From NCBI GenBank assembly GCA_963665235.2, contig CAXXLX010000002.1, forward strand, positions 288,001 through 352,000: DNA of 64,000 nt, given 5' to 3'. Source of the stretch: Candidatus Poribacteria bacterium (GTDB lineage: Bacteria; Poribacteria; WGA-4E; WGA-3G). Below, one piece after another: positions 1-64,000 of this stretch. The notes under the pieces were generated by a model, which ran no database searches, had not been told where the DNA came from, and saw only the letters and a list, made by a program, of their open reading frames with translations. Numbering within the stretch: position 1 is the first letter of the stretch; every line of letters starts with the position of its first letter. The position numbers and the translations under genes were made by a program.

Positions 1-778
1 GCAGGGTGTGGATGTCCTCGTTGTGATTCCCAAGGATAGTGTGGCTTCATCTCAAATTGTGAAAGCAGCACATGCGGAGGGGATTAAGGTTATCGCTTAT
101 GACCGGTTAATTCGCGAGAGCGCACCTGATCTTTACATCTCTTTTGATAACGAACAGGTTGGGTATTTGCAGGCGGAATATCTTCTTCGGCAGAAACCGA
201 AGGGCAATTATTTTCTGCTTGGCGGCGCGCCGACCGATAATAACGCCCAACTTTTACGTCAGGGGCAACTTCGTGCGTTGCAACCGGCTATTGATAAGGG
301 GGATATTCGATTGGTGGCAGATGGTAAACATTGGGCGGTCAATTGGGCACCACGGGATGCGCTTCAAAAGACGGAGCAGGTCTTGACACGGACAAATAAT
401 CAGGTAGATGCTGTTGTTGCGTCTAATGATGGGACAGCAGGTGGGGTTATTCAGGCACTTGAGGAACAAAACCTCGCTGGAACGGTTATAGTCTCTGGGC
501 AGGATGCGGAGCTTGCTGCATGTCAACGGATTGTCAAAGGCACGCAAACGGTGACGGTTTACAAGCCGATTCGTCTTATTGCAACGAAGGCGGCGCAAGC
601 AGCTGTTGCCCTTGCAAAGGGTGAACCCGTTGGAGATGCGATTCAGAAGGTTAACAATGGCAAAATTGATGTACCGTCCGTTCTTCTCACGCCTATTCAG
701 GTAGATAAGGATAATCTTGATGATGTCGTTATTAAGGATGGGTTTCATACTCGTGAGGCGGTCTACCAAACGGAGTAG
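1..778 (+). CDS. xylF: D-xylose/sugar ABC transporter periplasmic substrate-binding protein (5' truncated by window)
   Basis: Motifs VIAYDRLI, ISFDNEQVG, GGAPTDNNA, VASNDGTAGG, SGQDAE, TVYKPI typical of XylF. Confidence 0.85.
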   Translation, partial: QGVDVLVVIPKDSVASSQIVKAAHAEGIKVIAYDRLIRESAPDLYISFDNEQVGYLQAEYLLRQKPKGNYFLLGGAPTDNNAQLLRQGQLRALQPAIDKGDIRLVADGKHWAVNWAPRDALQKTEQVLTRTNNQVDAVVASNDGTAGGVIQALEEQNLAGTVIVSGQDAELAACQRIVKGTQTVTVYKPIRLIATKAAQAAVALAKGEPVGDAIQKVNNGKIDVPSVLLTPIQVDKDNLDDVVIKDGFHTREAVYQTE

Positions 779-822
779 AGTGTTCAGGGTGTGTAAGGGT
801 AGACGAATAGGGGTGGACCAAA

Positions 823-1107
823 ATGTCAGTATCACAAATCATTTGTGAAATAGATGAGGTGATTAGAGATACGCATATACCGCGAGGAAATAGGATTAAA
901 AATCTACAAAACCTTGCAATGGCATGCTGGCAAGAAGTTGTTCCAGAATACGAAAATCCAGAAATCTTTAGCAAACTTGCAACGGATGAAATACAGAGAC
1001 GTTGGGCAAGTGTCCGTAATGAAGTTGAGAAATATGAGACAAAATCCCAGATTTTGTATGTGCTCGACTGGCCGGCTTCCAGTGGTGATTTCTATTGGGT
1101 GAAGTGA
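823..1107 (+). CDS. hypothetical protein (94 aa)
   Basis: ATG ORF with purine-rich upstream (GGGGTGGA); no recognisable motif. Confidence 0.5.
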   Translation: MSVSQIICEIDEVIRDTHIPRGNRIKNLQNLAMACWQEVVPEYENPEIFSKLATDEIQRRWASVRNEVEKYETKSQILYVLDWPASSGDFYWVK

Positions 1108-1337
1108 ACCCTTAGCGGAATAGCCCCAAACGTCAGAAAAGCGTTGTAGGTGCCCGAATGTCTTATAGTGAAACCAAAAATATTGCGGCACTTTTTGGCA
1201 CGACGGGCAATGAATTGCCCTACTACGAACGGCACAACGGGCAATGAATGGTTCCCCTACTAGAGGAGCGGGCTTGTTTGCCCGAATACTGAGTTTATGT
1301 TCTAAATTTGCGTAAGTCCTGATGGTGTAACTTGGGT

Positions 1338-1475
1338 CAGGACTTACGCAGCGCATTGATAGGTCCTTATGATAATGATATTTAAGAGGGGATAGCGGGC
1401 GAGGGGACCTCGCCTTAGAGGAGCGGGCTTGTTGCCCGAATACTGAGTTTATGTTCTAAATTTGCGTAAGTCCTG
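1338..1475. mobile_element. MITE with CAGGACTTACGCA terminal inverted repeats
   Basis: caggacttacgca...tgcgtaagtcctg flanked by TTGGGT direct repeat (1332-1337, 1476-1481); an extra right end at ~1260-1321. Confidence 0.85.
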
Positions 1476-1494
1476 TTGGGTTATAGTATCCTGT

Positions 1495-2937
1495 TTAGAG
1501 CGACATTAAAAACGCAATAAGCGCGTCGCGTTCTGTTTTTGACATCTGTAAGGTTGCTTGGCGTGATGCTTCCGCTTCGCCGCCGTGCCAGAGAATTGCT
1601 TCCATCAGGTTGCGTGCTCTGCCATCGTGAAGGAAGTTGGTATGCCCATTTACTGTTTCCACTAAGCCGATACCCCACAAGGGGGGTGTCCGCCATTCTG
1701 TACCGGTTGCATGAAAATCGGGACGGTTATCTGCTAAACCGGGCCCCATGTCGTGCAACAATAGGTCTGTATATGGATGAATTGTCTGATTGCTGACTGA
1801 GGGTACACCGATTAGAACCCCGGTTCTTAATGTCGGAATATGACAGGTTGCACATTGTGCTTGTGCAAAAAGCTGTTCGCCGTGGTTGACCTGTGGGTCG
1901 TTATGCCTTCGGCGCGCAGGCACGGCTAACGTTTGCACATAGAACGTTACGACGTCTAAAATATCGTCGCTGACTTCCGGTGTTGTGCTATGTTGAGTGT
2001 GCTGCGGTTGTCCCGCAGAATTTTCAGTGAGGAAGAGCGAAGTGGTTATCCCCATATCATCATGATAGGCGGAGGCAACCTGCTGTAGTAGCGTGGGCTG
2101 GTTCGCTTTCCATCCGAACCGGCCAAGGACATACTGTTTTCTGACCACATCCCACACAAAATTGGGTTTCCCCGAAATACCATCGCCGTTCACATCCATT
2201 TCATCGGCATAAGCGAGGATGGTTTTTTCAGGAATTGCCTCTAATAAGCCGAGCCCAAAGACAACGGGTGCCACACGTGGCGATACCTCCACATTCTTTG
2301 GCAGCGGTTGATATGTTTCGGTGAGGGTGTAGTTTGGATAACGCAGGTGTACACGGGTGCCATCCGATGCTGTCAAGGTCTGCTCGGTATAGTCAATTTT
2401 GACTGTTCCCTCTGGACTTTTTCCGTAGATAGCCCGGTTATTCAGTTGTGTGCCGAAGCCCGGGACTGGGGTTGGCGGTTGTGCGGTTTGCCCTCCGTTA
2501 GGCTGCTGCGATTCGGTATCAGCCCCTTCTTCCGCAGTCGGTTTGGGTAGGCTGAGTCTGAAGAGGAGCGATGTGAGTTTCTCGTTAGGGCCCGGTGGCC
2601 GTCCTCGACCATCGCGGGTGTGACAGTTGATACACGAAATATTGTTGTAGATGGGCCCGAGACCGGGATTGACTACGGCGGGGGCAGTGACAAAAACGGC
2701 TTCAAATTCTACATCCCCCTCGAGATGCTTTTCAAGTGCTGCCGCGGATAGATTGGGGGCGGGGGTTGAGAACGCATGGCTTGACGCATCAAATACAGTG
2801 GTCTCGCCGCCAGAAAGGGCACTCGTGGAAGATATGGGCATCGATTCTCCGTCTACTGGTGACTTCGAATCACATGCGATTAGGAGAATGGATACGAGAA
2901 ACGTTAGCAGATAAGGTAAACTACGAAAATGTTTCAT
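1495..2937 (-). CDS. di-haem oxidoreductase family (DHOR/thiol oxidoreductase) lipoprotein
   Basis: Two CxxCH (CINCH, CATCH), GLGLLEAI, GRFGWKA, YTDLLLHDMG, WRTPPLWG, FLHDGRAR; lipobox LIAC. Confidence 0.9.
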   Translation of the reverse strand: MKHFRSLPYLLTFLVSILLIACDSKSPVDGESMPISSTSALSGGETTVFDASSHAFSTPAPNLSAAALEKHLEGDVEFEAVFVTAPAVVNPGLGPIYNNISCINCHTRDGRGRPPGPNEKLTSLLFRLSLPKPTAEEGADTESQQPNGGQTAQPPTPVPGFGTQLNNRAIYGKSPEGTVKIDYTEQTLTASDGTRVHLRYPNYTLTETYQPLPKNVEVSPRVAPVVFGLGLLEAIPEKTILAYADEMDVNGDGISGKPNFVWDVVRKQYVLGRFGWKANQPTLLQQVASAYHDDMGITTSLFLTENSAGQPQHTQHSTTPEVSDDILDVVTFYVQTLAVPARRRHNDPQVNHGEQLFAQAQCATCHIPTLRTGVLIGVPSVSNQTIHPYTDLLLHDMGPGLADNRPDFHATGTEWRTPPLWGIGLVETVNGHTNFLHDGRARNLMEAILWHGGEAEASRQATLQMSKTERDALIAFLMSL

Positions 2938-2940
2938 TGT

Positions 2941-3050
2941 TATTGGCTCACTGGCTATTGGCTATTGGCTATTGGCTATTGGCAAGAGGTTTGTGATTCT
3001 AAGAACATATCTGAAGCGCGTCAGAGACCTCTTTCTCTTGCTAAAGGTTT
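2941..3050. repeat. heptamer tandem repeat (GGCTATT)n plus conserved core GCAAGAGGTTTGTGATTCT...GCGCGTCA
   Basis: Same core/heptamers recur near 9260-9330, 9420-9620, 15280-15390 and 58920-59060. Confidence 0.75.
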
Positions 3051-3275
3051 CGGCTTATGTAAAAAATATAGTGAAATCTATGCAGGAAACGCACGGGCTG
3101 GGGGACCCTGCCCCTACGAACAACGGACACACACGGACTGGGAAACCTAGGGGAAACACCCCAGCAAAAACACCCCTACGAACAACGCATTGTTTAAGAT
3201 GGGGAACAGCCTTACGACTGTTCCCGACGAAACGAAATAGTCTGTACATACTTACAAAGCATGCTGACCTTATTC

Positions 3276-4406
3276 TTAATTAAATTCGCTCTTTTCAACG
3301 AGCGGGAGTATATCTTGCCGAATCGTTTGCTGGACCTTGAGCACAGCGTCAATCGCTGCTTGGACAGATGGCCGGCCGGTGGTAATTGCATCACGGAACG
3401 GGTTTGGAATAGCACCGATGGCATCAATTGCTGCCTGAACTTCTGTTTGGAAACGGGTGTCCAATTCAGCGTCTTTACTGCTGACAAATTCGTTGAGGCC
3501 TACGCCATCTTGGACGAATTTGCCCATGTAAACGTTCTGAATTCCGCGGATGTTGTCTTGGAAGTCAGCGATGGAGTTAAAGCTGAATTGGGATTCAACG
3601 AGTGTGGTGTCCTTTTCTTTGTAAGGGTCGGCGATTTTGCCGGTGCCAACTTCATCGGCGATAACGTCCATGCCGTTGATTATTTCTTGTACCCCGGCAC
3701 TCTGTGATGTATAGACAGAATTTCCTTCCTTCCCAGCTGTAGCGACAGTGTTGCTGAAATTTTCACCCGTTGGTGCCCACGCGAGTTTCAACTGTTCGGT
3801 ACTCGCCTTGAGGTTTTCTGTTGCGGAAACGAGGTATTCCAATTCTCGTTCGGTTATGTCTGATGCTTTGCGCTGATTTCCCTCACGGAACAGCAGAAAT
3901 TCGATGGTATGGAATCCTTTTTTTTCATCGTCCAATCTACCGACATAATCCACGGTTAAGTCATCCTTTCCATCTAAAATAGCTTGTAGGTCGACCTGAT
4001 TGACGGGCCAGGTGTCTAAAGCGGGGTCTAGGCCTTGTGTGTCAACGGGCCCGAATAGAAAGGCTTCGCTCTTTTCCCACGGTGTTCGTGTTGCCTTCCA
4101 AGCTTGTTGTGCTTTCTCAAGGTTTGCCTGGGTTGGAGCGGTTTCCAACGTCTTGACAGCAGCTAACAGTGCGCCCGCTTTGCTATCCAAATCGGTGTAG
4201 GTTGCTAAGACGACAGTATTTGCGAAATCGCTGAGCATCGGGCTTGCGTCGAAAGCTTCACCCGTTGCGGGTTCATCTGTGTCATCGTTGTTATCGCATC
4301 CCACAATAAGGGACAATGTGAGTAGCGCACAGCATAAGCCGATTGTAAGTGTTGAAAACCCATGAGCTGGATTTCTGAAAAGTGTCCAAATATTAGAGTC
4401 CTTCAT
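3276..4406 (-). CDS. imelysin-family (IrpA-like) iron-uptake lipoprotein
   Basis: WEKSEAFLFGP, GFHTIEFLL (GxHxxE), ESQFSFNS; lipobox IVGC. Confidence 0.9.
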   Translation of the reverse strand: MKDSNIWTLFRNPAHGFSTLTIGLCCALLTLSLIVGCDNNDDTDEPATGEAFDASPMLSDFANTVVLATYTDLDSKAGALLAAVKTLETAPTQANLEKAQQAWKATRTPWEKSEAFLFGPVDTQGLDPALDTWPVNQVDLQAILDGKDDLTVDYVGRLDDEKKGFHTIEFLLFREGNQRKASDITERELEYLVSATENLKASTEQLKLAWAPTGENFSNTVATAGKEGNSVYTSQSAGVQEIINGMDVIADEVGTGKIADPYKEKDTTLVESQFSFNSIADFQDNIRGIQNVYMGKFVQDGVGLNEFVSSKDAELDTRFQTEVQAAIDAIGAIPNPFRDAITTGRPSVQAAIDAVLKVQQTIRQDILPLVEKSEFN

Positions 4407-4441
4407 AAAAACCTCCGTTTTTTACCGATAACTAATAATCA

Positions 4442-5665
4442 TTAATATTGAAATCCGATGCCAAGTGCAAAGGTATTTTCTCGATTTTTTTCAGCTGCAG
4501 CTAACCGCCGCAGTGCGTAATGACTTTTGAAAACTAGCTGTGGGTGGATGTGGTAGTTAATCCCAAAGGTCCACACACTTCTTTCCCACCGGGGATTGTC
4601 AGAGACAGGCGCTTCAACGCTTGCCATGGTGTCGTAAAAATCGTAACGTGCGAACACATCTAATCTATCGGCAGACGCGTTTTGTCCGAATGATAGAACG
4701 TCGTACCCTGCCTCAAGATACCAGCCGAGGGCAGAACTGCCCACCGGTGTCCGCTTCACATTGAGATTATTGGAAAGGGACCGGTTGATTTTAGACAACT
4801 GTGCGGCGTTTTCAAGCGTCCCGTAGAGGAACATCCCTCGGACTTTCACAGCAGTCACCTCGTAAAACCCGTGAAGGCTCACAATGCCAACGTGTGCATC
4901 AAAATCGGCATCCGGTTTGGGACGGTTCGCTGCTGCATCGCCGTAATAGCCTGAGAGCCCGACGGTTGCGTTCTCATGAAACACATAATCGAGTCGGCCG
5001 ACGAATGCTGGGGCTTCAGCGTTGACTGTCTCAAATCGGAGTTGATGCCCGGGAACTATCCAGTGCCGTGAGCTAAAGCCGGTAGAGTCCAATCCGTTGA
5101 CAATTTGCGCTTGATAGTTTAAAGCACCGACCGCGCCGAAAATTTCAACCCCTGTCTCATGCCAGATGGTCGGAATGAGATGTGTCTCTGCTTCAGGACG
5201 GGTTGTGGTAAAGTAGTGGTGCGGTCGATGTCGTTTCGCAACAAGTCCGACGGGAACAATAATATGTCCGATGCGAAGATTGAATGCCGATTGAATTGAG
5301 AAAACGACGGCAAGTTTTTCGACGATAACTTCGCCGCCTTTTTCTACCTCTAACTCAAATTCACCGAACTCTTCAAATTTGTCAAATTCCATTGTGCTAC
5401 CGGTACCACCGTGCTCAAATTCCAATTCTGCCTCAAGCCGGATGGTGTCGTTGATACGGTATTTCGGTGCGACGACGAGACGTTCCACGTCAATTGCGGA
5501 GGGCCTTTTCGGTTCAAAGTCCCAATCGAAATTGGCGTAGTGGATTACACCGTATCCGGAGACCGAGAATGGGTTTGACTCCGCAATAGCAGTGTTGCAA
5601 TTAGGAATCGCTCCTACCAAGATAAACATTCCCCAAACGATGAGGAAAAGCGGTATTTCTTTCAT
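4442..5665 (-). CDS. outer-membrane porin of iron-uptake operon
   Basis: ELEFEHGG, LIPTIWHETG, beta-strand pattern, terminal GIGFQY; start reassigned to MKEIP because the upstream ATG lies within a Fur box. Confidence 0.8.
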   Translation of the reverse strand: MKEIPLFLIVWGMFILVGAIPNCNTAIAESNPFSVSGYGVIHYANFDWDFEPKRPSAIDVERLVVAPKYRINDTIRLEAELEFEHGGTGSTMEFDKFEEFGEFELEVEKGGEVIVEKLAVVFSIQSAFNLRIGHIIVPVGLVAKRHRPHHYFTTTRPEAETHLIPTIWHETGVEIFGAVGALNYQAQIVNGLDSTGFSSRHWIVPGHQLRFETVNAEAPAFVGRLDYVFHENATVGLSGYYGDAAANRPKPDADFDAHVGIVSLHGFYEVTAVKVRGMFLYGTLENAAQLSKINRSLSNNLNVKRTPVGSSALGWYLEAGYDVLSFGQNASADRLDVFARYDFYDTMASVEAPVSDNPRWERSVWTFGINYHIHPQLVFKSHYALRRLAAAEKNRENTFALGIGFQY

Positions 5666-5680
5666 AAATCTCTCTTTTTT

Positions 5681-5699
5681 GATATTGAGATTCATTATC
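5681..5699. promoter_or_regulatory. Fur box
   Basis: GATATTGAGATTCATTATC, 16/19 match to GATAATGATAATCATTATC. Confidence 0.8.
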
Positions 5700-5762
5700 A
5701 TATAAAGATATGTGTAAGAATGGGATTTTGACCTTTTGTCAAATGTCCCATGTTCGAAAAAA

Positions 5763-5781
5763 GATAACGAATCTCATTATC
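5763..5781. promoter_or_regulatory. Fur box
   Basis: GATAACGAATCTCATTATC, 15/19 match to consensus. Confidence 0.75.
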
Positions 5782-5801
5782 TTTAAAATCCTATTCCCTT
5801 A

Positions 5802-5830
5802 ATTATACACGCGATTTTTATGAATGTCAA
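5802..5830 (-). promoter_or_regulatory. sigma70 promoter of iron operon
   Basis: TTGACA-17 nt-TATAAT on minus strand. Confidence 0.85.
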
Positions 5831-5899
5831 GAAAAAATCAAGAAAATTTTGAAAAAAATCCAAATTTCCTAAAAAATCTGCACAAAATCGCATTTTTTT

Positions 5900-6345
5900 A
5901 AACTTTGGACAATTTTACGGGTGTAACGTTCTTGTCAAAGGGATAGGCGGAAGGGTGGAAGGGTGGAAGATTGGAAGGATGGAAGGGGGGATTTGGCGTT
6001 TGTGTTGTCAGAATCGCGGATTAGCGCGGAGGACACGGAGAACGCGGAAAAAGAGGGTTGTTGCTAACATCTACGCATTTTTTGAATGGAAACTGATTGT
6101 CTACACATATCGCCCCGCTGGGGCTAGGTTGTGTTTTGTTTGGGTTTTCTATAAACATATCGCCCCGCTGGGGCTGCGCTGCGTTTGTGTTGTCAGAATC
6201 GCGGAAGGCGCGGAAGACGCGGAGAACGCGGAAAGAAGAGGTTTTTTGGTAACATCTCCGCATTTGTGAAGGGAATGTGAGAAAGGGTGCGAAAAATCAG
6301 AGATGCTTTGCAAATCGGGCCTCAGGCTCACAGATAGTGTCCAAA
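5900..6345. repeat. composite intergenic repeat (GGAAGG 8-mers, CGCGGA 9-mers, TCTATAAACATATCGCCCC unit)
   Basis: Same modules recur at ~49030-49250, ~55590-55790 and partially at 9370, 13440 and 28070. Confidence 0.7.
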
Positions 6346-7350
6346 CTATAGTAGCTCTTCATGATAGGCGAACAAGGCGGGAGTGCCGCCGGTGTGGAGA
6401 AAGATAACTGTCTCATCACGGCGGAATCGGCCCTGTTGGATATGCTCAATTAAACCAGCCATCGCCTTAGCTGTGTAAACAGGGTCGAGGAAGATGCCTT
6501 CCGTGTTTGCAACTAACTTGAGGGCGGCTATGCATTCTGGGGTAAGGTATCCGTAGGCTTTTCCGATGTAATCATCTGTGTTCTGTATATCCTCATCGGT
6601 GATAGGGGTGTCAAGTTCTAGGAGGGTTGCGGCGGAATTGGCGGCGGTGCGTATCCGTTCAATTTTACCGGGCCAGTGAATAGGTGCGAAGCCGAAAGGT
6701 TTCAACTTCATGTCGAGTGCCTTGGTGCCGAGGACCAAACCTGCCTGTGTGCCGCCGACAGATGCGGTGTAAATCCAATCTGCATCAATTCCGATATGTG
6801 CCTGCTGTTCATGAATTTCGGCGATGCACCAGACGAAGGCGACCGCGGCAAGGGCAGTTGAACGGGGAGAGGCAACAACATAAGGTTTCAACCCGTCTGC
6901 TTTCAGTTTATTGGCAAGTTCGTATTTGATAGCGTCTAGTTCTGGCCCGAACGGGACATCGACAACTTCTACATCCGCGCCTGTTAAGTGGTCTAGCAAC
7001 AGATTGCCTTGGTGGATGCTTTTGTGGTCTTCGGCGAGTCGGAGGTAGCAGTTTAGTCCGAGTTTGCCGCAAGCGGCGGCGGCTTGTCTGCAATGATTAG
7101 ATTGTGAGGCGGCCCCGTGCACAATTGTATCCGCCCCTTGGCTAACGGCTTCGCCGATAGTGAAGGTTAGCTGTCGGACCTTGTTTCCGCCGAATCCGAG
7201 TCCGGAGCAATCTTCGCGTTTGATGAAGATGCGGGGGCCGCCGAGTGCGTCAGAGAGGCGTGGGCATTCCTCAAGCGGTGTGGGGAAATGCCCGATATCT
7301 ACGATTGGCATTTGTGCAATCTTCTGAATGAGATGGTCTGGTGTTATCAC
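6346..7350 (-). CDS. D-cysteine desulfhydrase / ACC deaminase family PLP enzyme
   Basis: IKREDCSGLGFGGNKVRQL, QSNHCR, LDPVYTAKA, FLHTGG. Confidence 0.9.
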   Translation of the reverse strand: MITPDHLIQKIAQMPIVDIGHFPTPLEECPRLSDALGGPRIFIKREDCSGLGFGGNKVRQLTFTIGEAVSQGADTIVHGAASQSNHCRQAAAACGKLGLNCYLRLAEDHKSIHQGNLLLDHLTGADVEVVDVPFGPELDAIKYELANKLKADGLKPYVVASPRSTALAAVAFVWCIAEIHEQQAHIGIDADWIYTASVGGTQAGLVLGTKALDMKLKPFGFAPIHWPGKIERIRTAANSAATLLELDTPITDEDIQNTDDYIGKAYGYLTPECIAALKLVANTEGIFLDPVYTAKAMAGLIEHIQQGRFRRDETVIFLHTGGTPALFAYHEELL

Positions 7351-7353
7351 AAG

Positions 7354-8832
7354 CTACTCCGCTAGTGTAACGAGGGCGGTCCGGATAATCCGTTTTCCAT
7401 CTTTGGATTGCAGTCCGGGTGAAATGACTTCAACGATTGTGTCGGTTTCAAAGTGGCTATCGTGTTTATCCTTAGCTTGGTGATGCTCGGGCGAGAACTT
7501 TGTTTTTCCTGGTTCGATTGGCATGAGTTCATAATCGATGAGTCCGAGGAACCAATTCAATCGCTCTTGCTCTGCGCTTGACAGGTTATGCTTGACGACA
7601 TTTTCGTAGAGTTTTTCCTGAACAAATTTGACCAAGAACTTTTTGAAAGGCAGGACATCAACTTTTTCGGCATGTTCCTGTTCAAGGCCTGCCAATTTTT
7701 CCGAAAAACGTTGGAGGTAACGTTCACAGTCCTTCTGGATTGCCATCAACTCCTGTTCAGTTTTCGCGTCCTTGTTGGGACAGAGTGTAGGGGGTGGTGC
7801 GTTAACCCCGCGGGTCTGTCTGAGGACTGCTTGTAGTTTTTTCTCAAGGGTTTCAAGGGTTTCAGATAGTGGGTTGCTATTTTCGTCTTTTGGCTTAATA
7901 GCCTTCTTCCAATCAGTCAATTCATTGACCATAAGATTCAGGAGGAGCACTGCGGTCTGCTTTTCGTTAAGCATTTCAGGTTCCCAGCTGTTGAGAGGAA
8001 GTCCGCGTCCCTTGTTGTAGCTATTCTCGAGTTTCGCCAGTTTTGCCTGAAACTCTTCCTGTATGCGTCGGTTTTGTTGAAAATAATAGGTCTTATTGCG
8101 TTTTGACCCGGTGAATACGTGCCAGGCACCACGCATTTTGCCAAAAAGTCCTTTGTCCTCTTTAAAGGCTTCAGCACGGGGCGGTATGAAAGTGATTTGC
8201 TGCATCTGCTCTGTGCCGCTTTTCGGGAGGGTTGGTACCTTGATTTCAAATTTCGGTGTCATATCCAACGCTGGTTCGCTGCTTTCAGATTTGGGCTGTT
8301 CAATCGGTTTCGCTACAGGTTGGGTGTGTGTATCCGGTAGTTGTCCATTCTGTTTTATCTGCGAAACTTCCGGTACGGTGTCCTGCGCTTCTGTTTGAAC
8401 CGCTGCCGTTGCGTTTTGTTCAGGCTGCAGCGTTGAGTCGCTTCGGTTTACTATCGCTTGTTGCGCGTTCGGTGCCGTTTCTGGCACAATTGTAGAGGTA
8501 TCAGGTTCACTCGCCTGTGGCGATTCTTCCCGAATTCTCTCTAAGTCCTCTAATATTTTCTCAGTATAGGTCGAAATCGGTTGATGGTCATCGACGTAAA
8601 ATGTCAACCGGTGGGACTGCATGACTTCGGCAGGCACGACCTTAGACTGTTCTTCACCAGCTAGTTGAAAGGCTGTCCAGTTGACACGCCCACTCAACGG
8701 TTGCCGTTGGTACATGACCCGCAGCCGTCTTTCTTCAACCGCCTGGTTTGCAACGGTCATAATGATTTTGGGCCCGTTGTAGGTGAAACTCACCTTAATA
8801 TCTCGGAAACTCCCAGTTACACTGCTCATCAC
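7354..8832 (-). CDS. hypothetical protein with low-complexity linker and C-terminal GrpE-like domain
   Basis: C-terminus IEPGKTKFSPEHHQA...TIVEVISPGL...IIRTALV resembles the GrpE beta head. Confidence 0.65.
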   Translation of the reverse strand: MMSSVTGSFRDIKVSFTYNGPKIIMTVANQAVEERRLRVMYQRQPLSGRVNWTAFQLAGEEQSKVVPAEVMQSHRLTFYVDDHQPISTYTEKILEDLERIREESPQASEPDTSTIVPETAPNAQQAIVNRSDSTLQPEQNATAAVQTEAQDTVPEVSQIKQNGQLPDTHTQPVAKPIEQPKSESSEPALDMTPKFEIKVPTLPKSGTEQMQQITFIPPRAEAFKEDKGLFGKMRGAWHVFTGSKRNKTYYFQQNRRIQEEFQAKLAKLENSYNKGRGLPLNSWEPEMLNEKQTAVLLLNLMVNELTDWKKAIKPKDENSNPLSETLETLEKKLQAVLRQTRGVNAPPPTLCPNKDAKTEQELMAIQKDCERYLQRFSEKLAGLEQEHAEKVDVLPFKKFLVKFVQEKLYENVVKHNLSSAEQERLNWFLGLIDYELMPIEPGKTKFSPEHHQAKDKHDSHFETDTIVEVISPGLQSKDGKRIIRTALVTLAE

Positions 8833-9135
8833 TAACCTTTCCGCTCCTTTCAGATTGGCTGAAAAAACAGAGATTTTTCATAATTCTTCGGCTATTCCTA
8901 TCAACCCGCCTGCAATAACGGCCGCAGGCGGTGCAGAAGTCGCCACGATTCAAAATTGTTGAAAGGGGCCCGAACGGGATAACTAACCTACCCAGTTACG
9001 AACCTACCCGTGTTCGTTGCGTAAAATAAGATAAATTCATTCGGGCTTCCCTTTCATGCGTGCCTTTAAGGCGCGCACTTGAAATTACACGCACCTATCC
9101 TATTTATAGACGATATGTATGGTACGTGCTATCCT

Positions 9136-9240
9136 TATTCTCTACATTTAACGTCTCATAATAATTTGGGTTACAGATACGCGTGCTTTAAGGCGCACTA
9201 TTCTCTACATTTAACGTCTCATAATAATTTGGGTTACAGA
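9136..9240. repeat. 42-bp direct repeat x2
   Basis: tattctctacatttaacgtctcataataatttgggttacaga at 9136-9177 and 9199-9240. Confidence 0.9.
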
Positions 9241-9673
9241 AAAAATTGATGTTTCCTTATTGACTATTGGCAAGAGGTTGTGATTCTAAGCAGGTTTTTG
9301 ACGCGCGTTAGAGATTTCTGGTTGCTAACAGCCGTGTGTGTAAAGTTTTTGTATGTATGTTCCATCTTATTTGTCTGAATCGCGGATTATCATGGATTTA
9401 TCGGATTTCGCGGATTTTAAATTGGCAATTGGCAATTAGCGATTGGCAATTAGCAAGGGGTTTGTGATTCTCAGAACATATCTGAAGCGCGTCAGGGTGC
9501 TCCACGACGGGCGATGAGTTGCCCTACTACTCATTAGCAATTAGCAATTAGCAATTAGCAATTGGCAAGAGATGAAATAAAAATCCTCTGACGCGCGTCA
9601 AGAGATATTACTCTTGCCAACGGCTTCCAACTGCCAGCGATGCGGTTCGTTGAGGACATAAGTAAGAAATAGG

Positions 9674-9770
9674 GTTTCTTCCCCGTCATCTTTGGATGAG
9701 CATGTTCCCAAATGGAATGGTCAAGCTTTTTCATCGTCCCGTTTCTTCCCCGTCATCTTTGGATGAGCAT
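9674..9770. repeat. 30-bp direct repeat x2 with 37-bp spacer, overlapping the stop codon of the LVIVD gene
   Basis: gtttcttccccgtcatctttggatgagcat at 9674-9703 and 9741-9770. Confidence 0.9.
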
Positions 9771-12700
9771 TTTTCGGGTTGCAGTAAAATTTGGGGTGGA
9801 AAGCTGATAAAAATAGATACCGTTGGCAACGTGTTCGCCTATTGCGTTGCGTCCATCCCAATACGCGATATGTGCTCCCGCTTTTTGATGACCAAGCTGG
9901 TGCTGGTAAACACAACGCCCATGCACATCGTAGATGGATAGTGTGACAGGGGCCGCTTGGGAGAGTGAATACGGAATCCATGTTTCCGGGTTAAACGGAT
10001 TCGGGAAGTTTTGCGATAAGCGATTTTCATGTTGCCGCCACGCCGTGGAAAGCACATCCCCATTTTTCTGCATGGAAATTACGGATTGCTCAACGGCAAG
10101 GTTGGTTGCCTGTGAATGGGTGCGAAAGCTGCGAAGTTCATACAGGTCGGAAACGTAAACATCGGAATTCCCTAACGCTAAAGCGAATGGAAAGCGGAGC
10201 TGAGAAAAACGGGAAAGACGTTGCAGTGTGTCTGTATCAATTAGCTGAAGACTCTCACTATCAAGCAGGTAGAGAACGTTGCCATGGACAGCCGCATCAA
10301 TAGGGAGATGTGTATCAACATATTCCGCGCCCGGTATCGGTTCATGTGGATTGCTGATGTCATAGGTCAAAACAGTGTTGCGGAGGCCATCCAGAACGTA
10401 AGCCCGCTCGTTAGCGAGTGTAATGTTGGTAGCGATGCTTTCTGTTGCAAAATTATTGCCAATCGGTTGCGGCGTGGCAGGCTCCGTAATATCAAAGGGA
10501 TGAATGCCCCCCGCCAGTGCTGCAACATAGGCGTGTGAATCGTTGATTGCGATTCGGTAAGCACTTCCCCGTACGCTGCGTTGTGAGACGATTCCGTAGT
10601 TCTGTCCGGTGTCGACAACAATCAATCGGGTTGCACATAGATAGGCGTATCTGTCAATAAGTGCAATGTCGGAGACAGGGGTTGCTGTGGGAACATAGGC
10701 AATGGTGTCGCCTGTCAGTAGGTTAATGACGTGCATACCGCTTTCTGTCCCGACATATCCGATGTTATTTTCACCTCGGACACTCAGGGCATTGGGGGGA
10801 CTATTTTTGGAGACCCCCGTCAAGGGGATGTGCTGTGTCACGCTGCTTTTGGCAGGTTCGACTAAATTGAATTCAACGATTTTGAGTCCGGCGGTTCCGT
10901 TTGCGACCGCGACAGTTGTTTTATCGGCGGAATCGGTGAGGATATCAAGTCCATAAGGCGTGTCGCCTGCGTCATATCGGTGTATCCAATCGGGGGTGTG
11001 AGGTGTTGTAACATCAATTGTCTGAATGCCGCTGGTACCTGCGGCGAGATACACGTAAGTTGCGGTGTCCAAAGGTTTATAGAGTGCTACATCGGTAGCG
11101 TGCCCTGCGGTAAACTGTGAGGCGAGGAGGCGTGGGGTGTAGGGGGTTTGCACATCCACAATGTGGAGTCCCGCCTGCTCGTCAGCGAGATAGACTAGTC
11201 CCCTATCGAACAGTACGCCTGACACGCGGCCTGGCGTATTCAGCCGTGAAATAGTGTCCGGTGCCGAGGGGTCACGGACATCCACAATTTGGAACTCGCC
11301 AGTTGCGACGTAGGCGTAACGGGGCCCGATTTGAAAATCGAGTGAGACGACGGGGACGTTGCCATTCGGGTCAAATCCGCCAAGCGGATTGGTAGTCAAG
11401 ATTCGAAACCCGTGGCTGTTATCACTGATATAGACAATATCGTCTTTAACAGCAAGATGCTGTGGGGTGCCCGCGAGTGTCCAGATTCGACGGGGACGTG
11501 GGGTTTGCATTTGGTGTGCGTCCTTCTCGTCAAAGACCCAAAGTCCGCGCTGTGTACCGAGTGTGTAGAGTTTACCGTTGTTGACCTGTACGCGGCGGAC
11601 ATCCTGAAACCCCCCGAGCGTTTTGAGGAGACGCGGTTGCATCGGTAAATTCACATCGATGAGATGTACACCTGCCTCGCCATCTGCTACGTATACTGTC
11701 CCATCACGAAATGCGACCGCTTGGGCGTTTCCGGGGGTTGCGATTTCACCGACGCGTCTCGGTACGGGGGTTAGCGCGAAAATTTCTAAACCCCAGTCGC
11801 TTGCTGTATAAGCTATGTCTCCATGGATGACGATATCCTGATAGTTGCTACAGAGGTGGATTTGTGTGAGCGGCTCTAACCTAGTCCCCCCAGGGGGAAT
11901 CATACCCTGTTGAAAATCATTGGAAACCGCTGCGCTATTAGGGGCATAGGTTACCGTCTCCGGTAGTAGTTTTTCCAACGTCATCACATCAGGTGGCAGG
12001 AGTGTCGGCCCTTCGTTCTCCCCTTCATCGGTCCCCCGCTTTGCGACATAACTGAACGTTTGTGCATGGGGACTCGTGACGATTAAGACGATTTTGCCGG
12101 CACGGTTTAATCCTTCGGTTGAACCGATGGAAACCCGATAGGTGTAGATTTGCTCTGGCAAAGGCACTTCCCCTTCGTTTGCAAGGAGAATATCGAGAAT
12201 ATCGAGGGGGGACACACGCGGAACCGCTGTGAGGGTGGCAGGCGACCTATTCGGTGGCAAATATGCAATTTTGGCATGGAGTGGCAGCGGCGTAGATGTG
12301 TGCAGCGTAAGTTCCAACGTCTCGGGAAGATTTTCAAAAAGTATGTAGTGTGTTTCCCAATTGGCGATAGGGACACGAGTGCCTGTTTTCGGATAATTGA
12401 CAACGCGTTGGTAGCCTGTACCTCACTTTTCGGTTGGGTAAATTCTGATAGGACAGGTGCTGCCCATGGAGCGGATTGTTTAGGTAGTTTGCAAGCCCCC
12501 AGTCGAGAAAGACATCGGTGAACCTTCTGTTTTCGCCGAGTGTGATGTCAATGGCATGCTGTCCGAGCATATCTTCCGCTGCAAGTGCGCGAATAAACTG
12601 GACCCCGCCGTAGTTTTCATAGAGGTAGAGGATGAGCATAAATGCAGCACCGTAGTAGACATCGAGCGTATTGGCGGTTGTGAGGGATACGTTCGGGTTT

Positions 12701-13431
12701 TTGAGGTAGTTGTCAACGAATAAGGTGTGGACAGTGCCGTATACACCCCATTCAACGAAGGAGGCAATTCCTTCCTCTAACCACCGTTGGTCAACTGTGC
12801 CGCCATTTTGGTACCAGTTAACGAGGTGTGCAAATTCGTGCGCGAGGCTGCTATAGAAGGTTTGCCGGGCACGTTCCCGGAACTGAAAGATGTCCATAAA
12901 GAGTATATCGCGCCGATTACTGTTGGGAAGGGTTGGCTGTAGGTCAACAGGTGCAAAATAACCGCCGTAGTCGCGTCCAGAGGCATTCATACCGACATCA
13001 TGCATTAAAATAGTTATCCGATTGTCGCGGTCGAGGCCGGGTTGCGTTTCAGCCCCCATCCAATGCCGAACGCTTGGATATATCCGCGTGTCAAACGTTT
13101 TTGCAATAGCTGCCGCTTCAGCGTCGGTTATCATAGCACGTAGCGAATTTTCGACATAGATGTAGCAGTGTTGCCCGATGGCGATGCAAGTGGCTGTGAT
13201 AGACGTTTCCGGGATGTGAATAAAAAATCGGTCTATTTGTCCTAATAACGCAGGTGCTGCTGGTGCAAGAGGGGGTATGTCAACGTCTGCTTCGTTATTA
13301 TGATGCTCGTGTGCAATGAGCAGCGGGGTGCCGCACTGCCACGGTTCCGCGTGAAGGAGCGGGGCAGTCGTGAAAAGGATTAAACTGATTGTTAGTAGTA
13401 CTAAACTTTGGACAATTTTATGAGTTTGCAT
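9753..13431 (-). CDS. secreted Zn-metallopeptidase (HExxH, M30/InhA-like) + LVIVD repeats + FlgD-Ig C-terminal domain; one gene split by a frameshift near 12420
   Basis: Signal peptide, AHEFAH...WLEEG; the downstream frame stays open as TGYQRVVNYPKTG...ENLPETLEL into the 854-aa ORF; LVIVD repeats; NFPNPFNPETWIPY CTD. Confidence 0.8.
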
Positions 13432-13612
13432 TTGCGTTGTTTTCTATAAACATATCGCCTGTCTGGGGCTAGTTTGCGTTTTGTTTGCGTTTTCTATAAA
13501 CATAACGCCCATACTGGGCTAATACCAAATTAACGTTCTCTATATTAACCTAATCAGAAACCTATTTAGAATCTGAAACTCTTGCCAATTGCTAATTGCT
13601 AATCGCCATTTG

Positions 13613-15262
13613 CTACTCTACGATTTGGATTACCTGATTCGGTTTGACATTCGTACGTTTGTCCACAATACCGCTCGGCCAAACGACCTCAATTTTTTGA
13701 ATTATGCTGTCCTGTTTTATGCCGAAGGTGGGGTTCAATTCACTCTGTGAGCAGTAGCTTGAACCGGTTCTGACAGTGCGTGTCTGTGTGCCACTGGCGG
13801 TTGTCACTTGTATGCGTGCGCCGATGCCGTCGCGATTGCTTTTTTGTCCGAGAAGTTGGATTTTTATATAATTGTTTCGATTTCCGCCATCGTTTCGGAA
13901 GAGATGCGCTGGCCCGCCCGATGTTGTAAGCAGCAGGTCCAAATCGCCATCGTTGTCAATATCGCCGTAAGCTGCGCCTCTACCCACAAATTGTTTTGCC
14001 ATGTCTGGGCCCATCTTATCGAGAATGTCGGTGAATGTGCCGTTTGAATTGTTATGAAATAGGTGCGGCTGTTGTGCATAGGTGACTTCGTTTTGAATGG
14101 CGTTGATGTCAGTTTCAACGTGTCCGTTGGCGGTAAAGATGTCAAGTTTGCTGTCTAGGTCTACGTCAAAGAAGAAGCAAGCGAAAGTGAGTGTCAAAAG
14201 CGTTACGTTTCCTATTTGTGCGGCGGGTGCGTCGTCAATAAAGAAGTCGCCTTCGTTGTGATAGAGGTTGAGCATCTCATTTGAAAAGTTGCCGATAATT
14301 AGGCTCTCCCTGCCGCTGTGGTCGTAGTCGGCGGCATCGACCCCCATGGCACCGGTAGCGATGCCGCTTTCATTATAGGCAACGCCTGTTATCATTCCCA
14401 CCTCAATGAAAGTGCCATCGCCGTTGTTCTGATAGAGTTTATTTGGTTGCGTATCGTTCGCTTCAAAGATGTCCAGTAAACCGTCCATATTGTAATCTAG
14501 GATGCAAACCCCGAGGGATTTACTGGTGGGGTCACTGATGCCTGCTATCCGTGAGACATCGACAAAGGTGCCATTTCCACGATTTTTAAAGAGTTTACTC
14601 GCTTGCCCGGTATAAGATTCGGGGGTACAGTAGGATTTATTTATGCCATCGAGGGTGCAGAAGATGTCTGTCTCTCTGTGCCATTCGACGTAGTTGGCGA
14701 CGTATAGGTCGAGGTATCCGTCGGTGTCGTAATCGAACCATGCACAACTGGTGCCGAACCCGGTATTGTCAATGCCAGCTATTTCCGTAACGTCGGTGAA
14801 TCCATCCTCTCCGTTGTTTTGAAAGAGTCTATCAGCGTTGAGGCAGGTGATATAGATGTCGGTATCGCCATCGTTATCGTAATCTGCGACTGCGGTGCCC
14901 ATGCCGTAAAGCGGGACAGCAAGCCCTACTGCTTCGGTTACATCGGTGAAGGTGCCATCTTTGTTGTTGTGGTAGAGTGCCATGGTTTGTCGTTTTCCTG
15001 TTGGGTGCTCTGGCCAATCCTGTCCGTTGACGATAAGAATGTCCAACCAGCCATCTGTGTTATAGTCAATGAAGGCACAGCCTGAGCCCATCGTTTCAGG
15101 CAGATATTTTTTTCCATAAGCCCCTGTGTTATGGACAAAGTCTATCCCCGCTTGTTGGGTGATTTCGGTAAATTGGAGGTGGACTTGCCCTATGGACGTA
15201 TTCGCTGTCAGTAGGCAGTGTAGACAAAAGATGGTAAAAAAGCTAGATAGATGCGGTCTCAT
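13613..15262 (-). CDS. CRTAC1-like FG-GAP / ASPIC-UnbV domain protein
   Basis: Repeated DYDNDGDxD and NxGDGTF motifs; C-terminal SNRDGIGA...GSSYCSQ...FG. Confidence 0.9.
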   Translation of the reverse strand: MRPHLSSFFTIFCLHCLLTANTSIGQVHLQFTEITQQAGIDFVHNTGAYGKKYLPETMGSGCAFIDYNTDGWLDILIVNGQDWPEHPTGKRQTMALYHNNKDGTFTDVTEAVGLAVPLYGMGTAVADYDNDGDTDIYITCLNADRLFQNNGEDGFTDVTEIAGIDNTGFGTSCAWFDYDTDGYLDLYVANYVEWHRETDIFCTLDGINKSYCTPESYTGQASKLFKNRGNGTFVDVSRIAGISDPTSKSLGVCILDYNMDGLLDIFEANDTQPNKLYQNNGDGTFIEVGMITGVAYNESGIATGAMGVDAADYDHSGRESLIIGNFSNEMLNLYHNEGDFFIDDAPAAQIGNVTLLTLTFACFFFDVDLDSKLDIFTANGHVETDINAIQNEVTYAQQPHLFHNNSNGTFTDILDKMGPDMAKQFVGRGAAYGDIDNDGDLDLLLTTSGGPAHLFRNDGGNRNNYIKIQLLGQKSNRDGIGARIQVTTASGTQTRTVRTGSSYCSQSELNPTFGIKQDSIIQKIEVVWPSGIVDKRTNVKPNQVIQIVE

Positions 15263-15428
15263 AGTTATTAGCGATTTGGCTCATTGGCAATTAGCAATTA
15301 GCAATTAGCAAGATGTTGTGATTATAACACACAATATGACGAGCGTTAGAGGGTTTAAAATACCTCTCTTGCCAATAACCAATAGCCAGCGAAGCTATAG
15401 GTTTCCAACGGTTTCCAACATTCTACTA

Positions 15429-16124
15429 TTACCTTGCCTTGAGTGTTCCCCAGGTTGTTGTGAGTTTGTTTCGTGGCATGACGGGTCGCGCTTTTCCGGG
15501 CCCCCCGTTTGGGATATTTTCGCCTTTGATTGCTACGTCATCAAATCGGGCTTGTGCATTTTGAACAACAAGTCCGGCGAGTCCGCCTTTTAGCGGGTCA
15601 TCATCAATAACCGTGAAGACCTCCTCGTCAATCTGAAATAACAGGGTACCATCTTCCTGAACCGCGGCGGTCAGTTCGTACCATGTATCAAATTCTGATT
15701 CGAACCAGTATTTCCTAGAAGACCACCCGGCGGCCTGTGATTTGACAATTTCGACTGTATTCTCTACGTAATGAATAAAAAACAGGTATCGGTTATCTTC
15801 ATGTCCCCTATCGTGGAGCGTGAGTCCGATGCTTGGTTCGTCCTGCCTTTGTTCAACGAGTTTTGCTCGGCAGGAAAGGGTGTAATTTTCCCAAGTGAGT
15901 TCGCCTGTCATCCAGAGGCTCATAAACCCGGGGAGGAAGATTTCGCCGACAGCTTCGTTATTGTTAATCCACCATTTTTCGACCTGGCGGTCTAGGTTAA
16001 AGATTTCCCATTCTTGGGTGTTGTTGTCTTCGAAGTCGTCACGCCAGGTTCCTGCTAGGACACACGGATTGAGAATTGTGGCCATAAGGAGCGTTATGGC
16101 TATAAAAATTGTAAGGACTTTCAT
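15429..16124 (-). CDS. secreted jelly-roll (DUF1080/LamG-like) protein with C-terminal KLTTTWGTLK motif
   Basis: Signal peptide, WRDDFED, FDDVAI, terminal motif. Confidence 0.7.
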   Translation of the reverse strand: MKVLTIFIAITLLMATILNPCVLAGTWRDDFEDNNTQEWEIFNLDRQVEKWWINNNEAVGEIFLPGFMSLWMTGELTWENYTLSCRAKLVEQRQDEPSIGLTLHDRGHEDNRYLFFIHYVENTVEIVKSQAAGWSSRKYWFESEFDTWYELTAAVQEDGTLLFQIDEEVFTVIDDDPLKGGLAGLVVQNAQARFDDVAIKGENIPNGGPGKARPVMPRNKLTTTWGTLKAR

Positions 16125-16147
16125 GGGTTTTCCTTTCTTTGCACAAT

Positions 16148-19100
16148 CTAACAGATTATGCCATTGGAGTGAATTAAACAGTTTTGTGTCTCATCAGCAT
16201 AAGGGCAGAAAGGGCAGTGTTGTAGGTTTTTCTCGAGCTGCTGTTGCTGTAAGTCAGCGATGCGTTTCTGCCAACGTTGTGCGAGTTCCGCCATCTCCTG
16301 TAGGTGAAAAGAGGTGGTAAAACAGGTTTTTGTGCTGGTAAAAAAGAGATGGACGGTTACGGTTTTTTGTTTCGGATAAAGTTTGTGAAGTAGGATGCCG
16401 TAGAGTTCCATGAGGGGTCTATCCGCATTACCTTCTTCCACCCGGTGTTCCGTTTTGTAATTGATAATCTGCCAGTGTCCAGCTGCATCCTTAAAAAGCC
16501 TCGGAAGGTTTCCGGTGAGGATGTGTTCTCCTATTTGGACGTGAACTGTCCGTTCGGTATAGGTTTCCGCAGCAGCGAGTGCAGTTTTTCCGAGTTCAGA
16601 GATGAGGAAGTTATCCGCATGGGTGCGGAGAACAGTGCCATTGGGCAATTGATACTCTTGAGAGACCTTGCGAATAACTGCGTCGAGATTGCGTATAGCG
16701 GCAGGCGTTTTTATTTCTCGCAGGACGCGACGTACGACAAAATCCATGTCTATTTGATAGGGCAATTGGTCATTGGCAAATGGCTGTGTATCGGTCCCCT
16801 CGGTTTCAGCGGTTATCTCTTCGTCCGCGGGGACGTGCGGCGGGAGGCGCAGGACATGTTCCAAGTAGTATCGTAGTGAGCATTGAACATAGCTAGCAAG
16901 TTCATCAACAGAGAGGGACGTACCAATTACGGTGGGTTGCAAAACGTCTTTCGGTGCTGCAGGGAATTCAACTTCGGGTGAAAGAGATTCTTCAGAGTCA
17001 ATATCCTGTAGGGCTCGGTGTACCGGAATAGGAAGTTCAAACCTGTGGCTGCTTGTTTGGTTATTATGGAAGACCTCTAATTCGACATCGAAGTTCCGCG
17101 TCTGGTCGGTTTCATCGATGCCGAGGTGTGTATGGAGCCACTCAAATAGGTTTTGCGGTTTTCCGCTATGAGAGAGGGCCCCGGATAAGATAAGCCTATC
17201 CCGTGCGCGGGTTGCTCCGACGTAGAACAGCCTTTTAGTTTCGGCTTCCTCTTTGGCACTCTGACGATTTTTCATTTCAGCAACGACGTAGGGTTCATTT
17301 TTATCGTAATTCTCTGCGGGTTTATGTGTGCTGAAACCGATGCCGAATGTTTCATCGATGAAAGGGGGCTGCGTGTTTCTCGAGCCCCGGTCAAGGCATG
17401 GCAGGACGACGATGGGGAATTGTTTCCCTTTGGCAGCATGAATCGTCATAATTTGAACTGTCCCCCTGTCTGCATCAACGGGTGCCTCACTCTCGCGAAG
17501 CTCGTCCGTAATTAAGATGTCCAGAAATTTAATAAAATCTGATAGGGTTCGTGTGTTTTCATCTCTGTCGAAATTTCTGGCAATATCTAGGAGTTTTTGG
17601 TAGTTCGCCCAACGTTGCTGTCCCTTTTTGCCCGTTTTCAAGGTTGCAATCATGCCTGTTTCATTAACTACGGTTAGGATGAGTTGGTTTATTGGGATGT
17701 GTTGTGCAACCTGCATGTGGCGTTCTAGCGTGTCTATGGCGTTTTGGAGGTGCGTTGAGCGGGGGTGATAGTTCTGTGCTTTGTCCCAGAAATTGTTTGC
17801 TCCCTTCTCCTGTGAAATCTCGTAGAGTTCGTCGTCGGAAATACCGAAGGCGGGTCCGCGGAGGATTCCGATGAGCGATACGTGAGGGGTTGTTTCCACA
17901 CCGTGTGAAATTTCTTGTGCAGTATCAGAAATATCGTCTGACGTGTCTTTTCTGATTTGGACGAGGCGGTCTTTGTGTTTTGTCTGCGCGTCAAGGAACG
18001 TGAGATAGTTCATGATGTCATAGATTTCCTGACGTTGATAGAATCCGATGCCGCCCGTGGTGAGATACGGGATGTCTGCCTCATGAAGAGCGTTCTCAAT
18101 ATCAGGGAGATGCCTTCTGCTCCGGATGAGGATGGCGATGTCTCCGTACTGAATGTTCTGGGGGACTTCATTTCCATTTTCATCAGGTAGCCACACCTTC
18201 TCTTCTGCCGTTACCATTTTCTGGATTTTTCGTGCAATAAGCGTGTATTCGTTGGCTGTCTCGTCGTCCTTTGTTCCACAGAGGATTTCTACAGCACCGT
18301 TTGATTCGGCAGGTCGCGCTTTGGTAAGTGATTCGTAGGGGACCGCAAATTCAGTTTCGCTTCCCTCCCCCATTAGGCTTCCGAAGAAGTGGTTGACGAA
18401 TCCGAGCGTCCCGCGCAGTGAACGGAAATTCTCTTTGAGGGAGATAATTTCGCCGTCCTGCCGCTTTCAACCTTCTGTTTCGTTTTTTCGAACACGCGGA
18501 CATCGGCATTGCGAAACCCGTAAATGCTCTGTTTCGGGTCACCTACGATAAATAGATTTGCGGCTTTGAGGTTATCTGTAAGCAGCATTACTAACTCAAA
18601 CTGCAATTCGTTTGTATCCTGATATTCGTCTATCATGTAGTATTTGTATCGGTTTATCAATTTCTGTCGGATGTCTTCGTTTTGGGAGAGCAGGTCGCGC
18701 GTTTTCACCTGCAAGTCAGTGAAGTCGAGGTGTCCGGTGGAGAGTTTGGCAATTTGGTAAGCGTCGAAGATTCGGGTGTAAAGTGCCAACAGGTCTCGGG
18801 TGGTGCTGAGCAGCAATTCGTCATCTGCCCCTGTCCCTTCGATGTCCTTTATATTGCCTGCGGCGGTTTGTAGAAACTTGATTTCGGTTTCAAGATGCTC
18901 TGCTTTGGTCCGTGTGCCGAGGAAATTCGGTTTCGCAATGGTACCGCCTTTGGTTGTGATTAAAATTGCAATCTCTTTAAGTAGATTAAGCATCTCTGTC
19001 CGGTTGGGTTGCATCACCAGTTTTTGGGTTAAGGTGTTAACCTCTGCTGCATTTTTACCTGTAGCGACCTGCAAAACTGCTTTCAAACACGTTATCCATT

Positions 19101-19710
19101 CGTCAACGGGGTGCTGATTCCACAATGCATATATGTTTTCGTCGTTTTGTGTGTCATAAATTTCTCTGCTGAGTTTCGCGACGATGTCACGCCTTTCTAG
19201 GAGCGTGATAAAGAGCTCATCGAGTTTTTGACGGTTGCCGTAGTGTTGGAGTGCGCGGCGGAGTGTGTCGTGGTGGCTGTCCTGCGGGTCGGTTGCGATA
19301 TCCTTCAGGGTTTTCTGAAAGGTTTGTTGTAATAGGAGCCGCTTGTCTATGCCTTGCAATATGCTGAAGTTGGCGGGCACTTTGGCGAAAAAAGCGAATT
19401 CTCTCAAGATGCGCGAACAGAAGGCGTGAATCGTGGAAATGGGGGCTGTGTTCATCTCTTGTAGGAACTTTTCACGTTGTGCTGTATTTTCAATTTGACT
19501 GAGTCTTTCAATTACGCGTTCCTTCATCTCCGCTGCAGCTTTCTCTGTGAAGGTGATAGCGACAATCTGCTGGGGCTTAACGTTCCCCACTTGTAAAATT
19601 TTGAGGTAACGTTCGACCAGTACGGTGGTTTTTCCGGAGCCTGCACCTGCGGTAACGCTGATATGGCGATTAATATCGAGAGCCTGTTTTTGTTTCGGTG
19701 TAAGTTGCAT
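16148..19710 (-). CDS. AddA/UvrD-type helicase-nuclease; frameshift near 18460
   Basis: AGAGSGKT, ITFTEKAAAEM, STIHAF, IDEYQD, VGDPKQSIYGFR; shifted frame reads QDGEIISLKENFRS into the second ORF; MTIHAAKG, YVGATRA. Confidence 0.85.
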
Positions 19711-19742
19711 TTTGATTATTCCTACAAATTAACAAGTTTGTG

Positions 19743-20813
19743 CTATATTTCTGTTGGCAACGGGACAACGGCTTTCGGGGATACGGAAATACTAACGGTG
19801 TCGCCGGGTTTCTTTGTTTGTGTGCCGGGGTTATGGAGGACAGCTTTGAGTTTGAGCGTGTCGGCAATTCTGAGTTCGTATTCTTCGACCCGGCCTAAAT
19901 AGGTGACCGCATCGACTTTTGCTGTGAACTGATTCGGTGCTGGACTTTCGTTGAAGTGAATTGTCTCGGGGCGGATGGAACAGCGGACAGCTTGCCCAGG
20001 GGCGAATTCGTGATAGACGTTTTCGGACTGAAGGGTACCGATAGGCGTTTCAATTGTCACGCCGTTTTCGAGTGTTTTGATGTTGCCTTCGATAAAGTTC
20101 GTTTCGCCAACAAAGCCTGCAACAAAAGGGTCAGCGGGGTATTGATAAATCTCTCTGGGTGTGCCAACCTGAACGAAAACGCCATCTTTCATGATTGCCA
20201 TTCGGTCTGCCATGGAGATGGCTTCGCGTTGGTCGTGGGTTACATAGAGTGTTGTAATTTGGGTTCGGTTGTGTATGTCTTTGATTTCGTCTCGTAGGCT
20301 TTGTCGGAGTGCTGCGTCTAAATTGCTGAGCGGTTCGTCAAGGAGGAGGACGCTCGGTTCAATGACTAATGCGCGGGCAAGCGCGATACGCTGCTGCTGC
20401 CCACCAGAGAGGGTGTTGACGGGCCGGTCCCAGTATTCGGCCATCTGCACCATCTCAAGGACGGTGTTGATTTTTTGGTGACGCGTCGGTTTGTCAAGTT
20501 TGCGGAGTACGAGTCCGTACTCAACGTTTTCGGCGACGGTCATGTGTGGCCATAAGGCGTAGTTTTGAAAAACCATGCCGGTGTTACGCTGATGCGGGGG
20601 AACGTTGTTCATGACGGTATCGTCAAATCGGAGTTGCCCTGCATCGGGCCGATAAAATCCGGCTAGCACGCGGAGCAGGGTCGATTTTCCGCAGCCAGAG
20701 GGGCCAAGTAGGAAAAATAGCTCCCCAGGTGCGATTGATAAAGAGACATCATTAACTGCGACAGTGGTATCAAACGCTTTTGTAATTTGTGTTAATTCAA
20801 CCCCTACAGACAT
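19743..20813 (-). CDS. ABC transporter ATP-binding protein (PotA/FbpC-like, TOBE domain)
   Basis: GPSGCGKST, VFQNYALWPH, LSGGQQQR, LLLDEP, VTHDQ. Confidence 0.9.
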   Translation of the reverse strand: MSVGVELTQITKAFDTTVAVNDVSLSIAPGELFFLLGPSGCGKSTLLRVLAGFYRPDAGQLRFDDTVMNNVPPHQRNTGMVFQNYALWPHMTVAENVEYGLVLRKLDKPTRHQKINTVLEMVQMAEYWDRPVNTLSGGQQQRIALARALVIEPSVLLLDEPLSNLDAALRQSLRDEIKDIHNRTQITTLYVTHDQREAISMADRMAIMKDGVFVQVGTPREIYQYPADPFVAGFVGETNFIEGNIKTLENGVTIETPIGTLQSENVYHEFAPGQAVRCSIRPETIHFNESPAPNQFTAKVDAVTYLGRVEEYELRIADTLKLKAVLHNPGTQTKKPGDTVSISVSPKAVVPLPTEI

Positions 20814-20832
20814 GAATCATTGCCTCCCCGTC

Positions 20833-21633
20833 TCAAAGATTTTTGGCACATCGAAATCCGATAGTGCTGCCTGAAGTTAGATGGTACCAGCGGTCGGCGA
20901 CGCGTAGGTCTTCAGGACTTCCGCCCCATCCGCCGCCGCGCAAGATGCGAAAGTTTTCATTAGAGGGTGCCGAGTCTCTGCCGAAACGCGGGTTGTTCTG
21001 TGGGCTCACTTCATAAAATTGCCCGTTGTATTCGTCAAAACACCATTCCCAAACATTGCCAGCCATATCGTAAAGTTGGTATGCGTTGGGTGGAAAACTG
21101 CCGACCGGTGCTGTCCATCTCCATCCATCTAAGTCCCCGCCGAAGTTGGCATCGGCATGTGTTATGATGTCGCCGGTGGGGTATTTTTTTCCGTTGAGAT
21201 TTCCACGTGCGGCGTATTCCCATTCGGCTTCAGTGGGCAGTCGTTTGTTTGCCCAATTTGCGTAAGCCATCGCATCACGCCATGTTACATGTACGACGGG
21301 GGCCTCTGGCCGGTTGAATTTTGGGTCGTGCCACAGGGGTGGTTCGGGATATCCTGTTGCTGCGACGAATTGTTGATATCGGGCATTTGTTACCTCGTGA
21401 ATGTCTATGTAAAACGCGTCAATAAAGACGGTGTGAACGGGCCGCTCGTCAGCATCTCCTGTTTTTTCATCCGGATTTCCCATAAGAAAAGTGCCAGCGG
21501 GGATGAGTCGCATGTGTGCGCCATCTGTTAAGGAGATGTGTGTTTCTGCCGGTTTTGTGGGTGCAACGGTATCTTGTGAGGTGTCGGTGCACGCGCAAAG
21601 GAGGCAGGTGAGTAGGAGCATAAGACACTTCAT
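20833..21633 (-). CDS. FGE-sulfatase (SUMF1/EgtB) domain lipoprotein
   Basis: FLMG, EVTNARY, RLPTEAEWEYAARG, DMAGNVWEW, GFRCA. Confidence 0.9.
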   Translation of the reverse strand: MKCLMLLLTCLLCACTDTSQDTVAPTKPAETHISLTDGAHMRLIPAGTFLMGNPDEKTGDADERPVHTVFIDAFYIDIHEVTNARYQQFVAATGYPEPPLWHDPKFNRPEAPVVHVTWRDAMAYANWANKRLPTEAEWEYAARGNLNGKKYPTGDIITHADANFGGDLDGWRWTAPVGSFPPNAYQLYDMAGNVWEWCFDEYNGQFYEVSPQNNPRFGRDSAPSNENFRILRGGGWGGSPEDLRVADRWYHLTSGSTIGFRCAKNL

Positions 21634-23063
21634 ATCAATTTTTCGGCGACCTCCGCTGCAGTTTCAAACAGCTGTTTCTGTTCTTTTTCGTAGAGTGTGC
21701 GTACATCAAACCATACCTGTTCCTCCTGTAATCGGCCGATGATAGCGGTGCTGCCTTGTCTGAAGTAGGCTGCTATTTTTTCTGCGGAGCCTACCTGCGG
21801 TGTGAGGACGACAGCGACGCTCGGCAATGTCTCGACAGGTAGTGAACCGCTCCCAATTTGTGATTGTGTGTCGGCGATAGTGATTGTGACGGTTTCTCCT
21901 AGAATTTCGGTGAGTTTATCTGTAATGTGTGCGGCTGTTTCGCGCAGTTCCTCTACGGGCCGTGTGTAACGCTGCAGCATCGGAAATTGTGAAACCGATA
22001 GTGCATCGTGATTGAGATAGGCTTGCAAGGTTGCCCCGAGTGCGGCGATAGTGAGTTTATCTACGCGTACTGCACGCATCAGTGGGTTTTTCCGGATTTT
22101 CTGAATCCATTCCGCTTTTCCGACGATGATGCCTGCTTGCGGTCCGCCGAGCAGCTTGTCGCCGCTAAAGGTGACAATGTCTACGCCACTCTCGATGCGG
22201 TCAGCGACGACCGGTTCATGCGGTAGTCCGTAAGTGGTAAGGTCAACGAGGGCACCGCTTCCTAAATCCTCCATCGTTGGAATGCCGTGTTGGGCACCGA
22301 GTGCTGTCAATTCGGACATCTCGGGGGCTGTTGTGAAACCGACCAATTTATAGTTGCTCGGATGCACCTTGAGGAGAAGTGCTGTGTTTTCGTTAATGGC
22401 TTCGGCATAGTCCCGGAGATGCGTTCTATTTGTAGTGCCAACCTCTCGTAGGATTGCTCCGCTTGCGGTCATGATATCCGGGATGCGGAAAGACCCGCCA
22501 ATTTCTATTAATTCCCCGCGTGAAACGATAACTTCTCTCCCACGTGCTACAGTTTGCAAGGCAATCAGGACGGCGGCAGCATTGTTATTGACCACGGTTG
22601 ATGCCTCCGCGCCTGTCAATTGCTGCAGGAGGGGTTCGGTGATTCGGTCTCGATGGCCCCGTTTTCCTGTCTCTACGTCGTATTCTAAGTTGACGTAATT
22701 CTGTGCGGCGTTCTGAAGGTTTTGACATGCAGCGGTGCCTAGCAATGCACGGCCAAGGTTTGTATGTGTGACTGTACCTGTGGCGTTGACGACAGGCCGT
22801 AGCTGGGGTCGCGTTTTTTCCTCAAGCCGTTGGCGAGCTAGTGCGACATATTCTTCTACTTCGGGCAGTCGTGGCAGGGCATCTCCCTTCAGAATTTGGG
22901 TTCGGATATCAGCGACGATTGCACGGAGGACTTCTGTGACAAGCGGCCGGGCGTAGGTTAATTGGATGTCCTGTATCTCCGGTAACGCTAGGAGTTTTTC
23001 AATTGCCGGGAGCTGACGCAGTAGGTTTTTATTTTCGTTTTGTTTACACGTTTTAGGGGTCAA
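21630..23063 (-). CDS. selA: L-seryl-tRNA(Sec) selenium transferase
   Basis: NATGTVTHTNLGRA, VNNNAAA, SRGELIEIGGSFRIP, FSGDKLLGGPQAG. Confidence 0.97.
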   Translation of the reverse strand: MTPKTCKQNENKNLLRQLPAIEKLLALPEIQDIQLTYARPLVTEVLRAIVADIRTQILKGDALPRLPEVEEYVALARQRLEEKTRPQLRPVVNATGTVTHTNLGRALLGTAACQNLQNAAQNYVNLEYDVETGKRGHRDRITEPLLQQLTGAEASTVVNNNAAAVLIALQTVARGREVIVSRGELIEIGGSFRIPDIMTASGAILREVGTTNRTHLRDYAEAINENTALLLKVHPSNYKLVGFTTAPEMSELTALGAQHGIPTMEDLGSGALVDLTTYGLPHEPVVADRIESGVDIVTFSGDKLLGGPQAGIIVGKAEWIQKIRKNPLMRAVRVDKLTIAALGATLQAYLNHDALSVSQFPMLQRYTRPVEELRETAAHITDKLTEILGETVTITIADTQSQIGSGSLPVETLPSVAVVLTPQVGSAEKIAAYFRQGSTAIIGRLQEEQVWFDVRTLYEKEQKQLFETAAEVAEKLI

Positions 23064-23196
23064 CTTCTTTTTCCATGTGAAATTTATGGGCGATATCGGA
23101 GAAAAACCGAAGATTTTTCACTTTTTTCTCACACAACATCGGCTGCGTATAATCGCACGCTAGGAATTTGGGGCTTTTTAGGGCCATATTTGATGC

Positions 23197-24111
23197 TTAT
23201 TGATTGCTATTTCCGTTGAAATCAATATCCTCAAAGGTTTTAGCGGTGAGTATCTGATCGAAAAGTGTATCAAGTCGCGAGAATTCCTTGATCTCTCGGA
23301 TTTCCTCTACAACAGTATCAGAGGTTTCAGGGAATTGGTGCGTCAGCAACTTGATAACATCATCTTGTTTGGTGCGGAACTCACCTTGTGTGATGCCGCG
23401 TTGATAACCTTGTTCATCGCCTTGGGCGATGCCGCGTTGCATTACCTGTTCGTAAAAAGGAGATTCTTGCATGATTGCCTCCAATCTAGGGTCTTGAAAA
23501 AGCTCTTTTGGATGGACTAAACTCCCGAAAAGGGAGAGTGCGAATAAAAGGTTCGCCCGCATCTCTCGACTGACATCTGCCGCCTGGGTCGTCTCTATAC
23601 ACTTCTCAACCCACGCTTTCGGTGTCATATCAGCGGGCGGTTCCATCAAAGCGGTGAAAGGGAGTAAACCTACAGCTGCAGGGTCTAAAAACGCTTCCCC
23701 CGGCAACTCATAAACACGGATGACGTTATACTGGAACGTCACACCGCCCCGCTGTTCGTTTCCATACCTATAGACACCGGTGTCATTTTTCCCCGCAGGG
23801 GGACGGAGATAGAACACCGTTGAATAGACGTTTTTGCCGTGTTCAAGGGCAAGGAGACTTGAATACGCCAGCATCCGGAGGTGCATCGGTTTATGTGTGC
23901 TGTCGTCGGTTTGTGCCTCTATATGTAGGATAGCCTCCTCATCAGGCAATTGGACGTGAAACGTCATATCGCTATGATGCATCCGAAGCGTGACGTGCTC
24001 GGTGTTCAGCTTCCCTAAGATTTTTACTTTTGAGGTCCCCAGTGCTAGCCCTGCTAACGAATCCGGGAAAATCCCCGTAATGAATTTAAAGATTTTATCA
24101 AAAAATGCCAT
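23197..24111 (-). CDS. Rpn/PD-(D/E)XK-like putative transposase/nuclease (DUF4351-type tail)
   Basis: SDMTF...ILHIEAQT, MHLRMLAY, MQESPFYEQV, GIAQG repeats; start reassigned to MAFFDKIFK. Confidence 0.75.
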   Translation of the reverse strand: MAFFDKIFKFITGIFPDSLAGLALGTSKVKILGKLNTEHVTLRMHHSDMTFHVQLPDEEAILHIEAQTDDSTHKPMHLRMLAYSSLLALEHGKNVYSTVFYLRPPAGKNDTGVYRYGNEQRGGVTFQYNVIRVYELPGEAFLDPAAVGLLPFTALMEPPADMTPKAWVEKCIETTQAADVSREMRANLLFALSLFGSLVHPKELFQDPRLEAIMQESPFYEQVMQRGIAQGDEQGYQRGITQGEFRTKQDDVIKLLTHQFPETSDTVVEEIREIKEFSRLDTLFDQILTAKTFEDIDFNGNSNQ

Positions 24112-24264
24112 AATGATTATTATACCTATATTGTAGAGATATGTCAATATGTTTATCGAGTGTGTAAAGTTTCGGTACACTAGTTCAGTATTCGGGCAAG
24201 TAGTCCGCTCTTCATACAAGGGGAAAACTTTTTCCAAACTCACGTTAAATTAAGGTTAAATACA

Positions 24265-24378
24265 CAGGACTTACGTAGCGCGTTGCTAAGTCCTTATGAT
24301 AATGGGATTTAGAGGGGGACTTAGCGGGCTGGGGGACCCAGCCCCTACGAGCTTATGTTCTAAATTTGCGTAAGTCCT
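24265..24378. mobile_element. CAGGACTTACG MITE
   Basis: TIRs with AATACA direct repeat on both sides. Confidence 0.8.
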
Positions 24379-24460
24379 AATACAAAAATTTCATTCTATC
24401 GTAATTTTATCATGTTCCGATGAAAATGTCAAACTTTTTGATGTTTCGATCTTTCGAACA

Positions 24461-25345
24461 CTACTGCAACGTTATGGTGAGGGTTGTCAAAAATTCGTTT
24501 TGTAGGCGGCGGTTATAGACACGGGCGGCGATTGCGGAGCCGTAGATGTTGCCGATATAGAAGATGCTACTGATGGTGCCGAGTGTCCACCCTTTTGCCG
24601 ATGAGAGCCCGTCTCGGTGAAAACCGTCATAGGCTTGCCAGCCTGTTACGCTAACGATGAGGAGGGAGCTAAGCACGTCGTTGATGCTGCTGCCAGCGTA
24701 GAGTCGTCCAGCCCCCGGTAGGATGGTGGAGAGAAAGCCCGCTATAAAAGGGCTGCGGGTGGGGAGGTTCGCCCCGGCTTTGGCATAATTGTGATACATG
24801 GATGCCTTTTCCCTGACCTCTATTGCTTCTGATTCCTGCAAGTCGTTGAAAACTTCGCTCGCTTCGGACCACCGCTTTTGCATCAGATAGGAGAGGCCGA
24901 TGAGCTGTTGCGATTCAGCACGGTGCCGCGCATCTGTTATGTGTGGTAGGGTTTGATGTAGAAATTTTACCGATTGCTCAAACTGCTCGGCGAGAAAATA
25001 GGAGGCCCCGATTTGATAGTAAACCTCGTTTGCAAATGGGCTGCCAGGGTGCGTCTGTAAGAGTTTTTCAAAGGTGCGAATTGCTTGCTCGGTTTTGCCG
25101 CCTAAGCGGTAACATAAGCCGATTTTATAAAGAATCTGCGGGGTGTCTACTGGGCTATAGAAGAGATAACGTTGGTATTCGCCTGCGGCTCGGAGGTAGT
25201 CGTTTTCGGTGTATAGCAGAAAATCGGCGAACTTTCGGATGTTTTCGGGACTATGATAGTCAGCACGTTCTTGGGTCGCGCTTACGGATAGGCAGGCGAT
25301 GTTAAGGAGAATTATGAAGGCTAATGTTTGTAACAGATTTACCAT
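24461..25345 (-). CDS. TPR protein with C-terminal membrane helices
   Basis: Signal peptide, TPR pattern, AGFLSTILPGAG. Confidence 0.8.
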   Translation of the reverse strand: MVNLLQTLAFIILLNIACLSVSATQERADYHSPENIRKFADFLLYTENDYLRAAGEYQRYLFYSPVDTPQILYKIGLCYRLGGKTEQAIRTFEKLLQTHPGSPFANEVYYQIGASYFLAEQFEQSVKFLHQTLPHITDARHRAESQQLIGLSYLMQKRWSEASEVFNDLQESEAIEVREKASMYHNYAKAGANLPTRSPFIAGFLSTILPGAGRLYAGSSINDVLSSLLIVSVTGWQAYDGFHRDGLSSAKGWTLGTISSIFYIGNIYGSAIAARVYNRRLQNEFLTTLTITLQ

Positions 25346-26058
25346 TTGATTTCCTTGACGGCTACAGATTTGGGTATTGTGAAATGTAGTATGGGCTTAG
25401 CGGGTTCCATGTTGACCTGCGGATTGCTATAGATAATCTGTTCATGTTGAAGGATTTCGGACTTTTCGCTATAGGTGCTGGCGGTAACAGTCATCGGGAT
25501 ATAGTTGAGTCCGATTGGACGATGCGCTTCATACCGTGTCCTTGCGATAATGTGTCCTTTAGGGCTCTTAACTTCGGCAGAGATAAGCTTGTCGTTGCGC
25601 ATTCCTAAGATGACGGGGCCGTGCTGCGCTTTCGCTTTTTTAGGGGGTGCCCAATAGGTATAAAGCACGCCGTCGACGACATCGTGTTTGTCTAGGGCAT
25701 AACCAACGGCAGTCAATCCGTATTCGGGTTGTGTGGTCTGGAGGATGGCTTCAATGAATGGTAACGGGATGCGTGCTTCGGAGATGAAACGGAAGGCTTG
25801 TTGCTCTGAAGGATAATAGATTTCTAAGACGTTTTTCTTGACGACCATTATCTGCTTAATCGGTTTGGTGACTTCAACGACAACCCGCGCAGCTTTTGCA
25901 TCGTAGTGGAGTGTGCCGACCGTTCGCTCGGTTTTTCTGTTTTCGGTTAATTCGCGCGTGAAATCTAGGGAGAGGGTTTTCAACGGCGCGGCGTGGAGAA
26001 CAGAGGTAAGGAGAAATCCTATGAGAAGCGGGGCAATACGTGCAATCCTTTTGAACAT
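25339..26058 (-). CDS. LolA-like periplasmic protein
   Basis: Signal peptide from MFKRIAR; LSLDFT...GTLHY...IKQIMVV...IYYP; the upstream ORF extension is MITE sequence. Confidence 0.55.
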   Translation of the reverse strand: MFKRIARIAPLLIGFLLTSVLHAAPLKTLSLDFTRELTENRKTERTVGTLHYDAKAARVVVEVTKPIKQIMVVKKNVLEIYYPSEQQAFRFISEARIPLPFIEAILQTTQPEYGLTAVGYALDKHDVVDGVLYTYWAPPKKAKAQHGPVILGMRNDKLISAEVKSPKGHIIARTRYEAHRPIGLNYIPMTVTASTYSEKSEILQHEQIIYSNPQVNMEPAKPILHFTIPKSVAVKEIKW

Positions 26059-26059
26059 A

Positions 26060-26505
26060 ATACCATTTTTATTAATTATTCTATCATTACCGGTTGTTAG
26101 AAATGAAACGGAGAACGGAAGACCCAAACTAAAAGTTTATGCTACAAGAAAGAACACAAACTGGAAGTTTATGCTACAAGAAAGAACACAAACTGGAAGT
26201 TTATGCTACAATGCTACAACAAAGAACACAAACTGGAAGTTTATGCTACAAGAAAGAACACAAACTGGAAGTTTATGCTACAAGAAAGAACACAAACTGG
26301 AAGTTTATGCTACAAGAAAGAACACAAACTGGAAGTTTATGCTACAAGAAAGAACACAAACTGGAAGTTTATGCTACAAGAAAGAACACAAACTGGAAGT
26401 TTATGCTACAAGAAAGAACACAAACTGGAAGTTTATGCTACAAGAAAGAACACAAACTGGAAGTTTATGCTACAACAAAGAGACATTTTCAATTAGAAAT
26501 GGTAT
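26060..26505. mobile_element. MITE (ATACCATTT...AAATGGTAT ends) carrying 11 tandem 32-bp GTAG-type REP units
   Basis: Unit aaactggaagtttatgctacaagaaagaacac; ends shared with 42274-42713 and the end at 29535. Confidence 0.85.
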
Positions 26506-26605
26506 AGCTTTTAGGCGTGGCAGTGAGTTTTTAGTATAGCGGACGAGGCAACCTCGCCCCTACGATGTGCTAAATTTGCGTCTGTCCTGCTACTGTTTTT
26601 GCACC

Positions 26606-27103
26606 TCAATCGGTGTACCTGTTAATGAGAATACTTGCCAAACATCCATCTACTAAGCTGCCAACAATACATCCTCCCAATGCCCAAGTGAATCGGAGTT
26701 TTTTCATTTCAATTTTATATGCATCCGTGTAAAAAGCGACATATTGTGGTGATTTTCCCAAAGTTCGAGCAGTCGGGACAGAACGTTGTGTCCGCTGTGA
26801 AAAGATGGGGCCGAATGCAAGCAAAAAACAACCTGAACTGAACCACAAAGTTTTATTGAGGTGTGCCTTTGCATCGCGTTTTGCATCGGCGATGGCTTGC
26901 TTCTCCTCCGCCTGGGAAGCCTCTTCTGCTTGTACCGTTTTCTTTCGGACGATGATTTCAATGGCACCCAAAAACTGTCCCAGCTGTTTATCAATTGCTG
27001 CCGTGGAGGGATTTTGTGCACTTATGTGAGTCAGCAAAGGTGATGTAAACATTAGTACAGCCATAGAAAATAACACTAATTTGAAATTAGAATTTAGCCG
27101 CAT
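26606..27103 (-). CDS. hypothetical membrane protein, paralog of 41818-42150
   Basis: Shared motif ARxLxKSxxYxxFYTxAY. Confidence 0.7.
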   Translation of the reverse strand: MRLNSNFKLVLFSMAVLMFTSPLLTHISAQNPSTAAIDKQLGQFLGAIEIIVRKKTVQAEEASQAEEKQAIADAKRDAKAHLNKTLWFSSGCFLLAFGPIFSQRTQRSVPTARTLGKSPQYVAFYTDAYKIEMKKLRFTWALGGCIVGSLVDGCLASILINRYTD

Positions 27104-27174
27104 CAGCTTGTTCTCTTGAGGAGCGGGAAACTTTGGGTTTGCCTATCGTTTATAACAGGCGAAAACAACGAATT

Positions 27175-27894
27175 TTAACGCTTTTTATCGTAAACATGCC
27201 CGGTAAAAGTGTCGGGCCAAAAAATTACTAACAGCTTACCATCCCATGTATACGTACTAACAGATGGCGCGAGTGTTCCTTCAGAAAACCAATGAATAGT
27301 TCCTTTTTTCTCGTCAAACGGTTCAATGAGTTCGTAAGAGCCGAAGAAAAATTGTTCATCATCTTCATATTGTCGTGTAAAAGTTGTAGTGGTAAGCCGC
27401 AGTGTTCCGCCTAATGAATCCACAGTTTTTCCATTGACTTGAGAACGGACCAGGTCATAATCCCCACTAAGTGCGTTAGCGACCTTGTATGCTTTTGAAA
27501 AAACTGTAACTGATGCTGTCTCTGACACCTCTTCGTCACCACCGTCTCGTATGGAAACACGCACCGTAACCTTTTCCGGGGGGACAACCTCTTCGTCTTC
27601 TAATGGTGGGGCGGTCCATTGTGCTTTACTCTCGGTTTCATTCTTTAAAGTTCCAGCCGATACATCCCACAGGTAGGTTAAGGTATCATCTTCCGGGTCG
27701 AAAGTGGTAACTTTCAATTCAACAGTTTCGCCATAATGAACCTCTTCTGGGACAGTAAAGCTGGTAATTTCGGGTGTATCGTTCGTCCAATTCTCAAATT
27801 GCTCACAACCGCTGAGAATAATCAGTTGGCAGGCAAGAAGTATAAACACCCCAAGGCGAATGGCGATAAATGGCGATTTTAACGTGATTTTCAC
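27175..27894 (-). CDS. lipoprotein with Ig/PKD-like domain
   Basis: Lipobox LSGC; DPEDDTLTYLW...WTAP. Confidence 0.75.
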   Translation of the reverse strand: MKITLKSPFIAIRLGVFILLACQLIILSGCEQFENWTNDTPEITSFTVPEEVHYGETVELKVTTFDPEDDTLTYLWDVSAGTLKNETESKAQWTAPPLEDEEVVPPEKVTVRVSIRDGGDEEVSETASVTVFSKAYKVANALSGDYDLVRSQVNGKTVDSLGGTLRLTTTTFTRQYEDDEQFFFGSYELIEPFDEKKGTIHWFSEGTLAPSVSTYTWDGKLLVIFWPDTFTGHVYDKKR

Positions 27895-28195
27895 TGAACA
27901 ACTCCTTATACGATCTTTAGATATATTGTATTATACCTTAAATTTTAGCAGATGTCAACGGGTGTGTAAAGTTTTCGTACACCTGTTTAGTATTCGGGTA
28001 AACGGTTTCCCGCTCCTATGGGCAATTCATTGTCCGTCGTGTCAGTATCCGGACAAACAGTTCCCCGCTTTCAGGACGATATGTTTATAGAAGCACACAA
28101 CCCCACACCTCTTAGTCCCATCGGGACGATATGTTTATAGAAGCACAAACCTCTTGCTAATTGCCAATCGCTAATCGCTAATTGCCAACGGTAAA

Positions 28196-28588
28196 TTAAT
28201 CGCCTGTGATAGATTTTACGGATACCTCGGGGCGCTCTGCCAAGACGCTGTCGAAGAGGGCGCGTCGCTCTGCTGCCAAATCTTCACACACTATCCTGGC
28301 GATGTCGGGCCCGACTGCCTGGAGTTTATCCTCCAAACCCGCCTCCTGGATTGGAACAGTGGCGATGAAGGCACCCTTATCCAGATCAAGCGGAAACCCC
28401 TCCTCCTGTTTAACACCATCTATGGCATATCGAACACGGCCCATGAAAAGCGGACCATATCCCTCATGGTACTGGAGCTCTACGCTGAGGAGTTCTATAG
28501 AATCAGTGAAGGGCACACGGCCGGCCAAGTCAAGCGTCCTAATCGTGATTTTGAGCCTATTAACGTTATCAACAATATGTTTTTTCAT
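28196..28588 (-). CDS. hypothetical protein (130 aa)
   Basis: AAGGAA RBS, ATG, directly downstream of the ART-like gene. Confidence 0.7.
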   Translation of the reverse strand: MKKHIVDNVNRLKITIRTLDLAGRVPFTDSIELLSVELQYHEGYGPLFMGRVRYAIDGVKQEEGFPLDLDKGAFIATVPIQEAGLEDKLQAVGPDIARIVCEDLAAERRALFDSVLAERPEVSVKSITGD

Positions 28589-28624
28589 CAGAGTTTTCCT
28601 TTTTATTGTGAAAGTTAAGATTAT

Positions 28625-29203
28625 CTATAAATAAACATCGAAACTATTCTTTACACAAGTTGCCGGAATGGCACCATGTACAAGAATTTCGGCATCCCGT
28701 AATGCTCGAACAAGTGTCTCTAATTCAATGGTTAGATTCGGCGGGCGCTGTGCCTTCGCTTCCAGGCGGCTGCAGCGAAGGCTGCCTCAAAAAATGCCCC
28801 ATATTTCTAGAATCAACAACCCCTATCAAAAAATTAGGCACTCCATCGTGTTGGTAGGGCGGCCCTGGGCTTGCCGGAGACGGTAACAGGGCCGCAACCT
28901 CCTTGACTGGATCAAGGAGATGGAGGCCAGGCAGCAGCGGCTCCTGAATCTCAATTTCGTGGACATAAGCCGGATCGCTCGGGGTAGGAAACCGCATACT
29001 ACTTGATATTGCATAGTGCAAAGCCACTCCGTACGAACGCGTTATAGAAATGAAAGGACTGTTGATAGTGCTTCTCGCAATATGAAGCATCAACCGATTT
29101 GTAGTAGATTCCATCCCGGGGGCCCTGGCAATAAACCACTTTCTATTGGATTATTTCGATACCAATAAGTATTAATGCCTGCCCCTCTATAAAATATCGC
29201 CAT
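28625..29203 (-). pseudogene. ADP-ribosyltransferase-like (R-S-E) gene with two compensating frameshifts (~192 aa)
   Basis: Reconstruction MAIFYRGAG...SPFISITRSYGVALHYA...LRDAEILVHGAIP; RBS GAGGAA; indels near 29134 and 28745. Confidence 0.65.
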
Positions 29204-29317
29204 AGTTCCTCTTTTTAGTTAGGGGCAGTAAGACTTGGAACAGCCCAAGCATCTCCGTTGAGGATGTCCTCGGTGGGACCTCGGAAAATGTTCTTTACGT
29301 CTGAAAACCACAATCTT

Positions 29318-29535
29318 TATTGTAGCATAACGCGTAGCGTGCCTCTTTATAAAAGCATAAACTTCCAGTTTGTGCCTCTTTATCGTAGCATAATCTTCCA
29401 GATTGTGCCTCTTTATTGTAGCATAATCTTCCAGTTTGTGCACTTTATCGTAGCATAAACTTCCAGTTTGGGTCTTCCGTTCTCTGTTTCATTGCTAACA
29501 ACCGGTAATGATAGAATAATTAATAAAAATGGTAT
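29318..29535 (-). mobile_element. truncated ATACCATTT-MITE with degenerate REP units
   Basis: Reverse copy of the 26060 left end; gtagcataaacttccagtttg units. Confidence 0.8.
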
Positions 29536-29617
29536 AACATGGAATATTTACACTTTCTTTATAGTTTACCATGCACTATGGCTCTGTGTCAAAAGGTTAA
29601 AATTTTTCTCAATGGCT

Positions 29618-30064
29618 TCATTTGAACGAGGCGTAATCTGAGACGGGGTCTATGTATTTACCGTTTGAATCATCTTTAGGGTAGTGTGCGGCTTGTGTTC
29701 CGTTGCACCGGAGCAACCGGTCAGCGGTGAGCAGGAAACCGCGCAGGAGCCCGTATTCTTGGATACACGCCATGCCGAAATGGGAACAACTTGGCGTGAA
29801 ATTACAGGACGGTTTGTCCTGGCTTGAGATGAATTTCTGATACAATCGTATTAAGCCTGTGGCTGCGAGTTTCAATTCGGAGGTTTCTTGCGGATTGAAG
29901 CGGATACGCTTCTGCGGTTTTGTAGGTGTAATTGGGTTGACGTGTCGGATGAAGGCAAGGTCAGCGGCTTCGCCTGCAAACGTGGATGGGACAGCAATAA
30001 TAGCGGATAAACAGAGTATATAGAGGCACATAAGTAGGGGATACATTGGTGAATGATTTAGCAT
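29618..30064 (-). CDS. YidD-like (haemolytic domain) protein with N-terminal extension
   Basis: IRLYQKFIS...CNFTPSCS...DRLLRCN. Confidence 0.75.
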   Translation of the reverse strand: MLNHSPMYPLLMCLYILCLSAIIAVPSTFAGEAADLAFIRHVNPITPTKPQKRIRFNPQETSELKLAATGLIRLYQKFISSQDKPSCNFTPSCSHFGMACIQEYGLLRGFLLTADRLLRCNGTQAAHYPKDDSNGKYIDPVSDYASFK

Positions 30065-30127
30065 GGGATTTCCTTGACCTCTACGGATTTGGGAGCGTTT
30101 TTTTGGGGGTACCCCCTTGTGGTCTCC

Positions 30128-31105
30128 TTACGGAAAGCATCCGGATGGGACATAATGTCGCGAGAAGAAGATTCCGAGGGTTACAGGCATCATGTCGTTG
30201 TTCGGGAGTGAGAAGAAGGGTCTATCCACTCGCAATTCGAGTTTGAGGCGACTTCTAGTCAAACGGAGCATCTCTACTCCACCGACAACATAAGCCCCTA
30301 GACCGCTGTCGTCCTCTGTATTAGACTCTTCGTAGTACTCCCACTCATCCCTAAACCAATGTTTTTGTTTTTTTTCAGTTATGGTTGTGTAACTACCTCC
30401 GAATATAGAGAATCCGCCTCCGATATAGGGCGTGATGTTCTTATTATTCAAAAAGTAGCGTCCCCCAATTGACCATGCGGCGAACATAAAGTTGTCGTCC
30501 CCGCTGTGTCGGAACTCTGTGCCTACAGCATACTTCGATGTCTCATAAGACCAACCGAATTCATAACCGGGTTCAGCAGTTACATCTGCTCCTGGTATAA
30601 AAGTTCCAAAGATTCCGACATTCCAAAGGGATTCACCTGCTATTTTTTTGGCTTCCGAGCCCTCATGTTCGGTAACGCTCTCGATGTCCACTGTATCTTC
30701 AATCGGTTTGTCATGAACGATTGCGTCAACCAATCTGGGGGCAACTTTAATCATTTCCTCTATGTTCGCTATCCAAAGTTGTCGTTCAACAACGGTGGTG
30801 CCGCGGGGTGTCTCTTTAGTAAGGTGTACGAGTACTTTTTCTCCCAGACGGCGGAAGGTTACGCGATAGAATTCGGCTGTTATCTGTGCCTCGTAAACGG
30901 GGTCGCTCACATCAATACCGAGTTTCCGGAATTCGGTAGCTATCAGTAGGACTGCGCTTTGTGCATCCACTTCATCTACACCGGGATGGTCGCCGATTAG
31001 TAGGGTAATGTGTTCGGCTGCGGTGTCTTGTTGGGCATGGGCTGATAGGAGCGCGAGGCCCGTTAGTAGCAATATGAAAACGTTTCGCATCAAGTTGATT
31101 TTCAT
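30128..31105 (-). CDS. secreted protein with C-terminal outer-membrane beta-barrel
   Basis: Signal peptide; ITPYIGGG, GLGAYVVGGVE strands; AAGGAG RBS. Confidence 0.7.
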   Translation of the reverse strand: MKINLMRNVFILLLTGLALLSAHAQQDTAAEHITLLIGDHPGVDEVDAQSAVLLIATEFRKLGIDVSDPVYEAQITAEFYRVTFRRLGEKVLVHLTKETPRGTTVVERQLWIANIEEMIKVAPRLVDAIVHDKPIEDTVDIESVTEHEGSEAKKIAGESLWNVGIFGTFIPGADVTAEPGYEFGWSYETSKYAVGTEFRHSGDDNFMFAAWSIGGRYFLNNKNITPYIGGGFSIFGGSYTTITEKKQKHWFRDEWEYYEESNTEDDSGLGAYVVGGVEMLRLTRSRLKLELRVDRPFFSLPNNDMMPVTLGIFFSRHYVPSGCFP

Positions 31106-31160
31106 TTTTTTCTCCTTCTAGAAAGAGGGTGACTAAGTTAAGATATAGGTGTGATATTTT

Positions 31161-31561
31161 GTCAAGGCACCCACCGCCTAAAGGCGGGGGAAACCTGTGC
31201 TTCGTAAACAACAGCACCTCCGAAGAAGTGTCTGACATCGTCTCCACAGGGAGATCCAAGCAGCCTCCTCAACATGAAAGTTGACTTTTATATACAATCC
31301 ATTTTGACAGTGCTTTTATCAGACCCACGCTTTTACCTATGGCAATCCAAGACACTCAAGTATCTCTGCAGCGTCCATCTGTTCTTTTCCGTGAAGTGCT
31401 GTCCCTTTACACAAGTCACACACGGGGGGAGCGAACAGGAACCTAACTCACAACCGGACACTACAAGAATATTATAACATCATGGATTGTATTTGTCAAG
31501 GAAAAAAGGAGCGGGCATTTCTCCCCGCGCTAAAGCGTCGGGGTCTCCTGCCCGAAGATTG
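31161..31561 (-). mobile_element. non-autonomous IS200/IS605 element with promoter and reRNA-like end, no protein
   Basis: End hairpins ccccgacgctttagcgcgggg and cccccgcctttaggcggtggg; follows TTTAC, ends TTGAC; TTGACA-17-TATAAT at 31471-31499. Confidence 0.75.
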
Positions 31562-31657
31562 GTAAAGTTTTTGTCAGTTGCGGTGCGGGGTTATTTAGTT
31601 CTCCATATTTTTCGCAGTTTTTTCAACAAACCTCATACTAGAAGAATATACACATAT

Positions 31658-31771
31658 CAAGACTTACGCAGAGCGTTGATAAACCCTTATGCTAATGGGA
31701 TTTAGAGGGAGCCCTAACGGGCGAGGCGACCTCGCCCCTACGATGCTCCTGCCAAATTTGCGTCTGTCCTG
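31658..31771. mobile_element. CAGGACTTACGCA-family MITE
   Basis: Degenerate TIRs with 7-bp CACATAT duplication. Confidence 0.8.
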
Positions 31772-31922
31772 CACATATATAAAGTGAATCTGTCCAACTA
31801 AATGAATTAGAAATAGTATAAGTAGACAGAGTCATTCAGTTTTCCATATTTCTGACGTGCAATAAATTGCGCGTCTACGAATGCACCCTGCTTGAAAAGA
31901 CGATAGCAGGCGGATACGGATG

Positions 31923-32642
31923 TCACTCGTTTGTAATGCCCCACATCCGCACCTTCTGCCACCACGACCCGCTCTGGAACAATTCACGCTCGTCGTAATC
32001 TACTTCACCATCAAACAGAAGGGTGACATGAACAGATAGGTCATGAGGCGTGTTGTTTGTGAGTTCAACAGCCAGCCTCGGATTGTGAGGGTCAAGGCGG
32101 AAGTCTCGACTAAAACTCTCGGTAAGCGCAAATTCGTGTTTCGTATTGTAGATAAACTCACCGTTGGCGGTCTCAGTAAAATCAGTGGAGACAAGAAGTT
32201 CCAACTTTTCAGGGGCTCCAGAGTCTCCAATCTTTTCTATTTTCCAGGAGTTGTCGTTGCGCCTCTGAGCAATCAGGGTAATAGGGGTGCCATTTATGGA
32301 AAAATTTTCAAAATTTACTCGGCCGTCGCCTCGAATAAACATATTCAGAATTCTAAGCGTCCCATCATCAAGGACAAACATCTCGATATCTGTTCCAGGA
32401 TAAAAGCAACTTTCCCCAGGCTGTAAGATATCCCCTGCTTTGCAGAAGGGGCCATCAGTAGGTTCAGTTGGGGTCGGAGGACTGGGTAAGGTAAATTCTA
32501 TCTTTACGGTCGCTATTTCAGGAACGGTCGTTTCTTCGCTATCTTCGCCACAACCTGCAACGAAAATAGATAGGGAAACTAAGACTGTCATTAGGAGAAT
32601 TGACAAAGTCATTTTTCCAGTCATAACGAACATTTTCATCAT
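31923..32642 (-). CDS. lipoprotein with CxxGDILQPGxSCxYPGT domain
   Basis: AAGGAG RBS, lipobox VAGC; domain shared with 37873-38301. Confidence 0.75.
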   Translation of the reverse strand: MMKMFVMTGKMTLSILLMTVLVSLSIFVAGCGEDSEETTVPEIATVKIEFTLPSPPTPTEPTDGPFCKAGDILQPGESCFYPGTDIEMFVLDDGTLRILNMFIRGDGRVNFENFSINGTPITLIAQRRNDNSWKIEKIGDSGAPEKLELLVSTDFTETANGEFIYNTKHEFALTESFSRDFRLDPHNPRLAVELTNNTPHDLSVHVTLLFDGEVDYDERELFQSGSWWQKVRMWGITNE

Positions 32643-32745
32643 AAACTCCTTTTGCATGATTTTCGATTGGATTGGGCAATCGTATTGTTGAATGGAAGGA
32701 TGGCAGACAACAATCCGCCATCCTTCCAACTTTCTCTGGTCCGTC

Positions 32746-35700
32746 CTACTTGCGTATCAACATCTTACGCGTGGCGGTGAAATCGCCTGCGGTGAGTGTG
32801 TAGAAATACACACCACTTGCAACAGGTTCACCGACTGCGTTTCTGCCATCCCAATAGGCGGCACGGGTGCGAGTCTGATAGGTGCCTGCACGTTGATGTC
32901 CTAAGTCTAACGCCCGGACAACACGCCCTTGGATGTCGTATATTGTCAATGATACATCCGCAGATTTGGACAACTGATAGGGTATCCATGTCTCCGGGTT
33001 GAACGGGTTCGGATAGTTGGCAAGCAGCGCGGTTTCTTCGGGGGCAACCAGTGCCAAGAACTGCTCAAGCACAGCGATCCCCGCTGATAGGTGTGAGAGG
33101 TGTTTCCCGATGCGCGCGCCTCAGTGAGCCACGCTTGGAGTTGGGCTGCGGTGAAATGGGAGTGCACCTGTGCGCGGGCAGCGGGCGCGGCTGCTGCCGC
33201 AGTATCTACCGCCGCTGCTACCAATATGAAATCGTCTACGTCGACGACTTCATCGCCGTTGACATCTGCGGTGTTGGTGCCGGTTTTCCCATACTGCAGT
33301 CCGACCTGTGCCAAATCTTGGACATCCACGACCCCATCACCGTTCACATCCTCTTTGCGGGTTACCGGTGCGGGGGTATCAGGCGGTGCACCAGCTGACG
33401 GAAGAACACCAAGAGCTATGCCGAATGGACCCCCTACTCAATCCTAATTGTGACGAGGTCTTCAATGTTTGATCCATCCAAGTTCGCACGTTGGATTTTA
33501 TCCGTGCCAAAATCTGTCCAATACATCTTGCCACCCTCAACATCTAACGCTATGCCTATGGACTACTCAATCCTTGTGTGACGAGGTCTTCAACGTTAGA
33601 GCCATCCAAGTTCGCACGCTGGATTTTATCCGTGCCATAATCTGTCCAATACATCTTGCCACCCACCACATCTAACGCTATGCCGTCTGGACTCCTCAAT
33701 CCTTGTGTGACGAGGTCTTCAATGTTTGAGCCGTCCAAGTTCGCACGTTGGATTTTATCCGTGTTAAAATCTGTCCAATCTGTCCAATACATCTTGCCAC
33801 CCACCACATCTAACGCTATGCCGTCTGGACCCCTCAATCCTTGTGTGACGAGGTCTTCAATGTTTGATCCATCCAAGTTCGCACGTTGGATTTTATCCGT
33901 GCCAGAATCTGTCCAATACATCTTGCCACCCTCTACATCTAACGCTATGCCGTCTGGACCCTCAATCCTTGTGTGACGAGGTCTTCGATGTTTGAGCCAT
34001 CCAAGTTCGCACGTTGGATTTTATCCGTGTACCAATCTGTCCAATACATCTTGCCACCCACCACATCTAACGCTATGCCGTCTGGCCCTCAATCCCTGTC
34101 GTGACGAGGTCTTCAATGTTTGAGCCATCCAAGTTCGCACGTTGGATTTTATCCGTGTCATAATCTGTCCAGAAAATCGTCAACAGGTCTTCGCCTCTAC
34201 TTGCAGTGACGAGGACTTCTGTGGTCAGCGCGGGGCCTTTATAGGTTGTGATCGCGCCATCTGCCACACTGAAGGTCAACGCACTATCCCTGACAAAGTC
34301 GGTGCCATCAAAATTCAGTTTGACCCTTATTTGTCTATCGCCGAGGCGTTTCACGGTAGCGGTGTCTACTGCTACCCCCTTGATGCCGGAGACTGTCACG
34401 GCGTTTCTGATTTTGGCAATATCCTTTTCGTAAGTCGCATCGGACAGGCTCAGCGTAACGACGCTGCCATTTAGCGTCGCCTCTGTCAATGGGGACACCA
34501 TCGAAGCGGAAACACTTTCCTTAACGGGGGTAACAGAGACTTCTGCGGTTAATGCCGCTCCCGTGTAGTTTGTGATTGCGCTTGCTGCCACGCTGAAGGT
34601 GAGTGTCGCAGTCTTGTCAAGGTTGGTACCGTCAAAATCGAGTGCAACTGTTATCCTTCTATTACTGAGGCGTTTCACTTTTGCAGTGTTTATTTTTACA
34701 CCAGTGATGCCCGATACCGTCACGGCGTTGCTAATTTTGGAGAGGTCTCGCTCATAAGTGGCACCCGTAAGGGTCAGTGTGACAGGGTCCGTATTTAGTG
34801 TCGCCTCTGTCAACCGAGATACAACCGAAAGGCTTTCCTTATGAGCAGTGACAGCTATTTCTGTAGTCAATGCCGCTCCTGTGTAGTTTGCTATAGCACC
34901 CGATGCAACGTTAAAGGTCAGTGTCGCATCCGTGTCAAAGTCGGTGCCGTCAAAACCGAGTTCAACGGTGACTTTTTTATCACTGAGACGTTGCACCTTA
35001 GCGGTATTTACCGTTACACCAGTAATACCCGATACCGCCACCGCATCCCTGATTTTGGAGAGGTCTTGCTCATAAGTGGCACCTGTCAGCGCCAGTGTGA
35101 CAGCACTCTCATTGAGTGTCGCCTCTGTTAATAGAGACACAACCGAAGCAGAGATATTTATCTCAACGCGTCCCTCAATAGCAGTGACAGGGATTTCTGT
35201 GGTGAAGGCATCTCCCGTGTAGCCTGCTATAGCCCCCGATGCAACATTAAAGGTCAGTGTGGTATCCGCATCGAAGTTCGTCCAATCAAAATCCAATTCA
35301 AAGGTTATTTCTGTGTCGCTGAGGCGTTGTACTGTTGCCGGATCTACCGTTACGCCAGGGATCCCGGATACCGTCACTGCATCTCTGATTGTAGAAACGT
35401 CCGCCTCGTAAATCGGACCTGTCAGTGTCAGTGTGACCACACTCTCATCCAAAGTCACTTCTGTCAACGGAGACACAACCGAAGCAGCAACGCCTTCTTT
35501 AATAGCAGTGACAGGGACTTCTGCGGTGAAGGCATCTCCCGTGTAGCCTGCTATAGCACCCGATCCCACGTTAAAAGTCAGTGTGGCATCCGCGTCAAAA
35601 TCAGTGCCATCAAAGGTAAGTGCAACCGTTATCTCTGTGTCGCTGAGACGTTGAATTTTAGAAGGATCTGCTGTCACACCATCAATCCCGGTTACTGTCA

Positions 35701-36568
35701 CTGTATCTCTGATTGTAGAAACGTCCGCCTCGTAAATCGGACCTGTCAGTGTCAGTGTGACGACGCTCTCATCCAAAGTCGCCTCTGTTAATGGAGACAC
35801 AACCGAAGCAACAACGCCTTCTTTAATAGCAGTAACGGGGACTTCTGCGGTGAAGGCATCTCCCGTGTAGTCTACTATAGCCCCCGATTCCACGTTAAAG
35901 GTCAGTGTGGCATCCGCGTCAAAATCAGTGCCATCAAAAGCAAGTGCAACCGTTATCTCTGTGTCGCTGAGACGTTGCACCGTGGTCAAGTCTACCGTTA
36001 CGCCATTGATACCGGATACCGATACGGCATCTCTAATTTTGGAAATGTCCTGTTCATAAGTGTGTTCGTTTAGTGTTAATGTGACGACACTCTCATCCAA
36101 AGTTGTTTCTGTCAAAGGTAATGTAACCGAAGCAGAAACCTGTGAGGGTTCGTCAAGCACGCAGGTGATGGATGTTCCAGAAGGTGCGTAACGCGTCAGA
36201 ACGCGAACGTCACCCCTCGGAACAAGTGTAAGCCAGCCGAAGTTAATACTACCACCAGCCTGAGACCTGAAGCGACCTTGGATCACAATCCCGCTTCCAT
36301 CAGAAGTATGGCCAACCAGGACGGTATGCGCCTCATTTACCGCAAAGGTATCTCTCGGAAATTCAAGTCCCTCACATAAGCGCGTTGCACGATCCAAGAG
36401 TGCTTGAAATTTATTTCCTGAAGCTGCGAAAAGATCACTTAATGCAGGATCTTCCGGCACAGTAACCGCTTCAGCAACACGGTTTACGCCTTGAAAACTA
36501 CATACCAACACTATCATCACAAAAATTGACACGGTGATTTTTTCAGTCATAACGAACATTTTCATCAT
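32746..36568 (-). CDS. large surface protein: ~6 Ig-like repeats, YWTD (LDL-receptor class B) repeats, dockerin-like repeat, FlgD-Ig CTD; several frameshifts
   Basis: Consecutive ORF pieces in domain order (MYWTD..DKIQRANLDGS; NGDGVVDVQDL; NYPNPFNPETWIPY); breaks near 34080, 33560, 33440 and 33080. Confidence 0.8.
33450..34170 (-). repeat. ~129-bp tandem coding repeats (YWTD)
   Basis: Near-identical units containing aagttcgcacgttggattttatccgtg. Confidence 0.85.
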
Positions 36569-36719
36569 AAACTCCTTTTGCATGATTTTCGATTGCACTG
36601 GGCAATCGTATTGTTGAATGGAAGGATGGCAGACAACAAACTTCCCCCCTTCCAGATTTTGTACTGCTAACGGTTATTCAGACCAAAAATTAGCAAAGTT
36701 AAGACAAGTTTTGTCGTTG

Positions 36720-37000
36720 AAATTCCATAGGTGTCAAATATCCTAACGCCGAGTGCGGGCGTTTTTGATTCCCTCTAGCGTCAATACCAATGCCCCAAAA
36801 TCCGTGTCAAATATCCTAACGCCGAGTGCGGGCGTTTTTGATTGGACACTTGTGTGATAAAATGACCGATGTGATGTCTCGCTTCCGTGATATCCTTGTC
36901 CTCGTTGAGATGCACTTCTTCCTCCTTGAGGGTTCGGATAAGTCTTTCAGCATACCTGTTCTCCCAAGGACACCCTCTTCGGGCTAAGGAAATCTCATAA
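36720..37000 (-). pseudogene. IS3-family transposase (rve) C-terminal remnant
   Basis: GCPWENRYAERLIRTLKEEEV...RPHSALGYLT; 40-bp duplication at 36731/36804. Confidence 0.8.
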
Positions 37001-37238
37001 AGTCTGACATTTCTCAGATGTATCAAGAAAGTAGTAATCATATAGAGTTCGCAGGTATAGCCAACTGAAAATATGATATTTTGAAAAAGTTTCTTGACTT
37101 TTAATGCATGAGATGGCATCGTAATTGTTGATAATATTGACTTTAGGAGGTCATCTCATGCAAGAGAAGCTTATCAAATCTACAGAAATTTTTCAAGAAC
37201 TTTTTCTACTTACTTTCAGCGTATGTCCGAGCGTATAG

Positions 37239-37658
37239 TTAGGACGCTATTGTCGGTGTGTGTGCTGTCTTTTTGGTCTTTTTGCGTAATTTTCGATTGC
37301 ATCGGGCAATCAGATTGTTGAATGGAAGGATGGCAGACAACAATCCGCCATCCTTCCCCGTTTCTCTGATCGCCTTACTTATAGTTTGTATCAACATTTT
37401 ACGCGTGGCAGAAAAATCGCCTGCGGTGAGTGTGTAGAAATACACACCGCTCGCGCCAGGTTCACCCTGCGCGTTTCTGCCATCCCAATAGGCGGCACGG
37501 GTGCGAGTCTGATAGGTGCCTGCACGCTGATGTCCTAAGTCTAACGCACACACAACACGCCCTTGGATGTCGTATATCGTCAATGATACATCCGCAGGTT
37601 TGAACAACTGATAGGGTATCCACGTTTCTGGGTTGAACGGGTTCGGATAGTTTGCCAA
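37239..37658 (-). pseudogene. orphan FlgD-Ig C-terminal domain
   Basis: Highly similar to the CTD at 32746-33020 but without an N-terminal passenger. Confidence 0.8.
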
Positions 37659-37676
37659 TGTGAACCACCCCTCAAT

Positions 37677-37840
37677 AAATTAACGCGAGTTTGAAAAAAA
37701 GTTTTGACCTAGAGCGTTCTGTGGTAGTTTTAGCAAAAAACAGCACAAACTAGGAAGTTTATGCTACAATTATTCCGCTTTTTTCGCGATGAAAAAGGTT
37801 TAGAGCAAACGGATATTTATTATCAAGCTCACGTTAAATT
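37677..37840. mobile_element. MITE with AATTTAACG(C/T)GAG(T/C)TTGA TIRs containing one REP
   Basis: 18-bp imperfect TIRs; lone end also at ~24235-24251. Confidence 0.65.
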
Positions 37841-37872
37841 AGGTCTATCAGACGACTATTGATTCCTTAAGG

Positions 37873-38301
37873 TTAATCTCCAATTTCCTCTATTTCCCAT
37901 GAGCCATCAGCGCGTTTATTGGCAACAAGGGTATAACGTTTACCATTGATATTTGAATCCTTAATATTCAGGCCTCGGCCGACAGTAAAGAACAAGAACT
38001 GTGCGCTTCCGTTATCAAGAATAGTCAGCTCGTCATTGGTCCCAGGGTACGTACAACTGTCACCGGGTTGGAGAATATCACCGACTTGACATACCCCCTG
38101 TTCTGCGGGTTGAGGCGGTTGTTCCGGTTGCGTTTCAACCTCTTGTTCTGCGGGTTGTTCCGGTTGCGTTTCAACCTCAACAGGCTCCGGCGACTCATCG
38201 TCTGCCCCGCAGCCTATTAAAAGAGTTATTGAACAACCGATTAATAAACCCACTAAGATCAATATGAGGTGTTTTTGCGTCAATTCGTTGTTTCTAAACA
38301 T
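37873..38301 (-). CDS. lipoprotein with CxxGDILQPGxSCxYPGT domain
   Basis: AGGAG RBS, lipobox LIGC, PEQP linker. Confidence 0.8.
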   Translation of the reverse strand: MFRNNELTQKHLILILVGLLIGCSITLLIGCGADDESPEPVEVETQPEQPAEQEVETQPEQPPQPAEQGVCQVGDILQPGDSCTYPGTNDELTILDNGSAQFLFFTVGRGLNIKDSNINGKRYTLVANKRADGSWEIEEIGD

Positions 38302-38529
38302 AAGTAGAACTCCTTTTTAGAAAAGTGTCAAGTGAGTGCTGAAGCTCTCGCTTGATCGAGAATACTTGAAAGTCTATTTTCGTATCAACATCTTGCGCGC
38401 AGCGGTGAGTGTATAAAAATAGACACCATCCGCTATAGGTTCATCGAACGCGCTTTTGCCATTTGCTCGGTTTTGAAGCCTCTTGGCTATGAAACCGAGG
38501 TTTCCCCAGCCTTTAGGCTGTGGGTGCTA

Positions 38530-39444
38530 TCACCTATTGCTTCTCATGATAAAGAGCATATCTTCCGCAAGCTCTGTGAGCACTTCTACTAAATCTCTAT
38601 TTAGACGGGGGCTCACTTGACAAGGTCCATCAATCTCTAAAAAATAACCTGTGAACTCAAAATCTCCCCTGATCGTTTCAAAGTCCTGTTCAGGAATATC
38701 GACTACAAAACGGAACCCGTTATTCCGTACTTCAATAGTCCCTGACCTGGGTTTACCTACTTCAAATTCTGATAATTTACCATCTGGAATTGACCGGAAA
38801 CCCTTAATAAAATCTCCTCCAGGAGGCTCCGTAATAAAATCTGCTCCAGCAAATTTAACGGAGGCCCGCTTGGATGTTAGAACCGGCCCACCTGCTACCA
38901 GGAGACTATCACCCGGTGAGGCAGCAACTGCAACGAGATCTCCATCTGATAACAAAACCAACCCACGATTACCTACCCCAAATACAATAGGTGTCCCTCT
39001 ATAATCTTCATCTAAAGGAGGGATCCGGCAGCCGACAGTGACCTGAAAAGTTATAGGCGTTGCCGTTGCGTTGGCCTGTCCGCTGTCGTCTGCGGCGGAA
39101 ACAGTAATTGTTGTCACGCCACCCCCCATACCTGTGATAGTCAAGGTAGTGCTATTCACTGCTACAGTAGCGATAGTCGTGTCATTAGAAGACGCGCGGA
39201 TGATATGTGTGTCCCAAAGATCGGCATCGGTTATGTTGACTACTACCCTTGCCTCGTCATCCACACCAAGCGTCTGATCGGATATCGCCGCAATCACCGG
39301 TTGATTATTTTTTTCAACAATCACCGGTTGGTTATTTTCCTCTTCTTCAATTTCCCCGCACCCAACAAGAACGAAGGATGCAAGCAGAAGGGTTAGGATC
39401 AACGCGAAGCACTTTCGAGCTATAGATAACCTTTTCATATTCAT
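38530..39444 (-). CDS. lipoprotein with Ig-like (cadherin/Big_2-like) domain
   Basis: Lipobox LVGC; NQPVIAAISDQTL...SSNDTTIATV. Confidence 0.75.
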   Translation of the reverse strand: MNMKRLSIARKCFALILTLLLASFVLVGCGEIEEEENNQPVIVEKNNQPVIAAISDQTLGVDDEARVVVNITDADLWDTHIIRASSNDTTIATVAVNSTTLTITGMGGGVTTITVSAADDSGQANATATPITFQVTVGCRIPPLDEDYRGTPIVFGVGNRGLVLLSDGDLVAVAASPGDSLLVAGGPVLTSKRASVKFAGADFITEPPGGDFIKGFRSIPDGKLSEFEVGKPRSGTIEVRNNGFRFVVDIPEQDFETIRGDFEFTGYFLEIDGPCQVSPRLNRDLVEVLTELAEDMLFIMRSNR

Positions 39445-40026
39445 AAGCAACTCCTTTTGATTAATTTCCGATTGCACCGGGCAACCGTATTAGTGAAAAC
39501 ACTGAATAAAACCCAATGCAACAAAAATAGCCCGCGACGAAACATTTCGTACAAGACGAAACTCGCGCGAGCACAAATAGAGTCCCGCAATAAGTGCTGG
39601 GACTGTTAAATTTCTAATAATAGTTAATTTATAATTAACATTTAGAAGGGGGGGGTAATTATCGTTAATTTAATATTAACGATATGTTTCGAAGCTGAAC
39701 AAACGCAAGCACGACAAGGATTCGCACCGCCTGCACAGCAACTGTACGGCACGGCTAAAATCGGTTTTGGGATGCTAAAATTGTGGTGCATTTTCTGCAT
39801 CTTTTTTACCTGCATTTGCTTTATGGTTCGGAAAATTGCACGGGTTGCATTTTCCTTACCGTGTGTTAATCAATATAAACTTGATAACATCGGACTAAAG
39901 TTTGGACGATGTGTCTGCGTTTGCTGAGAGGGACAGAGATGGACTCATCTCTTTATTACCGCGTCCGGGCGGCATATCGGACCTCTCCCGATTTATAACA
40001 AATGGTGCCCGTGTTTGAAGGCATAG

Positions 40027-40123
40027 CATCAGACCGAAGTAAGCACGGTTTGCTACACACGAAGGCACAATCGTTAAAATTGTCGAACGGCGACATCAGA
40101 CCGAAGTAAGCACGGTTTGCTAC
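40027..40123. repeat. 30-bp direct repeat x2, 37-bp spacer
   Basis: catcagaccgaagtaagcacggtttgctac at 40027 and 40094. Confidence 0.9.
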
Positions 40124-40200
40124 CCCTGATGCGACCGGGTGCCAAAAAACGAGCAGAATCTATCAGACATTTTCCAAACTTTCACTTTATCACTTTAATA

Positions 40201-40229
40201 ATTATACAAACAATTGCATTTTTTGTCAA
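40201..40229 (-). promoter_or_regulatory. consensus sigma70 promoter
   Basis: TTGACA-17 nt-TATAAT. Confidence 0.8.
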
Positions 40230-40360
40230 CTTTTTTTGAAAAAAATGACAAATATGCCTGTACAACATCTTTTTTTGCGATGTGTTTGGTGAAAATCGTT
40301 GATTTTTCCGTTCACATATTTCAGTGTACAATATTTCACGAAAAAGGTCAATTAATTTTT

Positions 40361-40473
40361 CAGGACTTACGCAGCGCGTTGATAAAGTCCATAGATAATG
40401 GGATTTAAAGTGAGACCTAGCGGGCGAGGTGACCTCGCCCCTACGAGGTTCCTACTAAATTTGCGTAAGTCCT
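40361..40473. mobile_element. CAGGACTTACGCA MITE
   Basis: TIRs with ATTTTT duplication; internal gggcgaggtgacctcgcccctac palindrome. Confidence 0.85.
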
Positions 40474-40573
40474 ATTTTTGATATTTTGCCAGAGGTATTT
40501 AGAATGGGCAATCGCTTGCACAGCACGCTCCTACAGAAGAAAATCGCGTGCCCAGCACGCTCCTACAGAGCTG

Positions 40574-41764
40574 CTATGAATGAGGTTCCGCTGAATAGAG
40601 GTGGACATCCCGTTGTGGGTAGGGAATTTGGACTTCGTATTCCTTAAATTTTTCCCAAATCATAAAGTGAAGGTCGCTGTTAATATCAAACCGCTCAAAA
40701 GCGTTCGGAATCCATGATAATAGTTCAAAATTTAAGGTGTATTCACCGAAGTTGGTGAATCGAACGGATGGTGCGGCGACATCTTCTATTTCAGGTATCG
40801 GTTCTTTAAGGACTTCTGGGTGTGCATGTGCAACTTCAAGTAGGGTTTTTTTGACGAGCTCTACGTCCGATTTATATGATACGCTGACAGGTATACGTAT
40901 GCGGAAGAAGTTGTTATAGTGTGTGAGATTGTGAACTGATTCCGAAATTAATTGTGAGTTCGGAACGATAATCTCCTTTTCATCGAGGGCGACGATGACT
41001 GTCGATCGGAAATTGATGGAGCTCACTTTGCCAAATACGTCTATATCCATGATTTCCACAAGATCGCCGATCTTGATCGGTTTCTCAAATATCAGGATAA
41101 CACCGGAGATTAGGTTCGATGCAAGATTCTGTAGACCGAAACCGATACCGATACTCAATCCACCGAAGATGAGTGCCATGCTTGTTAAATCTAAACCGAG
41201 TATCCCGAAGCTGATAAGAACGCTGATAGTGATAAGGGTAACGTGAAAGAAACGGAGTATAAGAAATTGGGTGTGTTGTTCAATTTGAAAAGCTTGTAAA
41301 ACTTGTCGGCGCAGCACCCATTGGGCATATTTTGAGAGGACAAACGTGCCAAAGATGATAACGAATGCGTAGAAAAGTTTCTCTAATGTCAGTTGCCTTC
41401 CATCTTCTGTGGATACTTGTTGCTGGTCGTTTTCTGAGGATGCTTCCTGCTCAGCTTCGGTCTCATCCTGCTTTTTGGAGGGTTGGAATAGGTCCGTGAG
41501 GGATGTTGTTAAGAATTCATCCAGCTCGATGGTACCTATTCCTGATAGATTAAACGCTAATCCGATTCCTATACCGACAACGATGAGAAAGAGCAGTGCA
41601 AGCAATCGGGTTCGGATGTTTTGAGGTATTTCCATCCGATTGAAAAGTCGCCTGAAACTTCGACGTGAAATTTCGGCAAGCACTAAAGCACCTATTAGAA
41701 TTCCGACAAACGTCAGATGTTTGAGGTTAATTGTATTTAGGAGTTGTTGGAACCATTGACTCAT
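40574..41764 (-). CDS. MscS small-conductance mechanosensitive channel
   Basis: GIGFGLQNLASNLISG, IKIGDLV, IIVPNS, IPYPQRDVHL. Confidence 0.92.
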   Translation of the reverse strand: MSQWFQQLLNTINLKHLTFVGILIGALVLAEISRRSFRRLFNRMEIPQNIRTRLLALLFLIVVGIGIGLAFNLSGIGTIELDEFLTTSLTDLFQPSKKQDETEAEQEASSENDQQQVSTEDGRQLTLEKLFYAFVIIFGTFVLSKYAQWVLRRQVLQAFQIEQHTQFLILRFFHVTLITISVLISFGILGLDLTSMALIFGGLSIGIGFGLQNLASNLISGVILIFEKPIKIGDLVEIMDIDVFGKVSSINFRSTVIVALDEKEIIVPNSQLISESVHNLTHYNNFFRIRIPVSVSYKSDVELVKKTLLEVAHAHPEVLKEPIPEIEDVAAPSVRFTNFGEYTLNFELLSWIPNAFERFDINSDLHFMIWEKFKEYEVQIPYPQRDVHLYSAEPHS

Positions 41765-41817
41765 TTTATATCCATCCTAAGCGCGTTCCGTGCGCGTAGT
41801 GTCCGTTCTATCTAATC

Positions 41818-42150
41818 CTATATTCCGAGAGGCAGTCCGATGTTTGCGATAAGTGATAGCCCAAATAGGCCAATGAGAAAACCGATACCGATAGAGATGG
41901 CAAATCCCACTGCGGCATAAAGGAGTTGAATACTTCTTGCCTTGGCTGTATAAGCTTCGGTGTAAAATAGGATGTATTCCTGCGATTTTTCAAGCAGCCG
42001 GGCTGCTGGCGGTGTTGACTGATAGATGTATGCGATGAGCAGTCCTACTGGGCCTAGGAAACAACCGACAAGGAGCCATAGAATTTTGGTGACATCAACT
42101 TCTGCCTCCTGTTCGGCAATCATTCGGGCTTGGTGTTGTTCATTATTCAT
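41818..42150 (-). CDS. hypothetical membrane protein
   Basis: Paralog of 26606-27103; AAGGAA RBS before MNNEQ. Confidence 0.7.
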   Translation of the reverse strand: MNNEQHQARMIAEQEAEVDVTKILWLLVGCFLGPVGLLIAYIYQSTPPAARLLEKSQEYILFYTEAYTAKARSIQLLYAAVGFAISIGIGFLIGLFGLSLIANIGLPLGI

Positions 42151-42273
42151 TGCTAGCTTTCCTTTACAGTCTGTGAATTTGATAAATAATTGACGCATTT
42201 TTTGTCCAAAGAGAACCCTTTCGGTATAATGGAACAAGAATCTCTAACAAAAGGAGTTCTCTCAATGGATATT

Positions 42274-42713
42274 ATACCATTTTTTAATTATTCTATCATT
42301 ACCGTTTGTTAGAAATGAAACGGAGAACGGAAGACCCAAACTGGAAGTTTATGCTACTACAAAGAGGCACAAACTGGAAGTTTATGCTACAAGAAAGAGA
42401 CATTTTCCAATTAGAAACGGAGAACGGAAGACCCAAACTGGAAGTTTATGCTACTACAAAGAGGCACAAACTGGAAGTTTATGCTACAAGAAAGAGACAT
42501 TTTCCAATTAGAAACGGAGAACGGAAGACCCAAACTGGAAGTTTATGCTACTACAAAGAGGCACAAACTGGAAGTTTATGCTACAAGAAAGAGACATTTT
42601 CCAATTAGAAACGGAGAACGGAAGACCCAAACTGGAAGTTATGCTACTACAAAGAGGCACAAACTGGAAGTTTATGCTACAAGAAAGAGACATTTTCCAA
42701 TTAGAAATGGTAT
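42274..42713. mobile_element. ATACCATTT-MITE with 4 x 97-bp units (two REPs each)
   Basis: gaacggaagacccaaactgg at 42325, 42422, 42519 and 42616. Confidence 0.85.
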
Positions 42714-42885
42714 TATAACACGTTTCTGCAAAATAGACGAGTTTTTTTGGGGTGTGTAATACAAACGGGTGTACAAAAACTTTACGCACCCCAAGTTTAG
42801 TATTAAGTAGACACTTTTTCCGTTTCATGATAGACTTTATGTTACGCAGGGTTCTATAAACATATCGTTTCTAAGGAGATGCAAT

Positions 42886-43599
42886 TTGAAAGACAGATTA
42901 ATCGTCGCATTGGACACAGATGATGGTGAAGATATTGATTGGTTATCAGGAACACTTATAGACATAGTGCCGTGGGTTAAGCTCGGTTTTCAGGCGTTCA
43001 GTACTCTTGGAATTGAGGCTTTTCTGTGGTTGACCGGAAGGGGTCACAAGGTTTTTGTTGACCTAAAATTCCATGACATTCCGAACACAGTGGCACGCGA
43101 TGTCGGGATGATGACAGAACACGGTGCAAATATGATTAACATGCACGCCTCCGGCGGCCTTGAAATGATGCAAGCTGCACGGGCCAGTGCAGAGGATGCT
43201 GCGGACACAGCGCGAATTCGGAGGCCTATCCTGCTCGGTGTGACTATTCTAACCAGTATTGGCGAAACCGGCTTTCAACAGGATTTCGGCTCGGAGCGGC
43301 AACTGACAGAGCAGGTTGTCTATCTCGCGCAGTTGGCACAGGCAGCGGGGCTAGATGGCGTTGTCGCATCTCCGTTAGAAATTGAAGGAATTCGGCAGAC
43401 ATGCGGGGATAGGTTTTTGATTGTGACACCGGGCATCCGTCCGGAATGGGCAGAAAGCGATGATCAGCGGCGCATCGCTACGCCAGCAGAGGCAATTCAG
43501 CGGGGGGCGGATTATATTGTTGTCGGCAGACCCATTGTTGAGGCGGAAGACCCTCTGGAGGCTGCTGTAATGATACTCGAAGAGATGAGAGAGGCATAA
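42886..43599 (+). CDS. pyrF: orotidine-5'-phosphate decarboxylase
   Basis: IVALD, FVDLKFHDIPNTV, GVTILTS, VTPGIR, VVGRPI. Confidence 0.97.
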   Translation: MKDRLIVALDTDDGEDIDWLSGTLIDIVPWVKLGFQAFSTLGIEAFLWLTGRGHKVFVDLKFHDIPNTVARDVGMMTEHGANMINMHASGGLEMMQAARASAEDAADTARIRRPILLGVTILTSIGETGFQQDFGSERQLTEQVVYLAQLAQAAGLDGVVASPLEIEGIRQTCGDRFLIVTPGIRPEWAESDDQRRIATPAEAIQRGADYIVVGRPIVEAEDPLEAAVMILEEMREA

Positions 43600-43603
43600 C
43601 TTT

Positions 43604-45040
43604 ATGAACATTATCTGTATCTGTTTAGACACTTTTCGCGCGGACATTATCGGTGAAGGTAAGAAGTTTAGCCACGTGCAAACGCCAAACCTAGATGCGT
43701 TTGCGGCCGAGAGCGTCCGTTTCACCCGCGCGTTTGGCGAAGGACAACCGACGCTTCAGGTGCGCCGGGGTTGCTTCACAGGCATGCGGAGCTTTCCATG
43801 GAAATATAATTTCGATCGCCGTGGACATTGGCATCACGCCCCCGGCTGGCATAAAATCCCGCCGGAACAGGATACGCTCGCAGAGGTCTTGTTGGAACGC
43901 GGTTATCTGACCGCACTCATAGCTGATACGTACCACATGTTCAAGCCGACTATGAACTTCTCGCGCGGGTTTGCACATTTCGATTTCATCCGTGGACAGG
44001 AATCTGATAATTGGCACAGCGGTGACCCTCGGTTGATTGAGGCACAACTCCGAAAACATGTCCGTGAACCGCTCAATTGGAGACGGCATGCAGGACTCGT
44101 GAACTATCTACTTTCGCAACGACATCGGCAATCGGAGGATGATTACAGTTGTGCTCGTGTGTTCCGTGCTGCTGCGGATTGGCTTCAAGACAATCACACT
44201 GTCGGGCCGTTCTTTTTGTGGGTAGACAGCTTTGACCCGCATGAACCCTGGGATCCGCCGAAATCTTATGCGGATATCTATTTTCCAGAGTATTCAGGGA
44301 AAGATTTCATCACACCGGGCAGCGCAAATGAAGGAGATGGACCGACTGAGGCTGAACGCAACCGTATTGAAGCACTCTACCTCGGTGAGGTGACGTTCGT
44401 TGACAAATGGGTGGGGGTGTTATTGGATAAACTTGAGGCGTTGAATATCCGGGAGGAGACGCTTGTTGTCGTGATGTCTGACCACGGGACGCAACTCCGA
44501 GACCACGGCGGTTTTGGGAAGGGGGCAAACAAGCTACACCCGTTCAACACGCAGCTAAATCTCATGATTCGACATCCGGATGGTCCGAATGACAAAGATA
44601 TTTCGGCGTTTGTGCAAAACCATGACCTTATGCCGACGCTGCTGAATCTGCTTGATATTCCGTGCAGTTGGACAGATGGTGAGAATATGTGGCCACTTGT
44701 TACACAGCAGAAAGCATTTCTACGTGAACGGATTATCACGGGCTGGGCAGGGTTTACTACAGGCAACGCTGTCGGACGCGTAAGTGTACGCGATAATCGT
44801 TGGAACTTCTGCACCTCGGTAGGCTATAAGGAGGAGCGGGGTGCTCAGCTCTTTGATGTCCTGAATGATGTTGAGGAGAAGCGGAACGTTGCAAGTGAGC
44901 ATCCGGAAATTGTCGCGGAACGTCAGCGTGATGTGGAGGCGTTGATTGGACAACCGCTGCCTGGGCATTTTATTGAGGTTTGTGACCCAGGGCATGCCCC
45001 GATGCGGCAATGGCTACAGAAAAAGTTGGCGGAGATGTAG
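43604..45040 (+). CDS. sulfatase/alkaline-phosphatase superfamily protein
   Basis: ICLDTFRAD, TPNLD, FDPHEPWDPP, SDHG. Confidence 0.85.
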   Translation: MNIICICLDTFRADIIGEGKKFSHVQTPNLDAFAAESVRFTRAFGEGQPTLQVRRGCFTGMRSFPWKYNFDRRGHWHHAPGWHKIPPEQDTLAEVLLERGYLTALIADTYHMFKPTMNFSRGFAHFDFIRGQESDNWHSGDPRLIEAQLRKHVREPLNWRRHAGLVNYLLSQRHRQSEDDYSCARVFRAAADWLQDNHTVGPFFLWVDSFDPHEPWDPPKSYADIYFPEYSGKDFITPGSANEGDGPTEAERNRIEALYLGEVTFVDKWVGVLLDKLEALNIREETLVVVMSDHGTQLRDHGGFGKGANKLHPFNTQLNLMIRHPDGPNDKDISAFVQNHDLMPTLLNLLDIPCSWTDGENMWPLVTQQKAFLRERIITGWAGFTTGNAVGRVSVRDNRWNFCTSVGYKEERGAQLFDVLNDVEEKRNVASEHPEIVAERQRDVEALIGQPLPGHFIEVCDPGHAPMRQWLQKKLAEM

Positions 45041-45149
45041 TCGGAGCCACACACCGAATTTTTTAAGTTGATGCAGATTTAATTTTTAGATATAATAATC
45101 GGATAGGCAATTAAACCTCACTCTCTTTTATTTTTGTAAGGAAACTATT

Positions 45150-45920
45150 ATGCAAAAAAGACGCGCTAGAACGCGATATTGTAAAGGTGAATTAATTGAA
45201 CGCGAAGATTTTTCTGAAGATTTAGCCGCGTTCAAATTCCGGACCGATATGGAGCTGCCGTTTATTCCTGGGCAATATGCGACTATCGGTTTTGAAGTGG
45301 ATGAAAAAATCGTCCAACGGCCCTACTCCATTGTCTCCTCTCCGCATGAACCGTTCATGGAGGTTTTCGTGGAATTGGTGCCGGAAGGGGCAACAACCCC
45401 GCTATTTTGGGAACTCAAATTGGGGGACACGGTGTTCATTCGGGACCGGCTTGTTGGGAAATTTGTGATGGACACAGAAAGCGGTATGACAAGGCATATC
45501 ATGGCAGGCACAGTCACAGGGGCTGCGCCGTATATTAGCATCGCTCGAACACAAAAGATTGAGCAGGAACAGGGGAAACCGAGTCAGCATCAAATCCTCT
45601 CGATTGTAGGGGCGAGCCGCTCTTGGGAGCTGGGCTACTACATGGATGAACTCAACGAGCTCGCGGCGCAGGAGGAATGGTTCACGTTCGTTCCGACGGT
45701 AAGTCGGCCGTGGGAGGACACGGAGTGGCAAGGTGAAAGCGGTCGTGCTGAAGACGTAATCAGAAAATACGGCGATGAGCTCGGGTTTGACCATACGAAC
45801 GCTGTTGTTTATGCATGTGGGCATCCCCAGATGATCGAAAATGCGAAGGCTATTTGGGGTCGGGCACGGTTTCCGGAGGAGCGGATTAAAGAGGAAAAAT
45901 TCTTCGTGATTAAGGAGTAG
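45150..45920 (+). CDS. fpr: ferredoxin/flavodoxin-NADP+ reductase
   Basis: FIPGQY, RPYSIVS, GTVTGAAPY, VSRPWE, CGHPQM. Confidence 0.85.
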   Translation: MQKRRARTRYCKGELIEREDFSEDLAAFKFRTDMELPFIPGQYATIGFEVDEKIVQRPYSIVSSPHEPFMEVFVELVPEGATTPLFWELKLGDTVFIRDRLVGKFVMDTESGMTRHIMAGTVTGAAPYISIARTQKIEQEQGKPSQHQILSIVGASRSWELGYYMDELNELAAQEEWFTFVPTVSRPWEDTEWQGESGRAEDVIRKYGDELGFDHTNAVVYACGHPQMIENAKAIWGRARFPEERIKEEKFFVIKE

Positions 45921-45938
45921 CCTTTTTAAGCGAAAGAC

Positions 45939-46712
45939 CTACAAATGCATGCTGAAAACCTTTGACATTTCGACCTGCAAAATATCTAAGAGCTCCCTTT
46001 TCAAGTCAATTAGGGCAGCATCGGTGACATTTCGGGGGCGCGGGAGCGGAACAGCGATTTCTGCCTTCAATGTTGCTGGTCTGGCTGTGAGTACATAGAT
46101 TTTATCAGCGAGGAGGAGGGCTTCCTCAATATCGTGGGTTATCAGGAGGATGGTCTGTCCGTCTTTGTGCCAGATATCGAGCAGGATGGATTGCATCACG
46201 GTGCGTGTCATTGCATCCAGTGCGCCAAAGGGTTCATCTAGCAGCAGAATTTCTTTTCGAAAAAGCAGTGTCCGTACGAGGGCAGCGCGTTGCCGCATTC
46301 CGCCTGAAAGTTGGCTGGGATAATTCGATTCAAACCCGTTCAACCCCAATTGCGCTAAGAGTTTCATCGCTTCTGTTTCCGCTTTATCCAGGGGCTCCTT
46401 CTGAATTTCTGGGCCGATGAGCACGTTCTTTAGGACGGTTCGCCACGGCAATAGGAGGTCTTTCTGTTGCATATAGGCGAACGCCCGCGTGTTATCTTGG
46501 AGACGCTTGCCGTTGAGATAAATTTCTCCGGTGTCCGGTGAGAGCAGTCCCGCGATGATATTAAATAACGTGCTTTTCCCGCACCCCGAGGGGCCGAGGA
46601 GGGTGACAAACTCGCCTTCATCAACGCAGATGTTTAGCTTGTCCAATACCTGTAGGTGTGTGTTGTCCTGTGCAAAGGTTCGTGTGAGATTTCTGATTTC
46701 AAGTTTCGGCAT
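45939..46712 (-). CDS. ABC ATP-binding protein (NitT/TauB/ThiZ-like)
   Basis: GPSGCGKST, QKDLLLPW, LSGGMRQR, LDEPFGALD; start MPKLE. Confidence 0.9.
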   Translation of the reverse strand: MPKLEIRNLTRTFAQDNTHLQVLDKLNICVDEGEFVTLLGPSGCGKSTLFNIIAGLLSPDTGEIYLNGKRLQDNTRAFAYMQQKDLLLPWRTVLKNVLIGPEIQKEPLDKAETEAMKLLAQLGLNGFESNYPSQLSGGMRQRAALVRTLLFRKEILLLDEPFGALDAMTRTVMQSILLDIWHKDGQTILLITHDIEEALLLADKIYVLTARPATLKAEIAVPLPRPRNVTDAALIDLKRELLDILQVEMSKVFSMHL

Positions 46713-46716
46713 AGTA

Positions 46717-47598
46717 TTATTGACGTGCGCTGCGCTGGCGAAAAAATCGGATGAGTGGTGTGACATAAGGTTCATCCGTTCGGATGTCAATAGAATCGAT
46801 TTGGCTTGTTCGGAAAGCCTGCTGTCGTTCCGCGTCGGCGTTCTTGTTGAATTCAGCGTATAGCTGGCGTGCCTGTTCTGACCTTGTGTCAACAATTATC
46901 CGCTCCCCAGTTTCAGCATCCGCTAGTTCTATCAACCCGACGTTTGGTATTTCCGCTTCCCGCCGATCCTGTAGGATGATGGCGATTAGGGAATGCCGTT
47001 TGCTGCTCAATCGGAGCTGCTTTTCGTACCCTGTATCCTTAAAATCGGAGATAAGAAAGGCAACGCTGTGCCGTTTGAGAACCCGCTCGGCGAATGCTAA
47101 TGCGGATGTAATATCGGTGCCCGGTTGCCGAGGCTGAAAATGGAGGATGTCGCGAATGATACGCAAAACATGTCTTTTGCCCTTCCGTGGCGCAACATAG
47201 TGTTCAACCGTATCGGTGAAACATATAAGTCCGACCTTGTCGTTGTTTTTGATAGCAGAAAATGCCAGTAGGGCAGCAATTTCGGCGGCAATCTCCGCCT
47301 TTGTGTTCCGACTAGTTCCGAACGCTGTGGAGGCACTCATATCCACGATTAACATCATCACCAATTCGCGTTCTTCCACGTACTTTTTGATATAAGCCTG
47401 TCCCATGCGCGCTGTGACGTTCCAATCGATTGTCCGGATTTCATCGCCTACCTGATACTCTCGCACTTCATCGAACGTGATGCCTTGCCCTTTGAAGACG
47501 CTTTTGTATTCGCCAGCAAAGACGGTGTTGACTAACCGATTTGTGAATATTTCAATGTGCCGAATCTTTTTGAGGATTTCTTTTTCTTTATTAGCCAT
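46717..47598 (-). CDS. DUF58 (MoxR-associated) protein
   Basis: VREYQVGDEIRTIDWNVTAR, VDMSAS, ISDF. Confidence 0.92.
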   Translation of the reverse strand: MANKEKEILKKIRHIEIFTNRLVNTVFAGEYKSVFKGQGITFDEVREYQVGDEIRTIDWNVTARMGQAYIKKYVEERELVMMLIVDMSASTAFGTSRNTKAEIAAEIAALLAFSAIKNNDKVGLICFTDTVEHYVAPRKGKRHVLRIIRDILHFQPRQPGTDITSALAFAERVLKRHSVAFLISDFKDTGYEKQLRLSSKRHSLIAIILQDRREAEIPNVGLIELADAETGERIIVDTRSEQARQLYAEFNKNADAERQQAFRTSQIDSIDIRTDEPYVTPLIRFFRQRSARQ

Positions 47599-47599
47599 C

Positions 47600-48892
47600 T
47601 TATTTTTTTAAGATTAGAATCCAATCCATGTTGATACGTTCTTCTCTCGGCACCTTAATGAAGTGTTTGATAATCTCCGAACCGAAGTAGGTTTCAATTT
47701 CAAACCCGATTTTTTCGGCGATTGGCATGAGGTATCTCCAATTTTCGAACAGGTGCCCCCGAATGCGATTATTGCCTACGACGATGACGTACCTACCGCC
47801 TTCGCGTAAAACTTTGTATACTTCATTGAGGTTTTTTCGCATGTCATCTAGGTATTTGAAGGCAATGAATGCTCGCCTCGGCTCGACCTCAAAGATGTTC
47901 GCTATAACTGCGTCTGCCTCGGGGACACCTATTTCGTGCCTCTGTTTGTAATTCCGGGCGGAAACGCTTTCCGTGCCGATGTTCTGTTTTTTCAAGGCAG
48001 TTAATGAGTCCTGGGCGAAACCTAACCAGTACATCTCCAATTGGTGAGTTCTTGGATAGTCAACGGCATTGACATACGGCGGAGAGGTTACCGCGAGATG
48101 GAAATAGTTTTCTGCATACTCAATATTCCGCGCGTCCATGTGCTCTGGGAAATCTACGGTAATGTCGGGGGGAGAATTGAGAGAAAACGCGACTATTTTT
48201 GGCACCTTAGCGAGCATCACTTTTGCGAAACGGTTCAGCGCGTCGGAAGGTTTCACCAATTTGTGCAATTTCTTGCGAATCACTGTCCGGGTACAATTAT
48301 CGTCTGCATTGGAGACAGAGCGGATAATAGACGAAAAACAGACCTTGAAAAAGTCTTTCACCTCATCCATCGTATCAAGTTGCTGAATGTGCTTTTTTAA
48401 ATAGGCCAATTCCAGAAGAATTTCTTTGTTAAACCAGTTATCTCTATACGGGAAATTCGGTAGGTCGGACTCGTGAACGCAAGCAGGATGGTAATTAAGA
48501 ACAGCCTCTAAAAGCACTTTTTGTGCAGACCTGAGTTCCGTTTCTGGCAAAGGGGTTACCTTTACTTTGGAAATGAAGCGGGAAAATGGGTCGACATCAA
48601 TTCCGACAGAGTTTCGCTTTGAAAGGAGTGCCTCCACATTTGTAGTGCCACTGCCTGCAAATGGATCGAGGATTTGGTCGTGTTCCTGAGAATACCGTTT
48701 AATGAGCCAGCGCGGTAATTCTGGAAAAAATTTGGCAGGATATTTGTGCAAACCGTGCGTCAGCAAACTCTGGTCGTGGCTGATAAACAGAAATCTATCG
48801 CCATTTTTAGCGGGGAGGTTGACAGGAATATCGCCATCCACCCGAACAATACGCTCGCCAAAATCGTTTATAATTTGGGTAATGTTGTCCAC
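47600..48892 (-). CDS. site-specific DNA methyltransferase (N4-C/N6-A)
   Basis: HKYPAKF, LDPFAGSGTT, TSPPY. Confidence 0.88.
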   Translation of the reverse strand: MDNITQIINDFGERIVRVDGDIPVNLPAKNGDRFLFISHDQSLLTHGLHKYPAKFFPELPRWLIKRYSQEHDQILDPFAGSGTTNVEALLSKRNSVGIDVDPFSRFISKVKVTPLPETELRSAQKVLLEAVLNYHPACVHESDLPNFPYRDNWFNKEILLELAYLKKHIQQLDTMDEVKDFFKVCFSSIIRSVSNADDNCTRTVIRKKLHKLVKPSDALNRFAKVMLAKVPKIVAFSLNSPPDITVDFPEHMDARNIEYAENYFHLAVTSPPYVNAVDYPRTHQLEMYWLGFAQDSLTALKKQNIGTESVSARNYKQRHEIGVPEADAVIANIFEVEPRRAFIAFKYLDDMRKNLNEVYKVLREGGRYVIVVGNNRIRGHLFENWRYLMPIAEKIGFEIETYFGSEIIKHFIKVPREERINMDWILILKK

Positions 48893-49368
48893 TGTTTTTG
48901 TGTCCCGTGAAGCATTTGTGAGGCAATTCGGATGCTTATACCTCGTTTATTGCATGTTTTAGACCCGTTTTCTATCAAACGTTACCAATTGTAGCACAAT
49001 TACCGAACAGGAGCAAATAAAATAAGAGTGTGTAAAGTTTTTGGACTATGATAGATGGAAGGGTGGAAGGGTGGAAGAATGGAGGAATGGATTTGGCGTG
49101 TGTTGTCTGAATCGCGGATTATCGCGGATTACACGGATTTCGCGGATTTTAAGATGTGTAACAATCGAAGTTTTTTGATTAAGGTTGTCCTATTTGCGAA
49201 GAGGCAGAAACCCCTGCTTCTATGAACATACTGCCCATATTGGACTAATACTGAATTAAGGTGTTTATCAATTTATACTTGTACAAAAACCTTGATAAAA
49301 TAGTATTGGAAAGATTATCGCGGATTTGATACAATGTATTAATTTCACAAGGAATTAAAAGGACAGCT

Positions 49369-50208
49369 ATGCAGAACGTTTTTTTGAATGGAACAGCGAT
49401 TGAAATTCATCGCGATATTCAGCGTGGAAATATTCGTCACGCCGTTTTCGATTTTGATGGCACTATCTCTCTCATCCGAGATGGATGGCAGAACGTTATG
49501 GTACCGATGATGGTTGAATGCCTGCAAACCGAAACGGATACCACCGAAACTCGTGAACAATTAGAGACGCTCGTCGTTGAATTTGTGGATAGACTGACAG
49601 GTAAGCAGACTATCTATCAGATGATTCAGTTAGGCGAAGAGGTTGAGAAACGTGGGGGTACCCCGAAACCGCCGCTGGCGTACAAAGATGAATACAACCG
49701 CCGTTTGCTTCCCGTCGTTGAGCAACGGATTGCTGACCTTGCGGCGGGGACGTTACCTGCGGAAACGCTTCGTGTCCCGATGTCCCTTGAGTTTCTCCAA
49801 AGCCTGCGTGCTTTGGGTGTTCGCTGCTATCTTGCTAGCGGCACCGATGTTGAGTTTGTCAAAAATGAGGCGAAACTGCTTGGGGTGGCGGAGCACTTCG
49901 ATGGCGGTATCTTCGGGGCATTACGGGACTATAAGCGGTTTTCTAAAGCGATGGTTATCCAGAAAATTCTCACCGATTTCAATCTCAGCGGCAGTGAACT
50001 GCTAATCATTGGGGATGGCTATGTGGAGATAGAGAACGCCAAAGCGGTAGGGGCAATTGCTGTCGGGGTTGCCTCTGTAGAGGATAACGTTTACAATATG
50101 AACGTGGATAAACGTGAACGTCTGATACGTGCCGGGGCGGATATCATCATCCCCGATTTTCAGGAGGGAGCAAAACTTCTCGCCTATCTATTTGACGCGG
50201 AAGGTTGA
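49369..50208 (+). CDS. HAD-superfamily hydrolase
   Basis: FDFDGT, LASGT, IGDG. Confidence 0.88.
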   Translation: MQNVFLNGTAIEIHRDIQRGNIRHAVFDFDGTISLIRDGWQNVMVPMMVECLQTETDTTETREQLETLVVEFVDRLTGKQTIYQMIQLGEEVEKRGGTPKPPLAYKDEYNRRLLPVVEQRIADLAAGTLPAETLRVPMSLEFLQSLRALGVRCYLASGTDVEFVKNEAKLLGVAEHFDGGIFGALRDYKRFSKAMVIQKILTDFNLSGSELLIIGDGYVEIENAKAVGAIAVGVASVEDNVYNMNVDKRERLIRAGADIIIPDFQEGAKLLAYLFDAEG

Positions 50209-50565
50209 ATTGACAAGGGCATTAGTCATAAACACGGTGCCAAATCACAGCTTAAGAACGGGCAATAAATGGTTTCCCTACTACCAGCCATTAGTTCTAT
50301 GCACGGTGCCAAATCATGCCTACGGTGGGTAGCAGGTTTCCAACTACTCGTTTGCGGGTGCAAGCGTATAAAATTTAACTGTGCCGAGTCGCCCTTTTCC
50401 CTGCACTGTTTTTTGCAGAATTCGCACAGCATCTGTATAGGCAGCTAACTGAATCTCAATCGGAAAATCGATGCGCCTCTTAATACTTTTGATTTTCTTC
50501 CAGCCAAACTCGCTATCCCGCACGTGATAGACCCCCAGCTAAAGCATGGGGGCTTCCGTCCTATG

Positions 50566-51777
50566 TTAGACGAAAGCATTTGTGGAATTCAGAAGCCGAC
50601 TGGTGGCTTCAACGGCAATGCCTACAATTTTGTTGAACAAAACAATAGGTCTTACAATACCTAACCCAAAGGAGGCTACCCCCTCCTTAAGAATATTGAT
50701 AGCAGCGTTGTGGTCTCTGTCAAGATGCGTATGGCAACTTGGACAGGTCCATTCTCTCTCTGCTAATGTGATTGTTTCGTTTTTATGTCCGCAAACAGAA
50801 CAAGATTTTGTTGTGGGGGTCCAGCGGTCAATCTTCAGAACGCTTTTAATACGCTTACTGGATTGATGTTTTAGTTTCTGCATGAACTCGCCAAAAGCAA
50901 GGTCAGAAATCTGTTTACCCCAGAGTGCTTTCATGCCATTAAGGTTTAGGGCTTCAAAGAACAGAATATCCGACTGTCTACAAAGTTCTATCGCTAACTT
51001 CCAATGGTGGTCTGACCTTTGATGCGCAGTTCTTTTATGGATACGTGCAACTTGCTGCCGACTTCGGGCTTGATTATTAGAACCTGGAACCTTGCGTGAA
51101 AACGCCCTTTGTGCCTTGGCTAAGTCTTTCGCGTTCTGTTGGTAGAACATAGGAGAACTATATCGTTTTGCGTCACTGCCAGTCAGGAAGTCTTTGATAC
51201 CCATATCAAACCCTTCAGCTTTACCTGTCTTGGGTTCGGGTATGACTTCGCTATAGTCTTCAGTGAGTGTGATATATATGTCTCCGAGGGCATCACGAGT
51301 GACATGAACTTCTTTGATGGCACCTTGTATCTCGCGATGCAAAGCAAAACGATACCAGTGTCCGTTTAGGCGAATTTTATAGGTAGGATGATTTCTTTCT
51401 TGCTTTTGTGGGGCAAGCAACTTTTCTATTTTCACCTGTTCACCGCGAAACGTCATGCCTTTGTGTTTTTGACATTTCTTGAATTGCGGGTGTCCGCGTT
51501 TGTGCGTCCGCATCTCTCTAAACGATTGAGCAAGGCGTTTCACTACATTTTGTAACGCCCAGGAATACGGAATATTCCAATGGGCATACTTCTTCAGTTG
51601 CTTCAGTTTTGTCAGGTGTGCTGACATCTGTGAATACGACAAACCTTTACCATATCGACGGTAATATCGCATAGACAAGGCGATGAAGTGATTTCGCACA
51701 ACACCACAGATATTAAGCTCGTTATGTAGACGCTTTAAGGTCTTATCGTGAAAGAGTTTGTGTTTTGTATTTCGCAC
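50566..51777 (-). CDS. tnpB: RNA-guided endonuclease TnpB
   Basis: RuvC D (GFDMG), E (FFEAL), D (DRDHNAA); Zn finger CSVC...CPSC. Confidence 0.95.
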   Translation of the reverse strand: MRNTKHKLFHDKTLKRLHNELNICGVVRNHFIALSMRYYRRYGKGLSYSQMSAHLTKLKQLKKYAHWNIPYSWALQNVVKRLAQSFREMRTHKRGHPQFKKCQKHKGMTFRGEQVKIEKLLAPQKQERNHPTYKIRLNGHWYRFALHREIQGAIKEVHVTRDALGDIYITLTEDYSEVIPEPKTGKAEGFDMGIKDFLTGSDAKRYSSPMFYQQNAKDLAKAQRAFSRKVPGSNNQARSRQQVARIHKRTAHQRSDHHWKLAIELCRQSDILFFEALNLNGMKALWGKQISDLAFGEFMQKLKHQSSKRIKSVLKIDRWTPTTKSCSVCGHKNETITLAEREWTCPSCHTHLDRDHNAAINILKEGVASFGLGIVRPIVLFNKIVGIAVEATSRLLNSTNAFV

Positions 51778-52190
51778 TATACACCTTTTTCATCTTCTAC
51801 ATACTGCTGTAAAACATCTAGGGTTACACCGCCTGTAGAGGCTACAAAATAGGAACGTGTCCACAAGTTCGGAAGTCTTGATTTTAAGTGTGGGAACTCC
51901 TCGCGTAACACTTTTGCCGTCATTCCTTTTATCCTGCCGATCAGGATACCAACAGCTTCGGTGGGAGGAATGCTAATCAACAAATGCACGGGGTCTGCAA
52001 GGGTTTCCACTGCACGGACAACGTAACCGTATTTATCTTGAGATTCTAATACAAGTTCTTTAAACCGAGTTTGGATTTCAGTAGACAAAACCGGGCGTCT
52101 GTATTTTGTACACCAAATGATATGATACTCACAGGCGTATGTAGAGGACCGTGTCTTTTGATATACTAACTCCGGCGTTTCTAATTTCAT
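51777..52190 (-). CDS. tnpA: Y1 transposase TnpA (HUH motif mutated)
   Basis: YHIIWCTKYRR, DPVHLL, LWTRSYF, QYVED. Confidence 0.93.
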   Translation of the reverse strand: MKLETPELVYQKTRSSTYACEYHIIWCTKYRRPVLSTEIQTRFKELVLESQDKYGYVVRAVETLADPVHLLISIPPTEAVGILIGRIKGMTAKVLREEFPHLKSRLPNLWTRSYFVASTGGVTLDVLQQYVEDEKGV

Positions 52191-52614
52191 TCTAAAAAAC
52201 CTTATTGTGTTAGATTATATATATATTATACCACATTGTTATTAGAATGTCAACTCTTTTTTTTACAAAAACGCTGTTAGCGGTGTCTACATCCCCCAGC
52301 TAAAGCTTGGGGGTTTTGACACCGAAGACACTGATAAATATCTATGTTGTGAACGACACCTTCGCCGGTGATAACAATTTTTCGGATGTCACTTTTAAAT
52401 GGTATGGAAAAAACGACGCCGGACCAGACATACTTTTCGTTAACAACCGCCTCAACCGGGATGTACTTCTGTTCTGTGAAGAGTGTTGCACACCCGATAA
52501 AGAGCACACATAGCAATAGAATCAGATAGAATTTAGACATCTCTGAGCTTCGTCTGAGAATGAGAATTCGTTATTTGTAGGTTGGGTTGAACAGATGCTG
52601 TGTATTAGGAAAAA

Positions 52615-52688
52615 TGGGCGGTACAGGACTTGAACCTGTGACCTCTTGCATGTCAAGCAAACGCTCTAGCCACCTGAGCTAACCACCC
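52615..52688 (-). tRNA. tRNA-Val(GAC)
   Basis: GGGTGGTTAGCTCAG...TTGACAT...GGTTCAAGTCC; CCA not encoded. Confidence 0.95.
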
Positions 52689-52702
52689 ACATATAGAGGT
52701 AA

Positions 52703-52777
52703 TGGAGGTGGCGGTCGGAATCGAACCGACGAATAAGAGTTTTGCAGACTCTGGCCTTACCACTTGGCTACGCCACC
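52703..52777 (-). tRNA. tRNA-Cys(GCA)
   Basis: GGTGGCGTAGCCAAGTGG...CTGCAAA...GTTCGATTCC...CCA. Confidence 0.95.
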
Positions 52778-52781
52778 GGAA

Positions 52782-52856
52782 TGGAGCGGGAGACGAGATT
52801 TGAACTCGCGACCTCCACCTTGGCAAGGTGGAGCTCTACCACTGAGCTACTCCCGC
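52782..52856 (-). tRNA. tRNA-Gly(GCC)
   Basis: GCGGGAGTAGCTCAG...TTGCCAA...GTTCAAATC...CCA. Confidence 0.95.
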
Positions 52857-53011
52857 AATTTGTAGATGTGAATTTTTACACATCTGATAGTGTATATAGT
52901 TTAACATGCTTTAATGAAAATGTCAAGTTAATTTTGATTAAAAACAGAAAAATTCCGAAATTTTGTCAAAAAACTTCGAAATTTTTCAGGATTTTCGCTA
53001 TGTGAATGCTA

Positions 53012-54217
53012 TCAGGTGCGGTAGTCCGCATTGATTCGGATGTAATCGTACGAATAATCGCAGGTCCACATAGTTATTTCAGCGTTGCCTGCTTGGAGGT
53101 CAATGGTAATTCTGACAGGGTCATTGGCGAACAATTTGGTCGCTTTCGCCTCGTCATATCCAGCATCCATGCCGTTTTTAACGAGCAGATAGTCGCCGAG
53201 GAGCACGTCGACCTGATACGGGTCGAACGTTGCCCCGGATTTTCCGATTGCCATCATGATCCGTCCCCAGTTGGCATCGTTGGCGAAAACGGCTGTTTTG
53301 ACGAGTGGGGATTCGGCAACTGCCCGGGCGGCTTTTTCGGCATCGTCCCGATTTTTTGCGCGTTTAACGACAACTTCAACCAATTTCGTCGCGCCTTCGC
53401 CATCACGAGCAAGCATCTTGACCAATTCGGTGCAGACAGACTGCAACCCTTCACAAAACGCCTCGTAATTCGTCCCCTCCGGTTGAATAATGTCAGAGTT
53501 GCCTGCCCTGCCCGTTGCAAGAATCAATACCGTGTCATTTGTACTCCGGTCGGTATCGACGGTCAGTAGGTTATAGGTGTTATCTGTGACGTGGGTTAAG
53601 GCGGCTTGAAGTGCTTCGCTTCCGATGCATGCGTCAGTTGTCAGGTAGGAGAGCATTGTGGCCATATTGGGTGCTATCATCCCTGACCCCTTGGCAATTC
53701 CTCCGATTTTGATAGGGGTGCCGGCAATTGTCGTTTCAATCGCGAACGCTTTCGGGTGCGTGTCAGTTGTCATAATAGCTTCGGCGGCATCGCTTCCGCC
53801 TTCCACGCTAAGCGCGTTTGCTGCCAATTGAATGCCGTTCTCAATTTTATCCATCGGCAATTGTTGACCGATAACGCCTGTTGAGGAGACAAGAACGTGC
53901 TTTTCAGCGATGCCGAGTTGTGCTGCTGTTAACGATGCCATCCGTTGGGCGTTCGCCATGCCAGCCTCACCGGTACAAGCGTTGGCATTCCCACTGTTGA
54001 CAACAACGGCTTGTGCTGTCGCCTCGCTGAGGTGCTGACGACATACCAAAACTGGGGCAGCTGTGACGCTGTTTTTTGTGAAGACACCTGCAGCGACCGC
54101 TGGGGTATCGGTGACGATTAAGGCTAGGTCTTTTAGTTCTGATTTTTTGATACCGGCATGGATGCCTGCTGCTCGGACCCCCGGCACTGCGGTAATTCCA
54201 CCATCTATCTGTTTCAT
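53012..54217 (-). CDS. argJ: bifunctional ornithine acetyltransferase / N-acetylglutamate synthase
   Basis: NSGNANACTG, SSTGVIG, IMTTDT, KGSGMIAPNMATML, DGEGATK, NADYRT. Confidence 0.97.
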   Translation of the reverse strand: MKQIDGGITAVPGVRAAGIHAGIKKSELKDLALIVTDTPAVAAGVFTKNSVTAAPVLVCRQHLSEATAQAVVVNSGNANACTGEAGMANAQRMASLTAAQLGIAEKHVLVSSTGVIGQQLPMDKIENGIQLAANALSVEGGSDAAEAIMTTDTHPKAFAIETTIAGTPIKIGGIAKGSGMIAPNMATMLSYLTTDACIGSEALQAALTHVTDNTYNLLTVDTDRSTNDTVLILATGRAGNSDIIQPEGTNYEAFCEGLQSVCTELVKMLARDGEGATKLVEVVVKRAKNRDDAEKAARAVAESPLVKTAVFANDANWGRIMMAIGKSGATFDPYQVDVLLGDYLLVKNGMDAGYDEAKATKLFANDPVRITIDLQAGNAEITMWTCDYSYDYIRINADYRT

Positions 54218-54247
54218 CAAGTTCTTCGGATTGGAAACCCCCAGCAT

Positions 54248-55300
54248 TTATGCGGGGGAGGAAAATCCGCCTTTATAGTTGAAGTTCAAGCGTGTTAGCA
54301 CTTGAAAATCTGCGCGTTTTGCACCCGTTGTGAGGCGTTCACCTTCTAAGCTATAGATAGAAAACAACCCCTTTGCATTAATACCCGTAATAGGATGTCC
54401 TCGGTGGGACCTCGGACGTGTGATACCATGCTTACCATGTTTGATCAGTGTGTTTTTGATAAGTCTATCACTTAACACAGTCCCCCCATAGCGGGGTCTC
54501 TTTCCCCCGGTTTGTGGGTTCTGCCGATGCAGTTCCCGCCTGCGTATGGGTATCGGTGAAATGCAGAATATGTCTGTATTGTCCACGGTTTCCGCATCAC
54601 CCCCCACGGTATGGTAGGCTAAGCACCACGCGTCAACGCAATGTGCCTCAAAAGTCTCTGCCAACTTTTGAGATGACTTTTTCAAACCGAGCCTGTCGCG
54701 CAGCTGTTTTGTCTGCCACCCTTGAAGGGTTAGCAGTTCCCACCGCTTTTCTATTTCGCCATAAAACCAGGTCTTGCCCACCTCAAGCGGACTAAAAGAT
54801 GTGTTCCATTTCTTAGCACGTTCAATAGTCCGTGCTTTGATGTCCTCAACACAGACGTGTGTAACAGGATAGAGTTTAGACAACCAATCTAATATCCGAA
54901 GTTTCCAATCCCAACGGGCACGGGTGCCTGCCGGGAGACGGTCTTTCTTCGCTACTCGATTTGTTCGATGCTTCCGGTTTGGACACTTCCGGGTTCTACG
55001 ACCCCGTCTCAAGATACGTCTTCTTTTAACTTTTTTTCCAACCTTGTTATGTGCATCCGCTTGCACATTCAGATATGTGTGTGCCTCAGACTTCACCGTG
55101 AAGCCTTCTTTCTTGGAACCAGGGTCCACGCCCACACAGATTTCCTGTGTGTGTTCTTTTGTCTCGTAGTTTAGCCGAATACAAAAGATACCGTTACGCC
55201 AATATGGCGTTGCCAATTCTTTTTTGATTAGCACGCCCGCTTTGTTAGAATCTGTCGGCATTAATGGATTGCCAGACTTGCTTTGAACCGGAACAAACAT
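54248..55300 (-). CDS. isrB: IsrB RNA-guided nickase (PLMP/RRXRR, split RuvC, no HNH)
   Basis: PLMPT, GVDPGSK, RRRILRRGRR bridge helix, VEDIK, HCVDA; 350 aa with no HNH. Confidence 0.88.
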   Translation of the reverse strand: MFVPVQSKSGNPLMPTDSNKAGVLIKKELATPYWRNGIFCIRLNYETKEHTQEICVGVDPGSKKEGFTVKSEAHTYLNVQADAHNKVGKKVKRRRILRRGRRTRKCPNRKHRTNRVAKKDRLPAGTRARWDWKLRILDWLSKLYPVTHVCVEDIKARTIERAKKWNTSFSPLEVGKTWFYGEIEKRWELLTLQGWQTKQLRDRLGLKKSSQKLAETFEAHCVDAWCLAYHTVGGDAETVDNTDIFCISPIPIRRRELHRQNPQTGGKRPRYGGTVLSDRLIKNTLIKHGKHGITRPRSHRGHPITGINAKGLFSIYSLEGERLTTGAKRADFQVLTRLNFNYKGGFSSPA

Positions 55301-55511
55301 AGTTTGTAATCTCCCTTTCGGGTTGTATATTTCCCCATCCAGATCAGGTATTCAGAGAGGGGTCGGACTTGGGGAGCATCCGAGACATCTTATGAGCTGC
55401 CACGCTCAGAATACCCGATATATTACTGTAGTGAAGAACTTAATCCTTGACAGGGAACGTGTGTGGCTACGCTTTGTCAAAGCACCCAAGCTTTAGCTGG
55501 GTGATCTTTAC
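55301..55511 (-). ncRNA. omega-RNA (HEARO-like) scaffold
   Basis: ~210-nt non-coding segment upstream of isrB with terminal hairpin and GGATGCTCCCCAAGTCC motif. Confidence 0.75.
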
Positions 55512-55542
55512 AAAAAAACGCTCCTGAGTATGTAGTGTTCCC

Positions 55543-55571
55543 ATTTTAGGATATTTCGATGAAATCGTCAA
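55543..55571 (-). promoter_or_regulatory. putative argJ promoter
   Basis: TTGACG-17 nt-TAAAAT; AGGAG SD at 55521-55525. Confidence 0.65.
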
Positions 55572-55991
55572 GTTTTTTATTAATACTGAACTTTGGACAA
55601 TTTTAGGGGGCATCCAGTCAAAGGGCAAAGAGATAGGGAAGGATGGAAGGGGGGAAGATTAGATTTCGCGTGTGTTGTCTGAATCACGGAGGACACAGAG
55701 GACACAGAAAACGCGGAAAGAAGTTTGGCTAAAATCTATAAACATACCGCCCCGCTGGGGCTAGCTTGTCTGGTGTTCGCGTTTTCTATTTTCCTGTCAA
55801 CCGATCAAAACTTTTAGAGCTACCAAGTTGAACAAGAAATGAGACCTACACAATAAATGCTTCTATTACAACTACGATGGGTGATGAATTGCCCTACTAC
55901 AAACGACGGGCGAGGGGCTCTCGCCTCTACGAACGATGGACGATGAATTGCCCTTAGAGGAGCGGGCTGCTTGCCCGAATACTGAACGACC

Positions 55992-57668
55992 TCACTTTAT
56001 TACGCCGTGCCCCTCTTTAATGTGCAGAATTTGATTTGCCTTCACATCGAAAAATTGCTCAGTGTGTCCACTCGGCCAGTGGAGCTCTAGCATATCAACC
56101 TGTTTGTGCTGCCCAAGTCCGAAGTGAGCGCGCAGGTCGTTTTGGGAGAGATAGCTTGACCCACTATGCACCTCTCTGATAAGCGTGTGTGCGCCTATTT
56201 TTAAGATTATTTTTGTGCCGATACCGGAGGCGTTGCTTTGTGTACCGATAGTCCGAATTGTTAGATAGTTGTTGCTGTTTCCCCCATCGTTTCGGAGTAG
56301 CATTGCGGTTTGATTGGAATGGTTGAGAAAAATATCGATATCGCCGTCGTTATCGTAGTCGCCGAAGGCTGCGCCGCGGCTGACCTTTTTGGGTAGCCGC
56401 GTTAATCCAACTTCAGCAGACACATCTGTGAAACGATGTCCCTTACCTTGGGAATTGTTTTGGAAAAGGAGGTCGAGTTGGGGGTAGGTGGCATCGGAGA
56501 AGTCTGCGATATTGTCCTGAAGATGCCCGTTAGCGAGGAAGATATCGAGTCGGCTATCGTTGTTGTAATCTAGAAAATCGACTGCCCACTTAAAATAGGG
56601 AAGTGTTGTTGCGCCAATCCCTGAAGCGAAAGAAACCTCTGAAAAAAATAGTGTTTCTTCATTGTGATAAAGGAGTACAGGTTGCGCGGGAGCATTACTG
56701 ACGATTAGGTCGAGGTATCCATCGTTATCGTAATCGCCGAAAGCACTACCCATGCCGCTGCCGGGCATGCCATTTTCATCGTAGCCTGTGCCGTTGAGGT
56801 CAGCGATTTCAGTGAATGTGCCATCGCCATTGTTTTGATAAAATAGGTCAGGTTCCATATCGTTGGCAATGTGAAGGTCAGGGTCGTTGTCATTATCGTA
56901 ATCGCCGACTGCCACGGCGAGTCCGAGGCCACGGTGTGAAATTCCAGCGGCTTCGGTGACATCGGTGAACGTCCCATCTCCGTTATTGCGATAGAGGATA
57001 TCCGCTTCACTGACAAAGCGGGTGCGTTCCATTTGGTCTACAGGACTGCAATAGATTCGTACCCCCCGTGTTTCCCACCCTTGATTGTCTGGAACGGAAA
57101 ATTGCATATAGTTGACGACGTATAGGTCGACGTGTCCATCCAAATTGTAATCCAGGAAGGCGCATCCTGTTCCCCAACGTTCGTCTCCGACGCCTGCTTT
57201 CTCTGTGATGTCGGTAAAAGTGCCATCGCCATTGTTATGATAGAGTCGATTGGGGGTTCCGTAGTTTGTCACATAAATTTCAGGGTATCCATCATTGTTG
57301 ATATCGGCTGCGGCGCATCCGACCCCGTATCCTGTATCGCCAACGCCTGCCTTGTGTGTAATGTCGGTAAAAGTGCCGTCTCCGTTGTTGTGATAGAGGC
57401 TGTTTTGTGCGGAGGGGATGTTTGCTGGAATTGCGGGGGCGATGTGTGTACCGTTCACAATATAAAGGTCAAGGTTTCCATCGGCATTGTAGTCAAAAAA
57501 GAGTGCCCCGGAGCCGAGGGTTTCAATGAGAAATTTTTGACCTGTTCTGCCATCCACATGCCGAAAAGCGATGCCTGCTGTGGCGGTTGCATCGATGAAG
57601 TGAACCTCTGTATAAGCAGGCCGACTGACGAGACTCAAACAGAGCAGAATTTGACAGATACATCTCAT
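55992..57668 (-). CDS. CRTAC1-like FG-GAP / ASPIC-UnbV protein
   Basis: DYDNDG repeats, GSSYLSQ; start MRCIC overlaps the upstream stop. Confidence 0.9.
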   Translation of the reverse strand: MRCICQILLCLSLVSRPAYTEVHFIDATATAGIAFRHVDGRTGQKFLIETLGSGALFFDYNADGNLDLYIVNGTHIAPAIPANIPSAQNSLYHNNGDGTFTDITHKAGVGDTGYGVGCAAADINNDGYPEIYVTNYGTPNRLYHNNGDGTFTDITEKAGVGDERWGTGCAFLDYNLDGHVDLYVVNYMQFSVPDNQGWETRGVRIYCSPVDQMERTRFVSEADILYRNNGDGTFTDVTEAAGISHRGLGLAVAVGDYDNDNDPDLHIANDMEPDLFYQNNGDGTFTEIADLNGTGYDENGMPGSGMGSAFGDYDNDGYLDLIVSNAPAQPVLLYHNEETLFFSEVSFASGIGATTLPYFKWAVDFLDYNNDSRLDIFLANGHLQDNIADFSDATYPQLDLLFQNNSQGKGHRFTDVSAEVGLTRLPKKVSRGAAFGDYDNDGDIDIFLNHSNQTAMLLRNDGGNSNNYLTIRTIGTQSNASGIGTKIILKIGAHTLIREVHSGSSYLSQNDLRAHFGLGQHKQVDMLELHWPSGHTEQFFDVKANQILHIKEGHGVIK

Positions 57669-58921
57669 TTTTTTTGTAGGGCATCCCGTCTTTCGCGGGC
57701 TTGTTGTGCTTCGCTGTTTAGTGCTAGGTGGGTGTATATTGTGGCGAGCGTGTCCCAATAATTCGCTTCCGCTGGGGCAAGGCGGGTGGCAGTTTGCGCG
57801 TGCTTAAGTGCTTTTGATAGATGTCCCATCAATTCTGTGTAGCAGACAGCGATGTTGTTATGGGCAATTGCGAGCGTAGCATCGGCATCTATCGCTTTTT
57901 GATATGCCGATATTGCGAGTTTAATTTTCCCCTGTTTATGGTAAGCGTGTCCGAGATTGTAATGAGGACTGGCTAAAGCGGGGGCTAGGGAAATTGCATG
58001 TTTATAGTTTTCAATTGCTTTGTCGTAACGGCGGCGTGTCAGATAAATGATGCCGAGATTGTTATAACCTTTTGGGTCGTCGGGACGCATTTTGACCCAC
58101 TTCTGTGCTTTTTGAAGAAGGGGGTCGGTGGCGCGAAGGATTTTGAAGAACGTCATTGCTGCCGCGGCTTTCTCTTTCTGACCACGCTTGATATGGACCT
58201 GCGCTATTTGATAATATGCTGCTGTCCTATCTATCTGAATCTCAATAACCTTCTCAAAGGCAGTCATGGCAGCATCATACCGTCCGCTCTTCGCGTATAC
58301 CCGCCCTAATCCGTAAATGGCCTCGGTTCCGTTGGGTGTGAGCTGGACCGCTGCTCGATATGCCTGCTCGGCTTGCGTTGTCTGCCCCTGTTTGAGGGAC
58401 ACCTCACCGAGGCCAATATAAGCAGCTGTCCATTTCGCATCGATGGCAATAGCGTGTTTAAACGCTTCGGCAGCACGTGCGAGCATGCCCTGCTTGAGAT
58501 AGACTAAGCCAATATTATAGTGTGGCTCCGCTGTTTTATCGGACAATTGGCACGCCTTCCGATAAACGCGTAGTGCTGCTTCGTACTGTTTGAGTTCCGA
58601 GTAGGTAATGCCGAGCGCGTTGTAGATAATAGCGGAACTCGGGTTGTGCGCGATGGCTTTTTTGTAGGCGGAGACCGCTTTTTCAAATGCCTCTAACGCA
58701 TGGTGAGCAGAGGCGATTCTATAATGTACCTCTGCCAACCAGTCAGCATCAGAATCTGCGGTTCGTGAGCGGACTGCTTCTTCAAACGCTGTGAGTGCTT
58801 TCTGATACCGACCTGCTTCATAGGACGCTATGCCGCGTTGATAGTGTTCATTAGCAACATTGGCTAAAGCAGTGTTTCCTAAAACACTACAGAGAAGAAA
58901 CATTGTGATATATCTGAGCAT
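57665..58921 (-). CDS. TPR repeat protein
   Basis: Multiple TPRs; start MLRYIT (upstream extension is heptamer repeat). Confidence 0.88.
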   Translation of the reverse strand: MLRYITMFLLCSVLGNTALANVANEHYQRGIASYEAGRYQKALTAFEEAVRSRTADSDADWLAEVHYRIASAHHALEAFEKAVSAYKKAIAHNPSSAIIYNALGITYSELKQYEAALRVYRKACQLSDKTAEPHYNIGLVYLKQGMLARAAEAFKHAIAIDAKWTAAYIGLGEVSLKQGQTTQAEQAYRAAVQLTPNGTEAIYGLGRVYAKSGRYDAAMTAFEKVIEIQIDRTAAYYQIAQVHIKRGQKEKAAAAMTFFKILRATDPLLQKAQKWVKMRPDDPKGYNNLGIIYLTRRRYDKAIENYKHAISLAPALASPHYNLGHAYHKQGKIKLAISAYQKAIDADATLAIAHNNIAVCYTELMGHLSKALKHAQTATRLAPAEANYWDTLATIYTHLALNSEAQQARERRDALQKK

Positions 58922-59066
58922 TGGCGATTGGCAATTAGCAATTAGCAATTGGCGATTAGCAATTGGAAACCAGAGAAAGAGGGTTTTGACGCGCGGCAGA
59001 GATATGCTTAGCATCACAACCTTCTTGCTAACAGCCAACAGCCAATAGCCAATTGCCAACAACCAA

Positions 59067-59843
59067 TTAACGCTGTGATGCTTTTATAGCACCCCATGTC
59101 GTAGCAAGTTTTCCTGCGGGTTCTACCGGTAGAAATCCATCCGCTCTAATGGTATCAATCTCCGCTTGCGTAAGGACTCGGTTGAAAAGATACACTTCGT
59201 CAATGGTGCCTGTGAAGAATTCGTCGCCTGGATGTCTTGCGCCGACCATAACGGAGCCGCTAATCTCAATAATTGCTGGCGGTTTTCCACCACTACCTAC
59301 TTTTTTGCCATCATAGTAGATGCTAACATCGGAGTCAACGTCATGTGTTACGGTAAGATGCACCCAATCTTCGGGTTGATTTTCATCGGAAATACATTTT
59401 TGTGTCCAGCCTGGTGCTTTGGACCAGAGATAAGTTTTTTTGGTATTGTTATTGAAAATAGTTGCCCATACGAGTGGACCAGCAGCGACCATATAGTTCC
59501 ATTCTGCAGCTTGAGTATTTCCGCGTTTAACCCAAAAAGTGACAGAAAATTTTTCTCTTAGCTGTAAGGTATCGTTAATCGGCACTTTTACATACTGTCG
59601 CTTAGTGCCATCAAATTCAAGGGCTTTCCCACCAAATTGTCCATCAACCACTGTAGGATTTGCGACCAGTTCGCCATCATTGCCGTGTACTGAGCCATCT
59701 TTGGCGGTGTTCCCTTTTACATCGTCGAAGGATAGGTATAGCACGAGAGATTTATCGTCTAAACCTGCGTTCGAGGGGGCGGTAACGATGAACAGAGTGA
59801 AAATTGCCACGATTGCTGTTGTCCATTTTATACATTTCTGCAC
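59067..59843 (-). CDS. LamG-like jelly-roll protein with C-terminal KLATTWGAIK motif
   Basis: LVLYLSFD, GKALEFDG, WVHL, FTGTIDEV; exact start uncertain. Confidence 0.85.
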   Translation of the reverse strand: MQKCIKWTTAIVAIFTLFIVTAPSNAGLDDKSLVLYLSFDDVKGNTAKDGSVHGNDGELVANPTVVDGQFGGKALEFDGTKRQYVKVPINDTLQLREKFSVTFWVKRGNTQAAEWNYMVAAGPLVWATIFNNNTKKTYLWSKAPGWTQKCISDENQPEDWVHLTVTHDVDSDVSIYYDGKKVGSGGKPPAIIEISGSVMVGARHPGDEFFTGTIDEVYLFNRVLTQAEIDTIRADGFLPVEPAGKLATTWGAIKASQR

Positions 59844-59889
59844 GGTTTTCAAAGCCTCCTTATAGAGATTTTTCCAAACTGAAAAGAGC

Positions 59890-61647
59890 TTAGCAAGCCC
59901 CACATTTTTTACAGACTGTCGTATCACATTGGCTTGTCATAAACCCTTTTTCCTGTTTACTGAATTCGAGTTGTAGGAATTGCGGTTTAACGTTTAGGTC
60001 AAGATGGTCCCAGGGGTTAACTTCGTTGAGCTCCCGTTGTCGGAGTGCGTAAAAATCGGGTGCAAGCCCATATTTACGGAAGGCGTTGTTCCATGATAGG
60101 TTTCCGCTGGCGAGTTCGGCAATTACTTTTCCGAGCCGGCGGTCGCCTCGTGCGAAGACAGCTTCTTGGTGCGCGAGGCGCGCGCTTGCGGATGACACTT
60201 TTAAACTACCGAGCCTGTTAATTTCGCGTTTCAGGTAATCAAGTTTTTTCGCGATTGTTTTCGGTGGCTCCATGGCGACCCACTGGAACGGGGTATGCGG
60301 TTTTGGTACCATCGGCGAGATGGTAAAGCTGATGCGTCCTATTTTTCCAGTGCGTTTTGCGTGGGGTAGCAGGATTTTTCGCATATCCTTTGCCATATCC
60401 ACAATGGCTGTCACATCGGCGGGGGTTTCCTGCGGGACACCGATGAGAAAATAGAGGCGGAGGTTAAGAATATCACGTTTCAACGCTTCTTCAAAGACAT
60501 AATAGAGCCGTTCCCGGGGTATTGCTTTATTGACAACCCTTTGAAGTTCTGGTGTGGCAACTTCGGGTGCTATGGTAATTGTGCCCTGTTCGCTGTCAGC
60601 GAGGGCATCAAGTAGGGGCGTACGGACAGTCTCTGCCCGGAGCGAGGCACACGAAATACGGAACCCGCGTTCCACGAGGCCTGTTGCGATGTCGTCAATC
60701 TGCGGGTGGTCAGAGATAGATGCCCCGACAAGTCCGATTCTGTCTGTAATACCGCGGGCTCTTTCAGCGAGGGCGAGTGTATTTTCGACAGAGCGGCGCC
60801 TCGGCCATCGGCGGGCATAGTCTGCTACACAGAAACGACATTGTCTGCCACACCCGCGTACAATTTCAATGAGATGTGCGTTCTGGAACTCCGTATTCGG
60901 GGTATGAATATGCGTACAAGTTTCCACAGCGTCCAATTTTGGGACTGCGGCTGCGCTAATTTTTTGAGGGAATCCCGGTTTTGGAACTACCTGTTTGACT
61001 GTATTATCTGCGTGATACGTGACATCATAAAAGCTGGGGACGTATAAACCCGGGAGTTTGCCAAGGGTGTGCAGCAGGTCAGTCTTTGGCGCGTTTGCCT
61101 GTTTCCACTCGTGGAATTCATCCATGAGTTGATGTACAAGGAGTTCGGCTTCACCGACGACAAAGATGTCAATGAAATCCGCTATCGGTTCCGGGTTGTA
61201 GGAGATATTAATTCCCCCCGCAATAACTAGTGGGTGCCATTCTGACCGTTCTGCAGCGAGGGCGGGAATTTTTCCGAGTGTCAACGCCTGCGGAATGTGG
61301 ATATAGTCGGATTCAAAGGAGACTGAGAAGCCGACTATATCAAAGGCATGCAGTGCGGTTTGTGTCTCTAGTGAGAAGAGGGCTTCGTTCCGCTTCTGGA
61401 GTTCTTGAACGTACTTGGGTTCCGGTATGAAAACTCGTTCACAAGCGGTATCTTGCCTGCTATTTAGCGTAGCATGGATGACCTGAACGCCGAGGCTTGA
61501 CATCCCAAGTTGATAGGTGCCCGGATATACGAGCGCGAACCGGTTGGGTTTTCTGTAGGTACGCTTGCCTGAGTGCGCCCCGTGCTGTCCGTGTATTGCT
61601 TGTGTTTCCGTATTCACCAAGTGTTGCGCGTGTTGGCGTAAATTCAT
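59890..61647 (-). CDS. B12-binding-type radical SAM protein
   Basis: GMSSLG, IEIVRGCGRQCRFC, IAPE, PKPHTPFQW. Confidence 0.88.
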   Translation of the reverse strand: MNLRQHAQHLVNTETQAIHGQHGAHSGKRTYRKPNRFALVYPGTYQLGMSSLGVQVIHATLNSRQDTACERVFIPEPKYVQELQKRNEALFSLETQTALHAFDIVGFSVSFESDYIHIPQALTLGKIPALAAERSEWHPLVIAGGINISYNPEPIADFIDIFVVGEAELLVHQLMDEFHEWKQANAPKTDLLHTLGKLPGLYVPSFYDVTYHADNTVKQVVPKPGFPQKISAAAVPKLDAVETCTHIHTPNTEFQNAHLIEIVRGCGRQCRFCVADYARRWPRRRSVENTLALAERARGITDRIGLVGASISDHPQIDDIATGLVERGFRISCASLRAETVRTPLLDALADSEQGTITIAPEVATPELQRVVNKAIPRERLYYVFEEALKRDILNLRLYFLIGVPQETPADVTAIVDMAKDMRKILLPHAKRTGKIGRISFTISPMVPKPHTPFQWVAMEPPKTIAKKLDYLKREINRLGSLKVSSASARLAHQEAVFARGDRRLGKVIAELASGNLSWNNAFRKYGLAPDFYALRQRELNEVNPWDHLDLNVKPQFLQLEFSKQEKGFMTSQCDTTVCKKCGAC

Positions 61648-61701
61648 AATAGTTAAATACTCTTCAACCTCAGTTAACTGGCGGCGATAACTATTCCTGC
61701 C

Positions 61702-63093
61702 TTAGTTTCTGCGATTGTTTCCTTTCTTAACTCGAAGGAATGTCGGAATATCCCACGGTTTTTCCTGGTTTCCGGTATCCGTATTCTTATCATCGGGTTG
61801 TTCCGTATCGTCAGGCTGTTCTCTATCTGGTTGTGAGCTGTCTGCTTGACGGTTGGAGGTTCGTGTATTTCTAGCGGGAGGATTGGCACTTTCCTGCTCG
61901 TTGCCTCTTCTTCCGGCTGGCTGCCTTTCAGGTGTGGCTGCCTGCTCTCTTGGATAGGGGTTTCTTGCTGACCTGCTATCCGTTCTGCGGATTCGGCTGC
62001 CTTGTAAGATAGGAGTGCCTCGTTCGGTTTGGCGAAATCTTTGCGGAGAGTTCACAGCGTTCTGTCCGCCTGTCCCGGTGGGACTCGTTGGGCCTGTGCC
62101 AACGTAAGGTTCCCTGCCTTGGTCTGAATCTGAATCGAATCCGGTTGCGATGACAGTGACGAGGACTTCATCGTCGAGTTCCAATTCATTTTTGTTGACT
62201 AATCCGAAGATGGGTTCAGCGTTTTCGGATACGTCCCGGATGACTTTCATCGCCTCGTGCAATTCATGCATCATAAATCCGGGGGGGGCTGTAACATTGA
62301 CAATCATTCCGACTGCCCCTTGAATGTTTGTTTCTTCGAGGAGCGGTGAGGAGATAGCGGCTTCAGCGGCGATTTGCGCGCGATGGTCGCCGGTAGCTCT
62401 TCCCATGCCCATCAGGGCAGTGCCAGCGTCCCGCATAATGGTTTCGACATCGGCGAAGTCAACGTTAATTTCGCCAGCTTCGGTGATAATGTCGGAGATG
62501 CTTTGCACCCCATGCAAGAGGACTTTGTCGCCTTCTCGGAATGTTTCCGTTACCGGCATTTTCCTGTCCATTGCGTCAATGAGCCGTTGGTTCGGAACAA
62601 CGATGACCGAATCTGCGGTACTTCGAAGTTCTTGGAGTCCTACTTCCGCTTGTTCGGCGCGCCGGCGGCCCTCGAAATCGAAGGGACGCGTGACAATACC
62701 GATGGTTAACACCCCTTTTTCACGGGCAAGCGATGCGACAAACGGGGCTGCACCTGTACCAGTGCCGCCGCCCATGCCTGCGGTGATAAAGATCATGTTT
62801 GCACCATCAACGATTTCTTGCAAATGTTCTCGGTCCTCTTCGGCGGCTTTCCTGCCGATTTCTGGGTTTGCCCCGGCACCGAGGCCCTCTGTTGTGTTTA
62901 CACCAATCTGAATTTGTTCAGCCCCTACACATGTTCTCAGGGCTTGATGGTCCGTATTAACAGCATAAAATTCGATACCAGAGAGTCCGGCTTCAATCAT
63001 CCGCTTGACAGCATTTCCGCCTGCTCCGCCTACGCCGATAACTTTTATTCGTGCCGGTGAACTCTTAAATTCTTCTTGTTCAAATTCTATCAT
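61702..63093 (-). CDS. ftsZ: cell division protein FtsZ
   Basis: GVGGAGGNA, AGMGGGTGTG, NVDFAD, C-terminal DIPTFLR. Confidence 0.98.
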   Translation of the reverse strand: MIEFEQEEFKSSPARIKVIGVGGAGGNAVKRMIEAGLSGIEFYAVNTDHQALRTCVGAEQIQIGVNTTEGLGAGANPEIGRKAAEEDREHLQEIVDGANMIFITAGMGGGTGTGAAPFVASLAREKGVLTIGIVTRPFDFEGRRRAEQAEVGLQELRSTADSVIVVPNQRLIDAMDRKMPVTETFREGDKVLLHGVQSISDIITEAGEINVDFADVETIMRDAGTALMGMGRATGDHRAQIAAEAAISSPLLEETNIQGAVGMIVNVTAPPGFMMHELHEAMKVIRDVSENAEPIFGLVNKNELELDDEVLVTVIATGFDSDSDQGREPYVGTGPTSPTGTGGQNAVNSPQRFRQTERGTPILQGSRIRRTDSRSARNPYPREQAATPERQPAGRRGNEQESANPPARNTRTSNRQADSSQPDREQPDDTEQPDDKNTDTGNQEKPWDIPTFLRVKKGNNRRN

Positions 63094-63580
63094 TTTTCAT
63101 TTCAGTCGCCTTTGTGGCAAATAGTTCGATGCTGAGCTACATAGCGTGAGCATGGCATCAAATATTTTGATTGTGCTGCACGCTTCTATGCGTTAGCATT
63201 ATTCACCCCGTAGCAACCTATTCCTCCTTCGGCATGCACTTTGTCTTCTGTCGGAGTGCTCTCCTCGGAGCGCTCTCCTATGTCCCAATATAAGTGTTTT
63301 GAATCGTAGCCTCCGCTCACCTGCGGCCGTTGTTGCAGACAGGTTTGTTGTTAAATTAGCTTGTACCTATAGATGCAGGAGGTCCTTTATCTTAGGTATA
63401 TTATACAGTTACTTTAGAATTAAATCAACAAAATGTTTCATGGATGTTCTAAGGTTTGGACATTTTGTTGAAAATAGTTGTCAGAAAGAGGCGTTTTGAT
63501 GCTTTCCAAACCGGTTTGGTGCCTTGCGTCACCTCTTATAGAAAACGATTTGTCAGGGTTCTATAGGTTCACCTGACCTA

Positions 63581-64000
63581 CTAATAGCCGAACCATTCTT
63601 TTACGTGGCGGACGAGTCGGTGGAGCGGGCCCCTGCCTCGTTGCGATAATCGGGCGTGTCTTTCCGCTTGTTGTGAGTATTCACTGTAAAGCACTAATCC
63701 CAGCCCAGTAGCATACGTCGGATAATTGACACGGTCTGTCAGTCCCCCGAGTGTCTTTGGGTATCCGACTTGTGCGCGAAGCGGTATTATCTGTTCCGCC
63801 AATTCTGGCAGCCCTTCCATCAAGGCTGTTCCGCCTGTCAAAACAAGCCCGCCGGGGAGTTCCATGTCTCCAAGCTCACCAGCTATGTGTTCTAAAAGCT
63901 CGACCATCCGGTATTGAATCACTTCTGTGAGTTCAATTCGGCTGATAAAACGGGGGCGGTTGGAACCGCTGGCTATCTGAATGGGGTGAGCGTCATCGTC
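63581..64000 (-). CDS. ftsA: cell division protein FtsA (3' part)
   Basis: GLVLTGGTALMEG, PTYATGLGLV, terminal amphipathic VKEWF; upstream of ftsZ. Confidence 0.88.
   Translation of the reverse strand, partial: DDDAHPIQIASGSNRPRFISRIELTEVIQYRMVELLEHIAGELGDMELPGGLVLTGGTALMEGLPELAEQIIPLRAQVGYPKTLGGLTDRVNYPTYATGLGLVLYSEYSQQAERHARLSQRGRGPLHRLVRHVKEWFGY

Follow-up and report, generated by a model that had tools for sequence, protein, structure and literature searches.

The 401 bp from 31161 to 31561 of the window (the whole 64,000-nucleotide stretch of Poribacteria DNA analysed here), read on the minus strand, are a single-copy, ORF-less, protein-free and non-autonomous IS200/IS605 derivative of the PATE type, located on contig C2 of a 5.3-Mb assembly in four contigs. 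Its best explanation, which we hold to be probable, is that of a PATE-type element with a promoter of its own, from which an RNA of ~300 nt ending in a TnpB omegaRNA scaffold would be made, with TnpA and TnpB coming from elsewhere, and that the copy described here has been orphaned. The kind is already known, and PATEs supplying omegaRNAs to TnpB made elsewhere are in print (Meers et al. 2023). What is added here is a family that extends across ~30 Poribacteria species, with full covariation support and with a conserved leader found only in tnpB-less elements. The anatomy of the element, its homology, the conservation of its RNA structure and its distribution were all observed directly.

Boundaries, ends and promoter of the element

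On the minus strand the element runs from a composite left-end (LE) hairpin, located at 31512-31554, through a promoter and ~300 nt of non-coding sequence to a right-end (RE) hairpin. Its parts and the downstream genes are the following.

31562-31566, minus strand: TTTAC (plus-strand GTAAA), the 5' flank of the LE, read directly, at the place of the TTCAY target/TAM pentamer in relatives
31502-31561, minus strand: LE, an imperfect inner hairpin (TTTA loop) enclosed by the outer stem CGGGCA/TGCCCG
31471-31499, minus strand: sigma-70 promoter TTGACA-17-TATAAT with a TG extension (extended -10), a 12/12 match
31378-31464, minus strand: module A, a leader of 87 nt at the predicted transcript start, conserved among copies
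31358-31377, minus strand: linker, variable in length and sequence among homologues
31308-31357, minus strand: module B, a long hairpin of 50 nt with an internal loop (helices 5 and 6)
31269-31284, minus strand: helix 7, a small hairpin immediately 5' of the omegaRNA scaffold, supported by covariation
31161-31268, minus strand: TnpB-type omegaRNA/reRNA scaffold of 108 nt including the RE, assigned by homology to the 3' ends of tnpB elements and by covariation
31249-31268, minus strand: scaffold stem 1
31245-31248 with 31196-31199, minus strand: scaffold stem 2
31207-31242, minus strand: scaffold stems 3a/3b
31170-31190, minus strand: scaffold stem 4, which is the RE hairpin
31256-31258 with 31165-31167, minus strand: scaffold pseudoknot
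31145-31160, minus strand: candidate guide, the 16 nt past the RE, assigned by analogy only
30128-31105, minus strand: ORF of 325 aa, co-directional, starting 55 nt downstream of the RE, with the ribosome-binding site AGAAGGAGA
29618-30064, minus strand: ORF with a YidD domain (Pfam PF01809, E 5.8e-20), downstream of the 325-aa ORF

The boundaries could be fixed because the homology with a second element of the genome (C1:2945737-2948437) begins and stops exactly at 31561 and 31161, and the same exact endpoints were found in 10 full-length homologues from sister genomes. Both ends have subterminal imperfect hairpins with TTTA loops and no terminal inverted repeats, and they are kept in the homologues. 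At 31161 the element closes with ...GCCTTGAC, an RE ending in TTGAC, and between the flanks, TTTAC and AAAAT, there is no target-site duplication. The LE agrees in 59 of 60 bases with that at C1:2948378-2948437, and at least 10 IsrB-type elements have an LE ~81% identical to it; it is also conserved in sister genomes. The RE type is common to tnpB elements of the genome. One full copy of the element is present in this genome.

No conserved ORF was detected across 17 homologues, in which the longest ORFs (27-57 aa) differ in position, strand and start codon. A blastx search of the element against all 19,562 genome ORFs of at least 60 aa returned no TnpA or TnpB match, and nothing in the mini-element resembles tnpB coding sequence upstream of the ~110 nt that it shares with tnpB elements. 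Over the whole window, Rfam at gathering score gave 3 tRNAs only; at E ≤ 1 on 6 loci it gave two chance miRNA matches, both in another locus, and nothing relevant. The first-pass annotation had described both end hairpins, the TTTAC, the TTGAC end, the promoter and ~300 nt free of any credible ORF, and all of them were found where it had placed them, on the minus strand; its reading of a protein-free IS200/IS605 mini-element with its own promoter agrees with the boundaries, the ends, the absence of a conserved ORF and the blastx result. The TTTAC is there, yet it is one base off the TTCAT/TTCAC of the relatives. The interior is not decayed tnpB coding sequence; blastx for decayed tnpA or tnpB in it found nothing, and it is conserved and structured.

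The promoter is the sole 12/12 site among 8 promoter-like sites in 30000-33000, a region where shuffled sequences would give 4.1 ± 2.1 sites. At least 9 of its 12 positions are retained at the same place in 28 of 37 module-A copies, and module A always follows the -10 box at a distance of 6-7 nt. The same annotation had noticed that the promoter points into downstream genes, as is indeed the case for the 325-aa ORF, 55 nt past the RE, and then for the YidD-domain ORF. The 325-aa protein belongs to no Pfam family; its orthologues in other genera are 54-65% identical, too distant, with unrelated upstream regions, for the empty site to be reconstructed through them. Between the promoter and this gene, only the stem-3b hairpin resembles a terminator, and its T tract is weak; since nothing else intervenes, read-through into the 325-aa gene is likely, as is a promoter that reads into both this gene and yidD.

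The omegaRNA scaffold and its leader

By comparison of sequences, the last ~110 nt of the element are a TnpB-type reRNA/omegaRNA scaffold with the ISDra2 layout, that is, stems 1-4 and a pseudoknot. We assign this identity because the segment is homologous to the 3' ends of tnpB elements and because its covariation fits the ISDra2 architecture; the resemblance to a TnpB reRNA that had been remarked for the last ~100 nt was confirmed on both grounds. In the same genome, tnpB elements (C1:1303437, C2:528790 and others) have right ends that can be aligned with the last ~100-130 nt of the element, and the ORFs of the elements aligned to the RE module are TnpB according to Pfam. In the tnpB elements sharing the RE, a frame of 388 codons (383 aa from the first start codon) stops ~55 nt before the RE end. 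The tnpB element at C1:1959398-1960820 of the sister genome G036, which encodes 385 aa, aligns better still, and its ORF ends inside the module.

Covariation was tested on 69 pairs in 12 helices, using 17 homologues of the window type (alignment A2), the pairs being those given by RNAalifold plus manual pairs for module A. Paired cells amounted to 97.2%, against 36.5-49.5% when the 3' partners were slid by 1-3 columns. Changes on both sides were seen in 25 of the 69 pairs, whereas sliding left 3-8 such pairs and shuffling 14.2 ± 1.7, with none of the shuffles (0/500) reaching 25; cell counts overstate the number of independent events, because the compared sequences are related. Helices 8-12, the part common to tnpB elements, covary, and for the RE hairpin covariation is also expected because TnpA recognises that hairpin as DNA. 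In the pseudoknot, the loop is UGG with CCU in the RE in 10 sequences and UAG with CUA in 7, and the middle pair (stem-1 loop with -7..-5) is GC in 10 and AU in 7, with none broken. Those tnpB elements whose sequences were inspected follow the same pseudoknot rule, as judged by eye. The fold of the single sequence could not be distinguished from shuffles (z = -1.24; 12/100 shuffles fold at least as well).

In the text of Karvelis et al. 2021 (PMC8612924) and Nakagawa et al. 2023 (PMC10097598), the ISDra2 omegaRNA is located at the 3' end, overlaps the RE and reads 16 nt into the flank, as would be the case here, with a scaffold of 116 nt compared with ~108 nt in the window element. According to the same text, ISDra2 has stems 1, 2, 3a/3b and 4, the last with a UUUA loop, as well as a pseudoknot between the loop of stem 1 and the bases immediately preceding the guide, and all of these are found here. 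Both in the family and in ISDra2 as described there, stem 1 lies directly 5' of stem 2 and stems 3a/3b lie between the strands of stem 2. The latter pairs -85..-82 with -36..-33 in the family and -84..-81 with -35..-32 in ISDra2, while the UUUA loop of stem 4 is at -22..-19 and -20..-17, respectively; the family offsets were counted by hand on the consensus scaffold, and the likeness is one of position and topology, not of superposition. In the window copy, stem 4 is preceded by three additional bases, so that stem 2 is displaced to -88..-85 with -39..-36. Unlike ISDra2, the window element has no detectable sequence similarity to that omegaRNA and no adjacent tnpB, and the flank motif is TTCAY in the module-A family versus the TTGAT given for ISDra2.

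The sole exact genomic copy of the 16-nt candidate guide is this site itself. Genome-wide, no second target with a 12-nt seed (≤1 mismatch) was found beside TTCAY or TTTAC, and 16-mers with ≤4 mismatches gave no second target among the matches listed. A guide acting in trans is not supported by these searches. Of the trans-acting reRNA that had been put forward, only the need for a TnpB made elsewhere stands; no TnpB of the genome is a close cognate, the nearest reaching 55% identity and the copy of cognate type being internally deleted.

Upstream of the scaffold, the first-pass annotation had counted ~200 nt of unexplained RNA cargo. The extra RNA is present, but it is a conserved structured leader common to the relatives and not unexplained filler. 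The check by RNA covariation that had been suggested for this internal segment gave covariation in module B and in helix 7, and no Rfam family. Two-sided changes are seen in 7 of the 14 pairs of module B, where 95-99% of cells keep the pairing, and in 4 of the 5 pairs of helix 7, where the figure is 100%. Module B also recurs, with 49/54 bases, at C1:2948203-2948256. Conservation is highest in module A, whose mean column identity is 83% over 34 copies, too high for its fold to be defined. It was possible to see a long-range pair between columns 16 and 53 (GC 16, AU 15, GU 3, none broken), and a second helix with one compensatory change, which crosses the first and would form a pseudoknot. The long-range helix was preferred to a nested RNAalifold model of module A, in which 0 pairs show two-sided changes. 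We also discarded a long-range pairing between module A and the GAAGCACA of the scaffold, because both of its sides are invariant and a second fold pairs GAAGCACA with UGUG as stem 2.

A distinct structured leader, here called 'P', was found in the same genome as the 5' UTR of intact tnpB genes (the C1:331 element and, in the sister genome, the G036 element), and it persists in the decayed tnpB at C1:985005-985524 and in a second family of protein-free minis of 396 bp. By this analogy, modules A and B would most simply be the leader of a tnpB element whose coding copies lie outside the 112 genomes searched. Considering that leader 'P' is a tnpB 5' UTR that also survives in minis, a lost tnpB-bearing parent is the simpler reading, and no tnpB-bearing parent with a module-A leader was found in the 112 genomes of the family.

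Relatives, mobility and the supply of TnpA and TnpB

Full-length homologues of the 401-bp element, 69-77% identical, are present in sister genomes of genus g6. Module A was detected in 33 of the 112 genomes of the host's family, with 1-3 copies in each, among them 29 of 65 g6 genomes and 3 of 40 from genus g3. Its exact pattern gave 30 matches in GTDB species genomes, all in MAGs (29 Poribacteria and 1 'uncultured bacterium'), and 0 matches in the metagenome scans and the viral scan. Complete elements, with 271-324 nt from the start of module A (the predicted transcript start) to the RE end, make up 34 of the 39 distinct module-A copies; of the remaining 5, three are truncated, one runs off the contig end and one is divergent. 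A complete, tnpB-less length was likewise seen in 27 of the 30 GTDB matches, the other 3 being two cut by contig ends and one outside the RE pattern used. There is room for tnpB in 0/39 module-A copies and in 0/30 GTDB pattern matches. Module A is joined to two or three 3' scaffold types that cannot be aligned to each other.

The flanks differ among copies across ~30 genomes/species, which places the copies at different sites, and two pairs of copies with a common flank are therefore orthologous insertions. With copies at different sites in ~30 genomes, the family appears to be mobile. The LE flank is TTCAT in 12 module-A copies, TTCAC in 5 and TCCAC in 1, of the 18 located; the flank pattern found its motif in only these 18 of 32 copies. 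Most module-A copies in relatives are oriented opposite to the neighbouring gene. In 9 of the 12 elements flanked by TTCAT (e.g., L103, L109, L111, L059, L123, L125, L124, L061, and L090) the flank is the reverse complement of the ATG of an opposite-strand frame of at least 114 codons, and the RE flank of module-A elements often has a reversed Shine-Dalgarno sequence. Taking into account that TTCAT is a reversed ATG and that the Shine-Dalgarno sequence is also reversed, these elements sit between ribosome-binding site and start codon.

The window copy is the most diverged member, since it departs at 25 of 173 near-invariant columns compared with 0-13 for other copies. It has ~4 truly broken pairs, an enlarged helix-7 loop and a 10-nt insertion before helix 7 that is absent from the other 16 homologues. 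This divergence may partly be plain distance, the genome being the only member of its genus in the set. Among the sequencing runs listed as containing the locus there was no RNA run. Of four runs examined, three, which belong to two studies, have contigs with the element in place, and in none of the four was an empty-site joint across 31160/31562 found; the contigs of a more distant run (X6) end near 31110-31117. We think that the window copy is orphaned because it is single and the most diverged, it lies at the off-consensus TTTAC and the cognate-type tnpB is internally deleted.

The genome has 44 matches to the TnpB zinc-ribbon domain (PF07282), among them intact TnpBs more distant from the cognate type, and 13 to the Y1 transposase (Y1_Tnp). 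No close tnpB cognate to the window scaffold type was found in it: the closest TnpB is 55% identical to the cognate type (best E 1.3e-133), two others are 48-49% identical, and the copy of cognate type at C1:985005-985524 is the internally deleted one. A search by nhmmer with the window LE showed no tnpA-bearing element of this LE type in the genome. As for the genome-wide search for copies and for a parent tnpB element that had been suggested, it returned the single full copy and an RE shared with tnpB elements, but no tnpB-bearing parent with the module A/B leader. A TnpB at best E ≤ 1e-180 to the cognate type is present in 31 of 33 genomes with module A versus 35 of 79 other genomes, and within g6 in 28 of 29 with module A versus 22 of 36 without it; these are hand counts, in which kin are not independent and co-occurrence is confounded by kinship. 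The two module-A genomes without such a TnpB are the present one and one whose only module-A copy is truncated.

Other elements of the type were seen in the genome. The one at C1:2945737-2948437, minus strand (locus L014 1238-3938), is a unit of 2701 bp with LE, module B and RE module as in the window element, the shared pieces being the LE (59/60), an internal piece of 54 nt (49/54) and the last 131 nt (87%). Its interior has three opposite-strand ORFs of 140, 118, and 355 aa, the last with PD40/WD40-like repeats. It is present in single copy with TCCAT as LE flank, and it would be two partial elements or, alternatively, a set of passenger genes enclosed by IS200/IS605 ends. The second family of protein-free minis, of ~396 bp (C1:494615-495010, C1:1263167-1263558, C1:851216-851603, and partially C1:102416-102775), has TTGACT-17-TATAAT and the pseudoknot-like leader 'P', and its RE is that of the 388-aa TnpB elements. 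At least 10 copies were found of elements of ~1.4 kb (e.g., C1:1841969-1843400, L167) whose LE is 81% like that of the window element and which encode, on the opposite strand, a 371-aa protein with an RRXRR domain and without HNH (IsrB-like), frameshifted in several copies. An ultra-mini element of ~100 bp lies at C1:1424358-1424428, minus strand, with the LE almost directly joined to the last ~20 nt of the RE.

Proposed mechanism, rival readings and known systems

In the mechanism that we propose, transcription, TnpB loading, homing and read-through are predicted steps. The sigma-70 promoter near the left end would drive a non-coding RNA of ~300 nt, in which the module A leader would be followed by module B, the small hairpin and the 108-nt omegaRNA scaffold. 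This RNA would continue past the RE, and the first 16 nt of flank would be its guide. Following the published model, a Y1 TnpA made elsewhere would excise elements of the family and insert them at TTCAY, a TnpB made elsewhere would load the omegaRNA of the element and cut the emptied donor site, and recombination would then restore the element at the cut site.

A different role for the window copy, as a mobile promoter or an exapted regulatory insert whose outward consensus promoter drives the 325-aa gene and yidD while the RNA modules are passengers, is a real possibility, if not the one that we prefer. The promoter is still 12/12 with its TG although this copy is otherwise the most diverged; the 325-aa gene is co-directional and starts 55 nt past the RE with a strong ribosome-binding site, behind only the terminator-like stem 3b and its weak T tract; and contigs of three runs, in two studies, still have the copy in its place. 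However, the copies of the relatives are mostly reversed relative to the neighbouring gene, and since most of them face the other way, promoter delivery is not the general role of the family. This reading is also compatible with the PATE-type explanation, and it perhaps describes just the present effect of this copy: most likely, its still-perfect promoter now acts mainly by reading into the 325-aa and yidD genes. The window element itself is probably ordinary, an orphan whose main present effect is that of a strong promoter before these two genes.

What the leader does admits other answers. We regard as unlikely that modules A and B, instead of being leftovers of a lost tnpB leader, form a dedicated domain of RNA that is confined to Poribacteria and joined to at least two TnpB guide scaffolds; such a domain would give RNA-only selfish elements their own expression, processing or stability, or would sense a signal that gates guide production, and the elements would parasitise both TnpA and TnpB. 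Decidedly unlikely, in our judgement, is that these modules are a functional RNA in their own right (a sensor, a processing/stability element or a regulator) for which the IS ends and the omegaRNA are the vehicle. Module A, the most conserved part, always starts at the predicted transcript start, it occurs only in elements without room for tnpB (0/39 copies and 0/30 pattern matches) and it is combined with different 3' scaffolds, and module B covaries strongly. On the other hand, leader 'P' is a tnpB 5' UTR that survives in minis as well, so that a lost tnpB-bearing parent is simpler; the fold of module A has two covarying pairs only; and in the text of PMC10097598 the RNA 5' of the 116-nt ISDra2 scaffold is processed off and dispensable.

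Less probable still is a functionless relic, that is, a decaying deletion derivative whose conservation would reflect recent spread and not selection on the RNA. It agrees with the single and most diverged window copy and with the absence of a cognate TnpB in the genome, and related sequences can beat shuffles without any structure; but the slid controls keep the relatedness and show only 3-8 pairs with two-sided changes against the 25 of 69 that survive them, copies with the promoter retained are at different sites in ~30 species, and module A is 83% identical though joined to two or three non-alignable scaffold types. An IscB/IsrB-type omegaRNA made from the plus strand of the window, serving the IsrB-like genes with this LE type, is exceedingly improbable. 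At least 10 elements of the genome with an 81% identical LE do encode the 371-aa RRXRR protein opposite to the LE orientation, but what the RE module matches, on the same strand, are the 3' ends of tnpB elements and not the RE side of the IsrB elements, the consensus promoter faces the TnpB direction, and there was no match to HEARO or any other Rfam family. The plus-strand reading was rejected on this homology, the promoter direction and the lack of a HEARO match.

The PATE-type explanation, which we retain, has its closest precedent in the gene-less PATE-like elements of Geobacillus stearothermophilus (Meers et al. 2023, PMC10055086), which, in the words of that text, "often encode omegaRNAs" that are used in trans by the TnpB of other IS elements. 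Like these, the window element is protein-free, has both IS200/IS605 ends and keeps its omegaRNA, and it would need TnpA and TnpB in trans. It differs from the PATEs as described in the text of PMC10055086 in that its scaffold is preceded by a consensus promoter and by ~190 nt of structured, conserved leader (modules A and B with the small hairpin). A PATE with IStron ends is also shown in a figure of the IStron paper.

The family is among the better comparative cases of guide-RNA-only IS200/IS605 minis that would be maintained as RNA genes and not as mere debris, with the promoter retained, an omegaRNA fold that covaries including its pseudoknot, and a matching TnpB clade that tends to co-occur. 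Its conserved leader is absent from Rfam and travels only with tnpB-less elements in one phylum. If the leader controls the production or stability of the guide, it would bear on how TnpB guide RNA is made without an mRNA context, which would be of practical interest for compact genome editors. Haloarchaeal PATEs have reportedly been described in a paper on Haloquadratum walsbyi. The window element resembles them in being gene-less, of IS200/IS605 type and with end hairpins, a comparison made by the definition of the term only, and it differs in that its host is a bacterium of the Poribacteria. Altae-Tran and colleagues are said to have described in 2021 the stand-alone omegaRNAs of OMEGA systems, mainly for IscB-type RNAs. 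The window element is likewise a guide-RNA gene without an adjacent nuclease gene, but it has a TnpB-type scaffold within intact transposon ends.

Three further observations concern the window. A solo RE-like end of the ...GCTATCAC type is located at 38480-38533, plus strand, with no LE or tnpB within the 600 nt inspected. Directly upstream of the element, at 31656-31772, there is a dispersed repeat of ~115 bp with a G+C-rich hairpin, which has 107 BLAST matches in the genome and a very high summed depth in the contig runs. Finally, ~50566-52142 (minus strand) together with 52615-52856 form an IS200/IS605 element with tnpA and tnpB (Y1_Tnp E 8.4e-34; TnpB of 403 aa), which is located beside three tRNA genes.

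Follow-up and report, generated by a model that had tools for sequence, protein, structure and literature searches.

In the window, a stretch of 64,000 nucleotides from a Candidatus Poribacteria genome, an IsrB element of 1294 nt lies exactly between the Shine-Dalgarno (SD) sequence with its spacer and the start codon of argJ, and in about half of the copies of such elements the ATGA next to which they insert is a host start codon. The best explanation of the whole, to which we give a probability of about 0.6, is an ISC1/IsrB element that was placed 5' of ATGA by a TnpA acting in trans, that would have its guide transcribed by the host, and whose bias to gene starts comes from target preference, persistence and tolerance together.

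The element at argJ and its empty allele

The element occupies positions 54218-55511 on the minus strand, as given by copy boundaries, empty alleles and the joint of a DNA contig; its placement was checked on the minus strand, on which all argJ features also lie. Upstream are the argJ promoter TTGACG-17-TAAAAT (55543-55571) and the host 5'UTR (55512-55536), with the SD AGGAG (55525-55521) and a 9-nt spacer of CG and seven T that runs up to 55512. Downstream, ATGAAACAG from 54217 on encodes the MKQ of ArgJ. The ATGA at 54214-54217, which serves as insertion target and putative target-adjacent motif (TAM), is thus the argJ start codon with the next base, and 32 of the 36 right ends in the genome are followed by ATGA. 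BLAST matches of other copies in the same genome begin at 55511 (query base 61) and end 4-9 nt past 54218; since they stop at or near the same bases, the element boundaries are firm. The left, omega-RNA-side terminus (55483-55511) consists of GTAAAGAT and an imperfect hairpin (55503-55483), in which 4/4 pairs of helix 1 covary. The right end has a second imperfect hairpin (54258-54238) and a 20-nt terminal segment (54218-54237) with a conserved CCGAAGA. Both hairpins are subterminal, each with a TAAA loop and one bulge, their stems covary between subfamilies, and the ends are without terminal inverted repeats.

The empty allele was found in 27 of 29 related argJ loci, where the SD leads directly to the start codon and a single ATGA is present, and a public DNA contig (run X6) joins 54217 to 55512, skipping exactly 1294 nt. 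The seamless empty site and the lack of a target duplication agree with insertion next to a fixed ATGA. At the argJ junction of one relative (L050) there is an insert of about 83 nt that aligns loosely to IsrB right ends (59% mean column identity); we would guess that it is a decayed IsrB copy.

The promoter is the best of 5 promoter-like matches, with a score of 10/12, and a TTGACA-17-TATAAT-like promoter stands at the equivalent position in most related argJ loci. Its -10 box ends 31 nt before the element, so that the leader should be about 24 nt long. No promoter-like site was found on the minus strand inside the element. The argJ gene (53012-54217) encodes 401 aa from MKQ (Pfam ArgJ, 2.1e-154) and is the sole ArgJ match in its genome; of the 41 genomes searched, 39 gave an ArgJ match (this one included), and in every case the alignment begins at residue 1 of MKQ-ArgJ. 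The original prediction had placed an IsrB element between the argJ SD and ATG, with ATGA as both start codon and 3' motif and with this host promoter upstream, and had proposed that empty argJ alleles be sought in related genomes; these points are borne out.

An autonomous IS200/IS605 element lies nearby (50522-52334, plus strand; tnpA and tnpB on the minus strand), with a Y1_Tnp match of 2.2e-34 at 51777-52190 and Pfam matches to OrfB_IS605/TNB. Both end types of the IsrB elements are found again at its own ends (~50522 and ~52334), and its end is present in four copies in the genome; judged by these ends, it is probably the trans mobiliser of the IsrB elements. By its hairpin ends, its fixed target without duplication and the existence of a TnpA with matching ends, the element at argJ is a non-autonomous member of IS200/IS605, of the ISC1/IsrB type.

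IsrB protein and omega-RNA

The isrB gene (54248-55300) is intact and encodes 350 aa. Its product matches Pfam RRXRR (1.6e-29) with no HNH, and its best PDB match is IsrB, 8DMB (1.9e-36, residues 3-283), whereas IscB chains match the N-terminal part only. Residues D59, E152 and D223, which we take to be catalytic, are invariant in 7 copies. With a PLMP/RRXRR N-terminus and a split RuvC in about 350 aa, without an HNH insertion, the protein is by its domain content an IsrB, a predicted OMEGA nickase; the name IsrB reportedly goes back to a paper by Altae-Tran et al. of 2021. RNA-guided nicking by this IsrB is predicted by analogy.

Directly upstream of isrB is a structured omega-RNA, to judge from covariation. 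The scaffold of about 210 nt (55301-55511) ends in a helix that precedes the isrB SD GGGAG (55315-55311). An alignment of 40 sequences gave 36 pairs, 21 of them with compensatory changes; 96.1% of cells were paired, against 83.7% in shuffles (0/500 shuffles reach the observed values) and 22-45% in slid controls. Contigs from RNA libraries, which were assembled from another strain and from other loci, with depth given per contig and DNA carry-over possible, pile up on 55303-55485, extend at another copy 29 nt into that copy's flank, and at other loci run from the element end 145-255 nt into host ORFs; they cover neither argJ junction of this copy. An Rfam cmscan of 50000-57000 at E<=0.1 returned three tRNAs only, with no HEARO (RF02033) and no intron family. 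IStrons, in which an IS200/IS605-type element is fused to a group I intron, can lie within the transcript of a gene and leave that gene alive. Such an identity was rejected here, as no group I intron was found at E<=0.1 and the sequence upstream of isrB folds as omega-RNA; with no intron present, the element would remain part of the mRNA, as one more cistron ahead of the host gene. From the IscB/IsrB architecture and the element boundary, the argJ 5'UTR is predicted to supply the 5' guide of the omega-RNA.

Occupation of host start codons

Related stretches were collected from a genome collection, and the best 80 of 301 were used; 78 of these 80 carry Poribacteria titles, which points to a large, active-looking IsrB population in the sponge-symbiont Poribacteria. 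Among these best 80 of 301 loci, the flank is GTGA in 6 of 73 scored copies and starts with ATG in the other 67, in agreement with the presumed NTGA TAM 3' of the target.

In the own genome, the TAM ATG opens an ORF of at least 100 aa in 19 of the 30 complete ATGA-flanked copies, compared with 17.5% of 39,569 background ATGA sites (p=3e-8). In 16 of the 30 the ORF is also preceded by 20 open codons at most (4.4% of background sites, p=2e-14), and an SD core stands 3-13 nt ahead of the junction in 14 (13% of background sites). The same was seen in other Poribacteria, where the 67 copies with both ends among the best 80 of 301 loci include 28 with an ORF of at least 100 aa (p=3e-6), 17 that also have at most 20 open codons upstream (p=4e-9), and 24 with an SD core before the junction (p=2e-6). 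Under an extended-target model the expected shares at such ORFs and starts are 19-21% and 5.6-6.7%; 45/92 and 31/92 were observed, and the enrichment holds. The enrichment of copies and homologues at SD-ATGA junctions, which the original prediction had asked about, is therefore present. We found no published description of start-codon occupancy by such elements.

The occupied hosts include argJ, a single-copy rpsJ, a MurJ gene, a LeuC-like gene and a 5-FTHF cyclo-ligase gene. The rpsJ gene stands in the order fusA-tuf-[element]-rpsJ-rplC-rplD-rplW. Three matches to the MurJ family were obtained in its genome, so that this gene is not strictly single-copy, and the occupied one is the best at 335.6 bits. 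Host genes are full-length, as in the LeuC-like gene (profile 1-463 from residue 7) and BatA (residues 1-76 on profile 1-77). Elements stand before many genes, essential ones among them, so these genes evidently still function. The start of argJ is occupied by different subfamilies in G000 as against L042, L093 and L094, with another genus among these; L093 and L094, two species, share one argJ insertion, their elements being 94.5% identical. Likewise, an ABC ATPase gene (86% identical) carries different subfamilies in L063 and L103. On cyanobacterial plasmids, the ATGA is the annotated start codon in 3 of the 7 loci examined and lies in frame, 7 codons before an annotated GTG, in 1/7; in the plasmid matches H6, H9 and H12 no co-directional gene with a clear element end beside it was seen.

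The right end and translation of the host gene

The isrB stop codon TAA (54250-54248) sits in the loop of the right-end hairpin and is directly followed by an ATG (54247-54245) in frame with argJ (MLGVSNPKNL-MKQ). Two ArgJ N-termini are thus possible, MKQIDGG... from the host ATG and MLGVSNPKNLMKQ... in the extended form. The conserved feature is the spacing of 27-30 nt between the isrB stop and the host ATG: the distance is 30 nt in 22/26 copies of the own genome and 27-30 nt in 68 of 73 copies elsewhere (best 80 of 301). Folded together with the argJ start, the 3' end gave z=-1.4, so that apart from the hairpin it is not special. A canonical SD in the terminal segment of the Poribacteria elements was rejected. 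These elements carry CGAAGA there, and whereas AGGA, GGAG and AAGG are enriched 9-12-fold at real starts, GAAG reaches just 1.6-fold; three cyanobacterial relatives have GGAG, GGAGG or GAGG in that segment. An element of this kind in front of the single-copy rpsJ means that translation of the downstream gene must be rescued in some way.

Proposed mechanism and alternatives

We propose that a Y1 TnpA, supplied in trans, placed the element directly 5' of ATGA, and that a single transcription unit would then run from the argJ promoter through the argJ 5'UTR (as guide), the omega-RNA scaffold and isrB into argJ. An empty allele, with the UTR followed by the ATGA TAM, would be a target for recognition and nicking by the IsrB-omega-RNA complex, and such nicks would favour re-copying of the element. 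We think that the bias of the family to SD-ATG junctions, at which the copies lie in the same orientation as the host gene, comes mainly from three causes together: an A-rich extended target (AA before ATGA and A after it), longer survival of copies for which host transcription supplies the guide, and tolerance of a position from which the downstream gene can still be translated. Promoter-like sites 10-60 nt upstream of the junctions were not enriched (3/19 and 5/28, vs 210/1740 or 12% of controls), so that a requirement for a short leader is unsupported. Ribosomes that finish isrB at its stop, which always sits in the loop of the end hairpin, would most likely go on to translate the host gene, and a weak ribosome-binding motif within the last 20 nt may assist them. 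An extension of 10 residues could arise from the ATG beside the stop, but in this subfamily alone.

The distribution could also be one of survivorship only, with TnpA hitting any (A-rich) ATGA, genic insertions being purged and SD-ATG copies remaining as frame-sparing, without any adaptation. When only tolerated sites (start-like and intergenic ATGA) are taken as the null, 25% are expected at starts, and the pooled 31/92 differs from this at only p=0.07, so plain survivorship could explain much of the bias; the 16/30 of the own genome (p=0.001) speaks against it. Non-start insertions likewise prefer A at -2, -1 and +5, and in the recently expanded family whose terminus ends in GAGTG (18 loci, 14 on one chromosome) only 4/18 are at ORFs of at least 100 aa, about the background, as survivorship would have it. 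However, splitting a gene from its SD should itself do harm, yet rpsJ, MurJ, LeuC-like and argJ genes are occupied; the upstream gene is co-oriented with the element in 27/31 cases, which frame-sparing alone does not predict; and the strict start criterion undercounts, since argJ itself, with 49 open codons upstream, fails it. Copies from the best 80 of 301 loci were also compared by age, with a mixed outcome: 17/43 of those with a nearest neighbour at least 97% identical are at starts and 24/46 of those below 97% (p=0.29), and with a cut at 90%, picked after the table had been seen, 19/28 below it and 22/61 of the other copies (p=0.006). We regard survivorship by itself as improbable, though the strongest of the alternatives. 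Somewhat less probable still is an active steering of insertions to start regions, either because these AT-rich, unstructured and heavily transcribed regions offer single-stranded ATGA to TnpA or through SD-containing guides that let IsrB nick other SD-ATGA sites and so seed insertion there. In its favour, the youngest copies of the own genome (99.6-99.9% identical pairs or triplets; C1 674248, 934557, 2880686, 1198240 and 1841968) are at ORF starts in 5/5 cases, and the same start codon has been hit by different subfamilies in argJ and the ABC ATPase gene; but the expanded single-chromosome family is near background, the TAM-proximal flanks of sister copies are unlike one another, and element orientation has no relation to local GC skew (16/35; the skew is weak). 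We know of no mechanism by which a guide chooses a new site. The claim of the original prediction that the element targets start codons holds as far as enriched occupancy goes, which either targeting or retention could bring about.

Two further readings concern argJ itself. The original prediction read the TAAATG as a stop-start coupling by which ArgJ, extended by MLGVSNPKNL, would still be made, and named the lack of the in-frame ATG in homologous elements as evidence to the contrary. The motif is present and in frame here and occurs in 14 of 26 scorable copies of the own genome, the rpsJ copy has a different in-frame ATG two codons past the stop, and 26/73 copies elsewhere (best 80 of 301) have some in-frame ATG between the stop and the host ATG. 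But TAAATG itself is found in 1/73 copies elsewhere, where stop and host ATG share a frame in 36/73 (both among the best 80 of 301 loci); a second subfamily of the own genome has TAAAGC (15/36 right ends); the L042 argJ copy has its stop 29 nt from the host ATG and out of frame; and the ATG at 54247-54245 is half buried in the hairpin stem with no SD before it. Conserved coupling of this kind was not upheld and is quite improbable as an evolved device; the hairpin stem of one subfamily yields the in-frame TAAATG as a by-product. It could finally be supposed that argJ is silenced and decaying, the symbiont obtaining arginine or ornithine from the sponge or the community. RNA contigs over argJ cover only 53900-54082 at a depth of 2-3.5, and they carry mismatches and therefore derive from relatives. 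Since argJ is intact, with 401 aa and a full-length Pfam match, the arrangement has been kept in L093 and L094 from one shared insertion, and the essential rpsJ tolerates the same arrangement, we consider silencing very improbable.

Relation to known systems

ISC1-1_MA of Microcystis aeruginosa, an IscB1 (that is, IsrB) transposon (Kapitonov et al. 2016, PMC4810608), resembles the present element in being short and non-autonomous, in coding for a RuvC-only Cas9 homologue only, in its 5'-GT terminus, its subterminal imperfect hairpins, its insertion between N and ATGA without target duplication, and in termini that are common to an IS605-type element with tnpB in opposite orientation. In the accessible portions of that paper, ATGA is treated as a plain target and the term 'start codon' is absent, whereas here about half of the targets are host start codons. 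DtIsrB, known in complex with its omega-RNA (Hirano et al. 2022, PMC9581776, PDB 8DMB), shares the length of about 350 aa, the PLMP/RRXRR and split RuvC without HNH, a guide at the 5' end, the NTGA TAM (ATGA being cut) and a last omega-RNA hairpin that bears the isrB SD; its RNA has 284 nt including the guide, compared with a scaffold of about 210 nt here, which gave no HEARO match. For the Geobacillus IscB elements, the portions consulted of a preprint (Meers et al. 2023, 10.1101/2023.03.14.532601) describe a guide outside the element, so that transcription must start in host DNA, a nuclease targeting the empty donor joint, and an orientation bias of IscB like the 27/31 co-orientation with the upstream gene seen here; they give orientation, not position relative to SD and start codon or the fate of the downstream gene. 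Borrowing of a host promoter and 5'UTR, as suggested for the argJ element, would fit this published IscB biology.

Having their guide at the 5' end, IscB and IsrB elements depend on host transcription. The argJ locus and about 130 relatives suggest an answer: to occupy a start codon that is the TAM, to turn the host leader into the guide, and to leave the host gene translatable. This offers a testable model for the retention of OMEGA elements, and it explains why annotation pipelines may give spurious N-terminal extensions or miss starts beside such elements. The terminal hairpin with its stop codon and the 20-nt hand-over segment would make up a compact natural 'cistron-insertion' module. As a tentative generalisation, which we hold to be possible though not probable, IsrB elements with an ATGA TAM may be 'start-codon squatters' in which the TAM is the start codon, the guide is the host ribosome-binding region and the element forms an extra first cistron, ribosomal-protein operons included, while the element end (loop stop, 27-30 nt, RBS-like segment) would have evolved to pass ribosomes on. 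If this is true, host-gene output would depend on isrB translation and omega-RNA processing, and the elements would have a harm-limiting strategy parallel to the splicing of IStrons, as well as a natural way for a nuclease with a 5' guide to secure the transcription of that guide.

Anatomy of the argJ insertion

On the minus strand, a sigma-70-like promoter of the form TTGACG-17-TAAAAT (55571-55543) is followed by the argJ leader of about 24 nt, which contains AGGAG (55525-55521), CG and seven T and ends at 55512, then by an insert of 1294 nt (55511-54218), and then, from 54217, by the ArgJ start ATGAAACAG, read as MKQ. The insert has a single long ORF, isrB (55300-54248, minus strand, 350 aa). 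In its product RRXRR was the sole Pfam family (1.6e-29), HNH being absent by Pfam, and the top match among solved structures was the IsrB nickase 8DMB (1.9e-36, residues 3-283); IscB chains matched the N-terminal part only. The gene 3' of the insert encodes ArgJ, matched over the whole Pfam profile (2.1e-154). The isrB stop TAA (54250-54248) is followed immediately by an ATG in the argJ frame, and this pair, like every other detail listed in the original prediction, was found in its place. The name IsrB reportedly comes from Altae-Tran et al. 2021.

Alignments among copies in the genome of the window begin exactly at 55511 and end 4-9 nt past 54218, and nothing beyond the element and the ATGA(A..) motif is common to the copies. 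An empty argJ allele, anticipated in relatives, was found: in 27 of 29 related loci the SD leads directly to the start codon. The start codon usually lies 30-35 nt past a TTGACA-17-TATAAT-like promoter, and in one related locus (L039) the spacer is the sole difference from the reconstructed empty site of the window. ArgJ was present in 39 of 41 genomes searched. In each of the 39 matches, that of the own genome among them, the alignment begins at residue 1 of the MKQ form, so MKQ is the native start. A contig from X6, a public DNA run, follows 54047-54217 without mismatch and then continues at 55512, skipping exactly 1294 nt (junction contig depth 21.5, short side 25 nt). This joint shows that the empty allele exists in nature and that the insertion is seamless, with one ATGA. 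In two related genomes (L051 and L047), hairpin-bearing sequence stands in place of the -35 part of the conserved promoter of argJ and the SD/ATG junction is intact; these sequences may be other small mobile elements.

Element type and omega-RNA

At each end the element folds into an imperfect hairpin whose loop is TAAA; inverted terminal repeats and a target duplication are absent. At a distance of 2 kb there is a complete IS200/IS605 element (~50522-52334), with minus-strand genes for a Y1 TnpA (51777-52190) and a TnpB (50566-51777). It has the same hairpins and terminal segment at both ends as the IsrB elements, its flank is ATAA, not ATGA, and its end is found in four genomic copies. It is the likely transposase source for the IsrB elements. 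This arrangement, with termini in common and a tnpB antisense to the Cas9-like gene, is the one that Kapitonov et al. (PMC4810608) describe for ISC1/ISC2 elements, with N|ATGA as the ISC1 target in cyanobacteria and proteobacteria. Three tandem tRNA genes (52615-52856, minus strand; Rfam 65-73 bits) stand between the IS element and argJ.

An alignment of the 210 nt from the left end to the isrB ATG covered 40 non-redundant copies (<93% similarity), 3 from the genome of the window and 37 of the 74 other-genome copies with a scorable left end. RNAalifold gave 36 pairs in this covarying RNA, 21 of them with compensatory changes; 96.1% of the cells were paired vs 83.7% in shuffles, 0/500 shuffles attaining the observed value, and slid controls were 22-45% paired. 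After the last helix comes the isrB SD, an arrangement that DtIsrB has too (PMC9581776). The region had no Rfam match at E<=0.1. In three metatranscriptome runs from another study, assembled contigs were concentrated on 55303-55485. Summed RNA-contig depths over the omega-RNA were 1023/833/249, 320/604/182 and 247/356/90, with 0-33 over the isrB ORF; a DNA run gave 505/570/420 and mostly 25-60 (121-306 in some conserved bins), respectively. Since these depths are per contig, and the strain behind them is a relative with many copies, they give a hint, and a hint only, that the omega-RNA scaffold is a stable RNA.

Start codons occupied across the family

Copies and homologues of the element are found in excess at SD/ATG junctions throughout the family, as had been proposed. 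The genome of the window has 36 right ends, followed by ATGA in 32 cases and by ATGG, AGGA, ATAC and a degenerate motif in one each. Pairing with a left end was possible for 31, giving full elements of 1.26-1.41 kb, one copy of 959 nt, as well as derivatives of 450-650 nt that lack isrB. In such derivatives (e.g. C1:337902, C1:505003, C1:1154879, C1:19939 and C1:1888073, on one contig) both ends remain, with a part of the omega-RNA region, and several sit exactly at SD/ATG junctions of 205-453-aa ORFs. The 30 paired ATGA-flanked copies were compared with a background of 39,569 ATGA sites. An ORF of at least 100 aa starts at the ATG of the TAM, the ATGA directly 3' of the element, in 19/30 (background 17.5%, p=3e-8); with the further demand of at most 20 open codons upstream (the strict criterion) the count is 16/30 (4.4%, p=2e-14), and an SD core lies 3-13 nt 5' of the junction in 14/30 (13%, p=8e-6).

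Scanning other genomes, one per species, yielded 301 related stretches, of which the best 80 were used (78 titled Poribacteria). The right end was placed in 73 of these, the C-terminal motif not being found in the 7 left out. All 73 were anchored on ATG or GTG, two anchors looking misplaced, and gave 66 ATGA, 6 GTGA and 1 ATGC. An ORF of at least 100 aa begins at the TAM in 32/73. Where both ends were placed (n=67), 28 have such an ORF (p=3e-6), 17 also have at most 20 open codons upstream (p=4e-9), and 24 have an SD core (p=2e-6), all against the own-genome background. From the GTG of the GTGA-flanked elements (L089, L102, L120, L130, L135 and L140; 6/73), an ORF of 346-550 aa starts in three, so the alternative start codon serves as TAM too.

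Element and upstream gene have the same orientation in 27/31 (p=3e-5), and a like bias relative to the upstream gene has been published for IscB. At five copies in the genome of the window (C1:121574, 3813621, 533433 and 2436327; C2:178601, on a second contig), the upstream ORF enters the element for 8 nt and stops at the TAA of the left terminus (GTCAATAA), so that a broken frame can receive its stop codon there.

Cyanobacterial plasmids gave a match in 14 records. Seven loci were examined, of which three showed nothing clear. In Leptolyngbya, Stanieria and Dolichospermum the ATGA adjoining the element end coincides with the start codon annotated for the following gene, and Nostoc PCC 7120 has an in-frame ATGA at this place, 7 codons upstream of the annotated dpdE GTG. 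Three of these four positive loci have GGAG, GGAGG or GAGG in the terminal 19-28 nt, 5-8 nt 5' of the ATG, and Leptolyngbya retains the host SD on the left flank.

The same start codon has also been occupied repeatedly. In L042, from another genus of the same family, the identical argJ junction holds an IsrB element whose left end is of the other type, whose stop codon is TGA, 29 nt from the ATG, and whose protein is 76% identical to the IsrB of the window; this insertion is common to two species (L093 and L094). The window copy is 97% identical to another copy in its own genome, and so looks like a separate, recent arrival. At an ABC ATPase gene (259 aa, proteins 86% identical), different subfamilies are present in L063 and L103. 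At the argJ SD/ATG junction of L050, from another genus, there is an insert of ~83 nt (2704-2790, minus strand) whose 3' part is loosely like the IsrB right end; it may be a decayed IsrB copy.

Translation of the downstream gene

The original prediction held that an in-frame TAAATG may rescue argJ translation by stop-start coupling. The isrB stop is inside the right-end hairpin loop in all subfamilies, and the ATG beside it derives from the stem sequence of one subfamily. Conservation of the overlap was not borne out: an ATG immediately follows the isrB stop in 14 of 26 scorable copies in the genome of the window but in 1/73 elsewhere. The stop is in frame with the host ATG in 23/26 and 36/73, and its distance from that ATG is 30 nt in 22/26 and 27-30 nt in 68/73. 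By these counts the feature kept is an isrB stop 27-30 nt 5' of the host ATG, not an overlapping stop-start, and this distance is fixed by the architecture of the transposon end. Ribosomes terminating isrB would re-initiate at the host ATG. Re-initiation is feasible across ~30 nt without an SD. At other loci, RNA-library contigs extend from the final bases of the element across the TAM and on into host ORFs for 145-255 nt. Nearly all Poribacteria copies retain CCGAAGA in the terminal segment; as a canonical SD it was ruled out by the 16S 3' end of the genome, CCTCCTTTCT, and by AGGA, GGAG and AAGG, which are 9-12-fold enriched at starts.

Targeting, retention and host genes

Insertions off starts (genome of the window and L062-L140) favour A at -2, -1 and +5 (47-55% vs 23-35%), so the true target is wider than ATGA and resembles AA|ATGA-A. 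When the ATGA background was weighted by this preference, 19-21% of sites would be expected to have an ORF of at least 100 aa and 5.6-6.7% to satisfy the strict criterion; with the strict word AAATGAAA as target the expectations are 26% and 14%. The pooled observations, 45/92 and 31/92, exceed the extended-target expectation (p<=3e-6). A null of tolerated sites, with survivors only at intergenic (5176) and start-like (1740) sites, predicts 25% at starts. Against it the genome of the window still has an excess (16/30, p=0.001), and in the pooled set the excess is weak (31/92, p=0.07), by a criterion that undercounts true starts, argJ itself failing it with 49 open codons upstream. The youngest own-genome copies are at starts in 5/5 cases, and those of an expanded family elsewhere in 4/18 by hand count, which is at background.

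Word searches of the literature gave no description of start-codon occupancy or downstream-gene rescue by IscB/IsrB elements, an earlier mention being possible. The available portions of Kapitonov 2016 (PMC4810608), Hirano 2022 (PMC9581776), a 2026 OMEGA review (PMC13565253) and PMC9755519 contain 'start codon' 0 times, and those of the Meers preprint (10.1101/2023.03.14.532601) once, in defining a figure axis. By analogy with published IscB/IsrB systems, the argJ leader, transcribed from the host promoter, would become the guide, IsrB would nick the empty allele beside the ATGA TAM, and repair would then restore the element.

Pfam analysis of 19 host ORFs in the genome of the window identified a LeuC-like aconitase-family protein (profile 1-463 matched from residue 7), the best MurJ match among three family matches in that genome, 5-formyltetrahydrofolate cyclo-ligase, a cyclophilin, BatA (residues 1-76 on profile 1-77), and HD, TPR, PKD and dockerin proteins; six of the 19 had no Pfam family. 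On a complete 6.07-Mb chromosome (L074) the gene order is fusA-tuf-[element]-rpsJ-rplC-rplD-rplW, and the element adjoins the ATG of ribosomal protein S10, the sole S10 gene of that genome, which could not survive if downstream expression were abolished. Insertion is thus tolerated 5' of essential genes. The excess at start codons would mainly reflect an A-rich target together with harmlessness and the better survival of copies with a transcribed guide.
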